Notes under the pieces: model-generated
Database searches by the model: none
What the model was told of the DNA's origin: nothing
What the model saw: the letters and a program-made list of their open reading frames with translations, nothing else
Shown here: in pieces, positions 1 through 58,880 of the stretch
How positions within the stretch are numbered: position 1 is the first letter of the stretch
Layout of the letters: each line of letters opens with the position of its first letter
Origin: Spirochaetales bacterium
GTDB taxonomy: Bacteria; Spirochaetota; Spirochaetia; Treponematales; Treponemataceae
Direction of reading: 5' to 3'
Length of the DNA stretch: 58,880 nucleotides
NCBI GenBank assembly: GCA_028725265.1
Contig: JAQYSN010000039.1
Span: forward strand, 1 to 58,880
Translations under genes and position numbers: made by a program

Positions 1-163
1 TATGAACCTATTAAAGGGATTAGATTTGCCTGTCGCAACAAAAAAGAAGAATCTTACAATAGGCAACAAACAGACACTCTGTTTAAAAAACGAAAAATGT
101 CTGCTTTACGCATTGCAGAATCTATAATGCGTTTGCCCTGCTACTATACTAGAAAACGCTTGT

Positions 164-193
164 TTGACACTGAATATTTTGATATAGTATAAT
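164..193 (+). promoter_or_regulatory. sigma-70-like promoter TTGACA-N18-TATAAT upstream of the M23 peptidase gene
   Basis: TTGACA at 164-169 and TATAAT at 188-193, read directly. Confidence 0.5.
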
Positions 194-203
194 TTGACTT
201 TAT

Positions 204-1238
204 TTGAGGCAAATAGTGGCTAGAAATAGAAAATATAAAAGAGTCGAAAGGAACGTCGTTTCAAAAATTATCTCCAAGATTTCAGCTTTTTTTAAAGCCA
301 TCGGAAATGGTTTAAAGAAGTTTTTTGAATTTGGATGTAGAAAAGTAACGATAATGATAGTCCCTCATTCCGAAAAAAAGCCATTGCATTTTCAGACATC
401 GGTATTTGCAATTTCTTTGGGATGCATCGTTGCAGTAGCTCTTTTCTTTTCTTTCGTGTTTTTTACGACACATCATGCTGGCTCTTCTGCAGAAATCGCT
501 CGCTTGAGTGAAGAAAATCTAAAAATTCAGGCAAATCTCGACGAACTTCGAGATGAAAACAACAATCTCCTTCAGGCTGCAAAACGTTTTCAGAATTCGC
601 TTTCAAAGTCTCTTGACATGGTCGGAATCGATCAGGTTGTCGGTTCAAATCAAGATAATTTTTCGGGTGGTGACCTTTCATTGCTCTTTGATATGAAAGA
701 ACTTTCCGAAGGCTCGATAAAAGAAGCTTCTGATATCAGGCAACTTACGAGCTATCTCGATAACAGCATTCCACCACTTGAACAGATTGCAAAAATGCTT
801 GAATCGCAAGGAACTCTTTTTAGTGACATTCCTTCTGTTTGGCCTTTGAAAGGTGGTATCGGACACGTTTCGATGGCATTTGGACAGAACGAACATCCTA
901 TTACCCATCAGTGGTACATTCATAAGGGTATGGACTTTTCTACATGGCGAACCGGCGACCCGATTATTGCTACGGCTAATGGTCAGGTTGTAACGGCGAT
1001 GTATGACAACATTTTTGGTAATAGCGTTATCATCAAGCATAAGCACGGATTTTATACTCGATATGCTCATATGAATTCAATTCGTGTAAAAAAAGGCCAA
1101 TATGTTACTCAGGGTGAAGTTATCGGAACTTTGGGTAACACAGGTTTGACAACGGGTCCTCACCTTCACTACGAGGTTCATATCGGATCGGACGTTGTAG
1201 ACCCTGCAAAATACGTAAATGTTAAATTAGCTAAGTAG
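204..1238 (+). CDS. membrane-anchored M23/LytM-family metallopeptidase
   Basis: 344-aa ORF with an N-terminal TM segment, a coiled-coil region and a C-terminal HKGMDF...GPHLHYEVH M23 signature. A likelier start is GTG 216, preceded by GAGG at 206-209. Confidence 0.85.
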   Translation: MRQIVARNRKYKRVERNVVSKIISKISAFFKAIGNGLKKFFEFGCRKVTIMIVPHSEKKPLHFQTSVFAISLGCIVAVALFFSFVFFTTHHAGSSAEIARLSEENLKIQANLDELRDENNNLLQAAKRFQNSLSKSLDMVGIDQVVGSNQDNFSGGDLSLLFDMKELSEGSIKEASDIRQLTSYLDNSIPPLEQIAKMLESQGTLFSDIPSVWPLKGGIGHVSMAFGQNEHPITHQWYIHKGMDFSTWRTGDPIIATANGQVVTAMYDNIFGNSVIIKHKHGFYTRYAHMNSIRVKKGQYVTQGEVIGTLGNTGLTTGPHLHYEVHIGSDVVDPAKYVNVKLAK

Positions 1239-1247
1239 GCGGAAAAT

Positions 1248-1676
1248 ATGGCAATTCTTTCGGACGACATTTCAATAAACACAATGGTGGGGCATGGTTC
1301 TCTTATCAGCGGTAATTTGAAAATCGACGGTTTTGTTCGAATAGATGGCAATATTGACGGCAATCTTGAAACGACTGGTAAAATCATCATCGGGGATGAT
1401 GCGAAAATTCGTGGAAATGTAACGGCAAGTTCGGTTATCAGTGGCGGTATCGTTGAGGGAGATGTCGTGGCTCCTGAGTTCGTTCAGCTTTTTTCTTCTG
1501 CAATCGTTCGTGGCGACGTAATTTCAAAAAAAATAACGGCTGAACAAAATTCGATAATCGATGGTTACTGTATTTCAATCAAAGACGATGAAAAATTTGA
1601 AAAGATGAAGAATCAGTGGGTTGATAAGAGATCGATTACTGATAAAAATATTTTTGGAAAGAAGACTAACGGGTAA
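1248..1676 (+). CDS. bactofilin-family cytoskeletal protein
   Basis: 142 aa with repetitive beta-helix pattern G.L.I.G.V.G.I.G typical of bactofilins; follows the M23 peptidase. Confidence 0.85.
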   Translation: MAILSDDISINTMVGHGSLISGNLKIDGFVRIDGNIDGNLETTGKIIIGDDAKIRGNVTASSVISGGIVEGDVVAPEFVQLFSSAIVRGDVISKKITAEQNSIIDGYCISIKDDEKFEKMKNQWVDKRSITDKNIFGKKTNG

Positions 1677-1679
1677 AAA

Positions 1680-2237
1680 ATGGGTGGAGTTATCAATGAT
1701 GCACTATATTATAATGCAACTCTCCAGGCTTCCCAATTAGATGCCAAAAAAAAGCAGAAATCAAGCGAGGCACTTGATTCTTCAAAGTCGGCAAAGTTTT
1801 CTAAAATGATGAAAACCGAAACTGATAACATTGAATTTCAGGAAAATGTAACTTCAAATGAGATTCCTGAGATTGCAGGAATGAGTTTTGAAAAAGCCGA
1901 AGAGTTTTTAATTGACGAAGTTTATGCGAAGGGTGATCTTTTGAAAAAGTCGCCTTTGCAAGAAAATTTTATTTTGTATAAAAAGGCTGTCCAGAATTTT
2001 CTGAAATTTGTCCAAAGCCAGAGTTATGAAGTCGAAGACAAATTTCTTGTTCGAAAGGTGAAAGTTCCAGGACATTTGAAACCTGTTTCCAGACAGAAGT
2101 GCTACAAATTGGTTAAGGTGGTTAACGAGAAGTTGGATTCGCTGGCGTCGGATATTTTATATAACCAGAGAGATCAAATCAGAATGACAGCGAAAGTTGA
2201 AGAAATCAAAGGGCTTTTGATAGACGTTTTTTATTAA
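1680..2237 (+). CDS. DUF327/YaaR-like protein
   Basis: 185 aa; C-terminal pattern YKKAVQNFL...EEIKGLLIDVFY resembles the YaaR family; sits next to a PSP1/YaaT-like gene as in Firmicutes. Confidence 0.55.
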   Translation: MGGVINDALYYNATLQASQLDAKKKQKSSEALDSSKSAKFSKMMKTETDNIEFQENVTSNEIPEIAGMSFEKAEEFLIDEVYAKGDLLKKSPLQENFILYKKAVQNFLKFVQSQSYEVEDKFLVRKVKVPGHLKPVSRQKCYKLVKVVNEKLDSLASDILYNQRDQIRMTAKVEEIKGLLIDVFY

Positions 2238-2257
2238 AAGCCGAGAGAGGAGAAAAA

Positions 2258-3202
2258 ATGGGAGAAGTTTTCGAAAAAGATATAGAAGATTACGAAGAAG
2301 ATGAGCGTGATTTAAGTTCTCTAGAGGATGATGATTACGACAAATCCAAGAATTTCAATAATGCAAAATTTGTTTTTCCAAATCCCCTTTATAAATTAAA
2401 GCTTGAATATTCAAGTGAAGGTATTTACGCTACGGCACCAGATGATATGGAACTGGTTCCAGGCGATTTTGTAATTATACCTACCCGATATGGAAAAGAT
2501 TTTGCCCGCGTTATGGGAACTTCAAAAAGTCCGATAGGAATTTATCCTTCAGATATCGTTCAGATTGAAAGAAAGGGAAATGAAAAGGATTTTCAAAAGT
2601 ACAAGGCGCTTGAGGAAAAAGAAGAAAATGCATGCAAGATTTTCCGAGAGAAAGTAATCCTTCATAATCTTGATATTAAATTGATTGCAACTCATTATCT
2701 GCTTGAAGAATCAAAGGTGATTTTCTTTTTCAGTTCAGAAAACAGGGTTGATTTTCGCGAGCTGGTTAAGGATTTGGTCAGTGTTTTCAAGATGCGAATT
2801 GAATTGCGTCAGATTGGCGTTCGTGATGAAAGCCGAATTACAGGTGGCCTTGGAGTTTGCGGACGACCTTATTGCTGTCATGCGGTTTCAGATGAGCTCA
2901 AACCTGTTTCCATTAAACTTGCAAAGGAACAGAACTTATCTCTAAATTCGATGAAGATTTCTGGTCAGTGCGGCCGTCTTTTGTGTTGTCTTGCTTACGA
3001 AATTGATTGCTACACGGAAGGCAGAAAGAAAATGCCAGGCGAAGGAGCAAAATTCTATTATGATGGTTCAAACTTTAGAGTTACGGAAGTTAATCCGCTT
3101 AAGGGCATGGTAAAAATGCTTGGGGATGACGGACGTATTCTTGAAATTCCAGCATCAAGATTTGAGAATATTGATGGTCGTTGGAAAATCATCGCGCTAT
3201 AA
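2258..3202 (+). CDS. PSP1 domain protein (YaaT/RicT-like)
   Basis: 314 aa with Cys motifs GVCGRPYCCH and GQCGRLLCCLAYE typical of PSP1 C-terminal domains. Confidence 0.8.
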   Translation: MGEVFEKDIEDYEEDERDLSSLEDDDYDKSKNFNNAKFVFPNPLYKLKLEYSSEGIYATAPDDMELVPGDFVIIPTRYGKDFARVMGTSKSPIGIYPSDIVQIERKGNEKDFQKYKALEEKEENACKIFREKVILHNLDIKLIATHYLLEESKVIFFFSSENRVDFRELVKDLVSVFKMRIELRQIGVRDESRITGGLGVCGRPYCCHAVSDELKPVSIKLAKEQNLSLNSMKISGQCGRLLCCLAYEIDCYTEGRKKMPGEGAKFYYDGSNFRVTEVNPLKGMVKMLGDDGRILEIPASRFENIDGRWKIIAL

Positions 3203-3314
3203 TTTAATCGAAATTATCTTATTATTGTAAATTTTAAATAATAGTAGTAAACTCGAAGTAAGAAACTGAAACGGAAAAATTTTCCGAAAAAATATTTATC
3301 AAGGGAGGACTATA

Positions 3315-6300
3315 ATGTCCAGAAAGAAACAATCAATGGATGGTAACCAGGCTGCAGCTCATGTTGCGTATGCGTTTACAGAAGTTGCAGGAATTTATCC
3401 TATTACACCATCTTCACCAATGGCGGATTTTGTTGATCAGTGGTCAGCAAACGGTCAGAAAAATATTTTCGGTACAAAAACAAAAGTTATCGAAATGGAA
3501 TCAGAAGCAGGTGCAGCAGGAACAGTTCACGGTTCTTTGGCTGCTGGTGCACTTACAACAACATTCACTGCTTCTCAGGGTCTTCTTTTGATGATTCCTA
3601 ACATGTACAAAATTGCCGGTGAGCAGTTGCCAGGCGTTTTCCATGTTTCAGCACGATGTGTTGCAAGCCAGTCTTTGAACATCTTCGGTGATCACTCAGA
3701 CGTTTATGCTTGCCGACAGACAGGTTTCGCAATGCTCGCAGAAAGCAACCCACAGGAAGTTATGGACTTGGCTCCAGTTGCTCACCTTGCAGCAATCGAA
3801 GGAAAAGTTCCTTTCCTTAACTTCTTCGACGGATTTAGAACATCACACGAAATTCAGAAAATCGAAACTTGGGACTATGCAGACCTTAAAGAAATGTGCG
3901 ATATGGACGCTGTAAAGGCTTTCCGACAGCACGCTCTTAACCCAGAACACCCAGCAATGCGCGGTTCACACGAAAACGGAGACGTTTTCTTCCAGCACCG
4001 AGAAGCTTGCAACAGCGTATACGATGCACTTCCAGAAGTTGTTTCAAAATACATGGCTAAAATCAATGTTAAGCTTGGAACAAACTACGACCTTTTCAAC
4101 TACTACGGAGCAAAAGATGCTGATCGAGTAATCGTTGCTATGGGTTCAATCTGTGATGTTGCTGAAGAAGTAATTGACTACCTCAACAACAAAGGCGAAA
4201 AAGTTGGTCTTATCAAAGTTCGACTTTACAGACCTTGGGTTTCAGAAAAATTCTTGGCTGCAATCCCAGCTACTTGCAAAAAGCTCGCTGTTCTTGACCG
4301 AACAAAAGAGCCTGGTTCTCTTGGTGAACCACTTTTCTTGGATGTTGCTACAACTCTCCGAGAAGCAGGAAAGAATGACATCAAACTTTGTGGCGGACGA
4401 TACGGTCTTGGTTCAAAAGACACACCACCATCAAGCGTTTTTGCTATCTACACAGAATTGGCAAAAGATGCTCCAAAAGCACGATTCACAGTTGGTATCG
4501 TAGATGATGTTACGAACCTTTCACTTCCTGAAGTTAAACCAGCTCCTATTACAGCAGCTGCAGGAACAGTTGAATGCAAATTCTGGGGTATCGGTGGAGA
4601 CGGAACTGTTGGTGCCAACAAAGACTCTACAAAAATCATCGGTGACCACACTGACAAATACATTCAGGCTTATTTCCAGTATGACTCAAAGAAAACTGGT
4701 GGTATAACAATCAGCCACTTGCGTTTCGGCGACAATCCTATCAAATCACCTTACTACATCAACCAGGCTGACTTCGTAGCTTGCCACAACCAGTCTTATA
4801 TCATCAAAGGATACAAGATGGTTCAGGATGTAAAGAAAGGCGGAACATTCCTTATCAACTGCCAGTGGTCTGATGAAGAATTGGACAAATACTTGCCAGC
4901 TGAATCAAAGAAATACATCGCTGACAACGACATCACAGTTTACACAATCGACGCTGTTGACATCGCAGGAAAAATCGGACTTGGAAAAAGAACGTCTACA
5001 GTTCTCCAGTCTGCATTCTTCAAGCTTGCAAACGTTCTTCCAGCTGAAGAAGCAATCAAATACATGAAAGAAAAGGTTGTTGCTAAATTCAGCAAGAAAG
5101 GACAGGACATCGTTGACATGAACTGCCAGGCTATCGACCAGGGTGCAGGCGCTCTCCACAAGGTTGAAATTCCAGCTTCTTGGAAGAATCCAGCTGCAGA
5201 CGCTAAAAAGCCAGCTCTCAAGGGTGAAGCTAAGACAGTTGCAATGGTAGAAAAATTGATGAACCCTATCGCTCTTATGGACGGTGACAACCTTCCTGTA
5301 AGTGCATTCAAAGATTGTGCAGACGGACAGTTCGAACTCGGAGCTTCTGCTTACGAAAAACGAGGAACAGCCGTTATGGTTCCAGCTTGGGATGCAGAAA
5401 AATGTATTCAGTGTAACAACTGTGCATTCGTATGTTCACACGCTACAATCCGACCATTCTTGTTGACAGATGCTGAAGTTAAAGCAGCACCAGCTAACCT
5501 CAAGGCTGTTGATACAAAACCAAAGGCAAGCCAGTACAAATACACAATGAGCGTTTCACCTCTCGACTGTATGGGATGTGGCGAATGTGTTACTGTTTGT
5601 CCTACAAAGGCTATCGCAATGGTTCCACAGGAATCTCTTGCTGCAGAACAGCCAGTTTTCGACTACCTCGTTGCAAACGTTTCAAAGAAGACAGATGCAG
5701 GCATGAACGACCTTACACCAAAAGGAAGCCAGTTCAACCAGCCATTGCTTGAATTCTCTGGTTCTTGCGCAGGTTGTGCAGAAACTTCTTATGCTCGACT
5801 TATCACACAGTTGTTCGGTGAGCACATGTATATTTCAAACGCTACAGGATGTTCTTCAATTTGGGGTGGTCCTGCTGCAACTTGTCCTTACACAATCAAC
5901 AAAGATTCAAAGAAAGGTCCAGCTTGGGCTAACAGCTTGTTCGAAGACAACGCTGAACACGGTCTTGGTATGTACATGGGACAGAAATTCATCCGTGATG
6001 ACCTTATCGCTAAGTTGGGAGAAATCGCTGCAAGCGACAAAGCTCCACAGAGCGTAAAAGATGCAATCGCTAAATTCATGGAAACAAAAGATTCAACACG
6101 AGAGAATGGACCTTATGCCGAAGCTCTTATCGCTGAACTCGAAAAACTTGACTGCGACTGTGAAACACGAAAAGAAATCCTTGAGAAGAAAGATTACCTT
6201 TCAAAGAAATCTGTTTGGATCATGGGTGGAGACGGATGGGCTTACGACATCGGTTTCGGTGGATTGGACCACGTTCTTGCTTCTGGAGAAAACATCAATG

Positions 6301-6860
6301 TTATGGTATTCGATACAGAAATGTACTCTAATACTGGTGGACAGGCTTCTAAGGCTTCTAACATCGGTGAAGTTTGTCAGTTTGCTGCTGCCGGAAAAGA
6401 CATCGGAAAGAAATCTTTGGCAGAAATCGCTATGAGCTATGGTTATGTTTACGTAGCACAGATTGCTTTGGGCGCAAATCCAGCACAGGCAGTTAAGGCT
6501 ATCGCAGAAGCTGAAGCTTACAACGGACCTTCACTTATCATCGGATACGCTCCATGTGAGTTGCACGGTGTTAAGGGCGGTATGAACCACTGTCAGGACG
6601 AAATGAAAGCTGCTGTTGCCGCTGGTTACTGGAACTTGTTCAGTTTCAATCCTGCTCTTAAGGCAGAAGGAAAGAATCCTTTCACATTGACTTCTGAAGC
6701 AGGTGACGGAACATACCAGAACTTCTTGGCTAACGAAACACGATACTCTGCACTTACTCGCAAGTTCCCAGAACGAGCTGAATTGCTCTTCAAACGAAAC
6801 GAAGAAGCAGCTAAGGCTCGCTTTGAGCACCTACAGAAACTTGTTGAATTGTACAAATAG
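3315..6860 (+). CDS. nifJ: pyruvate:ferredoxin (flavodoxin) oxidoreductase, single-polypeptide PFOR
   Basis: 1181 aa; two CxxCxxCxxxCP ferredoxin motifs (CIQCNNCAFVCSH, CMGCGECVTVCPT) and the TPP-binding GGDGWAYDIG motif; length and order typical of NifJ/Por. Confidence 0.95.
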   Translation: MSRKKQSMDGNQAAAHVAYAFTEVAGIYPITPSSPMADFVDQWSANGQKNIFGTKTKVIEMESEAGAAGTVHGSLAAGALTTTFTASQGLLLMIPNMYKIAGEQLPGVFHVSARCVASQSLNIFGDHSDVYACRQTGFAMLAESNPQEVMDLAPVAHLAAIEGKVPFLNFFDGFRTSHEIQKIETWDYADLKEMCDMDAVKAFRQHALNPEHPAMRGSHENGDVFFQHREACNSVYDALPEVVSKYMAKINVKLGTNYDLFNYYGAKDADRVIVAMGSICDVAEEVIDYLNNKGEKVGLIKVRLYRPWVSEKFLAAIPATCKKLAVLDRTKEPGSLGEPLFLDVATTLREAGKNDIKLCGGRYGLGSKDTPPSSVFAIYTELAKDAPKARFTVGIVDDVTNLSLPEVKPAPITAAAGTVECKFWGIGGDGTVGANKDSTKIIGDHTDKYIQAYFQYDSKKTGGITISHLRFGDNPIKSPYYINQADFVACHNQSYIIKGYKMVQDVKKGGTFLINCQWSDEELDKYLPAESKKYIADNDITVYTIDAVDIAGKIGLGKRTSTVLQSAFFKLANVLPAEEAIKYMKEKVVAKFSKKGQDIVDMNCQAIDQGAGALHKVEIPASWKNPAADAKKPALKGEAKTVAMVEKLMNPIALMDGDNLPVSAFKDCADGQFELGASAYEKRGTAVMVPAWDAEKCIQCNNCAFVCSHATIRPFLLTDAEVKAAPANLKAVDTKPKASQYKYTMSVSPLDCMGCGECVTVCPTKAIAMVPQESLAAEQPVFDYLVANVSKKTDAGMNDLTPKGSQFNQPLLEFSGSCAGCAETSYARLITQLFGEHMYISNATGCSSIWGGPAATCPYTINKDSKKGPAWANSLFEDNAEHGLGMYMGQKFIRDDLIAKLGEIAASDKAPQSVKDAIAKFMETKDSTRENGPYAEALIAELEKLDCDCETRKEILEKKDYLSKKSVWIMGGDGWAYDIGFGGLDHVLASGENINVMVFDTEMYSNTGGQASKASNIGEVCQFAAAGKDIGKKSLAEIAMSYGYVYVAQIALGANPAQAVKAIAEAEAYNGPSLIIGYAPCELHGVKGGMNHCQDEMKAAVAAGYWNLFSFNPALKAEGKNPFTLTSEAGDGTYQNFLANETRYSALTRKFPERAELLFKRNEEAAKARFEHLQKLVELYK

Positions 6861-6920
6861 TTTTGAAAACCGACAGGCGGGCAAGCCGTCTGCGGCTTAA
6901 AACTTCTATGAAAATGACAA

Positions 6921-6955
6921 GGGGATGCAACTTACATTGCATCCTCTTGCATTTT
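6921..6955 (+). terminator. hairpin downstream of PFOR
   Basis: GGGGATGCAA / TTGCATCCTC stem with a 6-nt loop, followed by a weak T-rich tail. Confidence 0.45.
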
Positions 6956-7077
6956 AAACTACATTCAACACGACATTTCTAGCGAAATGCGTGTTAACGC
7001 ATAGGCAGACATATCTTGCAATATGCGTGCCAAACAAGTTTCAACCTGACACCTAACGGTGCAGGTTAAACCATAGA

Positions 7078-7113
7078 CCTGATATGCTAAATAGCGTGTC
7101 AGGCTTTTTTTTT
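7078..7113 (+). terminator. Rho-independent terminator ending a ~140-nt structured intergenic unit
   Basis: 10-bp stem CCTGATATGC/GCGTGTCAGG (two G-U pairs) followed by nine T. Confidence 0.7.
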
Positions 7114-7209
7114 ATTTTTAAAAACTAAGCGAAGGCCAACAATAAAATCGCTAAACGCAACAACAAAATAATGAGACAAGGTGAGCTGCAAAAACAGTGC
7201 TACACTGTT

Positions 7210-7237
7210 TTAAAAGATTGTATGTACAATCTTTTAA
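7210..7237. promoter_or_regulatory. perfect 13+13 bp palindrome (operator or hairpin) upstream of a small ORF
   Basis: TTAAAAGATTGTA tg TACAATCTTTTAA, read directly; lies about 25 nt upstream of the AGGAG at 7263-7267. Confidence 0.4.
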
Positions 7238-7274
7238 AAAGAATGTTCTTTTACTGAATTTAAGGAGTCAAACT

Positions 7275-7562
7275 TTGGAATGGAAACCCATTGAAGATTA
7301 TATTTGTTGTATTTTATCTGTAAATGAGTATGTATACAAAAAGAGCGAGAAAAAACCGCAAGAATTAATTGAAGAAATAAAAAGATTTCCTGTTATTAGT
7401 CATCGCGATGATGGAACAATTAGAATGCGTCTTCAAAATATCAAAGCTGTGTTTAACTCATTAAAAATCGAAAATACACTAAATCTTACAGCACTTGAAA
7501 ACTGTGCAGTGCAGACAGAGACTATCATAAAGGAAATATTTAAAGGAGAAGAGAAAAAATGA
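7275..7562 (+). CDS. hypothetical small protein
   Basis: ORF track gives 7197..7562. The TTG at 7275 has an AGGAG 7 nt upstream, and the upstream part overlaps the palindrome, so I prefer 7275. The stop overlaps the next start (ATGA). Confidence 0.45.
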   Translation: MEWKPIEDYICCILSVNEYVYKKSEKKPQELIEEIKRFPVISHRDDGTIRMRLQNIKAVFNSLKIENTLNLTALENCAVQTETIIKEIFKGEEKK

Positions 7563-8182
7563 AAAAAATTAAAGTTTTATATGTTTTAGCAGTGGCTTCA
7601 CTAATCTTGCTTTTTACAGGATGTGGAAATCAAAATAAATTACTTGAAGGAACGACATGGTATGGAGAAAGGGTAATTTCGCTGGACTCTGAATCCGAGC
7701 AAATATCAGCAGCGAATGATGGATATAGTTCGACATCCCCTTATTATAAAGTGGGATATGATTATTCAATAAAATTGAAACTAGAATTTACTACAGATGA
7801 AATTGTTAAAGTAACTGGTGAGTATTATAGTAAGGACTCTTATTATGATAGCGACCGTGATTATGTTAAATCAGGAACAATAAATACTTCTTACTATTAT
7901 TTATTGGAAGATGGAAAAATGTATTTTAAAACGTATGACAATGATTTTAGTGGCTATGGGCTTAACGAATCTGGCAACGGGTTTGGACATGATGCATTGT
8001 ATGATGGATCAAAAATATCTGTTCTAGCTTTTTATTATGCAAATTTTGGATTGCCGAATGAACTGCTCAGAGGTAGAACTGAGCTACTACCTTTGTGGAA
8101 ATTCAGTGGTATTGATCCAGAATATTATGATGGTGATACATATGTTGAAAACTACGAGTTAGTAGCTTTGCAACAACAATAA
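7559..8182 (+). CDS. lipoprotein of unknown function
   Basis: Signal peptide with lipobox LLFTGC; Tyr/Asp/Ser-rich mature part. Confidence 0.7.
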   Translation: MKKIKVLYVLAVASLILLFTGCGNQNKLLEGTTWYGERVISLDSESEQISAANDGYSSTSPYYKVGYDYSIKLKLEFTTDEIVKVTGEYYSKDSYYDSDRDYVKSGTINTSYYYLLEDGKMYFKTYDNDFSGYGLNESGNGFGHDALYDGSKISVLAFYYANFGLPNELLRGRTELLPLWKFSGIDPEYYDGDTYVENYELVALQQQ

Positions 8183-8194
8183 AATTTCACAAGG

Positions 8195-8225
8195 TGACCC
8201 GTGGCATTGCTGCGGGTTATTTTTT
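8195..8225 (+). terminator. Rho-independent terminator
   Basis: TGACCCG...CGGGTTA stem followed by a T6 run. Confidence 0.6.
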
Positions 8226-8228
8226 AGT

Positions 8229-8260
8229 CCTGCACGTAATCAATTGCCACCTGCACGTAA
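8229..8260 (+). promoter_or_regulatory. two 11-bp direct repeats CCTGCACGTAA spaced 21 bp start-to-start, upstream of the hydrogenase operon
   Basis: Exact copies at 8229-8239 and 8250-8260. Confidence 0.3.
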
Positions 8261-8366
8261 CAACGTTCAAAACAAAATTCCGGCAACCGATAAAGACTTT
8301 CTCCGAAAACCTCAACTTGCGTACTTTCTCTTGATGGTCTAAGATATAGATAGGGAGAAAAATCAA

Positions 8367-8624
8367 ATGAAAAAAATTAAAGTACAGATCTGCTCCGGGA
8401 CGACCTGTTTTGTGATGGGTGGTTCGGAACTCTTATTGTTACCTGATATTTTGCCAGATGAAATGAAGGATTGCGTTGAAATCGAAGCAATCAACTGCAT
8501 GGATAAATGTCGAAATTGTGGGGAAGAAAAATCGCCGTTTGTTATCGTTAACGGTAAATCACTTGAAAAAGTTACTCTCAATTCTTTATTCGAAACTGTT
8601 CAAAAAATCTATCAGGGAATCTAA
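8367..8624 (+). CDS. thioredoxin-like [2Fe-2S] ferredoxin domain protein
   Basis: 85 aa; Cys pattern C..C...C..C; paralog of 12538..12783; directly upstream of a hydrogenase. Confidence 0.7.
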   Translation: MKKIKVQICSGTTCFVMGGSELLLLPDILPDEMKDCVEIEAINCMDKCRNCGEEKSPFVIVNGKSLEKVTLNSLFETVQKIYQGI

Positions 8625-8627
8625 TTT

Positions 8628-10085
8628 ATGCTCAATATAAACAATAATGCGTCTAATGTTAAACGTTCAATTTTGGTTAAGATTGCGCGTGCTCAGTTAA
8701 GCGGAAATCTAGTCGATTACGTTGATAAAATACCTCAGGAAATAGTCCCACGAGGAAGCAAACCAATACGATGTTGTATTTTTCATGACAGAGAAATCGT
8801 CCGGCAGCGTGTTATAGCACGTTTGGGGCATAGTCTCCACGATTATGATGAGGAAAAACCGCTTTCAGAATATGCATCCGAAGCCATGGATCGAAAAAAG
8901 CCTTCTTGGCCGATGCTTACAGTTCTTCAAGAAGCCTGCAATGCTTGTGTAAAAACTCACTATATGGTTACGAATGCATGTCAGGCCTGTCTTGCCAGAC
9001 CTTGCATGATGAACTGTGGTCGAAGAGCTATTTCAATTCAAAACGGTAGGGCAAAAATTGATGAAGAACTGTGCGTAAACTGTGGCCTTTGTATGCAAAA
9101 CTGTCCTTATCATGCCATTATTAGGATTCCGGTTCCATGTGAGGAAGCTTGTCCAGTCGGTGCAATCCAGAAAAATGAAGCCGGAAAAGAAGTAATCGAT
9201 TATGAAAAATGTATCTTTTGCGGAAGTTGCATGCGTGAATGTCCATTCGGAGCGATGATGGATAAAAGCCAGCTTGTTGATGTTATCAAGCACATAATGG
9301 CAGGAAAAAAAGTCGTAGCGCTTTATGCTCCGGCAATAGCCAGTCAGTTCAGGGTAAATCCTGGTCAACTTGAGGGTGCTCTTTTACAGTGTGGATTTAC
9401 AAGCGTAAAAGAAGTTGCGATTGGGGCTGATATCACGGCCGACAAGGAAGCGGCTGAATTTACCGAACGAATGGAACGTGGTGATAAGCTTATGACTACA
9501 TCATGCTGCTCGGCTTATGTTAGAGCCGTAAATATTCATGTTCCTTTGTTAAAGCCTTGTGTTTCTGACACAAAAAGTCCGATGCATTATACGGCTGAAA
9601 TTGCAAAAAAAGAAGATCCTGATTGTGTGACAGTTTTTATCGGTCCATGTCTTGCAAAGCGTCGCGAAGGTATGGATGATGATTTGGTTGATTATGTGCT
9701 TTCGGTTGAGGAAATGGGTGCATTCTTTATGGCAAAAGAAATTGATGTTGCCAAGGCAGAACCTGTTTTGAGTGATATTACTCCGACTGCATCTGGTCGA
9801 AATTTTGCCATCTCAGGAGGAGTTGCAGAAGCCGTTCGAATCCGCCTTAAAAATCCAGAAATTCTAAAACCGACCGTTATCAATGGTCTTTCAAAAGATG
9901 GTATGAAGCAACTTTCAAATTTTGGAAAGATTCAAGCCGGGGAACTTCCGTATACGGAAACGACTCCGAACCTTGTTGAAGTTATGGCATGCGAAGGTGG
10001 ATGTATTTACGGGCCTTCGGTTATTACAAATCCGAAAGTTGCATCAGTTATGCTTAAAAAATACGTTGAAGCAGGTGAAAAATGA
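8628..10085 (+). CDS. [FeFe] hydrogenase, probably group B type
   Basis: 485 aa; 4Fe-4S motifs CVNCGLCMQNCPYHA and CIFCGSCMRECPFGA; H-cluster motifs TSCCSAY, GPCLAKRRE, MACEGGCIYGP. Confidence 0.85.
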   Translation: MLNINNNASNVKRSILVKIARAQLSGNLVDYVDKIPQEIVPRGSKPIRCCIFHDREIVRQRVIARLGHSLHDYDEEKPLSEYASEAMDRKKPSWPMLTVLQEACNACVKTHYMVTNACQACLARPCMMNCGRRAISIQNGRAKIDEELCVNCGLCMQNCPYHAIIRIPVPCEEACPVGAIQKNEAGKEVIDYEKCIFCGSCMRECPFGAMMDKSQLVDVIKHIMAGKKVVALYAPAIASQFRVNPGQLEGALLQCGFTSVKEVAIGADITADKEAAEFTERMERGDKLMTTSCCSAYVRAVNIHVPLLKPCVSDTKSPMHYTAEIAKKEDPDCVTVFIGPCLAKRREGMDDDLVDYVLSVEEMGAFFMAKEIDVAKAEPVLSDITPTASGRNFAISGGVAEAVRIRLKNPEILKPTVINGLSKDGMKQLSNFGKIQAGELPYTETTPNLVEVMACEGGCIYGPSVITNPKVASVMLKKYVEAGEK

Positions 10086-10570
10086 AAACGAAAGAATCAA
10101 AAGCTGCTACATATCTTTGCATTGGGATTGTTTTGAGCTTTGCATTAACAATTTTCAAAACACTTATACTTGATCGATATCCTTTTTATAATATTGCTGT
10201 AAGTTTTGGAATGACCCTTGTAATCGGGATTGTGATAGGACTTGTCGTTCCTTTTGACCTAATTTTCGCTTCTGAATGTCGCCGACATAATTTCAATTCA
10301 AGTTCGTTTCCGACTAAAATGCTATTTTCTCTGATTGCTGATGCAATTTTTACTCCGCTTATGACTATACCGATGGTGTTTTTCAATTATCTGATTCCGA
10401 ACAAAGAAGTTGCTGGTCAAGGAAATCTTATCCTTGATTTGATTATAGGTGTCTTTGCAGGTTGTGCTGTGGCGTATCCATTTATTTTGCTACTGATATT
10501 GATTTTCAGCAAAATCGGAAATAAAAAAATACCTGATGCGAAAAACTTTACCTCAAAGGCGATGAAATGA
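10082..10570 (+). CDS. integral membrane protein, unknown function
   Basis: 162 aa with about 4 hydrophobic helices; ATGA overlap with the hydrogenase stop and with the next gene. Confidence 0.6.
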   Translation: MKTKESKAATYLCIGIVLSFALTIFKTLILDRYPFYNIAVSFGMTLVIGIVIGLVVPFDLIFASECRRHNFNSSSFPTKMLFSLIADAIFTPLMTIPMVFFNYLIPNKEVAGQGNLILDLIIGVFAGCAVAYPFILLLILIFSKIGNKKIPDAKNFTSKAMK

Positions 10571-11256
10571 AAAAAGATATATCTCAGACTATCAGTAAAA
10601 CTAAGGCGATTATTTTTGATATGGATGGTGTTTTGCTCGACACTGAAAGTATTTGCGATTATGCTTGGGAAAAGGCTGCTTCAGAGCAGGGACTCTTGGA
10701 TATAAGCGAGGGACTTGAAAAATGCCGTGGTACAACAAAAATCGAAACAAAAAAAATTCTTAATAGCCTTTATTGCAAAAAAGATTCAAAAATTCAGCTT
10801 GATGTAGAACTTTTTATGCAGCGGACTCATGAAATTTTTTACGAAGTTGAAGAAAAAGAAGGCATTAAACTTATGTATTATGCAAAAGAAGCTTTGGAAT
10901 TTTTGAGTCAAAAATTTGTTCTTGCCCTTGCAAGCAGTACGCGTGGAGAACCTGTTCATAGGCAGCTTACAAACGCAGGCCTTATAAAGTATTTTGAGGT
11001 TATGATTACCGGTGATATGGTTAAAAATAGCAAGCCTGATCCTGAAATATACAAGCGTGCATGCGATGAATTGAACCTCAAACCTTGCGAATGCATTGCG
11101 GTCGAAGACAGCCCGAACGGTATAAAAAGCGCGTACGAGGCAGGTATTCCTGTCGTCATGATTCCCGACAAGATAGCTCCAAATAAGACAACTGAAAATA
11201 TGACAATTACGACAGTTGAAAATCTTGAGGAATTTTGCGATTTATTTACTGAATAG
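10567..11256 (+). CDS. HAD-IA family hydrolase (beta-phosphoglucomutase-like)
   Basis: DMDGVLLDTE motif I, SST motif II, K...EDS motif III/IV. Confidence 0.8.
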   Translation: MKKDISQTISKTKAIIFDMDGVLLDTESICDYAWEKAASEQGLLDISEGLEKCRGTTKIETKKILNSLYCKKDSKIQLDVELFMQRTHEIFYEVEEKEGIKLMYYAKEALEFLSQKFVLALASSTRGEPVHRQLTNAGLIKYFEVMITGDMVKNSKPDPEIYKRACDELNLKPCECIAVEDSPNGIKSAYEAGIPVVMIPDKIAPNKTTENMTITTVENLEEFCDLFTE

Positions 11257-12442
11257 CTGAAACTATAATTCCGCTTCCAATTATGACATTTTTGTCATAT
11301 ATGACAACGCTTTGTCCTGGTGCTACAGCTCTTTGTGGTTCATTAAATATGACACGCCAAGCTTGACCATTGAATTTGTCGCAGTTTATGTCAGATTTGT
11401 CAGGATTAATCTTTTCAAGTTTTGCTTTGACAGGTTTGGAAGCAAGTCTAATTTTGACAAAAATGTCAGGATTTTCGTCAGAAAAGTTCTCTGGTGGTTC
11501 GATATTTCCTGGCCAGACAAAGTCGTCTGCGATAAGGCCTTCTGCATTTAGATCTTCGTTTGAAGCCAGAACCACAAGATTGTTTACAGCATCAATTGAA
11601 TGGACGTAAAGAGGTTTTGGAGAACTAACGCCAAGTCCTCGTCGCTGTCCGATAGTATAATGTTCTATACCACGATGCTTACCTAAAATTTTTCCATCCA
11701 AATCGATTATGTTTCCAGGAACGCTCGGTTTATCAGAAAAAAGCATGTCAAAATATTCAGGTGGCACGAAATCCTGGCTTTCTTCACGGTCTGCAGCCGA
11801 AAGATTTGCCTTTCGAGCAAGTTCATAAACTTGGGCTTTTGAAAGTTCTGCTAGCGGAAATCTGACTTTTTCAAGGATGTTAGAAGGAACTCTGGAAATA
11901 AAATAAGTCTGGTCTTTTGTCAGGTCCAATGCTGTGTGTATCATGCAAGGTTTTTTATCAGTACCGTAGATTCCTTCATCTGGGCGAACTACTTTTGCAT
12001 AGTGCCCCGTGCAAAAATAGTCGTAATCGATATTCAGTTTTTGGATGCCTGAAAGCAAGGCTCCGAATTTAATATAGCGGTTGCATCTAATGCACGGATT
12101 CGGGGTTCTTCCGTTTCGGTATTCACTTTTGAAGTATTCCAATACCTTGTTTTGATATTCTTCTTTTACGTCGATTACATGATATTCTATATTTTGGTCG
12201 CTACAAAATTTTTTGCATTGCTCGATGTTTTCGTTTTCGCCTGGTCCGTAGCAAGATTCTCTCAAAACTTTGCCTTCTTGAATATCGGGCAATTTTCCGT
12301 CCCACAAACTCATCGTAACACCGATTACGTGGCATCCTTTTTCTTTCAATAATAATGCTGTTAAAGTTGAATCAACTCCACCGCTCAGGCCGACTACGAC
12401 TGTATCACCGGCTTTTGGCAAATCTAATGCACTGTATGTCAT
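11246..12442 (-). CDS. mnmA: tRNA 2-thiouridine(34) synthase
   Basis: PP-loop GLSGGVDS, RCNRYIKF and the overall MnmA pattern. I prefer the ATG at 12442 (MTYSALD...) over the ORF-track start at 12478. Confidence 0.9.
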   Translation of the reverse strand: MTYSALDLPKAGDTVVVGLSGGVDSTLTALLLKEKGCHVIGVTMSLWDGKLPDIQEGKVLRESCYGPGENENIEQCKKFCSDQNIEYHVIDVKEEYQNKVLEYFKSEYRNGRTPNPCIRCNRYIKFGALLSGIQKLNIDYDYFCTGHYAKVVRPDEGIYGTDKKPCMIHTALDLTKDQTYFISRVPSNILEKVRFPLAELSKAQVYELARKANLSAADREESQDFVPPEYFDMLFSDKPSVPGNIIDLDGKILGKHRGIEHYTIGQRRGLGVSSPKPLYVHSIDAVNNLVVLASNEDLNAEGLIADDFVWPGNIEPPENFSDENPDIFVKIRLASKPVKAKLEKINPDKSDINCDKFNGQAWRVIFNEPQRAVAPGQSVVIYDKNVIIGSGIIVSAIQ

Positions 12443-12501
12443 ATTTTTGAGTTTAACACGTAGAAAATGAAATATCAATATATACCTATAAAAAAGATAG
12501 G

Positions 12502-12529
12502 TTGACTTGACTGAAAAATGATTTACAAT
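12502..12529 (+). promoter_or_regulatory. sigma-70-like promoter TTGACT-N16-TACAAT, only ~8 nt from the ATG at 12538
   Basis: Read directly; no Shine-Dalgarno between the -10 element and the ATG. Confidence 0.4.
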
Positions 12530-12537
12530 CTTTATTT

Positions 12538-12783
12538 ATGCACGAAATAATAATTTGTATGGGAAGTTCATGTTTCAGCCGTGGAAACTCAAAAAATGCT
12601 GAAATAGTACAGAAATTTATCGAAGAAAATGATTTGTACGCTTATTTTACGGTTAAGGGATGTCTTTGTGAGTCTGAATGTAAAAAAGGTCCGAATATCA
12701 GAATTGACGGAAAACTTTTTAGTGACATCTCTCCAGAAAGCCTTCCTCTTTTGCTTTCACATGAGTTAGGACTTGAAAAATGA
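12538..12783 (+). CDS. thioredoxin-like [2Fe-2S] ferredoxin domain protein
   Basis: 81 aa; paralog of 8367..8624; ATGA overlap with the next gene. Confidence 0.7.
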   Translation: MHEIIICMGSSCFSRGNSKNAEIVQKFIEENDLYAYFTVKGCLCESECKKGPNIRIDGKLFSDISPESLPLLLSHELGLEK

Positions 12784-14570
12784 ATTATATCTATCCTATT
12801 TATACAGAGCAAACTGAATGTCAGGATTGTTATAAATGTATTCGTCAGTGTCCCGTAAAAGCGATTTCTGTGGAAAATGGTCATGCAAAAATTATTCCCG
12901 AAATGTGTGTTATGTGTGGAACATGTGTAAAAAAATGTCCGTCAAATGCAAAACACATTCGCAATGATTTAGGGATGGCAAAACAAATTTTAAGAGAAAA
13001 AAATAAGGTTTTTGTTTCCTTGGCGCCTTCCTTTGCTTCCGAATTTCCAAATGTTTCTGCAAGTTATCTTATTCAGGCTTTAAAAAAACTTGGATTTACT
13101 GGTGTTTCTGAAACTGCATTGGGAGCAGATTTTGTTTCTGCACAAATTGCTCAAGATATGGAAAAATCGTGCAAAGCAGAAAGTGAAAATAAAACAAAAA
13201 ATGGTCAAAAACTTTTTTTATCATCAGCATGTCCTGCGGTAGTTGAATTTATCAAACTTTATCGACCTGAATTTAGTAAATATATTACAGATAGGGCTTC
13301 CCCTCTTTTGGCACATTCTAGATTTTTACGAAATTATTATGGTGATGATATTGGAATTGTGTTTATCGGGCCATGTATTGCAAAAAAACGAGAGGCCGAT
13401 ACTTGGAAAACGATAGATTGTTCTTTAACTTTTAATGATTTAAAAAGATGGTTTGAAGAAGAACATATCAAAATCGGGAATTTAGAAACTGAAAATTCGG
13501 CAGCACAAAGTAATGTACAAAATAATGATATAGATTTTTTGCCCTTTAAGGCGGCTAAAGGCGTTCTTTATCCAGTGGAAGGCGGAATGATTAGTGCGTG
13601 CAAAAAATATATCAAAAAAATTAATTTTAATTCGATGACAATTTCAGGGATTCCGCAAATTGAAGATGCTTTAGTCAATTTACACGAGGAAGATTTGGAA
13701 GAACCGCTTTTTATGGAACTTTTAGCTTGCCCTGGAGGTTGTATAAATGGGCCAGGAAGCGAAAAAACTTTTTCAACAGCGATTAAGCGTGTGCGTGTTT
13801 TAGAATATGCAAAAGATGTAAATGAAATCCAAGATTTTTCTAAAATAATTGATAAGCAACCAGAAATAACAGGTACTCTTCCAAAATTGAACAGTTCATT
13901 TTCGATTCACACGGAAAGTGAAATTCAGCAAGCCTTAAAATCTGTGGGTAAAATTTCAAAATCTGATGAGTTGAATTGTGCAAGTTGTGGTTACGATACG
14001 TGCCGTCATTTTGCAGAAGCAATGCTTGAGCATCGGGCAGAAAAAACAATGTGTGTTTCATATATGCGAAAACTTGCGCAAAAAAAAGCCAACATTTTGA
14101 TAAAGGCAATTCCTAGTGGAGTTGTGATTGCAGACAAAAATCTTTCGGTTATAGAATGCAACGAAAATTTTGCAAAACTTTTGGGTGATGATGTTCAATC
14201 CATGTATGATGCTCTTCCTGGACTAGAAGGTGCCCAACTTGATAAATTGATTGGTTTTTCAAAATATTTCTTAGAGGTGATGGATGCGAACAGCCCAGAT
14301 ATTATTGAAAGGGAAGTTCAAAATGGAAAGAAAATTTTTCATGTTTTAATATTTTCTATCGAAAAAGAAGATATTGCTGGTGCGGTAATTGAAGATATTA
14401 CTGTTCCACAGGTACAAAAAAGACAGATAGTAAATCAAGCAAAAAAAGTTATAAACAAGCATCTTTCAACTGTTCAAAAAATAGCATTTTTGCTTGGAGA
14501 GAATGCGGCTGAATCAGAAGCGATTTTGAATTCTATAATTGAATCTTTCTCTGAAGATTCCGAGAAGTGA
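12780..14570 (+). CDS. HydS-type (group C, putative sensory) [FeFe] hydrogenase with a C-terminal Cys cluster and PAS-like domain
   Basis: 596 aa; N-terminal 2x[4Fe-4S]. The H-cluster motifs are variant: SSACPAV (Ala in place of the first Cys of TSCCP), GPCIAKKRE and LACPGGCINGPG. These are followed by CASCGYDTCRHF and a PAS-like segment IPSGVVIADKNLSVIECNENFAKLLG. Confidence 0.8.
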   Translation: MNYIYPIYTEQTECQDCYKCIRQCPVKAISVENGHAKIIPEMCVMCGTCVKKCPSNAKHIRNDLGMAKQILREKNKVFVSLAPSFASEFPNVSASYLIQALKKLGFTGVSETALGADFVSAQIAQDMEKSCKAESENKTKNGQKLFLSSACPAVVEFIKLYRPEFSKYITDRASPLLAHSRFLRNYYGDDIGIVFIGPCIAKKREADTWKTIDCSLTFNDLKRWFEEEHIKIGNLETENSAAQSNVQNNDIDFLPFKAAKGVLYPVEGGMISACKKYIKKINFNSMTISGIPQIEDALVNLHEEDLEEPLFMELLACPGGCINGPGSEKTFSTAIKRVRVLEYAKDVNEIQDFSKIIDKQPEITGTLPKLNSSFSIHTESEIQQALKSVGKISKSDELNCASCGYDTCRHFAEAMLEHRAEKTMCVSYMRKLAQKKANILIKAIPSGVVIADKNLSVIECNENFAKLLGDDVQSMYDALPGLEGAQLDKLIGFSKYFLEVMDANSPDIIEREVQNGKKIFHVLIFSIEKEDIAGAVIEDITVPQVQKRQIVNQAKKVINKHLSTVQKIAFLLGENAAESEAILNSIIESFSEDSEK

Positions 14571-14585
14571 TTTTGGAAAAAGAAA

Positions 14586-15791
14586 ATGGGCGAGCAGGAA
14601 AATTTTATTGAAGTCGGTCACTTTCAGGTTTGCAAGACAAAGCAAGTTGCTCCAGGCGATATGTTCATGTCTAAAAAAAATCCTGATGATGGCAGAATTA
14701 TTACAACGCTTTCTGACGGACTTGGTTCTGGAATAAAGGCAAATGTTCTTGCTACATTGACTGCGACTATGGCGACTCAATTTGTTGCTTCAGACATTCC
14801 GATAAAACGTGCGGCCGAAATCATTATGAATACGCTTCCTGTTTGTAAGGAACGAGGTATTAGTTATGCTACTTTTACTTTGGTTGATGTCGAGCCAAAT
14901 TCAAATGTACGAATCGTAGAATATGACAATCCGCCATATATACTTGTACGAGATCAAGAAATCATTAAAACTGAAAAAGAACAGACAAAAATCGAGCGGA
15001 AAGATAAAAAATCAGCACCGAAAATGGATGCAATTTTGAATTATTCCTCATATATTGCAAAACCGGGAGACAGAATTATCTTTTTTTCTGATGGTGTAAC
15101 TCAAGCGGGCATGGGAAGTCCCGAAAATCCATTTGGATTGGGATATGAAAAGGCAAAAAATTTTGTATTCGAAAAGATTAAAAAGAATTCTGATATAAGT
15201 GCACGTGAATTGGCTCATTCCTTGGTGAATTACGCTCTTTCGTTTGATAATTTTGCAGCAAAAGATGATATTACTTGTGGTGTAATTTATTTTAGGGAGC
15301 CTCGTGAACTTTTGATAATTTCAGGGCCACCGATTCACAAGGAAAATGATACGGAGTTTGCCGCAATTTTTGAAAGTTTTCCTGGTAAAAAAATTGTCTG
15401 TGGTGGAACGACAGCCAATATCATCAGCCGCGAACTGAATCGCGAAATCAAGATGGATTTGAAGAATTTTACGCTCGATGTACCACCTGAAGCGAGTATG
15501 GAAGGTTGCGATTTGGTTACAGAAGGAATTATCACGCTTGGAAAGGTTGCGGAAATTCTTGAAAAGGATGCGGAAACTCTTGTATTTTCAAGTCAGAATG
15601 CAGCATGCAAAATGGTAAATATGATTTTAAATTCAGACAGAATAAAGTTTATAGTTGGAACTAAAATAAATGAAGTTCATCAGGATCCGAATATGCCAGT
15701 CGAGCTCGAAATCCGCCGAAACATCGTAAAACGAATCGCTTCCATATTACAAGAAAAATATCTTAAGGAAGTAAGCATAAGTTATTTTTAA
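14586..15791 (+). CDS. PP2C/SpoIIE-family serine phosphatase with an extra C-terminal domain
   Basis: 401 aa; GDMF...LSDGLGSGIKA...FFSDGV pattern of SpoIIE-like PP2C; 15 nt downstream of the HydS gene. Confidence 0.75.
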   Translation: MGEQENFIEVGHFQVCKTKQVAPGDMFMSKKNPDDGRIITTLSDGLGSGIKANVLATLTATMATQFVASDIPIKRAAEIIMNTLPVCKERGISYATFTLVDVEPNSNVRIVEYDNPPYILVRDQEIIKTEKEQTKIERKDKKSAPKMDAILNYSSYIAKPGDRIIFFSDGVTQAGMGSPENPFGLGYEKAKNFVFEKIKKNSDISARELAHSLVNYALSFDNFAAKDDITCGVIYFREPRELLIISGPPIHKENDTEFAAIFESFPGKKIVCGGTTANIISRELNREIKMDLKNFTLDVPPEASMEGCDLVTEGIITLGKVAEILEKDAETLVFSSQNAACKMVNMILNSDRIKFIVGTKINEVHQDPNMPVELEIRRNIVKRIASILQEKYLKEVSISYF

Positions 15792-15844
15792 GATTTCGAT
15801 TTTGAAGCATTTTCGCGCAAAAAGGTAAAAGCTACAAAAAAAAA

Positions 15845-15965
15845 GGGGATGACCAATAAGTTCAAAAAGTGTCATTTTCGGGCTTGACCCGAAAATCCAT
15901 TTAATTGCAATACAAGAGATTACCGTGTCGAGCACGGCAATGACTTATACTTATTGGACAGCCCC
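15845..15965. repeat. 121-bp imperfect palindromic element with two internal hairpins (MITE-like or structured RNA)
   Basis: Outer arms are GGGGATGACCAATAAGT (15845-15861) and ACTTATTGGACAGCCCC (15949-15965). Inner hairpins are TTTTCGGG/CCCGAAAA (15875-15895) and CCGTG/CACGG (15923-15937). Confidence 0.4.
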
Positions 15966-16004
15966 GCTTTGTGTCAGCCGACATGCGGCTCTATTTTATT
16001 AAAA

Positions 16005-16865
16005 CTATCTTAACAAACTAAGCACATTCTGTGTAGACTGGTTTGCCTGAGCCAACATCGCGTTTCCAGCCTGCTGGAGAACTTGGTTCTTTGTGAAGCT
16101 AACCATTTCAGAAGCCATATCAGCATCGCGGATTCTAGATTCAGCAGCCTGAAGGTTTTCAGCACCAATTTGCAATCCCTGAATTGTGTATTCAAGTCGG
16201 TTAGCATAAGCACCGAGGTCAGCTCGCTGTTTGTTGATCTTTTTAAGAGCTTCATCGATTGTTCCGATAGCTCGGTTAGCAGCATCTGGTGATTCAATTG
16301 ACATGATTGATTCATCACTGAAGTTTCTCAAGTTCAAAGCAGCAGCTGTCATTGTACCGATAAATACCTGTGATCTCTGATCCATGTTTGCACCGATGTG
16401 AAGCCACATAGATGATGTTACATCGTTGTCGCCTGTAGCTTTTGCGAATCGTCCTGTAAGCATGTTCATACCGTTGAACTGTGCGTGTGAAGCGATTCGG
16501 TCAACTTCAGCGATAAGCTGGCTAACTTCAACCTGAATCTGCATACGATCTTCATCAGTATAGATACCGTTTGAAGACTGAACGGCAAGTTCTCGGATTC
16601 TCTGAACGATATCAGTTGTTTCCTGCAAGTATCCTTCAGTTGTATTGATGAAAGAAATTCCGTTTTGTACGTTAGTTACAGCCTGATTTAAACCTCGAAT
16701 CTGGCTTCTCATTTTTTCTGATACGGCCAATCCTGAAGCATCATCTCCTGCACGATTAATTCTAAGTCCAGAAGAAAGTTTTTCCATGTTTTTTGTTGTT
16801 GCATTATCTGTAACACCCAATGTTCGGTTTGCATACATTGCACTGATGTTGTGATTAATAATCAT
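16005..16865 (-). CDS. flaB: flagellar filament core protein (spirochaete FlaB flagellin)
   Basis: 286 aa; [18 protein letters not shown]-terminus and ...QNVLSLLR C-terminus typical of FlaB. Confidence 0.95.
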
Positions 16866-16941
16866 AATCTATCTCCCCTATTACAAATTACTTTTGACAT
16901 GCGCATTTTTGGTGTGCACTAATCGCAACACCTTATACTTT

Positions 16942-16969
16942 ATGTTCGGAGATTTAGAATTTTACTTTA
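16942..16969 (-). promoter_or_regulatory. candidate sigma-28-type promoter TAAA-N16-CCGAACAT upstream of flaB
   Basis: On the minus strand, TAAA lies at 16969-16966 and CCGA at 16949-16946. The TAAA-to-CCGA spacing equals that of the TAAA-N15-GCCGATAA consensus, but the -10 match is only partial. Confidence 0.35.
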
Positions 16970-17048
16970 GTATTTTTTGAAAAAATTTGCGAATTTCTAG
17001 GTTGATGGGGCTAAGTTTAGTTGCGCAACGAGTTGTTATGAAAATAAA

Positions 17049-17495
17049 TTAGTGACGAGAACAATTATTACAGCCCAAGACGTGCACATGATCGGCTTTT
17101 CCAACATGATGAAAGATTCTTGCAACAAGATGGCCATTGCAAGGGATTTCTTTTTCACAAACGGGACAAATTCGTTTCACTCCGGTTTGGCAGCTTGGAT
17201 AGCAATGCGGACAACCCATGATGTGACAGATTTCATCTTCATGGCCCGTTCTAAAGACTCGGCTTTGTAAGTTTTCGCCTGGCATCAGGATGCTATTGCA
17301 GATAGGACAGGTTTGGCGAGGTTTATCTGATGGCTTAGAATCGTTTTTCGTGGATTTTTTTCGTCGTTTCGATGCATGCAAAGAATCATTTTTTGAATTG
17401 TTACTGAAATATGGGAAAAGAAATTTATAGAAAATCATGAAGATTGCGACGGCAACAAAAATCAAAAAACAAATAATAAAAATATCAGCGTTCAT
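17049..17495 (-). CDS. membrane-anchored Cys/His-rich (zinc-ribbon-like) protein
   Basis: 148 aa; N-terminal TM, then CPICN, CPHCYPSC, CPVCEKEIPC and GCNNCSRH motifs. Confidence 0.6.
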   Translation of the reverse strand: MNADIFIICFLIFVAVAIFMIFYKFLFPYFSNNSKNDSLHASKRRKKSTKNDSKPSDKPRQTCPICNSILMPGENLQSRVFRTGHEDEICHIMGCPHCYPSCQTGVKRICPVCEKEIPCNGHLVARIFHHVGKADHVHVLGCNNCSRH

Positions 17496-17570
17496 AAAAT
17501 AACTATTGATAGTATTATATCAATAAAATCGATTGAAAAAAAGGCTTTTTTTTGCTAAATTTCATTCACT

Positions 17571-20033
17571 ATGGAATTTACACAAGAACAAATGGACGCA
17601 CTCGTTGTCAACGAAGTTGCTATTATGAAAAAAATTGCGGAAGAATTGAGTATCCGCGTATCACAGGTCAGTGCAGTTATTTCGCTCGTGAACGAAGGCT
17701 GTACAATCCCATTCATTTCACGATATCGAAAGGAAGCGCACGGCTCTCTTGATGAAGTTCAGGTTCGAGACTGCGATCATCTTTTCAAAAGCTATACGAA
17801 TCTCGAAACACGTCGAATTGAAATCGTAAAAGGTATTTTTGCTCAGAACAAACTTTCTGAATCACTTTATCAGGCTGTTATGGGCGCAAAAACTATGACA
17901 GAGCTTGAAGATTTGTGGGCTCCGTTCAAGAAAAAGAAGAAGACTCGAGGTATGCTCGCTCAGGAGCGCGGATTGGAGCCACTTGCAGATTTTATGGCTG
18001 GCGAAAATGCAGATGCAGCTATCGAAAAAGAGGCTGAAAAATTCGTTAAGACTGATGCTGAGACCGAAGAACTCAACGTGCCTGACGTTCAAAGTGCATT
18101 GCAGGGAGCTCAGGATATTCTTGCAGAACGAACAAGCCAAGATAGCGAAAACCGAAGCTCCATTCATGACCTTTATATTAGAACAGGTTACATCAAAACG
18201 AAGGGAATCGTTCCAGAAGGACAGGATGCAGAGCAGGCTGAAAAAACTTCTACATACCAAATGTACTGGGATTACGAAGAGCCTTTGAATCAGATTAAGA
18301 GCCACAGAACTCTTGCAATTAACCGAGGTGAACGAGAAGGCGCACTTGAAGTCACGATTGATGTTGATGTAGATGCAGCAATCGCACAGCTGACAAAAAA
18401 GATTAAACCAGCAAACAAATATCACGCAGAAGCAATTGAAGATGGCGTTGTTCGCTTGCTTTCTCCTGCCGTAGTTCGAGAAATTCGAAGCGATTTGAGC
18501 GATGAAGCTGATGACCACGGAATTGGTGTATTCAGTGAAAACCTGAAAAACCTTTTGATGCAGCAGCCAATTAAGGGAACTCGCGTTTTGGGCGTTGACC
18601 CTGGAATCCGAACTGGTACGAAGTGCGCCGCTTTGGACGAAACGGGAAAATATCTCGGTAATTTCAAGATTTTCCAGGTGCAGGATCCACAGGATGCATA
18701 CAAACAGCTTGCAGATGCTATCGACGAATATGACATTCAGCTGGTTGCCGTAGGAAATGGAACGGGAAGTCATGAAGTTCAGGAAATCGTTGCTAAAGTT
18801 CTAGGTGAAAACTATTCAGACCAGAACGTTATGTATACTGTAGTTGATGAAAGCGGCGCTTCGGTTTATTCGGCTAGCGACACTGCTCGTGAAGAATTTC
18901 CTGATTTGGATTTGACCGTTCGAGGTGCAATCTCAATGGGACGTCGTTTGCAGGATCCTTTGGCAGAGCTCGTAAAAATCGACCCTAAGGCTATCGGTGT
19001 CGGTCTTTATCAGCACGATGTAAATCAGAAAAAACTCAGCGAAACTTTGGACGAAGTCGTTGGTTCTGTGGTTAACCAGGTCGGTGTAAACTTGAATACG
19101 GCAAGTTATCACCTTTTGAAATATGTTTCTGGAATCAGCGGAAGTTTGGCAAAGAAAATCGTTGCTTACCGCGATGCAAACGGAAAAATCAAAAGCCGCG
19201 AAGAACTAAAAGGAATCAGCGGAATGGGCGAAAAGACTTTCGAACAGTGTGCGGGCTTCCTCAAAATTCCGGAAAGTTCAAATCCTCTCGACAATACTTG
19301 GGTTCACCCAGAAAATTATGCCGTTGCTGATGAAATCTTGCCGCTTGTTAAATCTAAGGCTGGAGTTGATGAAAATACAAAGAAATCGCTTGAAGCAAAA
19401 TACAGCATCGGCGATACGACCATCAGTGACATAATTGATGAATTGAAAAAGCCAAACCGTGACCCTCGAGAAGAATTTCCTAAGCCAATCATGCAGAAGG
19501 GAATCGTAAATTTCGAAGACCTTAAAGAAGGCATGAAAGTTACAGGAAAAATCAAGAATGTAGTAGATTTTGGTGCTTTTGTTGATATCGGACTTCACGA
19601 AACGGGGCTTATCCATGTTAGCGAATTGAGCGATTCTTTCGTTTCTGATCCGATGGAAGTTGTAAAAGTCGGGGATATACACGAATTCACGATTATCGGT
19701 CTTGATACTGACAGACGACGAATCAGCCTTAGTCTTAAAAGTGATGCCGCATCTAGAATTGGACAGGGTGGAGGAAGCCGATCTAGTTCTGCTTCTGGTG
19801 CAGGTAGCGATAGTGGAGACGGCCGTGCTCGCGTAGTGGTTCGACCAAAGCGTGTCGGAGATGGCGGTTCTAATGGTGGAAACGGTGCTTCCCGAAGTGA
19901 TTTCAGGCAGGGCGGAAGGCCTTCAATCTCGCGACCTAACGGTGGAAATCGTGGTGGCTACGACAGAAACTACAGTTCAAGTTCTGACGACGGCACAACG
20001 TATAACCCATTCGCGGCATTACTCAAGAAATAA
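17571..20033 (+). CDS. tex: Tex-family transcription accessory protein (YqgF/HhH/S1) with a Gly/Ser/Arg-rich C-terminal tail
   Basis: 820 aa; N-terminal ...PFISRYRKE..., RuvC-like GVDPGIRTG, S1 domain GKIKNVVDFGAFVDIG, then a ~100-aa low-complexity RGG/SG tail. Confidence 0.9.
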   Translation: MEFTQEQMDALVVNEVAIMKKIAEELSIRVSQVSAVISLVNEGCTIPFISRYRKEAHGSLDEVQVRDCDHLFKSYTNLETRRIEIVKGIFAQNKLSESLYQAVMGAKTMTELEDLWAPFKKKKKTRGMLAQERGLEPLADFMAGENADAAIEKEAEKFVKTDAETEELNVPDVQSALQGAQDILAERTSQDSENRSSIHDLYIRTGYIKTKGIVPEGQDAEQAEKTSTYQMYWDYEEPLNQIKSHRTLAINRGEREGALEVTIDVDVDAAIAQLTKKIKPANKYHAEAIEDGVVRLLSPAVVREIRSDLSDEADDHGIGVFSENLKNLLMQQPIKGTRVLGVDPGIRTGTKCAALDETGKYLGNFKIFQVQDPQDAYKQLADAIDEYDIQLVAVGNGTGSHEVQEIVAKVLGENYSDQNVMYTVVDESGASVYSASDTAREEFPDLDLTVRGAISMGRRLQDPLAELVKIDPKAIGVGLYQHDVNQKKLSETLDEVVGSVVNQVGVNLNTASYHLLKYVSGISGSLAKKIVAYRDANGKIKSREELKGISGMGEKTFEQCAGFLKIPESSNPLDNTWVHPENYAVADEILPLVKSKAGVDENTKKSLEAKYSIGDTTISDIIDELKKPNRDPREEFPKPIMQKGIVNFEDLKEGMKVTGKIKNVVDFGAFVDIGLHETGLIHVSELSDSFVSDPMEVVKVGDIHEFTIIGLDTDRRRISLSLKSDAASRIGQGGGSRSSSASGAGSDSGDGRARVVVRPKRVGDGGSNGGNGASRSDFRQGGRPSISRPNGGNRGGYDRNYSSSSDDGTTYNPFAALLKK

Positions 20034-20146
20034 TGTAGCAAACAACGCATTTGCGGCTCTATTAAAAAAATAGACCCGCGTATAACGACTTTTGCTTCGT
20101 AAAACGTCGCATTCGCTGTATTACTTAAAAACTAATGCAGCAAACA
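20008..20146 (+). repeat. three degenerate tandem copies of the tex 3' terminus
   Basis: Unit 1 (20008-20044, containing the real stop) and unit 3 (20110-20146) are 31/37 identical. Unit 2 (20048-20073) is a shorter variant. Each encodes ..FA.LLK. followed by a stop. Confidence 0.6.
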
Positions 20147-20206
20147 TATATAAGAAAAATATTAACTTGACAGAATATAGTTTAGGTGTCAAACTTGTTC
20201 TGTATA

Positions 20207-20254
20207 AAAAGGTTTTGTCGGGGGGCTAAAAAACTCACTTGCAAAACCTTTTTT
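20207..20254 (+). terminator. hairpin with T-run between tex and the lipoprotein gene
   Basis: 11-bp perfect stem AAAAGGTTTTG/CAAAACCTTTT with a 24-nt loop, followed by TT. Confidence 0.5.
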
Positions 20255-20269
20255 ATCTAGGAGGTCGAT

Positions 20270-23203
20270 ATGAAAAAGATTATGTCGAACATAAAAATCC
20301 TTTCAATATTGTCACTTGTTTTTCTGTTCATTTTTACATCATGTGGCGATTTAGCTTTACCTTCAAAAGTCCAGGTTATCGCGAGCCCATCATATACTGT
20401 TCCGGCAGGTTCTGTAGGTTCAGAAACTTTTGTAAGTAAGCTAGATGAATTAATGAGCGAGGAAAAACTTTCATCGCTTTTCGGTGGTAATGAAAATATT
20501 GGAGTCTATAAATATATGACTTCGGCAGATGACGAAAATATGAGTTATCTTTTGAAATTTGGAATGTCCATCCCGCTTAGTTCTGCTGCAGGTGATGGAG
20601 ATATGAATATCGATGATTTATTGAATATCGATCTTCCATCAATCGGCTATGAAGATGACGGAACGACACTTTCGCCTTTGTTTGAGATTCCAGAGATTTC
20701 CCCAGAAATGAATATCGACCCAATCGAATTAACTTGGGAAGAGATTGGATCATCAGCAATAAATCCTATAGAAATGGATTTAAGTTCAGTTCCTGTTACT
20801 GTGGGTGGAGAATATACACTCGCCCCTGTAATCAGCTTATGTTCAGATTCAAGCGCAGGATCATTTGACTCGATAACATTTAGCTCTACAGAAGATTCTG
20901 TTGTAACGGTAAGTTTTAGCCAGCTTTCTGGAACGACGGCAACGGTCTCTGATTTTTGCTTCAAAAAAACAACAGGGGCAACAATAGGTACAGTAACTAA
21001 AGCAACTGCAGATCTTCTCTATAGTACAGAATCAGAGAGGCAGTGTTCTGTAAACTTAAAAGGCTGTACGTTACCGGAAGAGTTTATAATATCGATGAAG
21101 ATTACGCTTAAAGGAGCAAGCGGATCTTTGTCTGCAAGTCAGGATTTTAGTTCAATTAAAGTTGCGAAAGTAAATGGTTTTACTAAATCTGATTTATCAA
21201 TTAATTTTCCTAGCATGGATCCAATTTCTTTAGGTGATTCTCTTTCCTTCAAACAAGCAACTTTTGCAGGAACTGCAGGTGGAACAACTGGTGGAAAACT
21301 AGATGTTGCTTTGTCAGGCCTTCCAAGTGGAGTTACGCTTTCTACTTTTAAATTCAGTATGGAACAGGCAACTGACACTTCTGACGGTACCTATGATGGA
21401 TTTGCTATAAATGACTCAAATTCAAACAATGTTCTTACGGATACGGATGGGGACGGGACTTACACGCTCGGATTTGACGGACAGAATTTTAATTCGAAAC
21501 CTATTTCGTGCGGTGGTTCTCTAAGTGTTTCTGCATCGAATGCAACTATAGAGTTCCCTCTTACGATTACGCCAACTCCAAGGATGACGATTTCTAAATT
21601 TTCAAGCGTTAAGATTCTTGAAAGCACAATTAACAGTGCTATGGGAGGAACAGGCTTAAATCAAAGCATAGAACAAGAACTTGCAGGCATTCAGAACACT
21701 GTAAAGGCCATGTGGTTTGACAAGAGTTCACCTCAGAAAGGTTTTGGTATAAAAGTCGTTATGGAAAATGCTCTTCCTATGAACGTTTCTTTCAAGGTTG
21801 GTTCGAAAATATTGAATTTAACTAATGCCCCTTATAGTTTTCCGAAAGGTGCAACTACAACAGAATATATAATCACTCAAGCTTATGATTCACAATCTAA
21901 CGCTCTGGATCTTAGTTCACTATCAATTTACAGCGATGTAGACGGAGATGGAACTCCAAATCCAGTTTTTGATATTAATATGCAGATTGATTTAGGTGCA
22001 TCGGCTGGAGTAATTACTCTTAATGATGTTGTTCCTGGTTCTTCCTATGGAATGGGTGTTAAAATCGAACCTGTTTTGGACATAAAAGAAGTCAAAGTAG
22101 ATTTGTCTAGCCTTTCAGACGGGTCAAACCTTTCTTATGAGGGTTCTTTCCCTCAGCCTGCAGAAGATGGTAGCGCAGCAGAGCCAATCGATATCAGCAT
22201 GATAGGAAATATACTCGGTGACGATCTTGAAATAACAGGAACTGAAGTTTATGCCTATATTGATGACAAAGGATTGCTTGGAGAGAACACAATTGATGCA
22301 AAATTCGTTGCCAAGTATACCGAAACTGATTCGGAAGGCGCCGAAACAATCAAAGAGTTGTCGCTTATTGATGGAGCAGATGAAAATACGCATGTAAAAT
22401 CTATTGGTTTTAGTAAAGTCCCTTCTATCAGTGTAAATGATAAAGGCTATGTAGTTAAGACTTTTGATAGTGCAGACACTTCATTTTCTTCAACTGTATT
22501 TCCAACACTTTTGAATGCAGGTCCAAGTGACCTTAAGATTGATTACGAAATAGGTCTTGGTGCTGGTGGCAATGAAATGTGGCTTGATGTTAGCGAATTG
22601 ATGAATCGGGCCAGCAATCAGGATGAATCAACCGAACTTTCCGTTGATTTTGGAATTTTTATTGCCCTTCCAATTGAGTTGACGGTTAAACAGAATGAAA
22701 GCGGATATGCTGCCCTTGATATAATGGGTATTATTTCTAGCTTTAGTTCAACAGAAGAAGGTTCGGAAGGAGAATCTTCGGGAAGCGAAACGCAAGAAGA
22801 AAAAGACTTGCTTGGACGAGAAAGTGCAAGCACGGACAGTGTTTTGAATACGGTTTTGGATTATATCGAAAAAGTTGCCTTAAAAATTGATTATACGAAT
22901 AATACAGGTATGGCACTTAAGGTAGTAATTTCTGATACAAATGATGCCGCTCAGAAATTCGAAAAGGAATTGACTCTTGGAAAAGGTACTGGCACGATAG
23001 ATATTTCTTTGAATTCTACGGATGCCGAATATATGATGTCTACTTATCCGTTCTATCCGGATAAATTTGAGATACAGATTCCAGGAAGCAAAACTTCGGA
23101 TACAGTCTATAATATCAAGCGCGAGCTTGGATTCAATGTTTCGCTTTCAGCGTCTGTCGATGCAAAAGTTGATTACACACTTTCGTTCAATGGAACTAAT
23201 TAA
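20270..23203 (+). CDS. large surface lipoprotein, unknown function
   Basis: 977 aa; signal peptide with lipobox FTSCGD; Ser/Thr/Gly/Asp-rich and predicted beta-rich; no family recognised. Confidence 0.75.
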   Translation: MKKIMSNIKILSILSLVFLFIFTSCGDLALPSKVQVIASPSYTVPAGSVGSETFVSKLDELMSEEKLSSLFGGNENIGVYKYMTSADDENMSYLLKFGMSIPLSSAAGDGDMNIDDLLNIDLPSIGYEDDGTTLSPLFEIPEISPEMNIDPIELTWEEIGSSAINPIEMDLSSVPVTVGGEYTLAPVISLCSDSSAGSFDSITFSSTEDSVVTVSFSQLSGTTATVSDFCFKKTTGATIGTVTKATADLLYSTESERQCSVNLKGCTLPEEFIISMKITLKGASGSLSASQDFSSIKVAKVNGFTKSDLSINFPSMDPISLGDSLSFKQATFAGTAGGTTGGKLDVALSGLPSGVTLSTFKFSMEQATDTSDGTYDGFAINDSNSNNVLTDTDGDGTYTLGFDGQNFNSKPISCGGSLSVSASNATIEFPLTITPTPRMTISKFSSVKILESTINSAMGGTGLNQSIEQELAGIQNTVKAMWFDKSSPQKGFGIKVVMENALPMNVSFKVGSKILNLTNAPYSFPKGATTTEYIITQAYDSQSNALDLSSLSIYSDVDGDGTPNPVFDINMQIDLGASAGVITLNDVVPGSSYGMGVKIEPVLDIKEVKVDLSSLSDGSNLSYEGSFPQPAEDGSAAEPIDISMIGNILGDDLEITGTEVYAYIDDKGLLGENTIDAKFVAKYTETDSEGAETIKELSLIDGADENTHVKSIGFSKVPSISVNDKGYVVKTFDSADTSFSSTVFPTLLNAGPSDLKIDYEIGLGAGGNEMWLDVSELMNRASNQDESTELSVDFGIFIALPIELTVKQNESGYAALDIMGIISSFSSTEEGSEGESSGSETQEEKDLLGRESASTDSVLNTVLDYIEKVALKIDYTNNTGMALKVVISDTNDAAQKFEKELTLGKGTGTIDISLNSTDAEYMMSTYPFYPDKFEIQIPGSKTSDTVYNIKRELGFNVSLSASVDAKVDYTLSFNGTN

Positions 23204-23218
23204 GGAAGGAGGCAGAAT

Positions 23219-24529
23219 ATGAAAACAAAAATTTATAGTTTTATGAAAAAAGCAATTCTGGTTCTTCTGATTTTAGTTGTTTCATCTGGACTTGCTTTTG
23301 CAGAAAAAAGCGAAAAATCATCAAAAAAGAAAGATAAAGATGATAGAACATTTTTTGACAGATTTTGGGAATTGGGTGTAACGGCAGATGTCGGACTTGC
23401 AAATAATTATTTTGCTATCCTAGACTTTTTCCACGAAACAATCGTCATCGATATGGATAAGATGTATGAAACGATTGGATATAAGGGATTAACTCTAGAT
23501 GTCGGAGCTGAAGTACACATTTTTTCAAATATCCTGACGAAAAATTTTGAATTGGGCTTTGACATTGGTGTAGATCCGACGATTAATTTTGTTCTTTCGA
23601 AAGATACAATCGGATTGATATCAGAAGGAAATGGTTCAAAGATTGATCAGGAAATGTCTATTGGAGTTGGTGTTGCTACGGCAGCTTATTTAGACGTAGA
23701 TGTTCCGGTGATGTTTACTTTGGGCGATAAGTTAAAGTTCCATGTTACGCCTTCATATTTTATCCCGTTGATATATCTTCCATACACTGATGTTGCTGCT
23801 ACTGTTAAGATTAATTCAGATGGAACCGCACAGGTTTCGGCTGACCAAACTCTTGCAGTGTATTCAGCATTGCCTATTTATAATTATATAAATGGGGATA
23901 CAACAACTTTGGATTATTTTGATATCCTTTCAAAAGGTGGATTTGATATTACTGTAGCCGGTGAATTTGAATTTTTGGAAAACCTTTATCTAGGTGCTAG
24001 CGCGACAAATATTCCAATCGTACCTTCTCGATTGCAATCTAACTATGCTTATAAGGTAACAGTTGATTACAAGATGGAAAGTTCTCTTTTGGAAACGCTT
24101 ATTTCAGGCGGCTTTAATTCAGAATCCTTCCAGAATTGCTATAGCTATGAGCCTGTTGAAAGCGATGGTTCTACAATCAATGTTTTCAGGCCGCTAAAAT
24201 TCGGATTCTGGGCTGATTGGCGTGTTCTTGGCAACGATTTGTTGATTCTTACACCTTTTGTTCAGATGCGATTTTTGGATGCAACTGTCGGAAATGCAGT
24301 CGGATTTGGCTTTGACTATGCGTTAAAAGGTCTTTTGGATTTGAAGTTCTTCAGGACTTCACTCACATCAAGCTATGTTGATAACATTTTCAAGCAGGAA
24401 CTTGCTTTTGCATTTAACATTAGGTTCTTCGAACTCGACTTGGTTATTTCATCACAAGCTACGAGCTTTAGTAAAAGTTTTTGTGGTTCAGGTGTCGGCG
24501 TGGGTGTAGGAGTTATCCTAGGCTTCTAA
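23219..24529 (+). CDS. putative outer-membrane beta-barrel protein
   Basis: 436 aa; cleavable signal peptide (..GLAFA/EK), alternating amphipathic pattern, C-terminal aromatic residue (..VILGF); 15 nt after the lipoprotein gene. Confidence 0.65.
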   Translation: MKTKIYSFMKKAILVLLILVVSSGLAFAEKSEKSSKKKDKDDRTFFDRFWELGVTADVGLANNYFAILDFFHETIVIDMDKMYETIGYKGLTLDVGAEVHIFSNILTKNFELGFDIGVDPTINFVLSKDTIGLISEGNGSKIDQEMSIGVGVATAAYLDVDVPVMFTLGDKLKFHVTPSYFIPLIYLPYTDVAATVKINSDGTAQVSADQTLAVYSALPIYNYINGDTTTLDYFDILSKGGFDITVAGEFEFLENLYLGASATNIPIVPSRLQSNYAYKVTVDYKMESSLLETLISGGFNSESFQNCYSYEPVESDGSTINVFRPLKFGFWADWRVLGNDLLILTPFVQMRFLDATVGNAVGFGFDYALKGLLDLKFFRTSLTSSYVDNIFKQELAFAFNIRFFELDLVISSQATSFSKSFCGSGVGVGVGVILGF

Positions 24530-24536
24530 AAAGAAA

Positions 24537-24567
24537 GGGACTTCAAAAGGTGAAGTCCCTTTTTTTT
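24537..24567 (+). terminator. Rho-independent terminator
   Basis: GGGACTTCA/TGAAGTCCC stem followed by T8. Confidence 0.8.
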
Positions 24568-24668
24568 GCAGTAAAAAGTATCAACTTTTTACTGCGACTT
24601 TAGTGTATAAATTTTCGCAGCGTAGCGAGAAATATTTAAAATTTAATGTAGGTGCCATAGAGCACTTA
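24568..24668. terminator. two further strong hairpins in a convergent intergenic region
   Basis: 12-bp perfect stem GCAGTAAAAAGT/ACTTTTTACTGC (24568-24595), and a 13-bp stem TTAATGTAGGTGC/GCACTTACATTAA (24637-24668) adjacent to the stop of the minus-strand symporter gene. Confidence 0.45.
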
Positions 24669-24670
24669 CA

Positions 24671-25900
24671 TTAAATATATTTTCGAATTTCTTTATGTTC
24701 TATCATCTTGTTTTTAGAAGCGATTATGTAGGTGCCTAAAAGTGCGTTAACGGCATCGATTGAAGCTGCGATTGCACAAATCAGGGGGAAGGCTGGCTTT
24801 AACAAAAGATAACCAGCATCGAAACCTCGTCCGTACCAAGTACACAAAATTGTGATTGCGATGAAAGGTCCGCCAACTGGAATTGGGCTCAAGAGAAATG
24901 AAAGCAAGAACGAAAGAGCAATTATCCACATTACATCGGCAAAAGAAATACCCAAGCCGGAATAAGAACGCAATATCACGACAAAACTGATTGCTGTAAC
25001 GCAAGCAGAACCACCTCGCCCAAATGAGCTAAAGATAGGCAGACAGATGGAATTTAATCTTCGACGGATTCCAAAACTTTCTTTTGAGTGACGGATGTTT
25101 GTAACCAATGCCAAGTTTGAATCCATGCTGAAAAAGGCCGTCAGAACGGTTGCAATTGTTCCATAGAGTATTTTGAAAGGATGAAGTTCCTTGAAGGCAA
25201 AACGCAGAATCAAAGGATAGACAGCAAAAACTACGAAAACAAAAACCGAAAAGAGCATAAGTATAAAGCCTGTGTAAACTCCGGTTTTTACCATCGAAAC
25301 GAATTGAGTTGTCCAAGTTGCCGCTATTACGACCATGCCAAACGAGAGAATATCAACGAAGAAAGTCATCATCACATAAAAAACGTGCGACAAAGAATCA
25401 AACAAAGTATAGGCCGGTTTTGAAATGTTTTTATCTGATGAAAAACCTGCACCGATAAAAATTGCAAAAATAAAAACTGGCAGGAGGAAAGAGCCTTCCA
25501 AGAGTGACTGGAAACCAGAGAAAGGAAAAAGTTTTAGCAAATTTTCAGCAAGATTCAATCCCTGAGGAGATGTGACTTTTTCTACAGAAATCGGGATTCG
25601 TGGAAGTTTGAAAATCAAGGCTGGAATAATTCCAATGATAGTGAATGCAAGCGAAACCAAGGCTATGCTGATGAAAGTTTGGAGCAAAATTTTGTTTATC
25701 TTGTGCTCTTCACGAAGGTTGCAAATAGAAATTGCCATACTGAAAAAGAGCATCGGTATCAAGGTCCATCGACCAAAATGAATACAGAAATCTGTGAGGA
25801 CAGACACAATTTTTTGAATCACGGCGTTTTCGCTTGGTAAAAAAATGCCTGCGAGTACACCTAAAACACAACCAATAAGATACTTAATCCAAATCTTCAT
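24671..25900 (-). CDS. dicarboxylate/amino acid:cation symporter (DAACS family)
   Basis: About 409 aa from ATG 25900 (MKIWIKYLIGCVLGVLAGIFLP...); multi-TM with the typical DAACS N-terminus. The ORF-track start at 25948 is probably too far upstream. Confidence 0.8.
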   Translation of the reverse strand: MKIWIKYLIGCVLGVLAGIFLPSENAVIQKIVSVLTDFCIHFGRWTLIPMLFFSMAISICNLREEHKINKILLQTFISIALVSLAFTIIGIIPALIFKLPRIPISVEKVTSPQGLNLAENLLKLFPFSGFQSLLEGSFLLPVFIFAIFIGAGFSSDKNISKPAYTLFDSLSHVFYVMMTFFVDILSFGMVVIAATWTTQFVSMVKTGVYTGFILMLFSVFVFVVFAVYPLILRFAFKELHPFKILYGTIATVLTAFFSMDSNLALVTNIRHSKESFGIRRRLNSICLPIFSSFGRGGSACVTAISFVVILRSYSGLGISFADVMWIIALSFLLSFLLSPIPVGGPFIAITILCTWYGRGFDAGYLLLKPAFPLICAIAASIDAVNALLGTYIIASKNKMIEHKEIRKYI

Positions 25901-25936
25901 GGCTAAACAATAAACCATAATGACAATATTTTCAAC

Positions 25937-27064
25937 TTGTATTATCATTATAATATGTCCGTACTTTTCATGAGTCTTTTGCTCGTCGTCATAATTAATT
26001 TGCCAGTCGTTTTACGAACTTTTGTTCACTCTCACATTCACAACGCAAAACAAAACGATTATTTTACGATTCTGCCTTTTATCAGCTTTTGTATCTGCAT
26101 TTTTTTGATTTACGTTCACGGTATAACCTGGAGCATTTTAGGCGCATTAGTAATCACTTTGATAATTTTATTTACGAATATAGGCCGTTTTTATAAATTC
26201 TGCATTCATCTTAAAAGAACGGCATTTTCTCCTGGATTTATTGCTATCAGCGCAATTGAAACGGTTCTACTGTTAGGATATATGTGTGTCCTGTTTGTCT
26301 TTTTTCCAAGTTTTATCAACGTTGATATTTCCCAAAAAATCGTCTACATGGGCGATGCCAAAAATGGATATGTGGAAAAGGGTGCGGAATTTGCTCGAAC
26401 TTCAGCCAAGGTTTTAATCTATAGAAACGCTCACAATGATTTTGGTTTTGATAAGACGGATGAAGAAAAGATGGACGAAGAGTCTTCAGAAAATACAATT
26501 GATAGGCAGGAGGAAGAAAAACCTGTTGTGCTTTTTATATCTGACATTTTTGCTGACGAAGTTGATTCGATAGGAACTTTGGCTTATCTTGCAGAAAAAG
26601 GATATAGCGTTCATTCAATTACATTTTATGACAGAAAGTTGTCATATTTTGAGGATATGCGCGATGTCAGTTTTATTTCAAAAGCTGCTCTTAGAAATGA
26701 AAATAAGATAAATAAAGATGGATTTAAAGAAAAATATGACAGAATTGTCAAGTTTAATTATGACAAATATGACAGTGCAGTTTTAATTATGAACGATTTG
26801 GGCATCAATCAGTTTTATATTCTTGCGGATGGATATTGTATCCCAGCAGCCGAACAGCTTGCTGCAGTTTATCCTGACAAAGTTATCAACATTTATAAAA
26901 TAAATTCTGACAATGAAATCCCGGGGTATATTGACGGACACGGCAATCTTTCTGCAACAAAGCCTCTCGAATGGGCTTTTCTTGGCTATAAAATGAATCG
27001 TCGCTGGGATGATGCAAAACGAATAGCCTATTTTGCAAATAAAAAATTTACCAAATCAGAATAG
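25937..27064 (+). CDS. membrane protein with a C-terminal soluble domain, unknown function
   Basis: 375-aa ORF (the ATG at 25955 is also possible); 4-5 N-terminal TM helices, an acidic linker and a soluble C-terminal part. Confidence 0.55.
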   Translation: MYYHYNMSVLFMSLLLVVIINLPVVLRTFVHSHIHNAKQNDYFTILPFISFCICIFLIYVHGITWSILGALVITLIILFTNIGRFYKFCIHLKRTAFSPGFIAISAIETVLLLGYMCVLFVFFPSFINVDISQKIVYMGDAKNGYVEKGAEFARTSAKVLIYRNAHNDFGFDKTDEEKMDEESSENTIDRQEEEKPVVLFISDIFADEVDSIGTLAYLAEKGYSVHSITFYDRKLSYFEDMRDVSFISKAALRNENKINKDGFKEKYDRIVKFNYDKYDSAVLIMNDLGINQFYILADGYCIPAAEQLAAVYPDKVINIYKINSDNEIPGYIDGHGNLSATKPLEWAFLGYKMNRRWDDAKRIAYFANKKFTKSE

Positions 27065-27078
27065 AATCGGGGGAAAAT

Positions 27079-27849
27079 ATGACATTAAATCAGTTTGTTT
27101 CATATTTGGATGCGATACTTGAACCTGAGAACTTTGAATCGGATATTTCATTGAACGGTGTTCAGGTACAAAATTCAGACAAGGATGCTCCGATAAAAAA
27201 AATCGCTTTTGCGGTTGATGCTTGTTATGAAACGGCCCGTCAGGCAATTGAACACGGTGCGGATGTGCTTGTCGTTCATCATGGACTTTTTTGGGGAAAG
27301 CCTGTAGCAATTAATGGTCCTCACTATGATTTAATCAAACTGATGATTGAAAACAACCTTGCCCTCTATGCTTGCCACATCCCGCTTGATGCGAATAAAG
27401 AAGTCGGTAACAATTATGGGCTTGCACGAAAAATCGGGCTCTCAGAAGATTCTCTTAAAGGTTTTGGAAAATGGCGTGGGATGACGCTGGGTGTCAAAGG
27501 TTCGTTTGAAAATGCGCGCACAATTGATGAAATAAAAAGCTGTCTTTTTGGGTCAGGCGAGAAACCTCTTTCGGTTTTGCCTTTCGGAAAAAAACTTATA
27601 AAGACCGTTGGAATTATTTCGGGTGGTGCCTGGGAAGAATTAGATTATGCAATCGAAGAAAATCTTGATTTGTATATCACAGGAGAAGTAAGCCACCAAG
27701 TTTATCATCAGTGTCTTGAGAACAAAATAAACTTCATTGCTGGTGGTCATTATCAGACCGAAACGATGGGAGTTTCGCTTTTGAAAAATCTTGTCGAAGA
27801 AGAAACAAATCTCGAAACTGTCTTTATTGACGTTCCAACAGGGTTATAA
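27079..27849 (+). CDS. Nif3-like dinuclear metal centre protein (YbgI/NIF3 family)
   Basis: 256 aa; NGVQV...VVHHGLFWG...GGHYQTE pattern. Confidence 0.85.
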   Translation: MTLNQFVSYLDAILEPENFESDISLNGVQVQNSDKDAPIKKIAFAVDACYETARQAIEHGADVLVVHHGLFWGKPVAINGPHYDLIKLMIENNLALYACHIPLDANKEVGNNYGLARKIGLSEDSLKGFGKWRGMTLGVKGSFENARTIDEIKSCLFGSGEKPLSVLPFGKKLIKTVGIISGGAWEELDYAIEENLDLYITGEVSHQVYHQCLENKINFIAGGHYQTETMGVSLLKNLVEEETNLETVFIDVPTGL

Positions 27850-27892
27850 CGAAAAAATTAAAACTAAGATTGTTGTTGCACAGCTGACAACA

Positions 27893-27999
27893 GAATCAAA
27901 AATGTCAGATTTTTGATTCTATACTTTAATGTATGTTGCGAGTTTTCTTTTAAGAAAACTCGACATTGAAAATGAAAATCCATAGGGATTTTCATTTTC
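27893..27999. terminator. cluster of three strong hairpins in a convergent intergenic region
   Basis: The stems are GAATCAAAAAT/ATTTTTGATTC (27893-27919), CGAGTTTTCTT/AAGAAAACTCG (27939-27962) and GAAAATGAAAATCC/GGATTTTCATTTTC (27968-27999). Confidence 0.55.
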
Positions 28000-29692
28000 A
28001 ATAACCGTCCGACATGCTTCGGTTGATATCTCGCTGATACAATTCCTGATAAACCAAAGAACGTGTCTTCAGCATTTCTTTTCTTTCTTGTGGGAACGGC
28101 ATGTGTCGCCAGAAAATACCTCGGACCTCTTTATCAAGTTTCATCATACCTTCAGATTCGAATTTTATCCAAAGGATGTAGTCTTCAATGAATTTCTCTT
28201 TTACATCACCTTTCAGCTTTTGTGATGTGAACCACTGATAATACTGCCCTGTTAAACCTTCTTCCATCCAATAGTATGAAGCCTTTTCCTTTGCAACCTG
28301 CCATCGAAGGTCGGCGCAAGCTAAAAGAATCGTGTGCTGAAGGTTTTTAGGATACATCGGCACGATGATTCGACCACGGCTCGTTACTCGGTTGAATCTA
28401 TCGAAAGGTTCCCAACAGAAACCAAAATCACCATAAGTTGGGATTAAGATTACATAAGGAACGATTCGGTTCATGACGTTTTTGTGGATACGACAGAAAA
28501 CCCCAGGATCAAGCGACTCGACCCACGCCATTTCACGGATGACGTTTTCCCTAAAACCGATTCCTTTAGGAATACAGTGAAAAAACTCTTTTGTGAAAAT
28601 TGGGAAGTGATTTCCCATTCGTCCAACAGACATCTTTGCCATCTGACGAACTGTATCAAACTCTGTCATAAAGTCCGCGTTGTTAACTTCTACGAGGTTT
28701 CCTGCCAAAGCAAGTTTTTCATCAAGATGTTTTGAAGTTTCGTTTGCTTCTTCAAGTTCCACAAGATACTGCGAGATTTCCCTATCAATTTTTACAAGAA
28801 GTCTAACTTTTTCAGCGATGTCATTACCCTTTTTTTTCTGAACTTCGCTAAGGCATTCTTTGTGCTTTGTTCCAGGAATCTGAGGATGATAACAAAAATC
28901 ATCAAGCAGCCCTTTAAGGCCATTTTCCATGCTCTGTCGTTCACTTTCTTTTGCCGCAAGCATGGTTTCAGCATTTTGAACCTTACCCTGTGCCTTCGTT
29001 TTGAGCTGCATCAATCGGGCTGTTTCTTCAGAGCTTCCAGCAGGCGCACCCTTTGAACGAGGTTTAGCTTCATCAGTAGCAGAAATTGTAATCAAACCTT
29101 GTGCAATATTGGAAAACCATTCATCAAGATAATAGATAGGCTCTCCGGATGTATTTTCGCGGAAAGAACGAGAGAAAATATCTTTTTGCTCATCCGTCAT
29201 TAACGAAGGAAGTAAAATTCCGAAACGAAGGAGCATTTTTTTACATTCTGGTGTAGATGGAAGTTTTGCTTTTTGTGAAATTGAACGTAAAACTTCCCAA
29301 TAAGGCGTTACGATTTGCTGCCTGAAAATTGCTCTGTCTTTAGGGTCTTTGCAGGTAAGATATTTTGAAAGAAGGCTATGAAGTCGCTGAGCAACTTCTG
29401 GTTCGTCAGTGAGAGTCGTTTTATAATAAGCCTTATCAGAATAAACCTGGGTAATCGGTGTATCTGCAATGAATTTTTCTACAGGTGCAAATTTTGTTTT
29501 TGTCAAATCAACGGAATTAGCAGCGTTATTAGCTTTGCCATATCCAGATTTTGAATCTCCGTTTTGGGCTTTATTTTCCGTTTCAACAGGTGAAGTATCA
29601 AAATCTAAATTCGATTCTGCAAGTAATGCAGCAATTTCTGGTGAAATATCGCTCATATCCTCTATTTTACCATTACACACGATTAAAGGCAA
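27998..29692 (-). CDS. conserved-looking hypothetical protein, 564 aa
   Basis: Long uninterrupted ORF with ordinary composition; no family recognised. Confidence 0.7.
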   Translation of the reverse strand: MPLIVCNGKIEDMSDISPEIAALLAESNLDFDTSPVETENKAQNGDSKSGYGKANNAANSVDLTKTKFAPVEKFIADTPITQVYSDKAYYKTTLTDEPEVAQRLHSLLSKYLTCKDPKDRAIFRQQIVTPYWEVLRSISQKAKLPSTPECKKMLLRFGILLPSLMTDEQKDIFSRSFRENTSGEPIYYLDEWFSNIAQGLITISATDEAKPRSKGAPAGSSEETARLMQLKTKAQGKVQNAETMLAAKESERQSMENGLKGLLDDFCYHPQIPGTKHKECLSEVQKKKGNDIAEKVRLLVKIDREISQYLVELEEANETSKHLDEKLALAGNLVEVNNADFMTEFDTVRQMAKMSVGRMGNHFPIFTKEFFHCIPKGIGFRENVIREMAWVESLDPGVFCRIHKNVMNRIVPYVILIPTYGDFGFCWEPFDRFNRVTSRGRIIVPMYPKNLQHTILLACADLRWQVAKEKASYYWMEEGLTGQYYQWFTSQKLKGDVKEKFIEDYILWIKFESEGMMKLDKEVRGIFWRHMPFPQERKEMLKTRSLVYQELYQRDINRSMSDGY

Positions 29693-29774
29693 ATACTAAG
29701 AAATAAAAAAAATTTTTTCTTGAATTTAATTCAAAATTAAAATCGCTGACAATAATTATTTTAGAGGTTGATTT

Positions 29775-31349
29775 ATGAATATTGTTAGTTTTTCACCATT
29801 TGGTTATGAAGGTTCGATTGTTACTGTTGAAGTTGATTTGCGTCGTGGGATTCCTGCCGTTGATATTGTGGGTTTGGCTGATGGAGCGATAAAAGAATCG
29901 AGGGAAAGAATGCATTCGGCGATAATTAATTCTGGATTTGATTTTCCGAAAGAAAGGGTTTTGATTAGTCTTTCACCTGCAGATTTGAAAAAGGAAGGTG
30001 CGGGATTTGATCTTGCAATTGCTTTGGCCGTACTTATGTCTCAGAAACGGCTTGAAGGGATGGAAGAGATAGATGGACCGATTCTGGTTATGGGCGAACT
30101 TGAGCTTTCAGGTAAAGTTAGGCCTGTGAGAGGTATTCATGCGGCGGTTTCGACGGCTTTTGAGTGTGGAGTTCGGAATTGCATTGTTTGTTCGGAAAAT
30201 AAATTTGAGGCCAGTGGCGTAGAAGGAATGAACGTCTATGAATGCAATTATCTTTCCGATGCCTTTGAATGTCTTGAAAAAATTGGGAAGGGGGAAATGG
30301 ACAATTGTTTTTCTTCAAGAATTGATTTGGAAGCTAGCGAAGAAACGGATTTCGATAATGTGCAATTTCCTCCCGTTGAAGACGGGACTGATTTCATCGA
30401 GGTGAAAAATCAACCTTTCTTGGTTCGAGGCCTTCAAATTGCAGCCGCCGGCAGACACAATCTGCTTGCCTATGGTTCGCCAGGCTGTGGAAAAACGCTG
30501 GCGTTGCAGCGTTTTGTCTCGCTTCTTCCGTATTTGGATGAAGAAGAAGCGAGAAGCGTTACACGCATCCACAGCCTGGCGGGCTTGGTTGGAAGGGAAG
30601 TTTCTTTAGTTAAAAAGAGGCCGTTTAGAATGCCTCATCAAAGTGCCAGTCTTGAAGGTGTCTGCGGCGGCGGAATCCATTGTGCGCCCGGCGAGGTTTC
30701 TCTAGCTCATAACGGCGTACTTTTTTTGGACGAGGCGGCCGAATTTAGGACCTCCGTTTTGCAAATGCTTCGAGTGCCACTTGAGCAGCATAATATAACG
30801 TTGTGCCGGGCGGGACGATCGACGGTATATCCGGCAGATTTTCAGTTATTGCTTGCGACAAATCCTTGTCCGTGCGGAAATTTTGGAAGCAAGGACAAAA
30901 TATGCCTTTGTTCAATGCGTTCTGTAGAACAATATTGGAAAAAATTCAGTGGTCCGCTTTTAGACCGAATTGACATCAGAATTCCTGTGGAATCTGTTAC
31001 CTCATCGAATCATATTTCTCTGAATGTTAACGAAACGGCAATATCATCGGCACAACTGCGAATTGGAATTGCTAGGGCAATCCGTGCTCAAAAAACTCGT
31101 CAGGGAAAATATAATTCTCATCTTTATCCTGAAGAAGTAAATATGTATTGTGGATTATCAGCAGAATGTAGCCAATTTTTGGAAAAAGCAGCTTTTGACC
31201 AAGGCCTTTCAGCACGGGCTGTTAGTTCCTGTAAAAAACTTGCTCGTACAATTGCAGATATTGAAGGACACGGCGATATTGAATTTAAAGATTTGCAGGA
31301 AGCAGTTGAATATCGTAAAAATGAAGGAGGAGTGAGTTTGTGCTGCTAG
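29775..31349 (+). CDS. YifB/ComM-family Mg-chelatase-like AAA+ ATPase
   Basis: 524 aa; N-terminal Lon-protease-like domain, Walker A GSPGCGKT, Walker B VLFLDE, C-terminal ChlI-like part. Confidence 0.9.
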   Translation: MNIVSFSPFGYEGSIVTVEVDLRRGIPAVDIVGLADGAIKESRERMHSAIINSGFDFPKERVLISLSPADLKKEGAGFDLAIALAVLMSQKRLEGMEEIDGPILVMGELELSGKVRPVRGIHAAVSTAFECGVRNCIVCSENKFEASGVEGMNVYECNYLSDAFECLEKIGKGEMDNCFSSRIDLEASEETDFDNVQFPPVEDGTDFIEVKNQPFLVRGLQIAAAGRHNLLAYGSPGCGKTLALQRFVSLLPYLDEEEARSVTRIHSLAGLVGREVSLVKKRPFRMPHQSASLEGVCGGGIHCAPGEVSLAHNGVLFLDEAAEFRTSVLQMLRVPLEQHNITLCRAGRSTVYPADFQLLLATNPCPCGNFGSKDKICLCSMRSVEQYWKKFSGPLLDRIDIRIPVESVTSSNHISLNVNETAISSAQLRIGIARAIRAQKTRQGKYNSHLYPEEVNMYCGLSAECSQFLEKAAFDQGLSARAVSSCKKLARTIADIEGHGDIEFKDLQEAVEYRKNEGGVSLCC

Positions 31350-31428
31350 TGAAGTACTAGGTGGAATTGTGCTTTTGTTTTGTTTGGTGATATAATCAAT
31401 CAATTCATTTTAATTACGGAGATACAAA

Positions 31429-31848
31429 ATGACTTTAAAAGAATTAAATGTTGAACGTCTCAAGATTCGAAAAGAAGATCCTGTTCGTGCAAATGTGCTT
31501 ACGATGCTCGTAAACGCTGTAAAAAATGTCACAATCGATGAGCGCCGATCAGAAACTGATGCGGATTTTGCAAAGGCTGCACTTAAAATGTACAACGAAA
31601 CAAAAACCAATATAGCAGATTATAAATCAAATGGTGCTGATACGGCAGAACTTGAAGCAGAACTTGCCGTTATAGAGACTTTCCTTCCTAAAATGCTCAG
31701 TGAAGATGAAATGATTGCTGTAGCAAAAAAAGTTGTGGAAAGTCTTCCTGAAAGTGATCGTGTTTTGAAAAATATTATGCCACGACTCAAAGAAATCGAC
31801 GGTTTTGACATGAAACAGGCAAAATCGATTATTGAAAAGGTTCTTTAA
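31429..31848 (+). CDS. yqeY: GatB/YqeY domain protein
   Basis: 139 aa; typical YqeY N-terminus and length. Confidence 0.85.
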   Translation: MTLKELNVERLKIRKEDPVRANVLTMLVNAVKNVTIDERRSETDADFAKAALKMYNETKTNIADYKSNGADTAELEAELAVIETFLPKMLSEDEMIAVAKKVVESLPESDRVLKNIMPRLKEIDGFDMKQAKSIIEKVL

Positions 31849-31879
31849 TTATAGATTTAAAAATAGATTTAAAATGAAG

Positions 31880-31917
31880 AAGGGTGCGCCTCTGTTTGAA
31901 GTGCACCCTTTTGTTTT
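31880..31917 (+). terminator. Rho-independent terminator of yqeY
   Basis: AAGGGTGC/GCACCCTT stem followed by TTGTTTT. Confidence 0.7.
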
Positions 31918-31925
31918 ATAGTTGC

Positions 31926-31949
31926 TTACTTGCTTAGCAACTTGTTCAT
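31926..31949. repeat. left 24-bp direct repeat (orphan copy of the last 7 codons + stop of htpG)
   Basis: Exact match to 33813-33836. Confidence 0.9.
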
Positions 31950-32012
31950 ATCTGGCAAAAGCCCCACTACATAACACAAAATTGAAGAAAGATTTATTTT
32001 GAATTGTGTACG

Positions 32013-32387
32013 TTAATTTTCAATATCCTTTTGTAAAAATTTTACCTCAGTTATTTTTGAATTACTAAGAATATTATCATTTATAAAATTTTTTATTTCA
32101 AGCATAAAAAAATCCTCATTCTTATCAGTTATTTCACTTTTTGATTTTTTCGAGAAATATTTTCTTAGGAAATCTTTTATTTCTATGCTCCGTAGATCTA
32201 TTTCTGTTTTAGTTTGCTCATCACCCTTTTCATAACCTAAAGCAATATCAATTTTAATGATGAGTGGAGGTTCATCGCAAGTTCGTGCTCGAATTACTCC
32301 TAAAGATGTATACCAATCATAATTATCATCTTGATTTAAGTTATATTCATTAAATGTATTCTCCGATTGAACAACATTTCTATTCAT
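32013..32387 (-). CDS. hypothetical protein with a possible FliL-like C-terminal domain (no TM)
   Basis: 124 aa; the pattern LIIKIDIALGYE...IEIKDFLRKYFSKKS...EIKNFINDNIL..KITEVKFLQ resembles FliL C-terminal domains; very AT-rich. Confidence 0.4.
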   Translation of the reverse strand: MNRNVVQSENTFNEYNLNQDDNYDWYTSLGVIRARTCDEPPLIIKIDIALGYEKGDEQTKTEIDLRSIEIKDFLRKYFSKKSKSEITDKNEDFFMLEIKNFINDNILSNSKITEVKFLQKDIEN

Positions 32388-32544
32388 ATAGTTTATTAAC
32401 TTTTATATAAAAAATTTTGTTCCGCAAAGTATATAATCAATATATTTTATTTGTCAAATCAAAATAAATAATTACTCAATTATACTAATCGTATGAATAA
32501 ATATCAGTCAGATTTTATTTCAAACCTCATTTATAAAGACTACA

Positions 32545-32690
32545 CACAATAGACATTTGCTGGTATTTGTAATTACTCTTAAAAGGAAATATTGACTAAA
32601 TAGAATCAGGTAAAACACTTCCTTCTTTTAAGACGATTCTTAAGATTGCATATGCTCTAAAACACACCTTCTGAAGATTTATTTTTATGA
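32545..32690 (+). pseudogene. remnant of an XRE-type HTH gene
   Basis: The segment translates to ..IESGKTLPSFKTILKIAYALK.., then a frameshift, then TPSEDLFL*. In-frame stops lie upstream. Compare the intact XRE at 45424..45720 (QIEAGTTKPSFDRIINIATALGVHPADLFL). Confidence 0.4.
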
Positions 32691-32801
32691 AATATCAGTA
32701 AGAATCATAATGAAATTTGTAATTTTTTTGATCAATTTTTCCAACAATACAAGAAATAATTGATAAAGAATTTGATGCATAATAAATAAAATTCTTGTTT
32801 T

Positions 32802-32871
32802 CAAATTTTTTCCTCCGAAATTAGTTCAAAATTGAGTTTTCTTTCCATAATTAGGATGGAGGTAAAAGAAA
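32802..32871 (+). repeat. conserved 5' region shared by the two Rpn genes (copy 1)
   Basis: About 70% identical by eye to 40323-40393, including the exact 18-mer CCATAATTAGGATGGAGG. Confidence 0.7.
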
Positions 32872-33396
32872 ATGAAAAATGAAGAAAAAAGAGATTACAA
32901 TTACAAACCTGTTGAGGAACTGACTTTCACAGACGACTTTATGTTCGGAGCTGTCATGAAGCACAAGGAGATTTGCATAGGGGTTTTGGAAAGACTTTTG
33001 CACATCAAAATCGACCACATTGAGTATCCGAAACTGCAAAAACACTTGAAACCGTTCTATACGTCAAAAGGCGTGCGTTTGGATGTTTATGTCAAAGACA
33101 GTGACAGAGTTTTCGATGTTGAATTACAAAACAGAAAGTTTGAAGCGTTGGGAAAGCGAACACGCTACTATCAGTCTATGATTGACATGGATAACCTTAT
33201 GAAGGGCGAAGATTATTCGACACTAAAAGAAAGTTATGTCATATTCATTTGTACCGATGACCCATTCGGAAAAGGACTGGCTCAATATTCATTTAAAGAT
33301 GTTTGTCTTGAAAATACTGAAGTAGAACTTGATGACAAAGTACACAAACTAATTTATAATGCTTATCAAAAATTACATCCTTGTAATTTTTGAAAC

Positions 33397-33525
33397 CACG
33401 AATCTACGATTCGTGCAGTGCATTTGTGAAGATTGAATCACGCCGCCATCCGTGGCGAACAATTCTAAAAAAAGAAGGTCGAGTTTGTGAAACAAACTCG
33501 AACGGAATACGCGAAGCGGATTCCG
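33397..33525 (+). other. array of four hairpins inside the decayed Rpn gene
   Basis: The four stems are CACGAATC/GATTCGTG (33397-33415), CGCCA/TGGCG (33444-33457), TCGAGTTTG/CAAACTCGA (33479-33501) and CGGAAT.CGC/GCG.ATTCCG (33503-33525). Confidence 0.6.
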
Positions 33526-33532
33526 TAGGTAC

Positions 33533-33718
33533 ATGGCTGTGAATTTACACGAAAGGGATATACGAGTAGAAGCGGAACGAAACGGAATTGCAAAAGGTGA
33601 ACAAAAAAAAGCCATTGAGACAGCACGAAAAATGTTGGCTGCTGGACTTGCAGTTGAACAAATTAGCCTGTTTGTGGATCTTCCTGCAGAAGAAATAAAA
33701 AAGTTACAGAAAGACTAA
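33533..33718 (+). CDS. possible free-standing RpnS-like small protein (C-terminal Rpn domain with its own ATG)
   Basis: 61-aa intact ORF aligning with residues ~235-300 of the intact Rpn (..KA.E.AR..L...L...QI......LP.EE...LQK.). Confidence 0.35.
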   Translation: MAVNLHERDIRVEAERNGIAKGEQKKAIETARKMLAAGLAVEQISLFVDLPAEEIKKLQKD

Positions 33719-33756
33719 AAGCTTTCGGAATTTTTGGAAAAGAAAGGGATTGAAAA

Positions 33757-33797
33757 GGGAAAGAGAAACCTTTTTGAAAGGTTGCCCTTTCCCTTTT
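33757..33797. terminator. bidirectional terminator hairpin (Rpn remnant / htpG)
   Basis: GGGAAAG...CTTTCCC outer stem with inner AACCTTT/AAAGGTT; T-runs on both strands. Confidence 0.6.
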
Positions 33798-33812
33798 GCG
33801 TTTTAAAGGGAA

Positions 33813-33836
33813 TTACTTGCTTAGCAACTTGTTCAT
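33813..33836. repeat. right 24-bp direct repeat (functional 3' end of htpG)
   Basis: Exact match to 31926-31949. Confidence 0.9.
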
Positions 33837-35825
33837 CCGCTTAACGAATTCTGCCGGGTCATTAAGCTCGGCTCCTCCAACTAGAAGAGCCTGATCAAGC
33901 AAGACTTCTGAAATGTCTGCGATGTAATTTTCATCATCGGATTCTTTGATTTTTGCGATGATTGCATGGTCAGCGTTGATTTCAAGAATCGGTTTGAGAG
34001 TTCCGAACATGTTCTGTCCCATAGCTCTCATCATTCGTTCCATCTGGAAACTCGGATCGTTTTCATCAACTACGATACAACAAGGCGAATCGCTCAATCG
34101 TTTTGAAAGAACTACGTCCTTAACTTTATCACCAAGGGCTTTTTTGATTTTTTCCAAAACAGGCTTGATTTCTTCTGCCTTCTTTTCAGCATCTTCTTTA
34201 TTGATACCAAGTTCCTCATCACTTCCTGCTCTGTTCACAGCCTTAAGGTCAAAGTCCTTGTATTTTCCAAGACCAGGGATGACGATGTCATCGATGTCAT
34301 CGCTCATAATCAAAACTTCGAATCCGGCTTTTTTGTACGCTTCAAGTAATGGACTTGCACGCAGATTTTTCTCATCGCCACCTGTGATGTAGTAAATTGC
34401 CTTTTGTCCGGTCTTCATTCGCTGTACGTAATCTGCAAGGCTTGTCCATTTTTCACCTTTGAGACCGTCAGGAAGTTCGCCTGTGCCTTCATCAGCTGTA
34501 CTCTTGAATCTTATGATTTCTGCAATTTCGTCCTTGTTGGCAAAATCGCTGTAAAGTCCTTCTTTCAAAGGTCTATTGTACTGGCTGATAAACTGAGCCC
34601 ATTTTTCAATTGCTTCTTTCTGTTCATCAGTTCGGTCTTTTGAATCAACTGCAAGTGCCTTTGCTGATTTTTCTCCCATTTTTTTGAATTCGCTCAAAAG
34701 TTTCTTTACAGATTGGGTTTTGATTGCACTCAAAATTCTGTTTTGCTGCAAAATTTCACGGCTTACGTTCAAAGGTAAGTCTTCGCTATCGATGATACCC
34801 TTTACGAATCGCAGATAGCTTGGCAAAAGTTCTTTATCATCATCAGTGATGAAGACTCTTTTCACATAAAGCTTCACTCCGCTTGCGTAATCAGCCTGAT
34901 ACATATCGAAAGGCGCTGTTTCTGGAACATAGAAAAGTGTTGTGTATTCTTGTGTTCCTTCTGCATTTGTATGAACGTACATTAATGGATTGCTTGAGTC
35001 ATGAGAAAGCGTCTTGTAAAAGTCGTTGTAATCTTCTGATTTCAATTCGCTTTTGCTTCTCTTCCAAAGCGCAGAGGCCGAATTGATTTTATCGACTTTG
35101 TTTTCTGTTTCTGTGACATTTCCCTTGTCATCGTATTTGTTCTGTTCGTAATGCAAGTAAATAGGGAAGGCGATGTGGTCTGAGTATTTTTTGATGAGGT
35201 CTTCAACCTTCCATCGTGAGCAGTATTCTGAACTTTCATCGTTCATTGTCATGATGATTGCTGAACCGCATTTTTTCTCGTCGTCAAAGCCGTATTTTTT
35301 AGCCAAATCGCTGTCTTTGCCAAGTTCTTCAATATCGTATGAATTTGTTCCGTCGCTTGACCACATCAAAACTTTGTTGATGTTACCATCTTTGTCGCTT
35401 CCTGCTTTTCGTGTTACGACATTAATTTTGCTTGCGGCCATAAATGCTGAATAAAATCCGACACCGAATTGTCCGATGAGAGCCGAATCTTTTTTAGCTT
35501 CATTTTCAAGTTTTTCGAGAAAGGCTTTTGTACCACTTCGTGCAATTGTTCCAAGGTTTGCGTTCAAATCTTCCTCGTTCATACCGATACCGGTATCCTG
35601 GACTACGAGGATTTTTTCTTTTTCATCAAATGAAATGTCGATGCGTGGCTGAAAATCGACGCTTTTGTATTTATCATCTGAAATTGTAAGATATTTGAGT
35701 TTGTCCAAAGCATCTGATGCATTTGAAACGATTTCTCGAAGGAAAATATCCTTGTTTGAATACATTGAATGAATGATAAGTTTTAGAAGTTGATTGACTT
35801 CTGTTTGAAATTGATATTTTGCCAT
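33813..35825 (-). CDS. htpG: molecular chaperone HtpG (Hsp90)
   Basis: N-terminus MAKYQFQTEVNQLLKLIIHSMYSNKDIFLREIVSNASDALDK, GHKL ATPase motifs GQFGVGFYS. I prefer the ATG at 35825 over the ORF-track start at 35888. Confidence 0.95.
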   Translation of the reverse strand: MAKYQFQTEVNQLLKLIIHSMYSNKDIFLREIVSNASDALDKLKYLTISDDKYKSVDFQPRIDISFDEKEKILVVQDTGIGMNEEDLNANLGTIARSGTKAFLEKLENEAKKDSALIGQFGVGFYSAFMAASKINVVTRKAGSDKDGNINKVLMWSSDGTNSYDIEELGKDSDLAKKYGFDDEKKCGSAIIMTMNDESSEYCSRWKVEDLIKKYSDHIAFPIYLHYEQNKYDDKGNVTETENKVDKINSASALWKRSKSELKSEDYNDFYKTLSHDSSNPLMYVHTNAEGTQEYTTLFYVPETAPFDMYQADYASGVKLYVKRVFITDDDKELLPSYLRFVKGIIDSEDLPLNVSREILQQNRILSAIKTQSVKKLLSEFKKMGEKSAKALAVDSKDRTDEQKEAIEKWAQFISQYNRPLKEGLYSDFANKDEIAEIIRFKSTADEGTGELPDGLKGEKWTSLADYVQRMKTGQKAIYYITGGDEKNLRASPLLEAYKKAGFEVLIMSDDIDDIVIPGLGKYKDFDLKAVNRAGSDEELGINKEDAEKKAEEIKPVLEKIKKALGDKVKDVVLSKRLSDSPCCIVVDENDPSFQMERMMRAMGQNMFGTLKPILEINADHAIIAKIKESDDENYIADISEVLLDQALLVGGAELNDPAEFVKRMNKLLSK

Positions 35826-35906
35826 TTTTTGCCTTCTGTAAAATTTTTCTTTTAAATTAAAAATAAGCATGATTTTACATTTCGGCAAGATTTGCGATTT
35901 TTTTAT

Positions 35907-36027
35907 CTGGGCGTTTCGGCTTCGCCGTCGCTATGTTCACGGCTCCCCAACGGTCGGCCCCGTGCTTTCGCACGGTGGCCGCTTCAGCTGCCTTTCGGCA
36001 TCTTCGCGCCGCTCACAGCGCTAACGC
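35907..36027. repeat. GC-rich intergenic patch P1, loosely related to 47358-47462 (inverted)
   Basis: Strongly GC-rich relative to its surroundings. It shares TTCGCCGTC, CGGCTC and CTAACGCAA blocks, in the same order, with the reverse complement of P2. It contains hairpins 35956-35980 and 35989-36000 with TTTC loops (GAAA on the htpG-sense strand). Confidence 0.4.
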
Positions 36028-36064
36028 AATTTTACGGATAAATTGGTTTTGTGGCATGAAATAT

Positions 36065-36073
36065 CCCCCCCCC
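36065..36073. repeat. C9 homopolymer tract in the htpG/feoAB divergent intergenic region
   Basis: Nine consecutive C, read directly. Confidence 0.9.
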
Positions 36074-36174
36074 GACTTTTTGATTATTGTAATATGTAAA
36101 TTTAAATCTACCAATAAACCGATAATATATTTTGCAATCGTCATTTATATGATACAGTTTGAGAGAGGAAACCG

Positions 36175-38559
36175 ATGACTCTAGATGAAGTAAAAACAGG
36201 GCAAACAGTAAAAATTGAAAAATTGCAAGGTGCCGGTCCTACGCGACAGCATTTTTTGGATATGGGTGTTATTCCTGGCGGAGAAATATCTTTTGTAAAA
36301 TATGCACCTCTTGGTGACCCGATGGAATTCATGCTCCACGGCTATGAACTGACTTTGCGAAAATCTGATGCAAAAAAAATTACAGTTTCACCACTCGAAG
36401 AAAAACCCGTCGTTGAGGAAGTTAGACCCGATTCAAATCCAAAAAGTTCCTCATCCGAAGCTAGCAATAATTCTTCTTCTGGACCAATAAAAATTGAGCA
36501 TCCAGGTCTTGGTGAAGGCGGAAAATTTCATCAAAAAGAGGGTGAAAATCCTTTGCCGGAGGACACAGTTCTTACTTTTGCACTTGTAGGAAATCAGAAT
36601 TGTGGAAAAACGACTCTTTTCAACAAACTGACAGGCTCGAACCAGCACGTCGGAAATTTTCCGGGTGTTACCGTTGATCGAAAATCTGGACAGATAAAGC
36701 ATTATAAAAACACTCTTATTACTGACCTTCCGGGCATTTATTCAATGTCGCCATATTCAAGCGAGGAACTTATATCTCGTAATTTTGTGCTTGATGAAAA
36801 GCCTAAAGCTATTATTAACATCGTGGATGCAACAAATATAGAGCGAAATCTTTATCTTACGATGCAGCTTCTTGAACTGAATATTCCTATGGTTATTGCG
36901 CTTAACATGATGGATGAAGTAAGCAATAACGGCGGTTCAATTAACGTTAACATGATGGAACAAATTCTCGGAGTTCCTGTTGTTCCGATTTCGGCAAAAA
37001 AGAATCAGGGTATCGAAGAATTGATTTCGCATGCACTTCACGTTGCAAAATATCAGGAGCCACCTCTTAGGCAGGATTTTTGCGACAAAACCGAAAACGG
37101 AGGAGCTGTTCACAGGGCATTGCACAGTATTATTCATCTTATAGAAGATCATTGTGAAAATGCAGATATCCCGATGCGTTTTGCGGCAAGCAAAATCTGC
37201 GAAGGCGACAAGCTCATTCTCGAAAAACTCAACTTGGATAAAAACGAAGAGGAACTTCTTAAGCATATCATAAAGCAGATGGAAAGCGAGCGAAATCTTG
37301 AGCATGATGCCGCAATTGCTGATATGAGATATTCTTTTATTTATCGTCTTTGCATCCAAACGGTCAAAAAACCTCACGAAAGCAAAGAACGAACTCGAAG
37401 TCAAAAAATCGACAAAATTCTAACTGGAAAATGGACTGCCATACCGTCCTTCATTGCAATTATGGCCCTGACTTTCTTCTTGACTTTCAATGTAATCGGA
37501 GCAGGCCTTCAATACCTTTTGGAATTGGGAATCGACAAACTAACGTACTTGGTGGATATAGGACTTACGAAACTTGCCGTAAACGAAGTTCTTCACAGCC
37601 TGATAATAGACGGAATTTTTGCAGGTGTCGGAAGTGTAGTTTCTTTCCTTCCTATTATTGTAACGTTATTTCTTTTCCTTTCTCTGATGGAAGATTCAGG
37701 CTATATCGCGCGAGTTGCATTCTTTATGGACAAAATCCTTCGAAAAATCGGTCTTTCTGGAAGAAGTATTGTTCCGCTTCTTATAGGATTTGGCTGTACA
37801 GTGCCTGCCGTTATGGCAACAAGAACTCTCCCAAGTGAACGCGACAGGCGTATGACGATTTTGCTAACACCGTTTATGAGCTGTACTGCAAAATTGCCGA
37901 TTTACGCATTTTTCGTAAACGCATTTTTCCCAAAACACGGCGGTCTGATTATGACAGGCCTTTATATTCTGGGAATCGTCGTCGGAATTGGAGTTGCATT
38001 TTTGTACAAAGGTACTCTTTTCAAGGGCGAAGCTGTTCCTTTTGTTATGGAACTTCCTAACTACCGACTTCCGGGGCTTAAAAACACTGCAATGCTTTTG
38101 TGGGAAAAAGCAAAAGACTTTTTGCAAAGAGCGTTCACTGTGATTTTTGTGGCGACGATTGTTGTATGGTTTTTGCAGACTTTCAACTGGCATCTTCAGC
38201 TGGTTACTGACGCGGAAAATAGCATTCTGGCATCAATTGCAAAACTCATTTCCCCGATAATGAAACCGATTGGTCTTGGACAATGGCAGATTTCCGTCGC
38301 TCTTGTCAGCGGCTTTATTGCAAAAGAGAGTGTCGTTTCAACCCTCGGAATTTTGTTTCCGGGCGGAGTCGAAGGCTTTATTTCGAGCGCAAGTGCCGCA
38401 AGTCTTTTGGTTTTTAGCCTGCTTTACACGCCTTGTGTAGCTGCAATTGCATCGGTCAGAAGAGAAATGGGAAAACGCTGGGCTTTGTGCGTCGTCTTGT
38501 GGCAGTGTGCCCTCGCCTGGATTTGCGCTCTCGTTGTGCACCTATTATTCTTAATCTAG
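36175..38559 (+). CDS. feoB: ferrous iron transporter, FeoA-FeoB fusion
   Basis: 794 aa; N-terminal FeoA SH3-like domain (~70 aa), Ser-rich linker, G-domain GNQNCGKTTLFN, polytopic C-terminal part. Confidence 0.9.
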   Translation: MTLDEVKTGQTVKIEKLQGAGPTRQHFLDMGVIPGGEISFVKYAPLGDPMEFMLHGYELTLRKSDAKKITVSPLEEKPVVEEVRPDSNPKSSSSEASNNSSSGPIKIEHPGLGEGGKFHQKEGENPLPEDTVLTFALVGNQNCGKTTLFNKLTGSNQHVGNFPGVTVDRKSGQIKHYKNTLITDLPGIYSMSPYSSEELISRNFVLDEKPKAIINIVDATNIERNLYLTMQLLELNIPMVIALNMMDEVSNNGGSINVNMMEQILGVPVVPISAKKNQGIEELISHALHVAKYQEPPLRQDFCDKTENGGAVHRALHSIIHLIEDHCENADIPMRFAASKICEGDKLILEKLNLDKNEEELLKHIIKQMESERNLEHDAAIADMRYSFIYRLCIQTVKKPHESKERTRSQKIDKILTGKWTAIPSFIAIMALTFFLTFNVIGAGLQYLLELGIDKLTYLVDIGLTKLAVNEVLHSLIIDGIFAGVGSVVSFLPIIVTLFLFLSLMEDSGYIARVAFFMDKILRKIGLSGRSIVPLLIGFGCTVPAVMATRTLPSERDRRMTILLTPFMSCTAKLPIYAFFVNAFFPKHGGLIMTGLYILGIVVGIGVAFLYKGTLFKGEAVPFVMELPNYRLPGLKNTAMLLWEKAKDFLQRAFTVIFVATIVVWFLQTFNWHLQLVTDAENSILASIAKLISPIMKPIGLGQWQISVALVSGFIAKESVVSTLGILFPGGVEGFISSASAASLLVFSLLYTPCVAAIASVRREMGKRWALCVVLWQCALAWICALVVHLLFLI

Positions 38560-38569
38560 TCGATTCTGT

Positions 38570-38664
38570 GTCAAAATGACTCATTTATCTTGTGTCATTT
38601 TGGCGCATTTTGGCTCATAAGGTTATAAATAACCGCTCGCGTCGATTCGCTGAGTCAAAATGAC
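38570..38664. promoter_or_regulatory. three GTCA-N3-TGAC-type dyads (candidate enhancer/UAS) upstream of the sigma-54 promoter
   Basis: Dyads are GTCAAAATGAC at 38570-38580, GTCATTTTGGC at 38594-38604 and GTCAAAATGAC at 38654-38664. The first and third sit inside a ~25-nt direct repeat TCGATTC..TG.GTCAAAATGAC.CAT. Confidence 0.35.
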
Positions 38665-38919
38665 GCATCGAATTTTTTTTCACGCAAGAAATCTGAGTAT
38701 TTTCGTCTTGAATCGTTAAAAAACCTCTTAAAATCTTCAAAAACAAGCCGGTTGGGTAAAATCGGATAAAAATTTCGCCAGAAAATACGATAGAAAATAC
38801 GATTTTTTTACCCAAAATACCACGAAAATTCCAGATTTTTTGAAAAATCAAAACAAAATTTCCGAAAAACGCAAAAATAGCACGCAAATCTCTTCACATC
38901 TGCTCTCGATTTTACAACT

Positions 38920-38935
38920 TGGCACACTTTTTGCA
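38920..38935 (+). promoter_or_regulatory. sigma-54 (-24/-12) promoter TGGCAC-N5-TTGCA upstream of hsp20
   Basis: Exact consensus TGGCACactttTTGCA about 115 nt upstream of the ATG at 39050; rpoN is present in the same window. Confidence 0.7.
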
Positions 38936-39049
38936 TATAAATTAGTGTAAGTTGAGAGGTTCGGTGAACGAAAAACTTACAGAGCTTTCGTATGAAGGCC
39001 CAGATTAAATTTAATTCTACCGCTAGCCGGCATTTATAGGAGGTTCGTT

Positions 39050-39490
39050 ATGAACACATTATCATTCTTCAATCCAAGGTTTACATCAGATCTTTTCGAT
39101 GTAATCGACAGAAATTTTTCAGACATGGACAACTTCGGTTGCAGAACTTATGCACCAAAAGTTGACGTTCAGGCTACAAAAGAAAGCTACGAGCTTGAAA
39201 TGGAACTTCCTGGACTTACAGAAAAGGACGTAACAATCGATCTGAAAGACAGAGAAATTACCATTGCGTCCGTAGATGATGCAAAAGAAGAAAAGAAAGA
39301 AGCCAAAGAAGAAGTAAAAGCAACTTACCTTGTAAAAGAGAGAGTTGCAAGCCACTTCTCACGAAGCTTCACATTGCCTGACGACATCGATCCTGAAGGT
39401 GTCAATGCCAAATTCCAGAACGGATTGCTTACAATCACAATTCCGCGAAAGGCTGAAAGCAAGGCACGACGAATCGCAATCAGCGCCTAA
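39050..39490 (+). CDS. Hsp20/alpha-crystallin family small heat-shock protein
   Basis: 146 aa; alpha-crystallin core P.VDV.E....Y.L....PG......I.......L.I...... and GLLTITIPR. Confidence 0.9.
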   Translation: MNTLSFFNPRFTSDLFDVIDRNFSDMDNFGCRTYAPKVDVQATKESYELEMELPGLTEKDVTIDLKDREITIASVDDAKEEKKEAKEEVKATYLVKERVASHFSRSFTLPDDIDPEGVNAKFQNGLLTITIPRKAESKARRIAISA

Positions 39491-39562
39491 AGGTTAGTGC
39501 TTCCCACAGATAACCTTGTTGGCGGTCGCAAGACAGAGCACGGCCGCCACGAAAACCCCAAG

Positions 39563-39600
39563 TCGGCATGATGACTTCCTCCCATCGTGCCGATTTTTTT
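39563..39600 (+). terminator. Rho-independent terminator of hsp20
   Basis: TCGGCATGATG/CATCGTGCCGA stem followed by T8. Confidence 0.75.
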
Positions 39601-40007
39601 TACACAATCCAGACATTTGGTTCGTCATAGGCGGCAAATTTTTCATCATGTGTAATAAAATTCATTCCATCAGCTTTTGCCTGTGAAAGCAATACCCTAT
39701 CAAAGGGATCTTTATGTGCTTGCTGGTCTTTTTTTACTTCTAGACTTTCAAGTGCAACAATATGCCTATCATCAATTTCAAGTTTTTTAAAACCAGCCTG
39801 CTCACAATAATGCATAAATTCAGTCCCGGAGATATTCATTTTATCTGGATGTGCATTATGTTTTATAGCAACTTCCCACATCGAAATAATGCTATAATAT
39901 ATGACACTATTAGGATTATTTATAACTTTTTTCGTTTGAGAAGTAAGCCTTTCATCATCATTGAGAAGCCACAATAAAATATGAGTATCAAGTAAATATT
40001 CTATCAT
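39600..40007 (-). CDS. vapC: type II toxin, PIN-domain VapC family
   Basis: 135 aa; LLDTH..., WE..IK, DPFDR, THD acidic-residue pattern of PIN domains; 4-nt overlap with the upstream antitoxin gene. Confidence 0.85.
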   Translation of the reverse strand: MIEYLLDTHILLWLLNDDERLTSQTKKVINNPNSVIYYSIISMWEVAIKHNAHPDKMNISGTEFMHYCEQAGFKKLEIDDRHIVALESLEVKKDQQAHKDPFDRVLLSQAKADGMNFITHDEKFAAYDEPNVWIV

Positions 40008-40249
40008 TCGGCTTCTCCATAAAACATAGCTGCGATTTCATCATCCATAAAGTTAATATCATCTGGATAGATTAATTTTCCTTTTGCAATACCAATCCTT
40101 TTTGAAACATCAACTTGCGGAACAAGAACTATTTTTGCAACAGGTTTATTGCTCTTGCAGATAACGACTTCGTCCTCTTCGTGAGATTCGAGCATCGCAA
40201 GGATTTTTGAAAAATTCGTTTTCGCCTCAAGCACGTTCATTTGGCACAT
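40004..40249 (-). CDS. type II antitoxin, Phd/YefM family
   Basis: 81 aa (or 78 from MNVLEAK); N-terminal ..EAKTNFSKIL.....E.V.I.K..KPVA.IV pattern. Confidence 0.8.
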   Translation of the reverse strand: MCQMNVLEAKTNFSKILAMLESHEEDEVVICKSNKPVAKIVLVPQVDVSKRIGIAKGKLIYPDDINFMDDEIAAMFYGEAE

Positions 40250-40266
40250 ATCCTATTCTCCTTTAT

Positions 40267-40281
40267 TAGTCAAGTTGACTA
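40267..40281. promoter_or_regulatory. perfect palindrome TAGTCAAgTTGACTA, candidate TA operator
   Basis: 7-bp arms; on the minus strand it sits just downstream of a TAAAAT -10-like hexamer and upstream of the AGGAG of the antitoxin gene. Confidence 0.5.
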
Positions 40282-40322
40282 GATTTTAACACCGAAAAGA
40301 AAGCTATGTCAAGAAAAAAGAT

Positions 40323-40393
40323 TTTTTAAATTTTTTGCGGAAATTTTTATCAGATTTTGCATTTTTTTTACCATAATTAGGATGGAGGCAAAA
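40323..40393 (+). repeat. conserved 5' region shared by the two Rpn genes (copy 2)
   Basis: See 32802-32871. Confidence 0.7.
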
Positions 40394-41302
40394 ATGGCAA
40401 ACACAATTACACAGAACCGTCTTTATAAAGACAGGCTTTTCGTCACAATCTACGGGAAGGAAACCGAGCAAAGCAAAAAGTGGCGGCTCGATCTTTACAA
40501 TGCACTCAATGACTCGCACTACACCGACCCGGATGCGATTGAACTCACGACTATCGACAACATCATCTACATAACCATGCACAATGATGTTTCATTTCTC
40601 ATCGACAACCAGATGAACCTGTACGAGCAGCAATCGACTTACAATCCGAACCTACCACTCCGTGGAATGATGTACTTTGCTCAGTTGTACCAGATGTATC
40701 TTTCAAAGAGGGGGATTGATCTTTTCAGAACAAGCCTCATAAAAATTCCGACGCCGAAGTTCATCGTTTTTTATATCGGTGATATCGAGTGCCCTGACAT
40801 GGTCAAGCTGAAATTATCGGATGCGTTCTACCAAAAGGGTGCCGAGCATGAAGCGGGCGAGTTTGAGTGGACAGCTACAATGCTGAATATCAATATCGGG
40901 CACAACAATGAACTTCACAAGAAATGCAAATCGCTGTATGATTATTGTAAGTATGTCGATACGATAAAGCAGAACCTGAAGAAAATGTCCCGACAAGAGG
41001 CTATCGAGAATGCCGTCGATGAAGCAATAAAACAGAAACTGCTAGGTGATTTCTTCAAGAACCAGCGGATGGAGATAATGAATATGAGCCTTACAGAATT
41101 TGACCAGGAAGAATACGATAGAAACCGCAGAGAAGAAGGCCGCGAGCAAGGAAAAACCGAAGGTGCTCACGAAAAAGCCGTAGAATCTGCACGCAATCTG
41201 CTTTCAATGAACCTCGGTACCCCGAAACAAATCGCACAAGCAAATGGCCTTCCGCTAGAAGAAGTGCTAGAACTACAGAAAGAAATCATGGTAGGGAAGT
41301 AA
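40394..41302 (+). CDS. Rpn-family (TIGR01784) recombination-promoting nuclease / putative transposase, intact
   Basis: PD-(D/E)XK-like core IDNQMNLYEQQS and a C-terminal repeat-like tail. The ATG at 40394 has GGAGG 5 nt upstream (the ORF-track start at 40382 lies within the SD). Confidence 0.8.
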   Translation: MANTITQNRLYKDRLFVTIYGKETEQSKKWRLDLYNALNDSHYTDPDAIELTTIDNIIYITMHNDVSFLIDNQMNLYEQQSTYNPNLPLRGMMYFAQLYQMYLSKRGIDLFRTSLIKIPTPKFIVFYIGDIECPDMVKLKLSDAFYQKGAEHEAGEFEWTATMLNINIGHNNELHKKCKSLYDYCKYVDTIKQNLKKMSRQEAIENAVDEAIKQKLLGDFFKNQRMEIMNMSLTEFDQEEYDRNRREEGREQGKTEGAHEKAVESARNLLSMNLGTPKQIAQANGLPLEEVLELQKEIMVGK

Positions 41303-41320
41303 GATATAGAAAAGGAAAGA

Positions 41321-43603
41321 TTATTTCATGACTTCTTCAAGAAGCTGCCAGTCGCTACCATCAATATTATCACTGAAATGTTCTGTACAGATACACAATC
41401 GACCTTTTCGGTCTGTTCTGACAAAACCGCCTTTCAGGTTGTACTCGGTAAGGTAATTTTTTAGCACTTCAAATTTTCTTGGTGCAAAATCATCGATATT
41501 TTGACTCTGACCGCTTGATGAAAAACCGCCTTTCGTTTCGATTATCCAAGTTCCGTCTACAGTTCCCAAGACATAGTCGGGATAAAAAAGTCGCATTTTT
41601 CCACTTCCGTCTTTATAACAAACCGAGTAGAAATCAGTTCCTTTGTCTCCATTTTTGTAAAACCAAAGCACGAAGTCTGAGTTTTCGCAAAACTCTTCGA
41701 ATTTTCGCTCTGGCATTGAACGAACTTCAGCTGACTCTCGGTAATTGCTATAAACATTTTTACTGTAGATGTTCTGGGCTTTGTCTCTTCCGTCGTAAGT
41801 GAAAAGACAAACTTGCGGAATATGGAAATCCTTTTCGATGATTTCAGATGGATCGAATGTCAGAGTTGCCTGCGTAAGATTTCCAATTTCTGTGATTCCT
41901 TCATGAAAATCAGTTTTCAAAAGTGCTGCATTGTTGATAACGAAAGCATACAGTTCTCGCGTTCCAAGATTCAGAAGTGAATATTTTCGACTGGTAATCT
42001 TAGGATTTTTATAAAAAACTCTCCGGAAAACAGTATTCATTTTTTCGTATTTCAAGCTGACTTCCGTACTCAAAATACCAAGCTCATGATGAAACTGTCG
42101 GCCATGAGTATGCGTGCTAAGCGGAATCGAAAACTCTGAATCGTACATCTGATTCATTTTTCCTGCGTCGAGAGTTTCCGTGTACCCCATTTTTGCTGAA
42201 ACAACGATTTTGTCACTGAAAATGTAGCCGTTTTTAGCCAAAATTTTTTGATTTTCTTCAAAATTCTTTCCTGCTGTCAGATCGTACTTTTTTTCATAAT
42301 GATTTACGACGCTTTTCATCGTTTCTTCGGCATCATTTTCGTCGATTACATCCGGACGCTGCTGACTTTTGAGCGTGACATCCTTGTATTCGTCCTTCAA
42401 CTGAATGTAAGTTGCGTCCCAGGCACCGTGTTCAAGAAAAGCCTTTGCACCCTCGGTAAATTTGTTGTCCCAGGTGTAAAGATAGCAACTGTCCAGAGCA
42501 TTGTCGTCATAGTGGTGAGCGTTAGGCATACGTCTAATTCGCCCGAAAGTCTGAATTTCGAACTTTTCACCTTCGTGGTCGCGCAGTTTTACAAGAATAT
42601 GTGCACGCGGACAATCCCACCCAGTTGCAACCGCCATCTTGAATATTAACGCATCCTGTTCTGCATTGTTTGCTTCAATTCCTTCAAGATTTTCGTGACG
42701 ACTGAACTTGCTTTTTCCGTTTTCACTTAGCCAAATGCTGAGCTTTCCGTTTTCATAAGAAATATCGTGCTTCTCAAACCAAGCCTGGACTTCATCCAAC
42801 AATGAATCAGAAGAGTTCGGCATTTGAACCAGAATGAGCGGATTGATATTTTCGCCGTGCTCAAGGAATTTGCTGTGCAAAAGCCGTTGTTTTTCAAGCG
42901 CCTTATTCAAAAGATATGAAACCTGACTTTCTCCTTCCAGTTCCGTTATTTCATTGCTCAAAATCGTAATCGGAAAGCCTTCGTTTATAATCAGCATTTT
43001 CTTGATAAGCCCTTCTTCGATTACATCTTTTTCTGGAACTTCGATGAAGGCAACTTTTGGGTCGTTCTGATTATACCCGTTAGGAGTTGCACTTGTACGG
43101 ATAATCGGAAGTTTCGCGCCACCGTCTTTAAAATAATTGATTATCACTGCCGATTTTTTGCTGTCGTTCATATGGCTTTCATCGATAATGAGGATGAAAT
43201 TCAAACCTGAATCGTGGGCAGAACGAATATACTCGATAAAGTTTGTGTGCTCTCCGTCGCGAACGGCGATATTGTCGTTTTTGTTCAAAAGTTCCCAGTT
43301 GATAAAGCAGCAATCGTTTTCACAAAATCCGCTGGTCATTACATCGGAAAGAAGTTTTGTCTGTGCACCGTGAATGTACAAATCCATTTTCTTTTTGCTC
43401 TGCTCTTCAAGGTTACCTTTGCCCGGTGTGAACCAGATGAAAACCGTATTTGCATGGCACTTCAAATATTCGTCCATAAAGTGTGTGAGCATAATTGTCT
43501 TTCCGCTGCCTGTGCAGGATTTCAAGATGATTTCTTCCTTGCCGTTTTCGATTGCACTTTGAAGAAGTGAAATAGCATTGCGCTGAAAATTCATTAAATC
43601 CAT
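41321..43603 (-). CDS. res: Type III restriction enzyme Res subunit (SF2 helicase + PD-(D/E)XK nuclease)
   Basis: 760 aa; Walker A CTGSGKT, DESH box, C-terminal YPDY...IIETKG nuclease motif; 14 nt downstream of the mod gene. Confidence 0.85.
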   Translation of the reverse strand: MDLMNFQRNAISLLQSAIENGKEEIILKSCTGSGKTIMLTHFMDEYLKCHANTVFIWFTPGKGNLEEQSKKKMDLYIHGAQTKLLSDVMTSGFCENDCCFINWELLNKNDNIAVRDGEHTNFIEYIRSAHDSGLNFILIIDESHMNDSKKSAVIINYFKDGGAKLPIIRTSATPNGYNQNDPKVAFIEVPEKDVIEEGLIKKMLIINEGFPITILSNEITELEGESQVSYLLNKALEKQRLLHSKFLEHGENINPLILVQMPNSSDSLLDEVQAWFEKHDISYENGKLSIWLSENGKSKFSRHENLEGIEANNAEQDALIFKMAVATGWDCPRAHILVKLRDHEGEKFEIQTFGRIRRMPNAHHYDDNALDSCYLYTWDNKFTEGAKAFLEHGAWDATYIQLKDEYKDVTLKSQQRPDVIDENDAEETMKSVVNHYEKKYDLTAGKNFEENQKILAKNGYIFSDKIVVSAKMGYTETLDAGKMNQMYDSEFSIPLSTHTHGRQFHHELGILSTEVSLKYEKMNTVFRRVFYKNPKITSRKYSLLNLGTRELYAFVINNAALLKTDFHEGITEIGNLTQATLTFDPSEIIEKDFHIPQVCLFTYDGRDKAQNIYSKNVYSNYRESAEVRSMPERKFEEFCENSDFVLWFYKNGDKGTDFYSVCYKDGSGKMRLFYPDYVLGTVDGTWIIETKGGFSSSGQSQNIDDFAPRKFEVLKNYLTEYNLKGGFVRTDRKGRLCICTEHFSDNIDGSDWQLLEEVMK

Positions 43604-43617
43604 ATTTTCCTCCGATG

Positions 43618-45300
43618 CTACAGTGCCAGGTCGCGATAGTAATAGTCTGGAATTATATTCACGCTGATGTTGTGGGCCTTTAGAAGCCTTTCCTGATTTG
43701 AAGAAAGAAGAACATCATGCCCCAAATACAGCGACTTGACGGAATTGTTGTCTTGTAATGTTTTGATAAATTCTTCCATTTCATCATCATCAAGAATGAT
43801 TGCTATAGTTTTGTCCTTATCAAAATTTACGGCGTTTTCCAATTCCACCAATTCTCGCACATGCTCAAGCAGTTCGTCGGCATATTCGTAATACATTTTC
43901 TCGCTGATGGGAATGAAGTCGGTTTTGAAGTACTTGAGCGAACCAGAAAGGCCATCGGAATAAGTTGAACCGTCTTTGCGTTTTCCAGTGATTACGGTTT
44001 TTAACCGCTGATATGTGATGTCCCGGCAAATGTTGTTTTCATTGTTTGTGCAGAGGATGAACTTGCGGTGGCCGCCATCTTCCGCATTGAGTTTTAGAAC
44101 CGCATGGCCAGTTGTGCCAGAGCCAGCAAAGAAGTCGAGGATGGTTATATTCTTATCACTTACAGTTACATTCTTTAAAAGCTTAATAATAATTTCAAGA
44201 GGTTTAGGATTTAGAAAAACATCCTTTAAGCTAAAGATTTCGGTCAATACATTTGAACCGTCTCCAGTTTCAGCTACATCGTATATAATACTTCTGTCTT
44301 TTATTATTTTATTTTGCCCATTAAAGTATTCTTTTTCATATGGAATCCATTTACCATCTTTTTGTTCCCAATGAATTAATTTTTCTTGTTCAAGTTTTTT
44401 CATTTTATCTTTTCCTACGCGCCAACGTCCATCATTTCCATCTGGTGCAATAGGAAAGCAATCTGTTCCATCTGGAGCTGCTATAGAAAAATACATAGAT
44501 GGTCTATCTTCTCGTCGCGATGTATTTCCCCATTTTGCAAGTTTTGTAGTTTTGAAAAATCCTTTTTTGTCAGAGTGATTAAATTCTCTCTGAGAACGCT
44601 CTACAACTTCATCTTTCCAAAACATTTTATCCGTTTTTCTATAAACGCAAATGTATTCATGTTCAGTTGAAAAATAATCAACTGCTTGTCCTCCACCGAA
44701 TTTCTTTCTCCAAATATAATTACCTACGAAATTCTTTCCCCCAAATATTTCATCACAAAGCATTTTCAAACTTGCCTGCTCATTGTCGTCAATCGAAATG
44801 AAAATCACGCCTTTTTCACTCAGTAGATTTCTTGCAATCTCCAGTCTTTTTTCCATAAAGGAAAGCCACTTAGAATGTCGGAACTGGTCGTTTGAATCCA
44901 CATAATTATCATCGTAAATAAAATCCTTGTTTCCCGTATTGTATGGCGGATCAATGTAGATTACATCAATCTTGCCTCGGTGAGTTTTTTCAAGAAGTTT
45001 CAGACTGGCAAGATTGTCACCTTCAAGCAGAAAGTTTAATTCGCCACCATTATCTATAAATAAATCCTTTTCTTCGGTAAAAACAGGTGCGTTCTGCTCT
45101 AAAAGTTCATCAATTTTTTCGTGATGCTCTTCAAATACAAGTCCATATTTTTTGCCGTTCACTTCGCGAGTAAGTTCGCCCAAAAACTTGAGCAATTGCG
45201 AGGCATTTTTATCATTCGTATTCTGTTCGATAAAAGATTTGATTTCTGCAATTTCTGAAAGCAGTTTCTGCCGCTTTTCGCCTGAAATGTTTGTAGACAT
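43618..45300 (-). CDS. mod: Type III Mod DNA methyltransferase (N6/N4, beta-class)
   Basis: 560 aa; DPPYN (motif IV) precedes FFAGSGTT (motif I), the order typical of Type III Mod. Confidence 0.9.
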   Translation of the reverse strand: MSTNISGEKRQKLLSEIAEIKSFIEQNTNDKNASQLLKFLGELTREVNGKKYGLVFEEHHEKIDELLEQNAPVFTEEKDLFIDNGGELNFLLEGDNLASLKLLEKTHRGKIDVIYIDPPYNTGNKDFIYDDNYVDSNDQFRHSKWLSFMEKRLEIARNLLSEKGVIFISIDDNEQASLKMLCDEIFGGKNFVGNYIWRKKFGGGQAVDYFSTEHEYICVYRKTDKMFWKDEVVERSQREFNHSDKKGFFKTTKLAKWGNTSRREDRPSMYFSIAAPDGTDCFPIAPDGNDGRWRVGKDKMKKLEQEKLIHWEQKDGKWIPYEKEYFNGQNKIIKDRSIIYDVAETGDGSNVLTEIFSLKDVFLNPKPLEIIIKLLKNVTVSDKNITILDFFAGSGTTGHAVLKLNAEDGGHRKFILCTNNENNICRDITYQRLKTVITGKRKDGSTYSDGLSGSLKYFKTDFIPISEKMYYEYADELLEHVRELVELENAVNFDKDKTIAIILDDDEMEEFIKTLQDNNSVKSLYLGHDVLLSSNQERLLKAHNISVNIIPDYYYRDLAL

Positions 45301-45374
45301 GATTTCTCCGTACTTAGTAATAGTTCAAAACTGAAGTTAAAAACTTAATGTTACTAAATATATCACGAAATCAT

Positions 45375-45388
45375 CTTAGTTTCACTAA
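45375..45388. promoter_or_regulatory. short inverted repeat CTTAGTttcACTAA in the mod/XRE divergent region (candidate C-box-like operator)
   Basis: Read directly; related half-sites ACTTAGTAA (45311-45319) and TTACTAA (~45351) lie nearby. Confidence 0.3.
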
Positions 45389-45423
45389 AAATTTAAACTA
45401 TTTTCTTAATTAGACTTCTTTTT

Positions 45424-45720
45424 ATGGAAGATTATTTTGAAATTTTTAGAATGAATATGAAATATTACCGAGAACAAAAACAAATTTCTCAAAGTCAACT
45501 TGCAATCGGAGCAGATTGCACAAACGGTTTAATTGGACAAATTGAAGCTGGAACAACAAAGCCATCATTTGACAGAATCATAAACATCGCCACGGCTCTC
45601 GGCGTTCATCCTGCCGACCTTTTTCTTCGCAACGCATCGACAACGGTCGCAAACACGAAGGAAATCTTAAAAACAAAACTCCTTTCTCAAATTGAAGATT
45701 TTATCGAGAAAGAGTTATAA
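45424..45720 (+). CDS. XRE-family HTH transcriptional regulator (possible R-M controller protein)
   Basis: 98 aa; HTH_3 pattern ..ISQSQLA.....T.G.I.QIE.G...PS...I..IA.AL...P.DLF. Confidence 0.8.
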   Translation: MEDYFEIFRMNMKYYREQKQISQSQLAIGADCTNGLIGQIEAGTTKPSFDRIINIATALGVHPADLFLRNASTTVANTKEILKTKLLSQIEDFIEKEL

Positions 45721-45739
45721 AAGCCCTGCTTTTTTAATA

Positions 45740-46246
45740 CTAGTTCGAAATTAATGCATCTATCTGTTTTTCTATACTTTTAGTCAAGTATGAATAGTTC
45801 ATTTTGTTTAAAAGTTCTAGAACCCATTTTTTAAAGTCACATCTACTTATATAGCCACCAAACTTCTCTTGTTTCTTGTAATAGTTATCAACTAGATATT
45901 TTAGTAATTTTTTATTCGAAATATTGTCTTTTAGTGAAAATGAATTATTAATTTTATATATGTAATCATTTTTTTCTAATTCGTTGATTGCCGTTTTTAA
46001 ATTTATTTCATACGCATTAGTTGTAATATTATTTTCTATTTCTATTTCAGCAGATAACCTTTTTTCTGTTATTTCCTCATCTAAAAAATTGTTTTCGAGG
46101 AGCTTTTTACAATACCAATAATAGTTTTCCAGTTCCTTTTCTTTTTTATCATCAGATAATGATTCTATTAGTTTGATTTGCTCATTTAAGAATGTTTCAT
46201 TTTTAGTTTTCGTAATAAGATTTTCTTGAATTTCTGTTTCTGTCAT
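45740..46246 (-). CDS. hypothetical protein C of the three-gene cassette (168 aa, K/E/N-rich, probably helical)
   Basis: ATGA overlap with the preceding gene; no family recognised. Confidence 0.65.
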   Translation of the reverse strand: MTETEIQENLITKTKNETFLNEQIKLIESLSDDKKEKELENYYWYCKKLLENNFLDEEITEKRLSAEIEIENNITTNAYEINLKTAINELEKNDYIYKINNSFSLKDNISNKKLLKYLVDNYYKKQEKFGGYISRCDFKKWVLELLNKMNYSYLTKSIEKQIDALISN

Positions 46247-46773
46247 TCTATCCCCTTATAATAATTCTTGTAGCCAAAAACTATACTAGAAATTTGGCTT
46301 TTGTTTTCCAATGAACTGTTGAAACAAATTTCTTTTGAATGGCTTAAATATCCGTAAATTTTATTCGTTGTAAAATCATCTGCCAATTGTTTGAAATGCT
46401 TTACCGTAAAATCTGAAAAATCTACACCATCAACAAATAATTCGATATTTTCATTTGGAAAGATTTCTATTGCTTCAAATTTTTCTTCCTTGTTGTAATA
46501 GATTGTGAATCCGTCATAAATATCGTCATTTTGGTCACCATCAGAAATCAATGAATATATTTCTTCCATTTCATCAAAATTTGATAGCGCATGTTTTGAT
46601 ATATCAACCATCATCAGCTTGAAACCCTGCAACATTTTTTTTACTTCTGGTTCATCAAGATGATTTTCTGGCTCTTTATAATTTAATCCAATTTTTTCCC
46701 TTACAACATTTTTAAATTCGCCAAAGCATATATCATTAACACCCTTTAATAATTCAATATTTAGTCTAATCAT
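46243..46773 (-). CDS. hypothetical protein B of the three-gene cassette (176 aa, acidic; positional immunity candidate)
   Basis: 8-nt overlap with the preceding gene; no family recognised. Confidence 0.65.
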   Translation of the reverse strand: MIRLNIELLKGVNDICFGEFKNVVREKIGLNYKEPENHLDEPEVKKMLQGFKLMMVDISKHALSNFDEMEEIYSLISDGDQNDDIYDGFTIYYNKEEKFEAIEIFPNENIELFVDGVDFSDFTVKHFKQLADDFTTNKIYGYLSHSKEICFNSSLENKSQISSIVFGYKNYYKGIE

Positions 46774-47257
46774 TTATATCCCCTTTCGATTGAAGTTTTT
46801 GATCATAAGCAATTTTTTCAAGTATGGCTTTGGAATATTTTGAACCAAATTGTTTTAAAAGATCTAATATATCTAAAAGTTCTGCTTCTAAAAACAATCC
46901 TTTTTCTATCAATTTTTTTTGTACTTGCCTATATCTTACCGCGCTTTTGCTATTTTTGAAACTTTTTGTTAATGCATGATCTTCTTTTTCGAGAATAACA
47001 CAAGGTCCTTTCCATCTTGAAAGTGGAGAAGCGCTATTAGCTGGCATATGATGAATTTCGAGATTATGATTTCCTTTGGTAGATTTTCTCAACTCGCCAT
47101 AGCTTCCGCCCTTAGAAGTCTTTGATACATAATTTGGATGTCTTTTATAATAGTCAAGTAAAAGATTGATTATGTATTGCTTAATTCCTGGATTGTTACG
47201 GAATGTAAATTCTCCATTTTCTTTTCTCGGTTGTGTTTCCCATTTGTTTTTAGACAT
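46766..47257 (-). CDS. hypothetical protein A of the three-gene cassette (163 aa) with an xHH...DH motif (possible HNH/EndoVII-fold nuclease toxin)
   Basis: GGAGG 6 nt upstream of the ATG; motif E67-I-H-H-M-P ... GPCVILEKED93-H94. Confidence 0.65.
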   Translation of the reverse strand: MSKNKWETQPRKENGEFTFRNNPGIKQYIINLLLDYYKRHPNYVSKTSKGGSYGELRKSTKGNHNLEIHHMPANSASPLSRWKGPCVILEKEDHALTKSFKNSKSAVRYRQVQKKLIEKGLFLEAELLDILDLLKQFGSKYSKAILEKIAYDQKLQSKGDIND

Positions 47258-47357
47258 ATTATGCCTCCGTTTTTAAATTTTTCTTGAGAATAATCTAAAA
47301 TGAAAAACATGTAAAAAGAGAATTTTGGTAATTATAGGGAATTTTGGAAATTAATTT

Positions 47358-47462
47358 GCGTTAGGGGTTGTAGCACCTGCGTAGCAGTCCCGAATGAAGG
47401 TGAGGGATGAGCCGCGGTTAGACGGCGAAGTGCGAAAAGCCCGACCCGAAGTGTAGCGCCCA
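47358..47462. repeat. GC-rich intergenic patch P2 (related to P1, inverted)
   Basis: See 35907-36027; lies between the divergent cassette and ATPase genes. Confidence 0.4.
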
Positions 47463-47535
47463 TATCAAAAAAATTCCTTGCTTTTTACCTATAAAAGCGC
47501 TATATTTGTAGTAATCCTACAAAAAGAGGTGTTTC

Positions 47536-48807
47536 ATGCTACTTAAATTCTCTATTAGCAATTTTTATTCTGTGAAAGATACTTTGACGGTGGACTTTGA
47601 AGCCGAGCGAATTTCAACAGAAGGGGCAAAGGTTCTTGCTGACAATGTATTCTCTGGAAATGGAAAAAAATACCTTAAGACGATTGGTGTATTCGGGCCG
47701 AATGCTTCTGGAAAGACAAGTATTTATAAGGCACTTCTTTTTTGCAGCAGACTTGTTTTGGAATCTCACATGAATAATGAAGGTTCTGTTTTTAATTTCA
47801 TGCCTTTCAAGTTTGACGGGTATCATGAAAAGCCTAGCGAGTTTTGTATCAATTTCATTTGCGATGGTCTTGAGTATGAATATTCTTTTTCTCTGACTCG
47901 GAAAGAAATTGTTTCGGAAAGCCTTTATTATTATCCTGGCAAACGAAAGGCAAAGATTTTTACGCGCAATGAACAGGTGGGGAAATCGAAAAGCGAGATT
48001 TTTAGTTTTGCCGATGGTTCCTTTGTTAAGCCTATGGATGTGGCCCAGAGTACGGGGCGAAATACTTTGTTTATAAGCCGTGCGAGTCAGATGGATAGGG
48101 AGCTTGCAAAGAAGATTTATAATTTCTTTTTGACAGAGCTTTATGTTGGTGTACCAAATATACCTGATGAATATGCGTTAAACCTTTTTAAAAAGAATAA
48201 GGCTTTATTGCTTAAGGCATTGAAGATGGCCGATAGTGATATTGAGGATATTGAAGTTCGTCGCGAGCGAGTAAACATTCCTGTCCCGCCTGCTTATCTT
48301 CAGCTAGGTCGCAATATGATACCGAGCATTCCTGCCATTGATTCTGAAACTATACTTCGTTTTTTGACAACTCATAAACGCAGTCCAAATATAAAGTTTG
48401 ATTTGTATGCGGAAGAATCTGCTGGGACGATTCAAATTTTTTACCTTCTTCTTGTCCTTCTTGATATTTGCAAAAGAGGAAAAACACTTATTGTCGATGA
48501 ATTTGATTTGAGCTTGCATACGGAATTGGCGCAATTTATCATCAATATGGTTCACGCTTCAAAGGGAGCTCAACTTCTTTTTACGAGCCACAATACGAAT
48601 CTTATTGATGTCAAAAAATTCCGCAGAGATCAGATTTGTTTTACTAATAAGAAGAAAGACGGTTCTACAGATTTTTACTCACTTTTTGATTTTAAGGATT
48701 TCCGCGAGAACATGGATGCCGAAAAGGGCTACTTGCAGGGAAGATTTGACGCTGTTCCTTATGTGACAGCTTCAGTCGATGAAATCAGAAAGCTTTTTGG
48801 GGAGTAA
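47536..48807 (+). CDS. AAA_21/ABC-type ATPase (RloA / AbiLi-like)
   Basis: 423 aa; Walker A GPNASGKTS, signature-like ESAGT, Walker B LIVDEFD, H-loop TSHN. Confidence 0.85.
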   Translation: MLLKFSISNFYSVKDTLTVDFEAERISTEGAKVLADNVFSGNGKKYLKTIGVFGPNASGKTSIYKALLFCSRLVLESHMNNEGSVFNFMPFKFDGYHEKPSEFCINFICDGLEYEYSFSLTRKEIVSESLYYYPGKRKAKIFTRNEQVGKSKSEIFSFADGSFVKPMDVAQSTGRNTLFISRASQMDRELAKKIYNFFLTELYVGVPNIPDEYALNLFKKNKALLLKALKMADSDIEDIEVRRERVNIPVPPAYLQLGRNMIPSIPAIDSETILRFLTTHKRSPNIKFDLYAEESAGTIQIFYLLLVLLDICKRGKTLIVDEFDLSLHTELAQFIINMVHASKGAQLLFTSHNTNLIDVKKFRRDQICFTNKKKDGSTDFYSLFDFKDFRENMDAEKGYLQGRFDAVPYVTASVDEIRKLFGE

Positions 48808-48809
48808 GT

Positions 48810-48992
48810 ATGACACGAGGGAAAAACGGTCGCCCAGATCGAAAAATGAAACCGATTATTCTCGTTTTGTGCGAAGGCGAAACCGAAGAAAGTTATGTTG
48901 AGAATCTTAAACAGAAATACAGGCTTCCTATAAAAATTGTCTCAAAAAATGAATTTATTGCCGTACTAGAAAAAAATAATGAATCCAAATGA
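48810..48992 (+). pseudogene. truncated RloB/AbiLii-like gene (N-terminal ~45 aa only)
   Basis: KPIILVLCEGETEESYVENLK matches the characteristic RloB N-terminus. The ORF stops at 60 aa, whereas the family is about 200 aa as I recall, and only ~100 bp remain before the next gene. Confidence 0.6.
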
Positions 48993-49003
48993 GCACAATG
49001 CGC

Positions 49004-49056
49004 AAAAAAAAACTTGCAAAGGCTTCCGTCATACAAACATTCTGACCTTTGCAAGT
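49004..49056 (-). terminator. terminator of the EIIC-like gene
   Basis: 11-bp perfect stem ACTTGCAAAGG/CCTTTGCAAGT; the A9 run on the plus strand gives a T-run after the stem on the minus strand. Confidence 0.65.
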
Positions 49057-49093
49057 TCTTTCAGGTCTTCTTCGTAAATAGAGTTTTCTAACC

Positions 49094-50167
49094 CTAGTTC
49101 AGTTTCTGATCGCCCTCTTTGACCCAGCCGATTTTTCTGAAAAGCAGGTCGAATCCGAAAGTCAAGGCAGCAGGCAATACGAAGCAAATCAAAATCATTC
49201 CAATCCATTCAAGTGCGCCTGGATGAATTGCTGTTGCCCCGTGCATAATTGCAACTTCGCTCGGCTCGAACCAACCCGTAATCATACCAATCGGACCGAC
49301 CAAACCGCAAGTTCCCATTCCGCTAGAAACGGCAGCACCGTTCATTTCCAGCTTGAAAACGCAGGTTGCCAAAGGTCCAGTAATAAGGCTCGACAAAGTC
49401 GGTGCAATCCAAATGCACGGATTTTTGATGATGTTCGGCATCTGAAGCATTGAAGTTCCCAAACCCTGAGACAAAACGCCGTTCCACTTATTCTCACGGA
49501 AACTTGCTACTGCAAATCCGACCATCTGGGCACAACAACCAGCTACGGCAGCTCCACCGGCCAATCCTGTAAGACCGAAAGCCGCACAAATCGCAGCCGA
49601 ACTAATCGGAAGCGTAAGTGCAAGTCCGATAACAACAGAAACGATACAGCCCATCCAGAAAGGATGAAGTTTAGTTGCCCAAACGACGAATTTTCCGACA
49701 GAACTTGCGCCAAGTCCAATCCATTTTGCTGTCAAAACCGTAAGAAGCGCTCCAACCAAAATTGTAACAAGCGGCGTTACGATAATATCAACTTTTGTTT
49801 TTCCGCTAACAAGATTTCCAAGTTCTGCGGCGATAATGGCGATGAATAAAACTGCCAAAGGACCGCCAGCTCCACCTGTCACGTTAGCCGCAGCTCCTAC
49901 AGCTGCAAGCGAAAACAAAACCAAGTTCGGAACATGCATTGCAAAGCCGATACCCACAGCCATCGCAGCCCCTACGACATGTGCTTCTGTTGCGAAGTTT
50001 CCTGCATCAACAAAAAATTTGAAAAAGACATTCTCATTCAGTCTCATCAATTGCTGTCCGAGAGTCTTGATAATTGTTCCTATCAAAAGTGATGCGAACA
50101 ATCCCTGAGCCATTCCGCTCATTGCGTCAATTAAGTAACGTTTGACATACTTATTCATTCTTTTCAA
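49094..50167 (-). CDS. polytopic membrane protein, PTS EIIC-like (PTS_EIIC_2-type)
   Basis: 357 aa; Gly/Ala-rich TM helices; the N-terminus ..YLIDAMSGMAQGLFASLLIGTII resembles that family. Assignment is from memory only. Confidence 0.5.
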   Translation of the reverse strand: MKRMNKYVKRYLIDAMSGMAQGLFASLLIGTIIKTLGQQLMRLNENVFFKFFVDAGNFATEAHVVGAAMAVGIGFAMHVPNLVLFSLAAVGAAANVTGGAGGPLAVLFIAIIAAELGNLVSGKTKVDIIVTPLVTILVGALLTVLTAKWIGLGASSVGKFVVWATKLHPFWMGCIVSVVIGLALTLPISSAAICAAFGLTGLAGGAAVAGCCAQMVGFAVASFRENKWNGVLSQGLGTSMLQMPNIIKNPCIWIAPTLSSLITGPLATCVFKLEMNGAAVSSGMGTCGLVGPIGMITGWFEPSEVAIMHGATAIHPGALEWIGMILICFVLPAALTFGFDLLFRKIGWVKEGDQKLN

Positions 50168-50209
50168 CCTTTACCCATCAGGGTATGTTTTTATATCCAG
50201 TCAGAGAAA

Positions 50210-51613
50210 TTATATTTCGTCTGGTATTGGCTTAATAATTTTTTTCGATGTTATGGACATGAATGTAATGGTCAAGGCAAGAGAAACCAACTCTGCAATT
50301 GGGAACGACCACCATATTGCATTTACATTGCCCGAAAGCGAAAGCAAGTAGGCGGCAGGAAGAAGAACGACTAGCTGTCTGGCAATAGAAATTATCATCG
50401 AATAATGAGCTTTTCCGAGGGCCTGACATGCAGAACCTCCGATGATACAAAATCCACAGATTAAATAGTGAACGGCAATAATTCTCAATGCTTTTATACC
50501 CATAGCCTTCATCGTATCCGAAGCATGGAAAATATCCAGAAGATAACCTGGAATCAGTTCGAATGCCAAGAATCCAATGAACATGATGCCCATTGCATAA
50601 ATCGTTGCATATTTTACCGTTGCTGTTATTCGTTTTTTCTTTTGCGCACCATAATTGTAGGCGATAATCGGAACCATACCATTGTTCAATCCGAAAACTG
50701 GCATAAAAAAGAAACTCTGTAGCTTGAAGTACGCTCCGAAAACAGCTGCAGCAGTCGAAGTAAAGCCCAGCAAGATTTTGTTGAAACCAAATACCATGAC
50801 AGAACCGATGGCCTGCATTATGATTGTCGGAATTCCGATTTTATAGATTTGGCCGATTATGTAACTTTCAAAACTAAAATGTCGGATTTTGAGCTTGATT
50901 TCGTGATTTTTCTTGATATTCAAGATGATGGCCAAAGAACCTGCTATAAACTGGCCTGTTACGGTTGCAATTGCAGCTCCCTTTGCTTCGAGCCGAGGAA
51001 CGATTTGAATGCCTTTGACATTTATTCCAAAAATAAAAATAGGATCCAAGATGATGTTGATGATGGCTCCTGTCGACTGCGTTATCATTGAGTAGAAGGA
51101 TTTTCCCGTAGAAATCAAGAGACGTTCGAAAATAAACTGGGTGCAAACTCCTAAAGACCCAATCATGATTATCTGCATGTAATCGATTCCGTATTTGATG
51201 ATTTTTGCATCATCAGTCTGCGCGATGAAAAACGGTTTTGTTACGAAAATTCCTATAAGTACAAAAAAGAGAAAATAGAAAAAAGACAGATAGATACCCG
51301 TTGTTGCAACGCTGTTTACCTTATCGAATTTTTTTTCTCCGAGGGCATGGCTTAAAACAGTGCCTACACCGATTCCTGTTCCTCCGACGATGGCAACTAC
51401 CAAAGTCTGAATTGGAAAGACAAGTGATACAGCGGTAAAAGCTTCTTCACATACTCTAGAAATAAAAATGCTGTCAACGATGTTATAAAGGGCTTGAATG
51501 AGCATTGATAGCATCATTGGAATGGACATCGTAATAAGGAGCTTATTGATTTCCATCGTTCCCATTTTATTTTCTGGTAATGGTGCTTTAGTCTCTTCGG
51601 AAATATTTTGCAT
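50210..51613 (-). CDS. MATE family efflux transporter
   Basis: 467 aa, 12 TM, N-terminal ..INKLLITMSIPMMLSMLIQALYNIVDSIFI pattern. Confidence 0.9.
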   Translation of the reverse strand: MQNISEETKAPLPENKMGTMEINKLLITMSIPMMLSMLIQALYNIVDSIFISRVCEEAFTAVSLVFPIQTLVVAIVGGTGIGVGTVLSHALGEKKFDKVNSVATTGIYLSFFYFLFFVLIGIFVTKPFFIAQTDDAKIIKYGIDYMQIIMIGSLGVCTQFIFERLLISTGKSFYSMITQSTGAIINIILDPIFIFGINVKGIQIVPRLEAKGAAIATVTGQFIAGSLAIILNIKKNHEIKLKIRHFSFESYIIGQIYKIGIPTIIMQAIGSVMVFGFNKILLGFTSTAAAVFGAYFKLQSFFFMPVFGLNNGMVPIIAYNYGAQKKKRITATVKYATIYAMGIMFIGFLAFELIPGYLLDIFHASDTMKAMGIKALRIIAVHYLICGFCIIGGSACQALGKAHYSMIISIARQLVVLLPAAYLLSLSGNVNAIWWSFPIAELVSLALTITFMSITSKKIIKPIPDEI

Positions 51614-51626
51614 GGATGTAGTTTAT

Positions 51627-51662
51627 AAAAAAAAAGCCTGCTCTTCAATATGAAGAACAGGC
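51627..51662 (-). terminator. terminator of the OMP gene
   Basis: GCCTGCTCTTC/GAAGAACAGGC stem (one mismatch), followed by a T-run on the minus strand. Confidence 0.65.
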
Positions 51663-51683
51663 CGTGACATTTTAAGAATTAAC

Positions 51684-52727
51684 TTAGAATGTGTATGTAT
51701 AGCTCAAAGCAAATCGGTCAAAGAAGTACTGCTGACCTACACAAGTTCCAGTGAATGTTTCATCAGCTGTAGCAAATGCACGGGCATTTTTGATTCTGCA
51801 CTGGATAGCCAAGTTGTTGTGTTTGTCGAATGCAAGTACTACAGTTGGGTTGATACAGAATTCTACGAATGTAGGATTCCAAGCTGTGTACTGTCCGCCA
51901 GTAACGTCGTAGTAATAGCCGTCAAATTCGAGCTGAACACCAACCAAAGAGATAACAGGAACTTTGTCTGGGAACATATATCCGAATGTGATGTATGAGT
52001 CATATCCCCAACCATTGAATTTGTCTCCGCCATTTTCCCAAAGCCATGGTGTTCCATCAGCAACACCTGTCATAGCAGAGAAGTTAACCTGATATGATGC
52101 CTGCAATACGATATGGAGCCAATCTTTTGCAGAATTTTCATCGCTGATAAGGGCAGCAACATCAAACTGGAAAAGAGCTTCGATGTATGGTTTAACATAG
52201 AAGTTCATGAACATAGGAAGTGTTGCATAGTCGGCTTTTGAAAAAGTTGGAGTTGAAGTTCTGTTGATAATACCTTGTCCTCGTGCAAGACCTGGCAAAT
52301 CCCAACCTGTAGCAACTTCAATACCACCTGTGAAGTTAAGGAAAGCTATAGGAGTGTAAATGATTTTACCTGTTCCTTTAATGTCAACTGGACCTCGAAT
52401 TTCGAATCCTTCCTGGAATTTAACATTGTTTCCTGCTGTAAGAGCATTGTTTCCTGGTGTGTTCAATTTGTATTCATACCAGAATCCAAGGGCACCTTCA
52501 ACTCCACGATAAAATCCATTTAGATTTGACCATGATGTTCCTGCGGCATTTTCTGTTCCGCTAGAAGTTGCAAAACTTGGATAATATGCAGCTGAAAAGT
52601 TAATCCATAAACTGTGTTCTCCTGTTTGAGAATTTGCTGCTGCATCAGCTTCTGCTTCTGCATCCTGTGCAAAAATAAATGTTGTGCACATCAAAACACA
52701 AAGAATTATACTAAGTGCTTTTTTCAT
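51684..52727 (-). CDS. putative outer-membrane beta-barrel protein/porin
   Basis: 347 aa; signal peptide ..FIFA/QD, aromatic-rich alternating pattern, C-terminal ..SYTYTF. Confidence 0.65.
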   Translation of the reverse strand: MKKALSIILCVLMCTTFIFAQDAEAEADAAANSQTGEHSLWINFSAAYYPSFATSSGTENAAGTSWSNLNGFYRGVEGALGFWYEYKLNTPGNNALTAGNNVKFQEGFEIRGPVDIKGTGKIIYTPIAFLNFTGGIEVATGWDLPGLARGQGIINRTSTPTFSKADYATLPMFMNFYVKPYIEALFQFDVAALISDENSAKDWLHIVLQASYQVNFSAMTGVADGTPWLWENGGDKFNGWGYDSYITFGYMFPDKVPVISLVGVQLEFDGYYYDVTGGQYTAWNPTFVEFCINPTVVLAFDKHNNLAIQCRIKNARAFATADETFTGTCVGQQYFFDRFALSYTYTF

Positions 52728-52926
52728 TTTTCTTTTTCCTCCTGTTTTTACATCAACACGAAAATAAATAAGCTTCCGAGTGATTAAAAATCAATTAACT
52801 AAAATTCTAATTGTAAACTTTTTATCTGTCAAATTATTTTTTCACTTTAATTTATTTAACCGGTTCGTAAAAGTTTTTCAATGACAGTGAAGAAATATCG
52901 GTTTATAATGTTTCGATAGAGGTTTT

Positions 52927-54240
52927 ATGAGCGAAGAATTAACACAAGACGAAATCGATGCACTTCTAAGTGGCGTTCCAGCCGAGAAAGGCGAATCTGA
53001 AAACGAAAAAACCCAAACCGATAGCGCTGCAAAAAATACTTCCGGCAAAAAAGGAGCCGGCAAAGTTGATGAAGCCGACTCAGAGGCAAAGAAAAAACGC
53101 GTTGCAGAATGGAAAAAACGTGCTGAGCAGTGGGAAAAAAAGCATCCTGGAGTAAAAGACCATGTTTTGTCGCAGGACGAAATTGACCAGCTTTTGAAGG
53201 CGATTTCAAAAGTCCCTGATGATGACGAATATGACCTCTCTGACTCAAACAAAAGGCGAAAAATCAAAATATACGACTTCAAACGACCAGACAGATTTTC
53301 CAAAGAGCAGATTCGATATCTAGTATGCATTTTTGAAACAGTTTGCCGCGATATGACGACACAGTTTTCTGCAAGGTTACGAAGTCTTTGCCATTTTCGT
53401 GTGGCAAGCGTTGACCAGCTGACTTACGAAGAATTTATTCGTTCAGTTCCTACCCCAACAACGATGGCTTGCTGCAAGTGGGAAAGTGAAAAAGCCGTTC
53501 TGGAAATTGATCCATGCTTGACTCACGAATTTTTGTATTCGATGGTTTCGGACAAAATCGATAGATTTGAAGTTATGCTTGATGAAATCGGAGGTCTTAC
53601 CGACGATTTGAAATACGAAATTATGGATACTGCTCGAGGAGTTTTCCACGGAAGCAAAATTATCCGAGATTTGACTGATACGGAACTTTTCTTTATGGAT
53701 AATTTTGTCGCCAAGCCAATTTACAAGCTTATCACGCAAAGTTTTAACGAATGGCAGGAGCGTTCATTTTTCTTCACGCAAAAAAATCAGAAAAAGAAGT
53801 CGGAATTGGTTCTGCTTCAAGAGCCAAGCGACATCTGGATGGAAAACAATCCGCAGTTTGCACTAGTTGCAGGTCCTGCTGAAATGGGATTGCTTATTAC
53901 GATTGAAGGAAAAATCTGCGATGAAGAAGGAATGTTAAATGTCTTCTTGCCTTATGAATTTGCAAAAAATGTTTTGATTGAAAAGGGGATTCTTATGAAA
54001 GCTACGACAAATGGAAGTAAATTTGGTCTTGAAATAGTGCCTGGAAATTCCGGCGTTTCGCTTGGTGAATTCAATGTTCCGGAAGGTGAAAAAGTTGAAA
54101 AAGGAATGATTATCGAACTCAACAAACTTGCAGGTGAAGAAGTTGACCTTTACGACAAAAAGACAGGAAATATTTTTGCCAAAGGTGAAGTTGTTGTCAT
54201 AGACGAAAACTTCGGTGTGCGAGTCACAGACGTGTTGTAA
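52927..54240 (+). CDS. FliM-like flagellar switch protein paralog with an extended N-terminus
   Basis: 437 aa; FliM core [17 protein letters not shown]...[17 protein letters not shown]; C-terminal FliN/SpoA-like GEEVDLY..G...[19 protein letters not shown]; two LxQDEIDxLL motifs. Confidence 0.65.
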
Positions 54241-54286
54241 GGTAAGATTATAGTTTTTTCAATAGATATTCTTTAATTTTCACATT

Positions 54287-54340
54287 TAGTCCTTTTATAA
54301 TGGTACGATACTTTCGTATTAATAAAAGGACTATTTTTTT
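54287..54340 (+). terminator. Rho-independent terminator
   Basis: 12-bp stem TAGTCCTTTTAT/ATAAAAGGACTA (with a nested small hairpin) followed by T7. Confidence 0.8.
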
Positions 54341-54538
54341 ACCTTTAATTGATATGATTGCCGACCCGATTACAGAATCAGTTGTCGGTTTCAAGGAATA
54401 TAAAAGCGAGAAATCAAAAATTCATAAAAATAAGGATGACAATAAGCCATCCTTATTTTCTGAATTATAATTCAAATTCCTAAACAGTTGTGATAGGAAA
54501 GACATATTTCTCTTTAAATTGAGGTCTTTTCCTATTTC

Positions 54539-55411
54539 CTACATCAAAACTTTTCTTAAACCGTACTCTACGATGTCCGTAGCACCAAGTTCGTGAAGTT
54601 TCGGAAGCAAAGTCGGAACTTCGCCTTTTTTGACGGCAATTTTTACTGCATAGCCGTCGTTTCCGAAAAGCGGGCTGACTGTCGGACTTTTCATACTCGG
54701 CATTGATTTAATCAAATTGTCGAACTTGTCTTTTGCGACGTTCATTTCAAGCATGACTCTTCCGCGCGCGTTCAAAACGCACTCGAAAAGCATCTTGAGT
54801 TCCATAATTTTCTGCTTTTTTTCTGGATTGGCCATCGCTTCTTTTGAAGCATACATTCTGGTCGAACTTTCCATCAAAGTATCGACGATTTTAAGTCGGT
54901 TCGCGCGCAAACTAGAACCTGTCGATGTGTTATCAATCAAAATCTGTGCCATTGCATCTTCGTTGTCCTGCACGAAGCCTTCGCTCGTTCCCCATGTGCG
55001 GAAAATTTCGCCGTTGATTTTCTTTTCGGCGATGTATTTTTTGGTAAGTGCATTGTATTCGGTTGCAATTGTAACCTTGCCTTTAAGAAGCGTGTCGTAA
55101 TCTTTCGTTTCTGGAATTGCGGCAACGATTCTAACCGGGTCAAAGCCCAAATCCATAATCTCGATTACATCGTCCTGAACGCCGTTTTCATAGACCCAGT
55201 CTTTTCCGCTAAAGCCCACATCGGCCTTGTTCTGCGCCAAAAGTGCGCTCGTAATCTGAGGTTTTACAACCTGAAAAGCTAAATCTTCCTGGTTCGTGGT
55301 CGGAAAATACGTGCGATCCGGCAAATTGATTGTGATTCCCACATCGTTCAAAAGTTCGCAAACAGAATCGTAGATTCTTCCCTTAGCCAACAATATCTTA
55401 AGTTTTTCCAT
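54539..55411 (-). CDS. hisG: ATP phosphoribosyltransferase (long form)
   Basis: 290 aa; LAKGR...DVGFSGKDW...TGSSLRAN pattern. Confidence 0.9.
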   Translation of the reverse strand: MEKLKILLAKGRIYDSVCELLNDVGITINLPDRTYFPTTNQEDLAFQVVKPQITSALLAQNKADVGFSGKDWVYENGVQDDVIEIMDLGFDPVRIVAAIPETKDYDTLLKGKVTIATEYNALTKKYIAEKKINGEIFRTWGTSEGFVQDNEDAMAQILIDNTSTGSSLRANRLKIVDTLMESSTRMYASKEAMANPEKKQKIMELKMLFECVLNARGRVMLEMNVAKDKFDNLIKSMPSMKSPTVSPLFGNDGYAVKIAVKKGEVPTLLPKLHELGATDIVEYGLRKVLM

Positions 55412-55594
55412 AGTTTTTCTCCTGTTTATAATTTACAAAGATATACAATGATTTATTTTTTTGGGTGTCTAAATAGTCGTTTTATTTCCACTTTTGCTTC
55501 AATATTTGCGACTCGCAAATAATTAATAAGCTGCGCCTATTACTTTTTCTGTAATTTCATTATCTGTCAATTTAAAACTTATCCTTGTTTTTTC

Positions 55595-55730
55595 TAACAA
55601 ATAACGCCTTTGGTTGAAGGAATTTTTACGCGCAAGCGCGAATCGAAATTCCTTCTCCGTTTTAACAAATTATGCCTTTTGTCGAAGGAATTTCGCCGCC
55701 ACGACGAGCGTCGATTTCCGTTGCCTGCCT
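55595..55730. repeat. 68-bp degenerate tandem duplication of the hisB 3' end
   Basis: Copy A (55595-55662) is about 70% identical by eye to copy B (55663-55730, the real gene end). Copy A still translates to ..KIPSTKGVIC* versus the genuine ..EIPSTKGIIC*. Confidence 0.65.
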
Positions 55731-56297
55731 GATTGCACGAGCGGCCGCCTTGAAAAGTCCTTCCATTTTGTGGTGGTCGCTTCTTCCGCGGATTGTGTCC
55801 AAGTGCAAATTGCATTTTGCGCTACTAACGAAGCCCTGCCAAAAATCCTCGAAACAGTCGGTCTGGAAACTGTACTGTTTTTCTTCGCCAGTCTTTTCGT
55901 CCTTTCCCATCGAAACCAGCGGAATTCCGCTCAAGTTTGCCTCGCATACGAGAAATGGGCGGCCGCCGAAGTCCACGGCTGCACGGCACAAGCTTTCGTC
56001 CATCGGGTAAAGGCACGAACCGCTTCGGAAAATGCCTGCACAGTCGCCGAGTGCTTTCGCAAATGCCATCCCGAGTGCGATTCCTGTATCTTCAATTAAA
56101 TGGTGCTGGTCTACTTCCAGGTCGCCTTTCAATGTTCCGCTTAAATCGAAAAGTCCGTGTTTGCAGAAAGAATTGAGCATGTGTCCGAAAAATCCTATCG
56201 GGCAAGATACATCGCATTTTCCGCTTCCGTCCAAATTCAGCGTCAAAGAAATCTGAGTTTCTTTCGTATTTCGTTCAATTGTCGCTACTCGTGCCAT
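55662..56297 (-). CDS. hisB: imidazoleglycerol-phosphate dehydratase
   Basis: 211 aa; RNTKET.I...L.LDG, DQHHLIEDTGIALG, HH..E motifs. Confidence 0.95.
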   Translation of the reverse strand: MARVATIERNTKETQISLTLNLDGSGKCDVSCPIGFFGHMLNSFCKHGLFDLSGTLKGDLEVDQHHLIEDTGIALGMAFAKALGDCAGIFRSGSCLYPMDESLCRAAVDFGGRPFLVCEANLSGIPLVSMGKDEKTGEEKQYSFQTDCFEDFWQGFVSSAKCNLHLDTIRGRSDHHKMEGLFKAAARAIRQATEIDARRGGEIPSTKGIIC

Positions 56298-56377
56298 AAT
56301 TGTCTCCTAAATACTAAAGCTTTCTTCGATGTTTTCGCATGCTGTTTTAGGCGAAAACTCGTTGGCAGCAATTGTAT

Positions 56378-57694
56378 TTAAAGCTGCCTAGCTTCCATAT
56401 AAAATCGTTTTTCGCTTGCTTCACCCATAGAAAAACTCTTTCGTGGCAGGCTTCCTGTATTTGCAATCGTTGCAAAAAAAGTGTCTTTCGCAATCGGTGG
56501 AAGCAGGATTGAGGTCGCCGCCGTTGTGCCAGAAACAATGCTTCCTCCGAGCCTGAAAACTTCATCGCTTCCGTGGATATAATCGATATCCTCTTTGCTG
56601 TTTCCGTTAGCACTCAAAAATTCGTCCAATGCAGGCTGCAGTGCACTTACTGCCAAATCCGTAATAGGAGTTTTCAGCAACGTGAATTTTTTCTTTCCGC
56701 CATTTGAGTAGACAAAACCAAAATCTGCCTTTGATGAACCGACAGCCTTTTCGAGAGCTGCTTCATCTGCAACTTCTTCAATCGTTCCGTTAAGGTGGGT
56801 TTTCATCGCTTCAAGCAATTTTTCCGAATCAACATTGAAAAGAACACGGTGGATTGGCTCAAAAGTAAGTCCTTCGTCATAAATATTTACGATTTCAACG
56901 AGTGCGTATCGTGCAGGACTGTCGCTCGGTGCGCCTTCTTCTTTAAGTTTGTTCCAGATTGTCTTAGCCGTTGCAAGCGAATGATTTCCATCGCCAACAG
57001 CGAACATAAAAACACTTCCGTCCGATTGAGTCTGAGTTGCAGCGATTTTTTCAAGTGCGTTTACTACATTGCCGTTGATAACAGAATCTTCAACTTTCCA
57101 GCCCGAAATCGAACCGGAATTCATCATCAGTTTTGTTTCGTAAAGCGGTTTTCCGTTCTTTGCAAGCTCGCCGGTTTTTTCAACCAAACTTTTATCCGCA
57201 TCGTTTACCAAAAGCATGATGTGAGGCAATTCCAAGCAAGCGTTCTTTCGGATTTCTACGCGTGGAGGGATTCTCTCCAAAATTGTAGCCTCTGTTGCAC
57301 GAATCTGCGCTTTCATTTCTGGCTTCCAATCGTATTTTTCAAGGTCGATTGCGGTAACCAAACCTTTTCGAGTTCGACCAAATTCAGTTTTTCTTTCTAT
57401 GTAAACGATATTTTTTACAGGATTAGAAAAAACTCCGTCAGCCAAATATTTTTTCATTGTTGAATTGATTTTTTCGATTCGTGCTGCCTTGTCGCCGTCG
57501 TTCAGGTAAACTTCAGGCAAAGTGATTCGCAAGGTCGAAGGAACTTCCCCAACGAAATCTTCAACTTTTTTCCAATAATCGCGGTCCTGCGTATACTGAT
57601 CGCAAGCGATAACCGCCCATTTTTCCAAATCTGTGCCATCTTTTGGCAATAAAATTTCAGGGATTTTCAATCCGTACTTTTCGATTGTTTCCAT
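56378..57694 (-). CDS. DUF1015 family protein
   Basis: 438 aa; overall pattern (..VIACDQYT.., GDGNHS) recalls DUF1015; from memory only. Confidence 0.55.
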   Translation of the reverse strand: METIEKYGLKIPEILLPKDGTDLEKWAVIACDQYTQDRDYWKKVEDFVGEVPSTLRITLPEVYLNDGDKAARIEKINSTMKKYLADGVFSNPVKNIVYIERKTEFGRTRKGLVTAIDLEKYDWKPEMKAQIRATEATILERIPPRVEIRKNACLELPHIMLLVNDADKSLVEKTGELAKNGKPLYETKLMMNSGSISGWKVEDSVINGNVVNALEKIAATQTQSDGSVFMFAVGDGNHSLATAKTIWNKLKEEGAPSDSPARYALVEIVNIYDEGLTFEPIHRVLFNVDSEKLLEAMKTHLNGTIEEVADEAALEKAVGSSKADFGFVYSNGGKKKFTLLKTPITDLAVSALQPALDEFLSANGNSKEDIDYIHGSDEVFRLGGSIVSGTTAATSILLPPIAKDTFFATIANTGSLPRKSFSMGEASEKRFYMEARQL

Positions 57695-57739
57695 ATAATG
57701 AAGTATACAGAAAAAATGGTGTTTGTGCTACAATAAACC

Positions 57740-58880
57740 ATGCCCTCTCAGTTTTTCGGCCAGGTTCAAAGGCAAAGTCAGTCACAAAAACTTTCTCAGG
57801 TGATGATACAGTCCATCGGTTTGCTTTCAAATTCAACGGATGAACTGCGCGAGAAAATCTACACCGAAGCCGAAAAAAATCCTGCACTTGAAATCGTTCG
57901 TGATGGAAAACTTTCGACGGTCACGGACTATTCGGCCAGCTTTTCCGGTTCTGCTCAAAGCGATAACTTTCAGTCTTTTTTGGAGAATTCTTCGGTTTTT
58001 GAAGAAACTTTGCAGGAACACTTGCTTTCTCAACTTGGCGAACTCAAACTTTCAAAGCGCGAGGAAGAGGCTGCCGAAACGATAATCCAAAATCTTAACG
58101 GAAAAGGATATCATATAATCCCACTCGAAAATCTTTTTCCGTCACGAGATTACCCAATTGCTATGAAGATGCTGCGTTTAATTCAGCAGTTCGATCCGAT
58201 TGGTGTTGCTGTTAAGGATTTACAGGAAAGCCTTTACATTCAAGCCAAGGCAAAGGGCGCTGATGATTTTACCTTAATTTTTATCAAGTATCATCTTCAA
58301 CTTTTGGAAACGATTCGACTCCCTTTAATTGTTCGAAAACTTTCGGAGAGCGGAATTAAAACGAGCGAGGCACAAATTGAAGATGTAATTTCGTTTATTA
58401 GGACGCTGGAACCTTATCCTGCACAAGATTTTGCAACAGGACGAAATTCTGTCGGAGGAGAGGGAGGCAATTTTATTTCTCCTGATGTTCGCGTTGTCAG
58501 GTCCGAAAAAGATGAAAAATCGGAATATTATGCCGAATTGATAAAAGAAAATCTGCCAATAGTTAAACTTAACGAAGAATATCTTAAATTAAAGGGCAAG
58601 GAAGCAAAAGACAATATTCTTGCTGCTAAAAATTTCATAAATTCTATTGAAACGCGGAACGAAACGCTGGAAAAAGTTGCGAATCTGATTGTCAAAGTCC
58701 AGAATGATTTTTTTGACAAAGGTGCCGAAGCATTGAAGCCTTTGAAAATGAAGGATGTTGCCGAAAAAGTTGGCGTGCACGAGTCAACGATAAGCCGAAT
58801 TGCACGGCGCAAATATCTTTTGTGTGACAGGGGAACCTTTGCACTCCGGTATTTTTTCACGGGAGAGGCAGGTAGCAGGG
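57740..58880 (+). CDS. rpoN: RNA polymerase sigma-54 factor (5' partial, runs off the window)
   Basis: Open frame from ATG 57740 to the window end (absent from the ORF track because it has no stop). It has a Gln-rich region I ..QRQSQSQKLSQVMIQSIGLL.., an HTH region VAEKVGVHESTISR and the start of the RpoN box ARRKYL. Confidence 0.9.
   Translation, partial: MPSQFFGQVQRQSQSQKLSQVMIQSIGLLSNSTDELREKIYTEAEKNPALEIVRDGKLSTVTDYSASFSGSAQSDNFQSFLENSSVFEETLQEHLLSQLGELKLSKREEEAAETIIQNLNGKGYHIIPLENLFPSRDYPIAMKMLRLIQQFDPIGVAVKDLQESLYIQAKAKGADDFTLIFIKYHLQLLETIRLPLIVRKLSESGIKTSEAQIEDVISFIRTLEPYPAQDFATGRNSVGGEGGNFISPDVRVVRSEKDEKSEYYAELIKENLPIVKLNEEYLKLKGKEAKDNILAAKNFINSIETRNETLEKVANLIVKVQNDFFDKGAEALKPLKMKDVAEKVGVHESTISRIARRKYLLCDRGTFALRYFFTGEAGSR

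Follow-up and report, generated by a model that had tools for sequence, protein, structure and literature searches.

Polymorphic toxin systems (Rhs/YD, LXG/T7SS, PAAR-T6SS, CdiA/TpsA and MuF) are the closest described counterparts of a three-gene cassette, A-B-C, in a Treponemataceae contig: the same terminal domain as in A is found in these systems in many phyla, with a homolog of B following it. As in polymorphic toxin systems, the A-B pair diverges fast and occurs in several divergent copies per genome. Unlike their toxins, the A protein described here has no delivery, repeat or pre-toxin domain and carries a 17-residue leader and one helix, and most of the short forms of this type are accompanied by a third gene, either C or an alternative gene, T. 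MuF-type phage toxins have an N-terminal MuF domain and a prophage context, whereas a Pfam search finds no MuF domain in A. Three-component toxin-antitoxin systems (omega-epsilon-zeta, toxin-antitoxin-chaperone) offer a further comparison, as here, too, a toxin gene, the gene of a protein inhibitor and a third small gene of varying position are coupled in one short operon, and the copies are likewise located in variable or defence parts of the genome, in some cases within restriction-modification operons; in contrast to them, the cassette has no homology to any known toxin-antitoxin family and its toxin precedes the inhibitor. In type II and tripartite systems the antitoxin usually comes first, binds DNA and autoregulates, whereas here the toxin is first and B is without a DNA-binding domain. 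In TseN-TsiN of Acidovorax citrulli the effector is a T6SS DNase with one essential histidine, which consists of a three-stranded antiparallel sheet and seven helices, contains no known domain and has its immunity gene downstream (PMC12574953).

Layout and constraint of the cassette

The window, which is the whole 58,880-nucleotide stretch of DNA analysed, holds the following features of the cassette.

45608..47355, minus strand: conserved cassette block (promoter region, A, B, C and 3' tail), from blastn against the relatives L054 and L058
47258..47355, minus strand: 5' region of the operon with a Shine-Dalgarno sequence and a weak sigma-70-like site, read from the sequence
46766..47257, minus strand: gene A, ORF of 163 aa, predicted short-form toxin
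47198..47248, minus strand: leader of A, residues 4–20, NKWETQPRKENGEFTFR, >90% conserved across short forms
46769..47122, minus strand: putative toxin core of A, residues 46–163 (approximate), three strands and a helical bundle, pLDDT >90
47042..47059, minus strand: motif E67-I-H69-H70-M-P72, at the end of strand 66–70
46976..46981, minus strand: D93-H94, in a short helix after strand 85–90
46243..46773, minus strand: gene B, ORF of 176 aa, acidic, putative cognate immunity protein
45740..46246, minus strand: gene C, ORF of 168 aa, accessory third gene, dN/dS 0.13–0.18

The ORF coordinates bear out what had been read from the sequence alone, namely three coupled minus-strand ORFs of 163, 176 and 168 amino acids with overlaps of 8 nt between A and B (ATGATTAG) and 4 nt between B and C (ATGA). 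The GGAGG reported 6 nt 5' of the ATG of A is present as a Shine-Dalgarno sequence at 47264–47268, and an AAGGGG-type purine run lies upstream of B and likewise of C. The weak sigma-70-like site at 47315–47287 has 9 of 12 consensus matches; since only these positions match and sigma-70-like sites are not enriched over shuffles, it is treated as a putative promoter. In both the promoter and the terminator scans, matches were no commoner than in shuffled sequence. The block shares its 3' tail with the convergent XRE gene. The GC content of the cassette is 28.0% compared with 38.9% for the window, placing it in the lowest 0.35% of same-sized windows, in agreement with the AT-richness noted earlier. 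Because about 8% of random codons would be stops at this composition, the three open frames cannot be put down to chance, the probability of each frame of 163–176 codons being on the order of 1e-6 by a rough estimate. Comparison with a 91%-identical relative resulted in dN/dS values of 0.19, 0.16 and 0.16 for A, B and C, respectively, with an overall spread of 0.13–0.19, and all three genes are under purifying selection.

Toxin and immunity families and the third gene

The sequence-only reading placed none of A, B and C in a known family, and Pfam, NCBIfam, PADLOC and PHROGs likewise give no family match for any of them. PADLOC 2.0 also gives no match for T, the diverse cores or the immunity proteins, its matches being confined to neighboring genes (AbiLi, an AbiLii fragment and PDC-S01), and a literature search for the HHMPA signature returned nothing relevant. 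A has 33 homologs at 46–62% identity (99% within its own cluster), of which the named sources are Treponema, and a profile search extends the family of its core to no fewer than 1,801 representative clusters. It is in this core that A matches the C-terminal ends of RHS, LXG, PAAR-like, hemagglutinin-repeat and MuF-like proteins, with fusions to RHS and PT-HINT, DUF6531 and RHS, LXG, DUF4280 (PAAR-like), Fil_haemagg_2 and, below threshold in one distant member (P0081), Phage_Mu_F; these architectures and the membership of A in the family are directly observed. In 98% of 226 proteins no more than 15 residues follow the core, and its carriers in annotated Streptomyces plasmids are labelled "polymorphic toxin-type HINT domain-containing protein". 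As it occupies the extreme C-terminus of RHS, PT-HINT, LXG, DUF4280, hemagglutinin-repeat and MuF-like proteins, its sequence relationships identify it as a polymorphic toxin C-terminal domain of a very large family that is named in no library searched. The core is found across Firmicutes, Bacteroidota, Actinobacteria, Cyanobacteria, Proteobacteria, Spirochaetes and others. A likeness of the MDIxDI..KFGxKYD stretch of the core to annexins reaches only E 0.03–0.5 and is regarded as a curiosity.

The immunity-gene position and acidic character ascribed to B are both observed: its pI is 4.68, and it is homologous to the ORF directly 3' of the toxin core across phyla (phmmer 5e-21 to approximately 1e-3, together with a family alignment). 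A word-indexed search returned only near-identical copies and made B appear an orphan, but the locus-based comparison places it in this phylum-spanning family. The adjacency and coupling of A and B are strict: all 20 short-form clusters that could be tested contain B, in most cases overlapping A by the same 8 nt. About 45 residues of B are a lineage-specific insertion. The protein contains no helix-turn-helix or other DNA-binding domain in any library searched, and shows a BLIP/BamE-like similarity of only E 0.03–0.5, likewise regarded as a curiosity. By its homology and position, B is the cognate immunity protein of A and putatively neutralizes it. The proposal of a new toxin/immunity module, which had rested on a motif, thus gains support from the fusions and the conserved downstream gene; what does not hold is its newness, as the family is huge and already exists, though unnamed, and an anti-phage role is a candidate function only. 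Within Treponema, identity is about 50% for A and 25–35% for B, and divergent copies occur several per genome or site, for example L007 and L011 in one metagenome-assembled genome and two cassettes in L058.

Conservation of A-B-C as a unit stands for the universal A-B pair and fails for the trio, in which C alternates with T and about a quarter of loci are without a third gene. Among the 21 short-form clusters where it could be determined, the third gene is C in seven, T in eight and absent in six. It either precedes A or follows B, the typical place being immediately upstream of A; homologs of C (approximately 46% identity) adjoin other A-B pairs upstream in L032, L062/L071, L066 and L073 and downstream in L070 and L085. 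C is therefore a real, constrained gene and one of two alternative third genes. Homology between C and T is not supported (hhalign E 0.11; with larger alignments E 0.054, probability 1%). The composition of C is rich in Lys, Glu and Asn and its medium-confidence model is mostly helical, as anticipated from the sequence; a fold search with this model found nothing (best E 2.1), and a role as a regulator is a guess from a winged-helix-like hairpin in the model.

The Treponema-type short free-standing forms share a near-invariant 17-residue leader (consensus WETQPRKxNGEFTFR), which is far more conserved than the toxin core, is disordered in the model of A and is joined to the core by one linker helix. 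A had been described as a free-standing domain; Pfam and NCBIfam indeed find no N-terminal trafficking or secretion domain, but with the leader and helical linker the domain is not bare. The leader is alike in C-linked, T-linked and third-gene-less copies. All 19 leader-bearing metagenome genes carry the same toxin core as complete ORFs of 158–183 aa, which rules out a general address tag for different toxins. The single frameshifted exception, L052, is a degenerate recombinant with the same leader.

Genomic setting

The cassette forms a discrete block in a hypervariable site, as the similarity to L054 (91%) and L058 (98%) stops at 45608 and 47355, the housekeeping flank is 98–99% identical in relatives, and the content on both sides of the cassette differs between strains. 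Of the neighbors named in the sequence-only reading, the AbiL-like ATPase is matched by PADLOC as AbiLi (1.5e-83) and an XRE/controller helix-turn-helix gene is found in the window; the type III mod/res genes beside the cassette are supported by that reading together with Pfam N6_N4_Mtase and ResIII matches of the corresponding L054 genes. The locus is thus a variable defense hotspot, as had been proposed. AbiLi is not a partner of the cassette: the close relative L054 lacks it, and in L058 another cassette stands in its place. Defense or mobile-element neighbors are present in the window and at L001, L068, L072, L081 and L083; among 13 independent contexts examined, about half lie among restriction and abortive-infection genes and 7 of 13 are housekeeping. 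These 13 neighborhoods contain no export signal or secretion-system gene. In T. bryantii, a T-A-B cassette lies within the type I R-M operon. Searches of viral and phage collections found none of the four elements (leader, core, C and T), which argues against a phage origin.

Activity and role of the A-B pair

From the sequence alone, A had been likened to xHH-type HNH (ββα-metal) nucleases, and the numbering given for its motif residues (E67, H69, H70, P72, D93 and H94) is correct. In 38 diverse cores H69, H70, P72, G84, P85, H94, T97, S99, Q113, D129 and Y141 are invariant and D93 is conserved in at least 90%; the commonest form of the motif in the family is E-[VI]-HH-[MI]-P-[AS]-x-S. The predicted model of A is confident and places a hairpin of strands 66–70 and 85–90 before helix 91–94, with HH and DH at the positions expected for HNH, and the 24 residues from H70 to H94 equal the distance from H103 to H127 in colicin E9. 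As in the Tox-AHH, LHH, SHH, GHH and HNH-EHHH domains and colicins E9 and E7, A has an E-x-H-H at the end of a strand, a proline soon after, a second strand and a D-H helix, and as in these colicins the window pair combines a basic toxin with an acidic inhibitor. A differs from the HNH/EndoVII toxins by having G84-P85 in place of the conserved Asn between the strands, a very short helix of about 4 residues in the model, and a large extra three-helix bundle with further invariant residues. No significant profile, hhalign or fold match links A to HNH/EndoVII toxins or colicins: Pfam gives no match at E ≤1 for A or the 38 diverse cores and no Tox-* family, HNH structures are absent from the top 50 fold-search matches of the A model, a PDB sequence search gives no match, and hhalign of the A core with colicin E9 covers only 9 columns (E 0.17). 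The HNH assignment is thus compatible with the motif, spacing and predicted strands but finds no confirmation in the Tox-HNH Pfam families, the fold search or hhalign. The best and only notable fold match of A is PDB 9J9W, the TseN-CT/TsiN entry (probability 0.82, TM 0.44–0.47, 148 columns), which is below significance (E 0.19, rmsd 5.9 Å). The published description of TseN resembles the A model; there is no sequence similarity between A and TseN or between B and TsiN, profiles of the toxin and immunity families give no match to the 9J9W chains at E ≤10, and TseN has a FIX motif, nucleolar localization signals and VgrG, PAAR and chaperone partners that the A cassette does not have. With a median pI of 5.4, the toxin cores of the family as a whole are acidic, an unusual property for DNases that counts against such an activity; A of the window is basic (pI 9.69).

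We infer that A is most likely a DNase of the His-Me/HNH-like type, possibly with the TseN DNase fold. The His, Asp, Thr, Ser, Arg, Gln and Tyr residues could alternatively form another active site, that of an RNase or a nucleotide- or protein-modifying enzyme, with a convergent likeness to HNH, which we regard as possible rather than probable. This would agree with the mostly acidic cores, with a homology to any nuclease family that is not demonstrable by profile, fold search or hhalign, and with invariant polar residues in excess of a minimal His-Me site, including several in the helical bundle (R110, Q113, D129, D132 and Y141); however, A resembles the colicin DNases in having HH where a strand ends, a hairpin followed by a helix and a spacing of 24 residues, and the sole fold lead, TseN, is a DNase. 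In the proposed mechanism, the short leader and helical linker of A would stand in place of a delivery domain, and A would be an enzyme that damages an essential target in the cytoplasm, for which DNA is the likeliest candidate. Its active site would combine histidines and a metal, with H69/H70 contributed by the end of the β-strand and D93/H94 by the beginning of the helix that follows. B would bind A 1:1 and block it once both are made from the coupled message, and C or T would serve as an interchangeable accessory of the short-form pair, perhaps as a regulator or adaptor. An intracellular toxin-antitoxin-like role, in island stabilization or abortive infection, may be favored over export because the 13 contexts contain no export signal or secretion genes and about half lie among restriction and abortive-infection genes; this is the weakest step. 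Taken as a whole, a toxin/immunity pair that is free-standing in Treponema, with C as an accessory and an intracellular role favored, is the reading we consider probable.

The toxin-then-immunity gene order, the lack of a DNA-binding antitoxin, the divergent copies and the invariant, disordered leader fit an exported effector as well or better. Short-form A would in that case be an interbacterial cargo toxin leaving the cell by a putative contact-dependent apparatus, vesicles or lysis, the leader a recognition signal, C or T an adaptor or chaperone as in T6SS adaptor-effector-immunity loci, and B a protection of kin. All other family members occur within exported toxins, conservation is far higher in the leader than in the core, several divergent cassette copies occur per genome or site, and the typical place of the third gene just upstream of A is the usual adaptor position. 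Nevertheless, we judge export unlikely, as A has no signal peptide or known secretion domain and the 13 neighborhoods no secretion-system gene, the leader is unchanged in the quarter or so of loci without a third gene and the same whichever third gene is linked, and T6SS and T7SS are, to our knowledge, not typical of Treponema. It is very improbable that the cassette is an orphan in which A is silent recombination material for a longer toxin gene and B is selected against the toxins of neighbors. Such modules are common in polymorphic toxin loci; the MuF-like P0081 has a related QPRDxxGRW motif directly before its core, so that the leader could be a junction remnant, and L052 is a degenerate recombinant with the same leader. 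On the other hand, A starts at an ATG of its own behind a strong GGAGG, the start is kept in >30 homologs, the dN/dS of 0.19 for A is accompanied by intact invariant residues, the 19 further leader-bearing genes are all complete, and no long Treponema gene with the leader was found in the searches. Beyond the probable reading of a toxin/immunity pair with an accessory lies a more far-reaching proposal, which we consider doubtful: the Treponema short forms would be a distinct three-part system in which a conserved cellular or phage-derived partner reads the leader and C or T times the release of the toxin from B, so that these forms would be either an abortive-infection module of a new, trigger-responsive kind or a new spirochaete export route for small toxins that depends on the leader, and the core and TseN would belong to an unrecognized, widespread DNase superfamily.

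What the A-B pair adds is a useful member of an established type of system, not a new type; its free-standing form in Treponema, accompanied by a third gene, is unusual. Since the toxin domain and the immunity family are without a name in Pfam, NCBIfam, PADLOC and PHROGs, annotation sees only the delivery part of these toxins, and defining the pair would improve the annotation of T5, T6, T7, Rhs and phage-borne toxins. The compact and naturally free-standing version (163 and 176 aa) is suited to biochemical and structural work. Should A prove related to TseN, this recently described DNase would belong to a family reaching far beyond Proteobacteria. The Treponema form, which combines a free-standing toxin, an invariant leader and third genes of two alternative kinds, lends itself to studying the intracellular re-use of export-type toxins.

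Composition and conservation of the cassette

The cassette consists of three minus-strand ORFs, whose sizes and positions agree with the sequence-only reading:

46766–47257, minus strand, gene A (putative toxin), 163 aa
46243–46773, minus strand, gene B (putative immunity gene), 176 aa
45740–46246, minus strand, gene C (third gene), 168 aa

A shares 8 nt (ATGATTAG) with B, and the overlap of B with C is ATGA. A Shine-Dalgarno GGAGG lies 6 nt upstream of the ATG of A, and an AAGGGG-type run precedes both B and C, each time within the preceding gene. The proposed AT-richness is borne out by a GC content of 28.0% compared with 38.9% for the window, which places the cassette among the lowest 0.35% of same-sized windows. 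The minimum of the 1-kb composition profile lies at 32001–33000, which is also strongly AT-rich (26.0% GC). By our own estimate, stops would make up ~8% of random codons at the AT-richness of the cassette, indicating that the open frames of A, B, and C are not there by chance. Comparison with a 91%-identical relative resulted in dN/dS values of 0.19, 0.16, and 0.16 for A, B, and C, respectively, indicating purifying selection on all three; the value for the neighboring PTS gene is 0.01. In line with the sequence-only reading, which could place none of the three proteins in a known family, there were zero matches in Pfam, NCBIfam, PADLOC, and PHROGs, and the proteins are unnamed in every source consulted for annotation.

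The toxin core and leader of A

A word-indexed search returned 33 homologs of A, with 46–62% identity except in A's own cluster, and those with an organism name are from Treponema. Their alignment has two parts, a near-invariant N-terminal leader (MSxNxWETQPRKxNGEFTFR) and a core (residues ~46–163) with conserved E67, H69, H70, M71, P72, G84, C86, and H94. In a genome scan with this alignment, residues ~46–161 recur across many phyla, and in every case they form the C-terminal end of the ORF that contains them. Searching 1.84 billion representatives with the profile yielded 1,801 proteins at E ≤ 1e-3, 1,170 of them at E ≤ 1e-10, and 98% of 226 sampled members end no more than 15 residues past the core domain.

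Carriers of the core, by Pfam domains of the N-terminal part
RHS repeats, Laminin_G_3, and pretoxin-HINT: Streptosporangiaceae, at least 2,079 aa
DUF6531 and RHS: Fibrobacteria, 1,420 aa
RHS: Cysteiniphilum, Zooshikella
LXG: Psychrobacillus
DUF4280/PAAR-like: Clostridiales
Hemagglutinin repeats: protein P0181, 1,697 aa
Phage_Mu_F, sub-threshold: protein P0081

No Pfam model matches any of 38 diverse cores, NCBIfam and PADLOC gave nothing for the core family either, and carriers on annotated Streptomyces plasmids are labeled by their HINT domain only. The C-terminal position on varied delivery-type carriers, combined with the lack of a library model, argues on sequence grounds that the core is a bona fide, so far unnamed polymorphic-toxin C-terminal domain. 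Free-standing core-only toxins of 112–150 aa, without the leader, are present in cyanobacteria (L041, L045, L046, L051, and L033), paired with an immunity gene of 145–157 aa; the origin of these stand-alone pairs seems to be separate from that of the Treponema type.

A degenerate DNA pattern for the leader matched 19 metagenome genes, all complete ORFs of 158–183 aa, and had 0 matches in viral contigs. Because 19/19 of these genes carry the same core, the leader is specific to this toxin, and its role as an address tag common to different toxins is refuted. A leader-like motif directly precedes the core in the MuF-like P0081 (ADQPRDEGGRWT) and in P0113 (ETQHPRDAHGEF). This observation concerns residues 164–290 of P0081, a protein with a weak Phage_Mu_F match, together with P0155 and P0113. 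The ancestor of the Treponema leader may have been a junction motif in MuF-type toxins of phages. In one degenerate locus (L052, 5995–6890), the leader (NNWETQPRKENGEFTFR) continues, after a frameshift, into an unrelated domain at the C-terminus (…LERGNEKAGLMHIENAHGDDF…), with a 106-aa ORF behind it; the locus resembles a recombinant toxin/immunity cassette in decay.

The predicted structure of A is confident (pLDDT 83, core >90), with residues 1–22 disordered. It is comprised of a strand (50–52), a helix (53–60), two further strands (66–70, LEIHH, and 85–90), and a short helix (91–94, KEDH) followed by three long helices. The HNH/beta-beta-alpha-metal fold proposed for A is supported in outline, as the colicin E9 H-N-H motif (ELHHDKP ... 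RH, checked against its sequence) has the same layout and the same 24-residue spacing as H70–H94. However, the Tox-HNH Pfam models match neither A nor the 38 diverse cores, the top 50 fold-search matches of A include zero HNH structures, and hhalign of the A family with colicin E9 aligned 9 columns at an insignificant E of 0.17. The sole notable fold match is chain B of 9J9W, the TseN-CT/TsiN complex (probability 0.82, TM 0.44–0.47, E 0.19). In TseN, a T6SS DNase, a single histidine is essential; its authors place the protein in a new class, built from a three-stranded sheet and seven helices (PMC12574953). Profile searches against the 9J9W chains gave no sequence support for a link, for either A or B. 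We somewhat favor the description of A as a metal-dependent DNase, whereas its placement within either the HNH or the TseN family is unproven. Residues 128–151 (window ~46805–46876; family consensus MDIxDIRxKFGxKYDxAI) form an annexin-repeat-like helix pair that matched Annexin VI (E 0.03–0.07) in two independent PDB profile searches, a likeness that is probably convergent.

The immunity partner and the third genes

The impression from indexed searching that B is an orphan is ruled out, since the ORF just after the core is B-homologous in nearly every locus. For Treponema-type loci, the phmmer E-values of B against these downstream ORFs span 5e-21 to 8e-11; for Firmicutes, Bacteroidota, and others they span 4e-8 to ~1e-3 (immunity alignment A3). 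The Treponema-type proteins have an additional ~45-residue insertion compared with other members of the family. Among 23 non-redundant clusters of the short form (free-standing, leader-bearing A), B directly follows A in 20/20 testable cases, in most with the 8-nt overlap of the window, and three more loci agree. This strict adjacency, taken together with the family homology, argues that B behaves as the cognate immunity protein of A, and the toxin/immunity reading of the two genes is thereby supported by comparative evidence. B is acidic, as had been noticed (pI 4.68), and A is basic (pI 9.69), unlike the toxin cores family-wide, which are acidic with a median pI of 5.4.

Close homologs of C are confined to sister strains; distant ones (~46% identity) adjoin short-form A-B pairs elsewhere, located ~120 nt upstream of A in L032, L062/L071, L066, and L073 and following B in L070 and L085. 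Beside other pairs the same two positions are occupied by an alternative third gene, T, upstream of A (L001, L006, L058, L069, L072/L075, L077, L079) or downstream (L003). The idea of A-B-C as an obligatory trio fails on the tally, in which 7 clusters have C, 8 have T, and 6 with adequate flanks have neither. C and T occur together for one A gene in 0 cases, and neither was found next to long-form toxins, in which the core ends a large carrier protein, or in viral contigs. C is a genuine but optional accessory to the short-form pair. C and T could not be shown to be homologous (E 0.11, later 0.054). The model of C, of medium confidence (pLDDT 70; 75–88 in the C-terminal half), contains helices and one hairpin, and a fold search with it gave no structural match.

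Genomic setting and turnover of the locus

Short-form A-B pairs lie inside type I R-M operons (L001, L072), adjoining the PDC-S01 candidate defense ATPase (L001) or an AAA_14/DUF4143 ATPase of the same type by Pfam only (L068), beside PDDEXK_4 and HTH_3 + M78 genes (L083), and amid housekeeping genes (L003, L006, L010, L011, L032, L054, L085). At L081 (2975–7743) the pair sits between an AAA_15 ATPase with a 242-aa Cys/His-motif protein and Abi_2, with a PIN toxin close by. The motifs of the 242-aa protein, read by eye (CPYCN…DHFIP…CTVCN), suggest that it is possibly an HNH nuclease, which would then form a Septu-like pair with the ATPase. Straight after A-B in L083 (7196–8021), two short ORFs of 134 and 143 aa overlap each other; neither has a family match, and they are possibly a second, unrelated toxin/immunity pair. 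No secretion-system genes were seen in these short-form neighborhoods. The anti-phage function suggested for the cassette stays hypothetical.

The block 45608–47355 is 91% identical to L054 and 98% to L058, two close relatives, whereas the adjoining housekeeping flank is 98–99% identical. The features bordering it, in the window and in L058, are:

45424–45720, plus strand, XRE/controller gene, chimeric across strains, recombination breakpoint near 45608
47536–48807, AbiLi
48810–48992, AbiLii-fragment ORF
L058 3859–5551, minus strand, divergently oriented second cassette T (201 aa)-A' (161 aa)-B' (174 aa)

Compared with L054, which has nothing between the block and the PTS gene, the window carries a ~1.65-kb insertion there (47356–49004) with AbiLi and a 60-aa N-terminal AbiLii fragment; in L058 the second, divergent cassette occupies the AbiLi spot. 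As the AbiLii fragment matches only profile positions 24–45 of 170, the AbiL system of the window is probably inactive. The stretch that separates the PTS EIIC gene from the A-B-C block is a cassette-swapping hotspot. On the other side, XRE/restriction genes differ among strains, with the breakpoint inside XRE: the last ~37 residues of the XRE protein are conserved along with the block, and the HTH part is ~45% identical and appears to travel with differing type III R-M genes. Between the window and L058, A and B have one nonsynonymous and 0 synonymous changes each and C has a dS of 0.11; relative to L054, dS climbs from 0.15 (A) to 0.35 (B) and 0.42 (C). The block is mosaic, and the history of C is partly separate from that of A and B.

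The A-B pair is an unnamed addition to a well-known kind of system, here free-standing, and the leader and alternative third genes of this free-standing form merit experiments.
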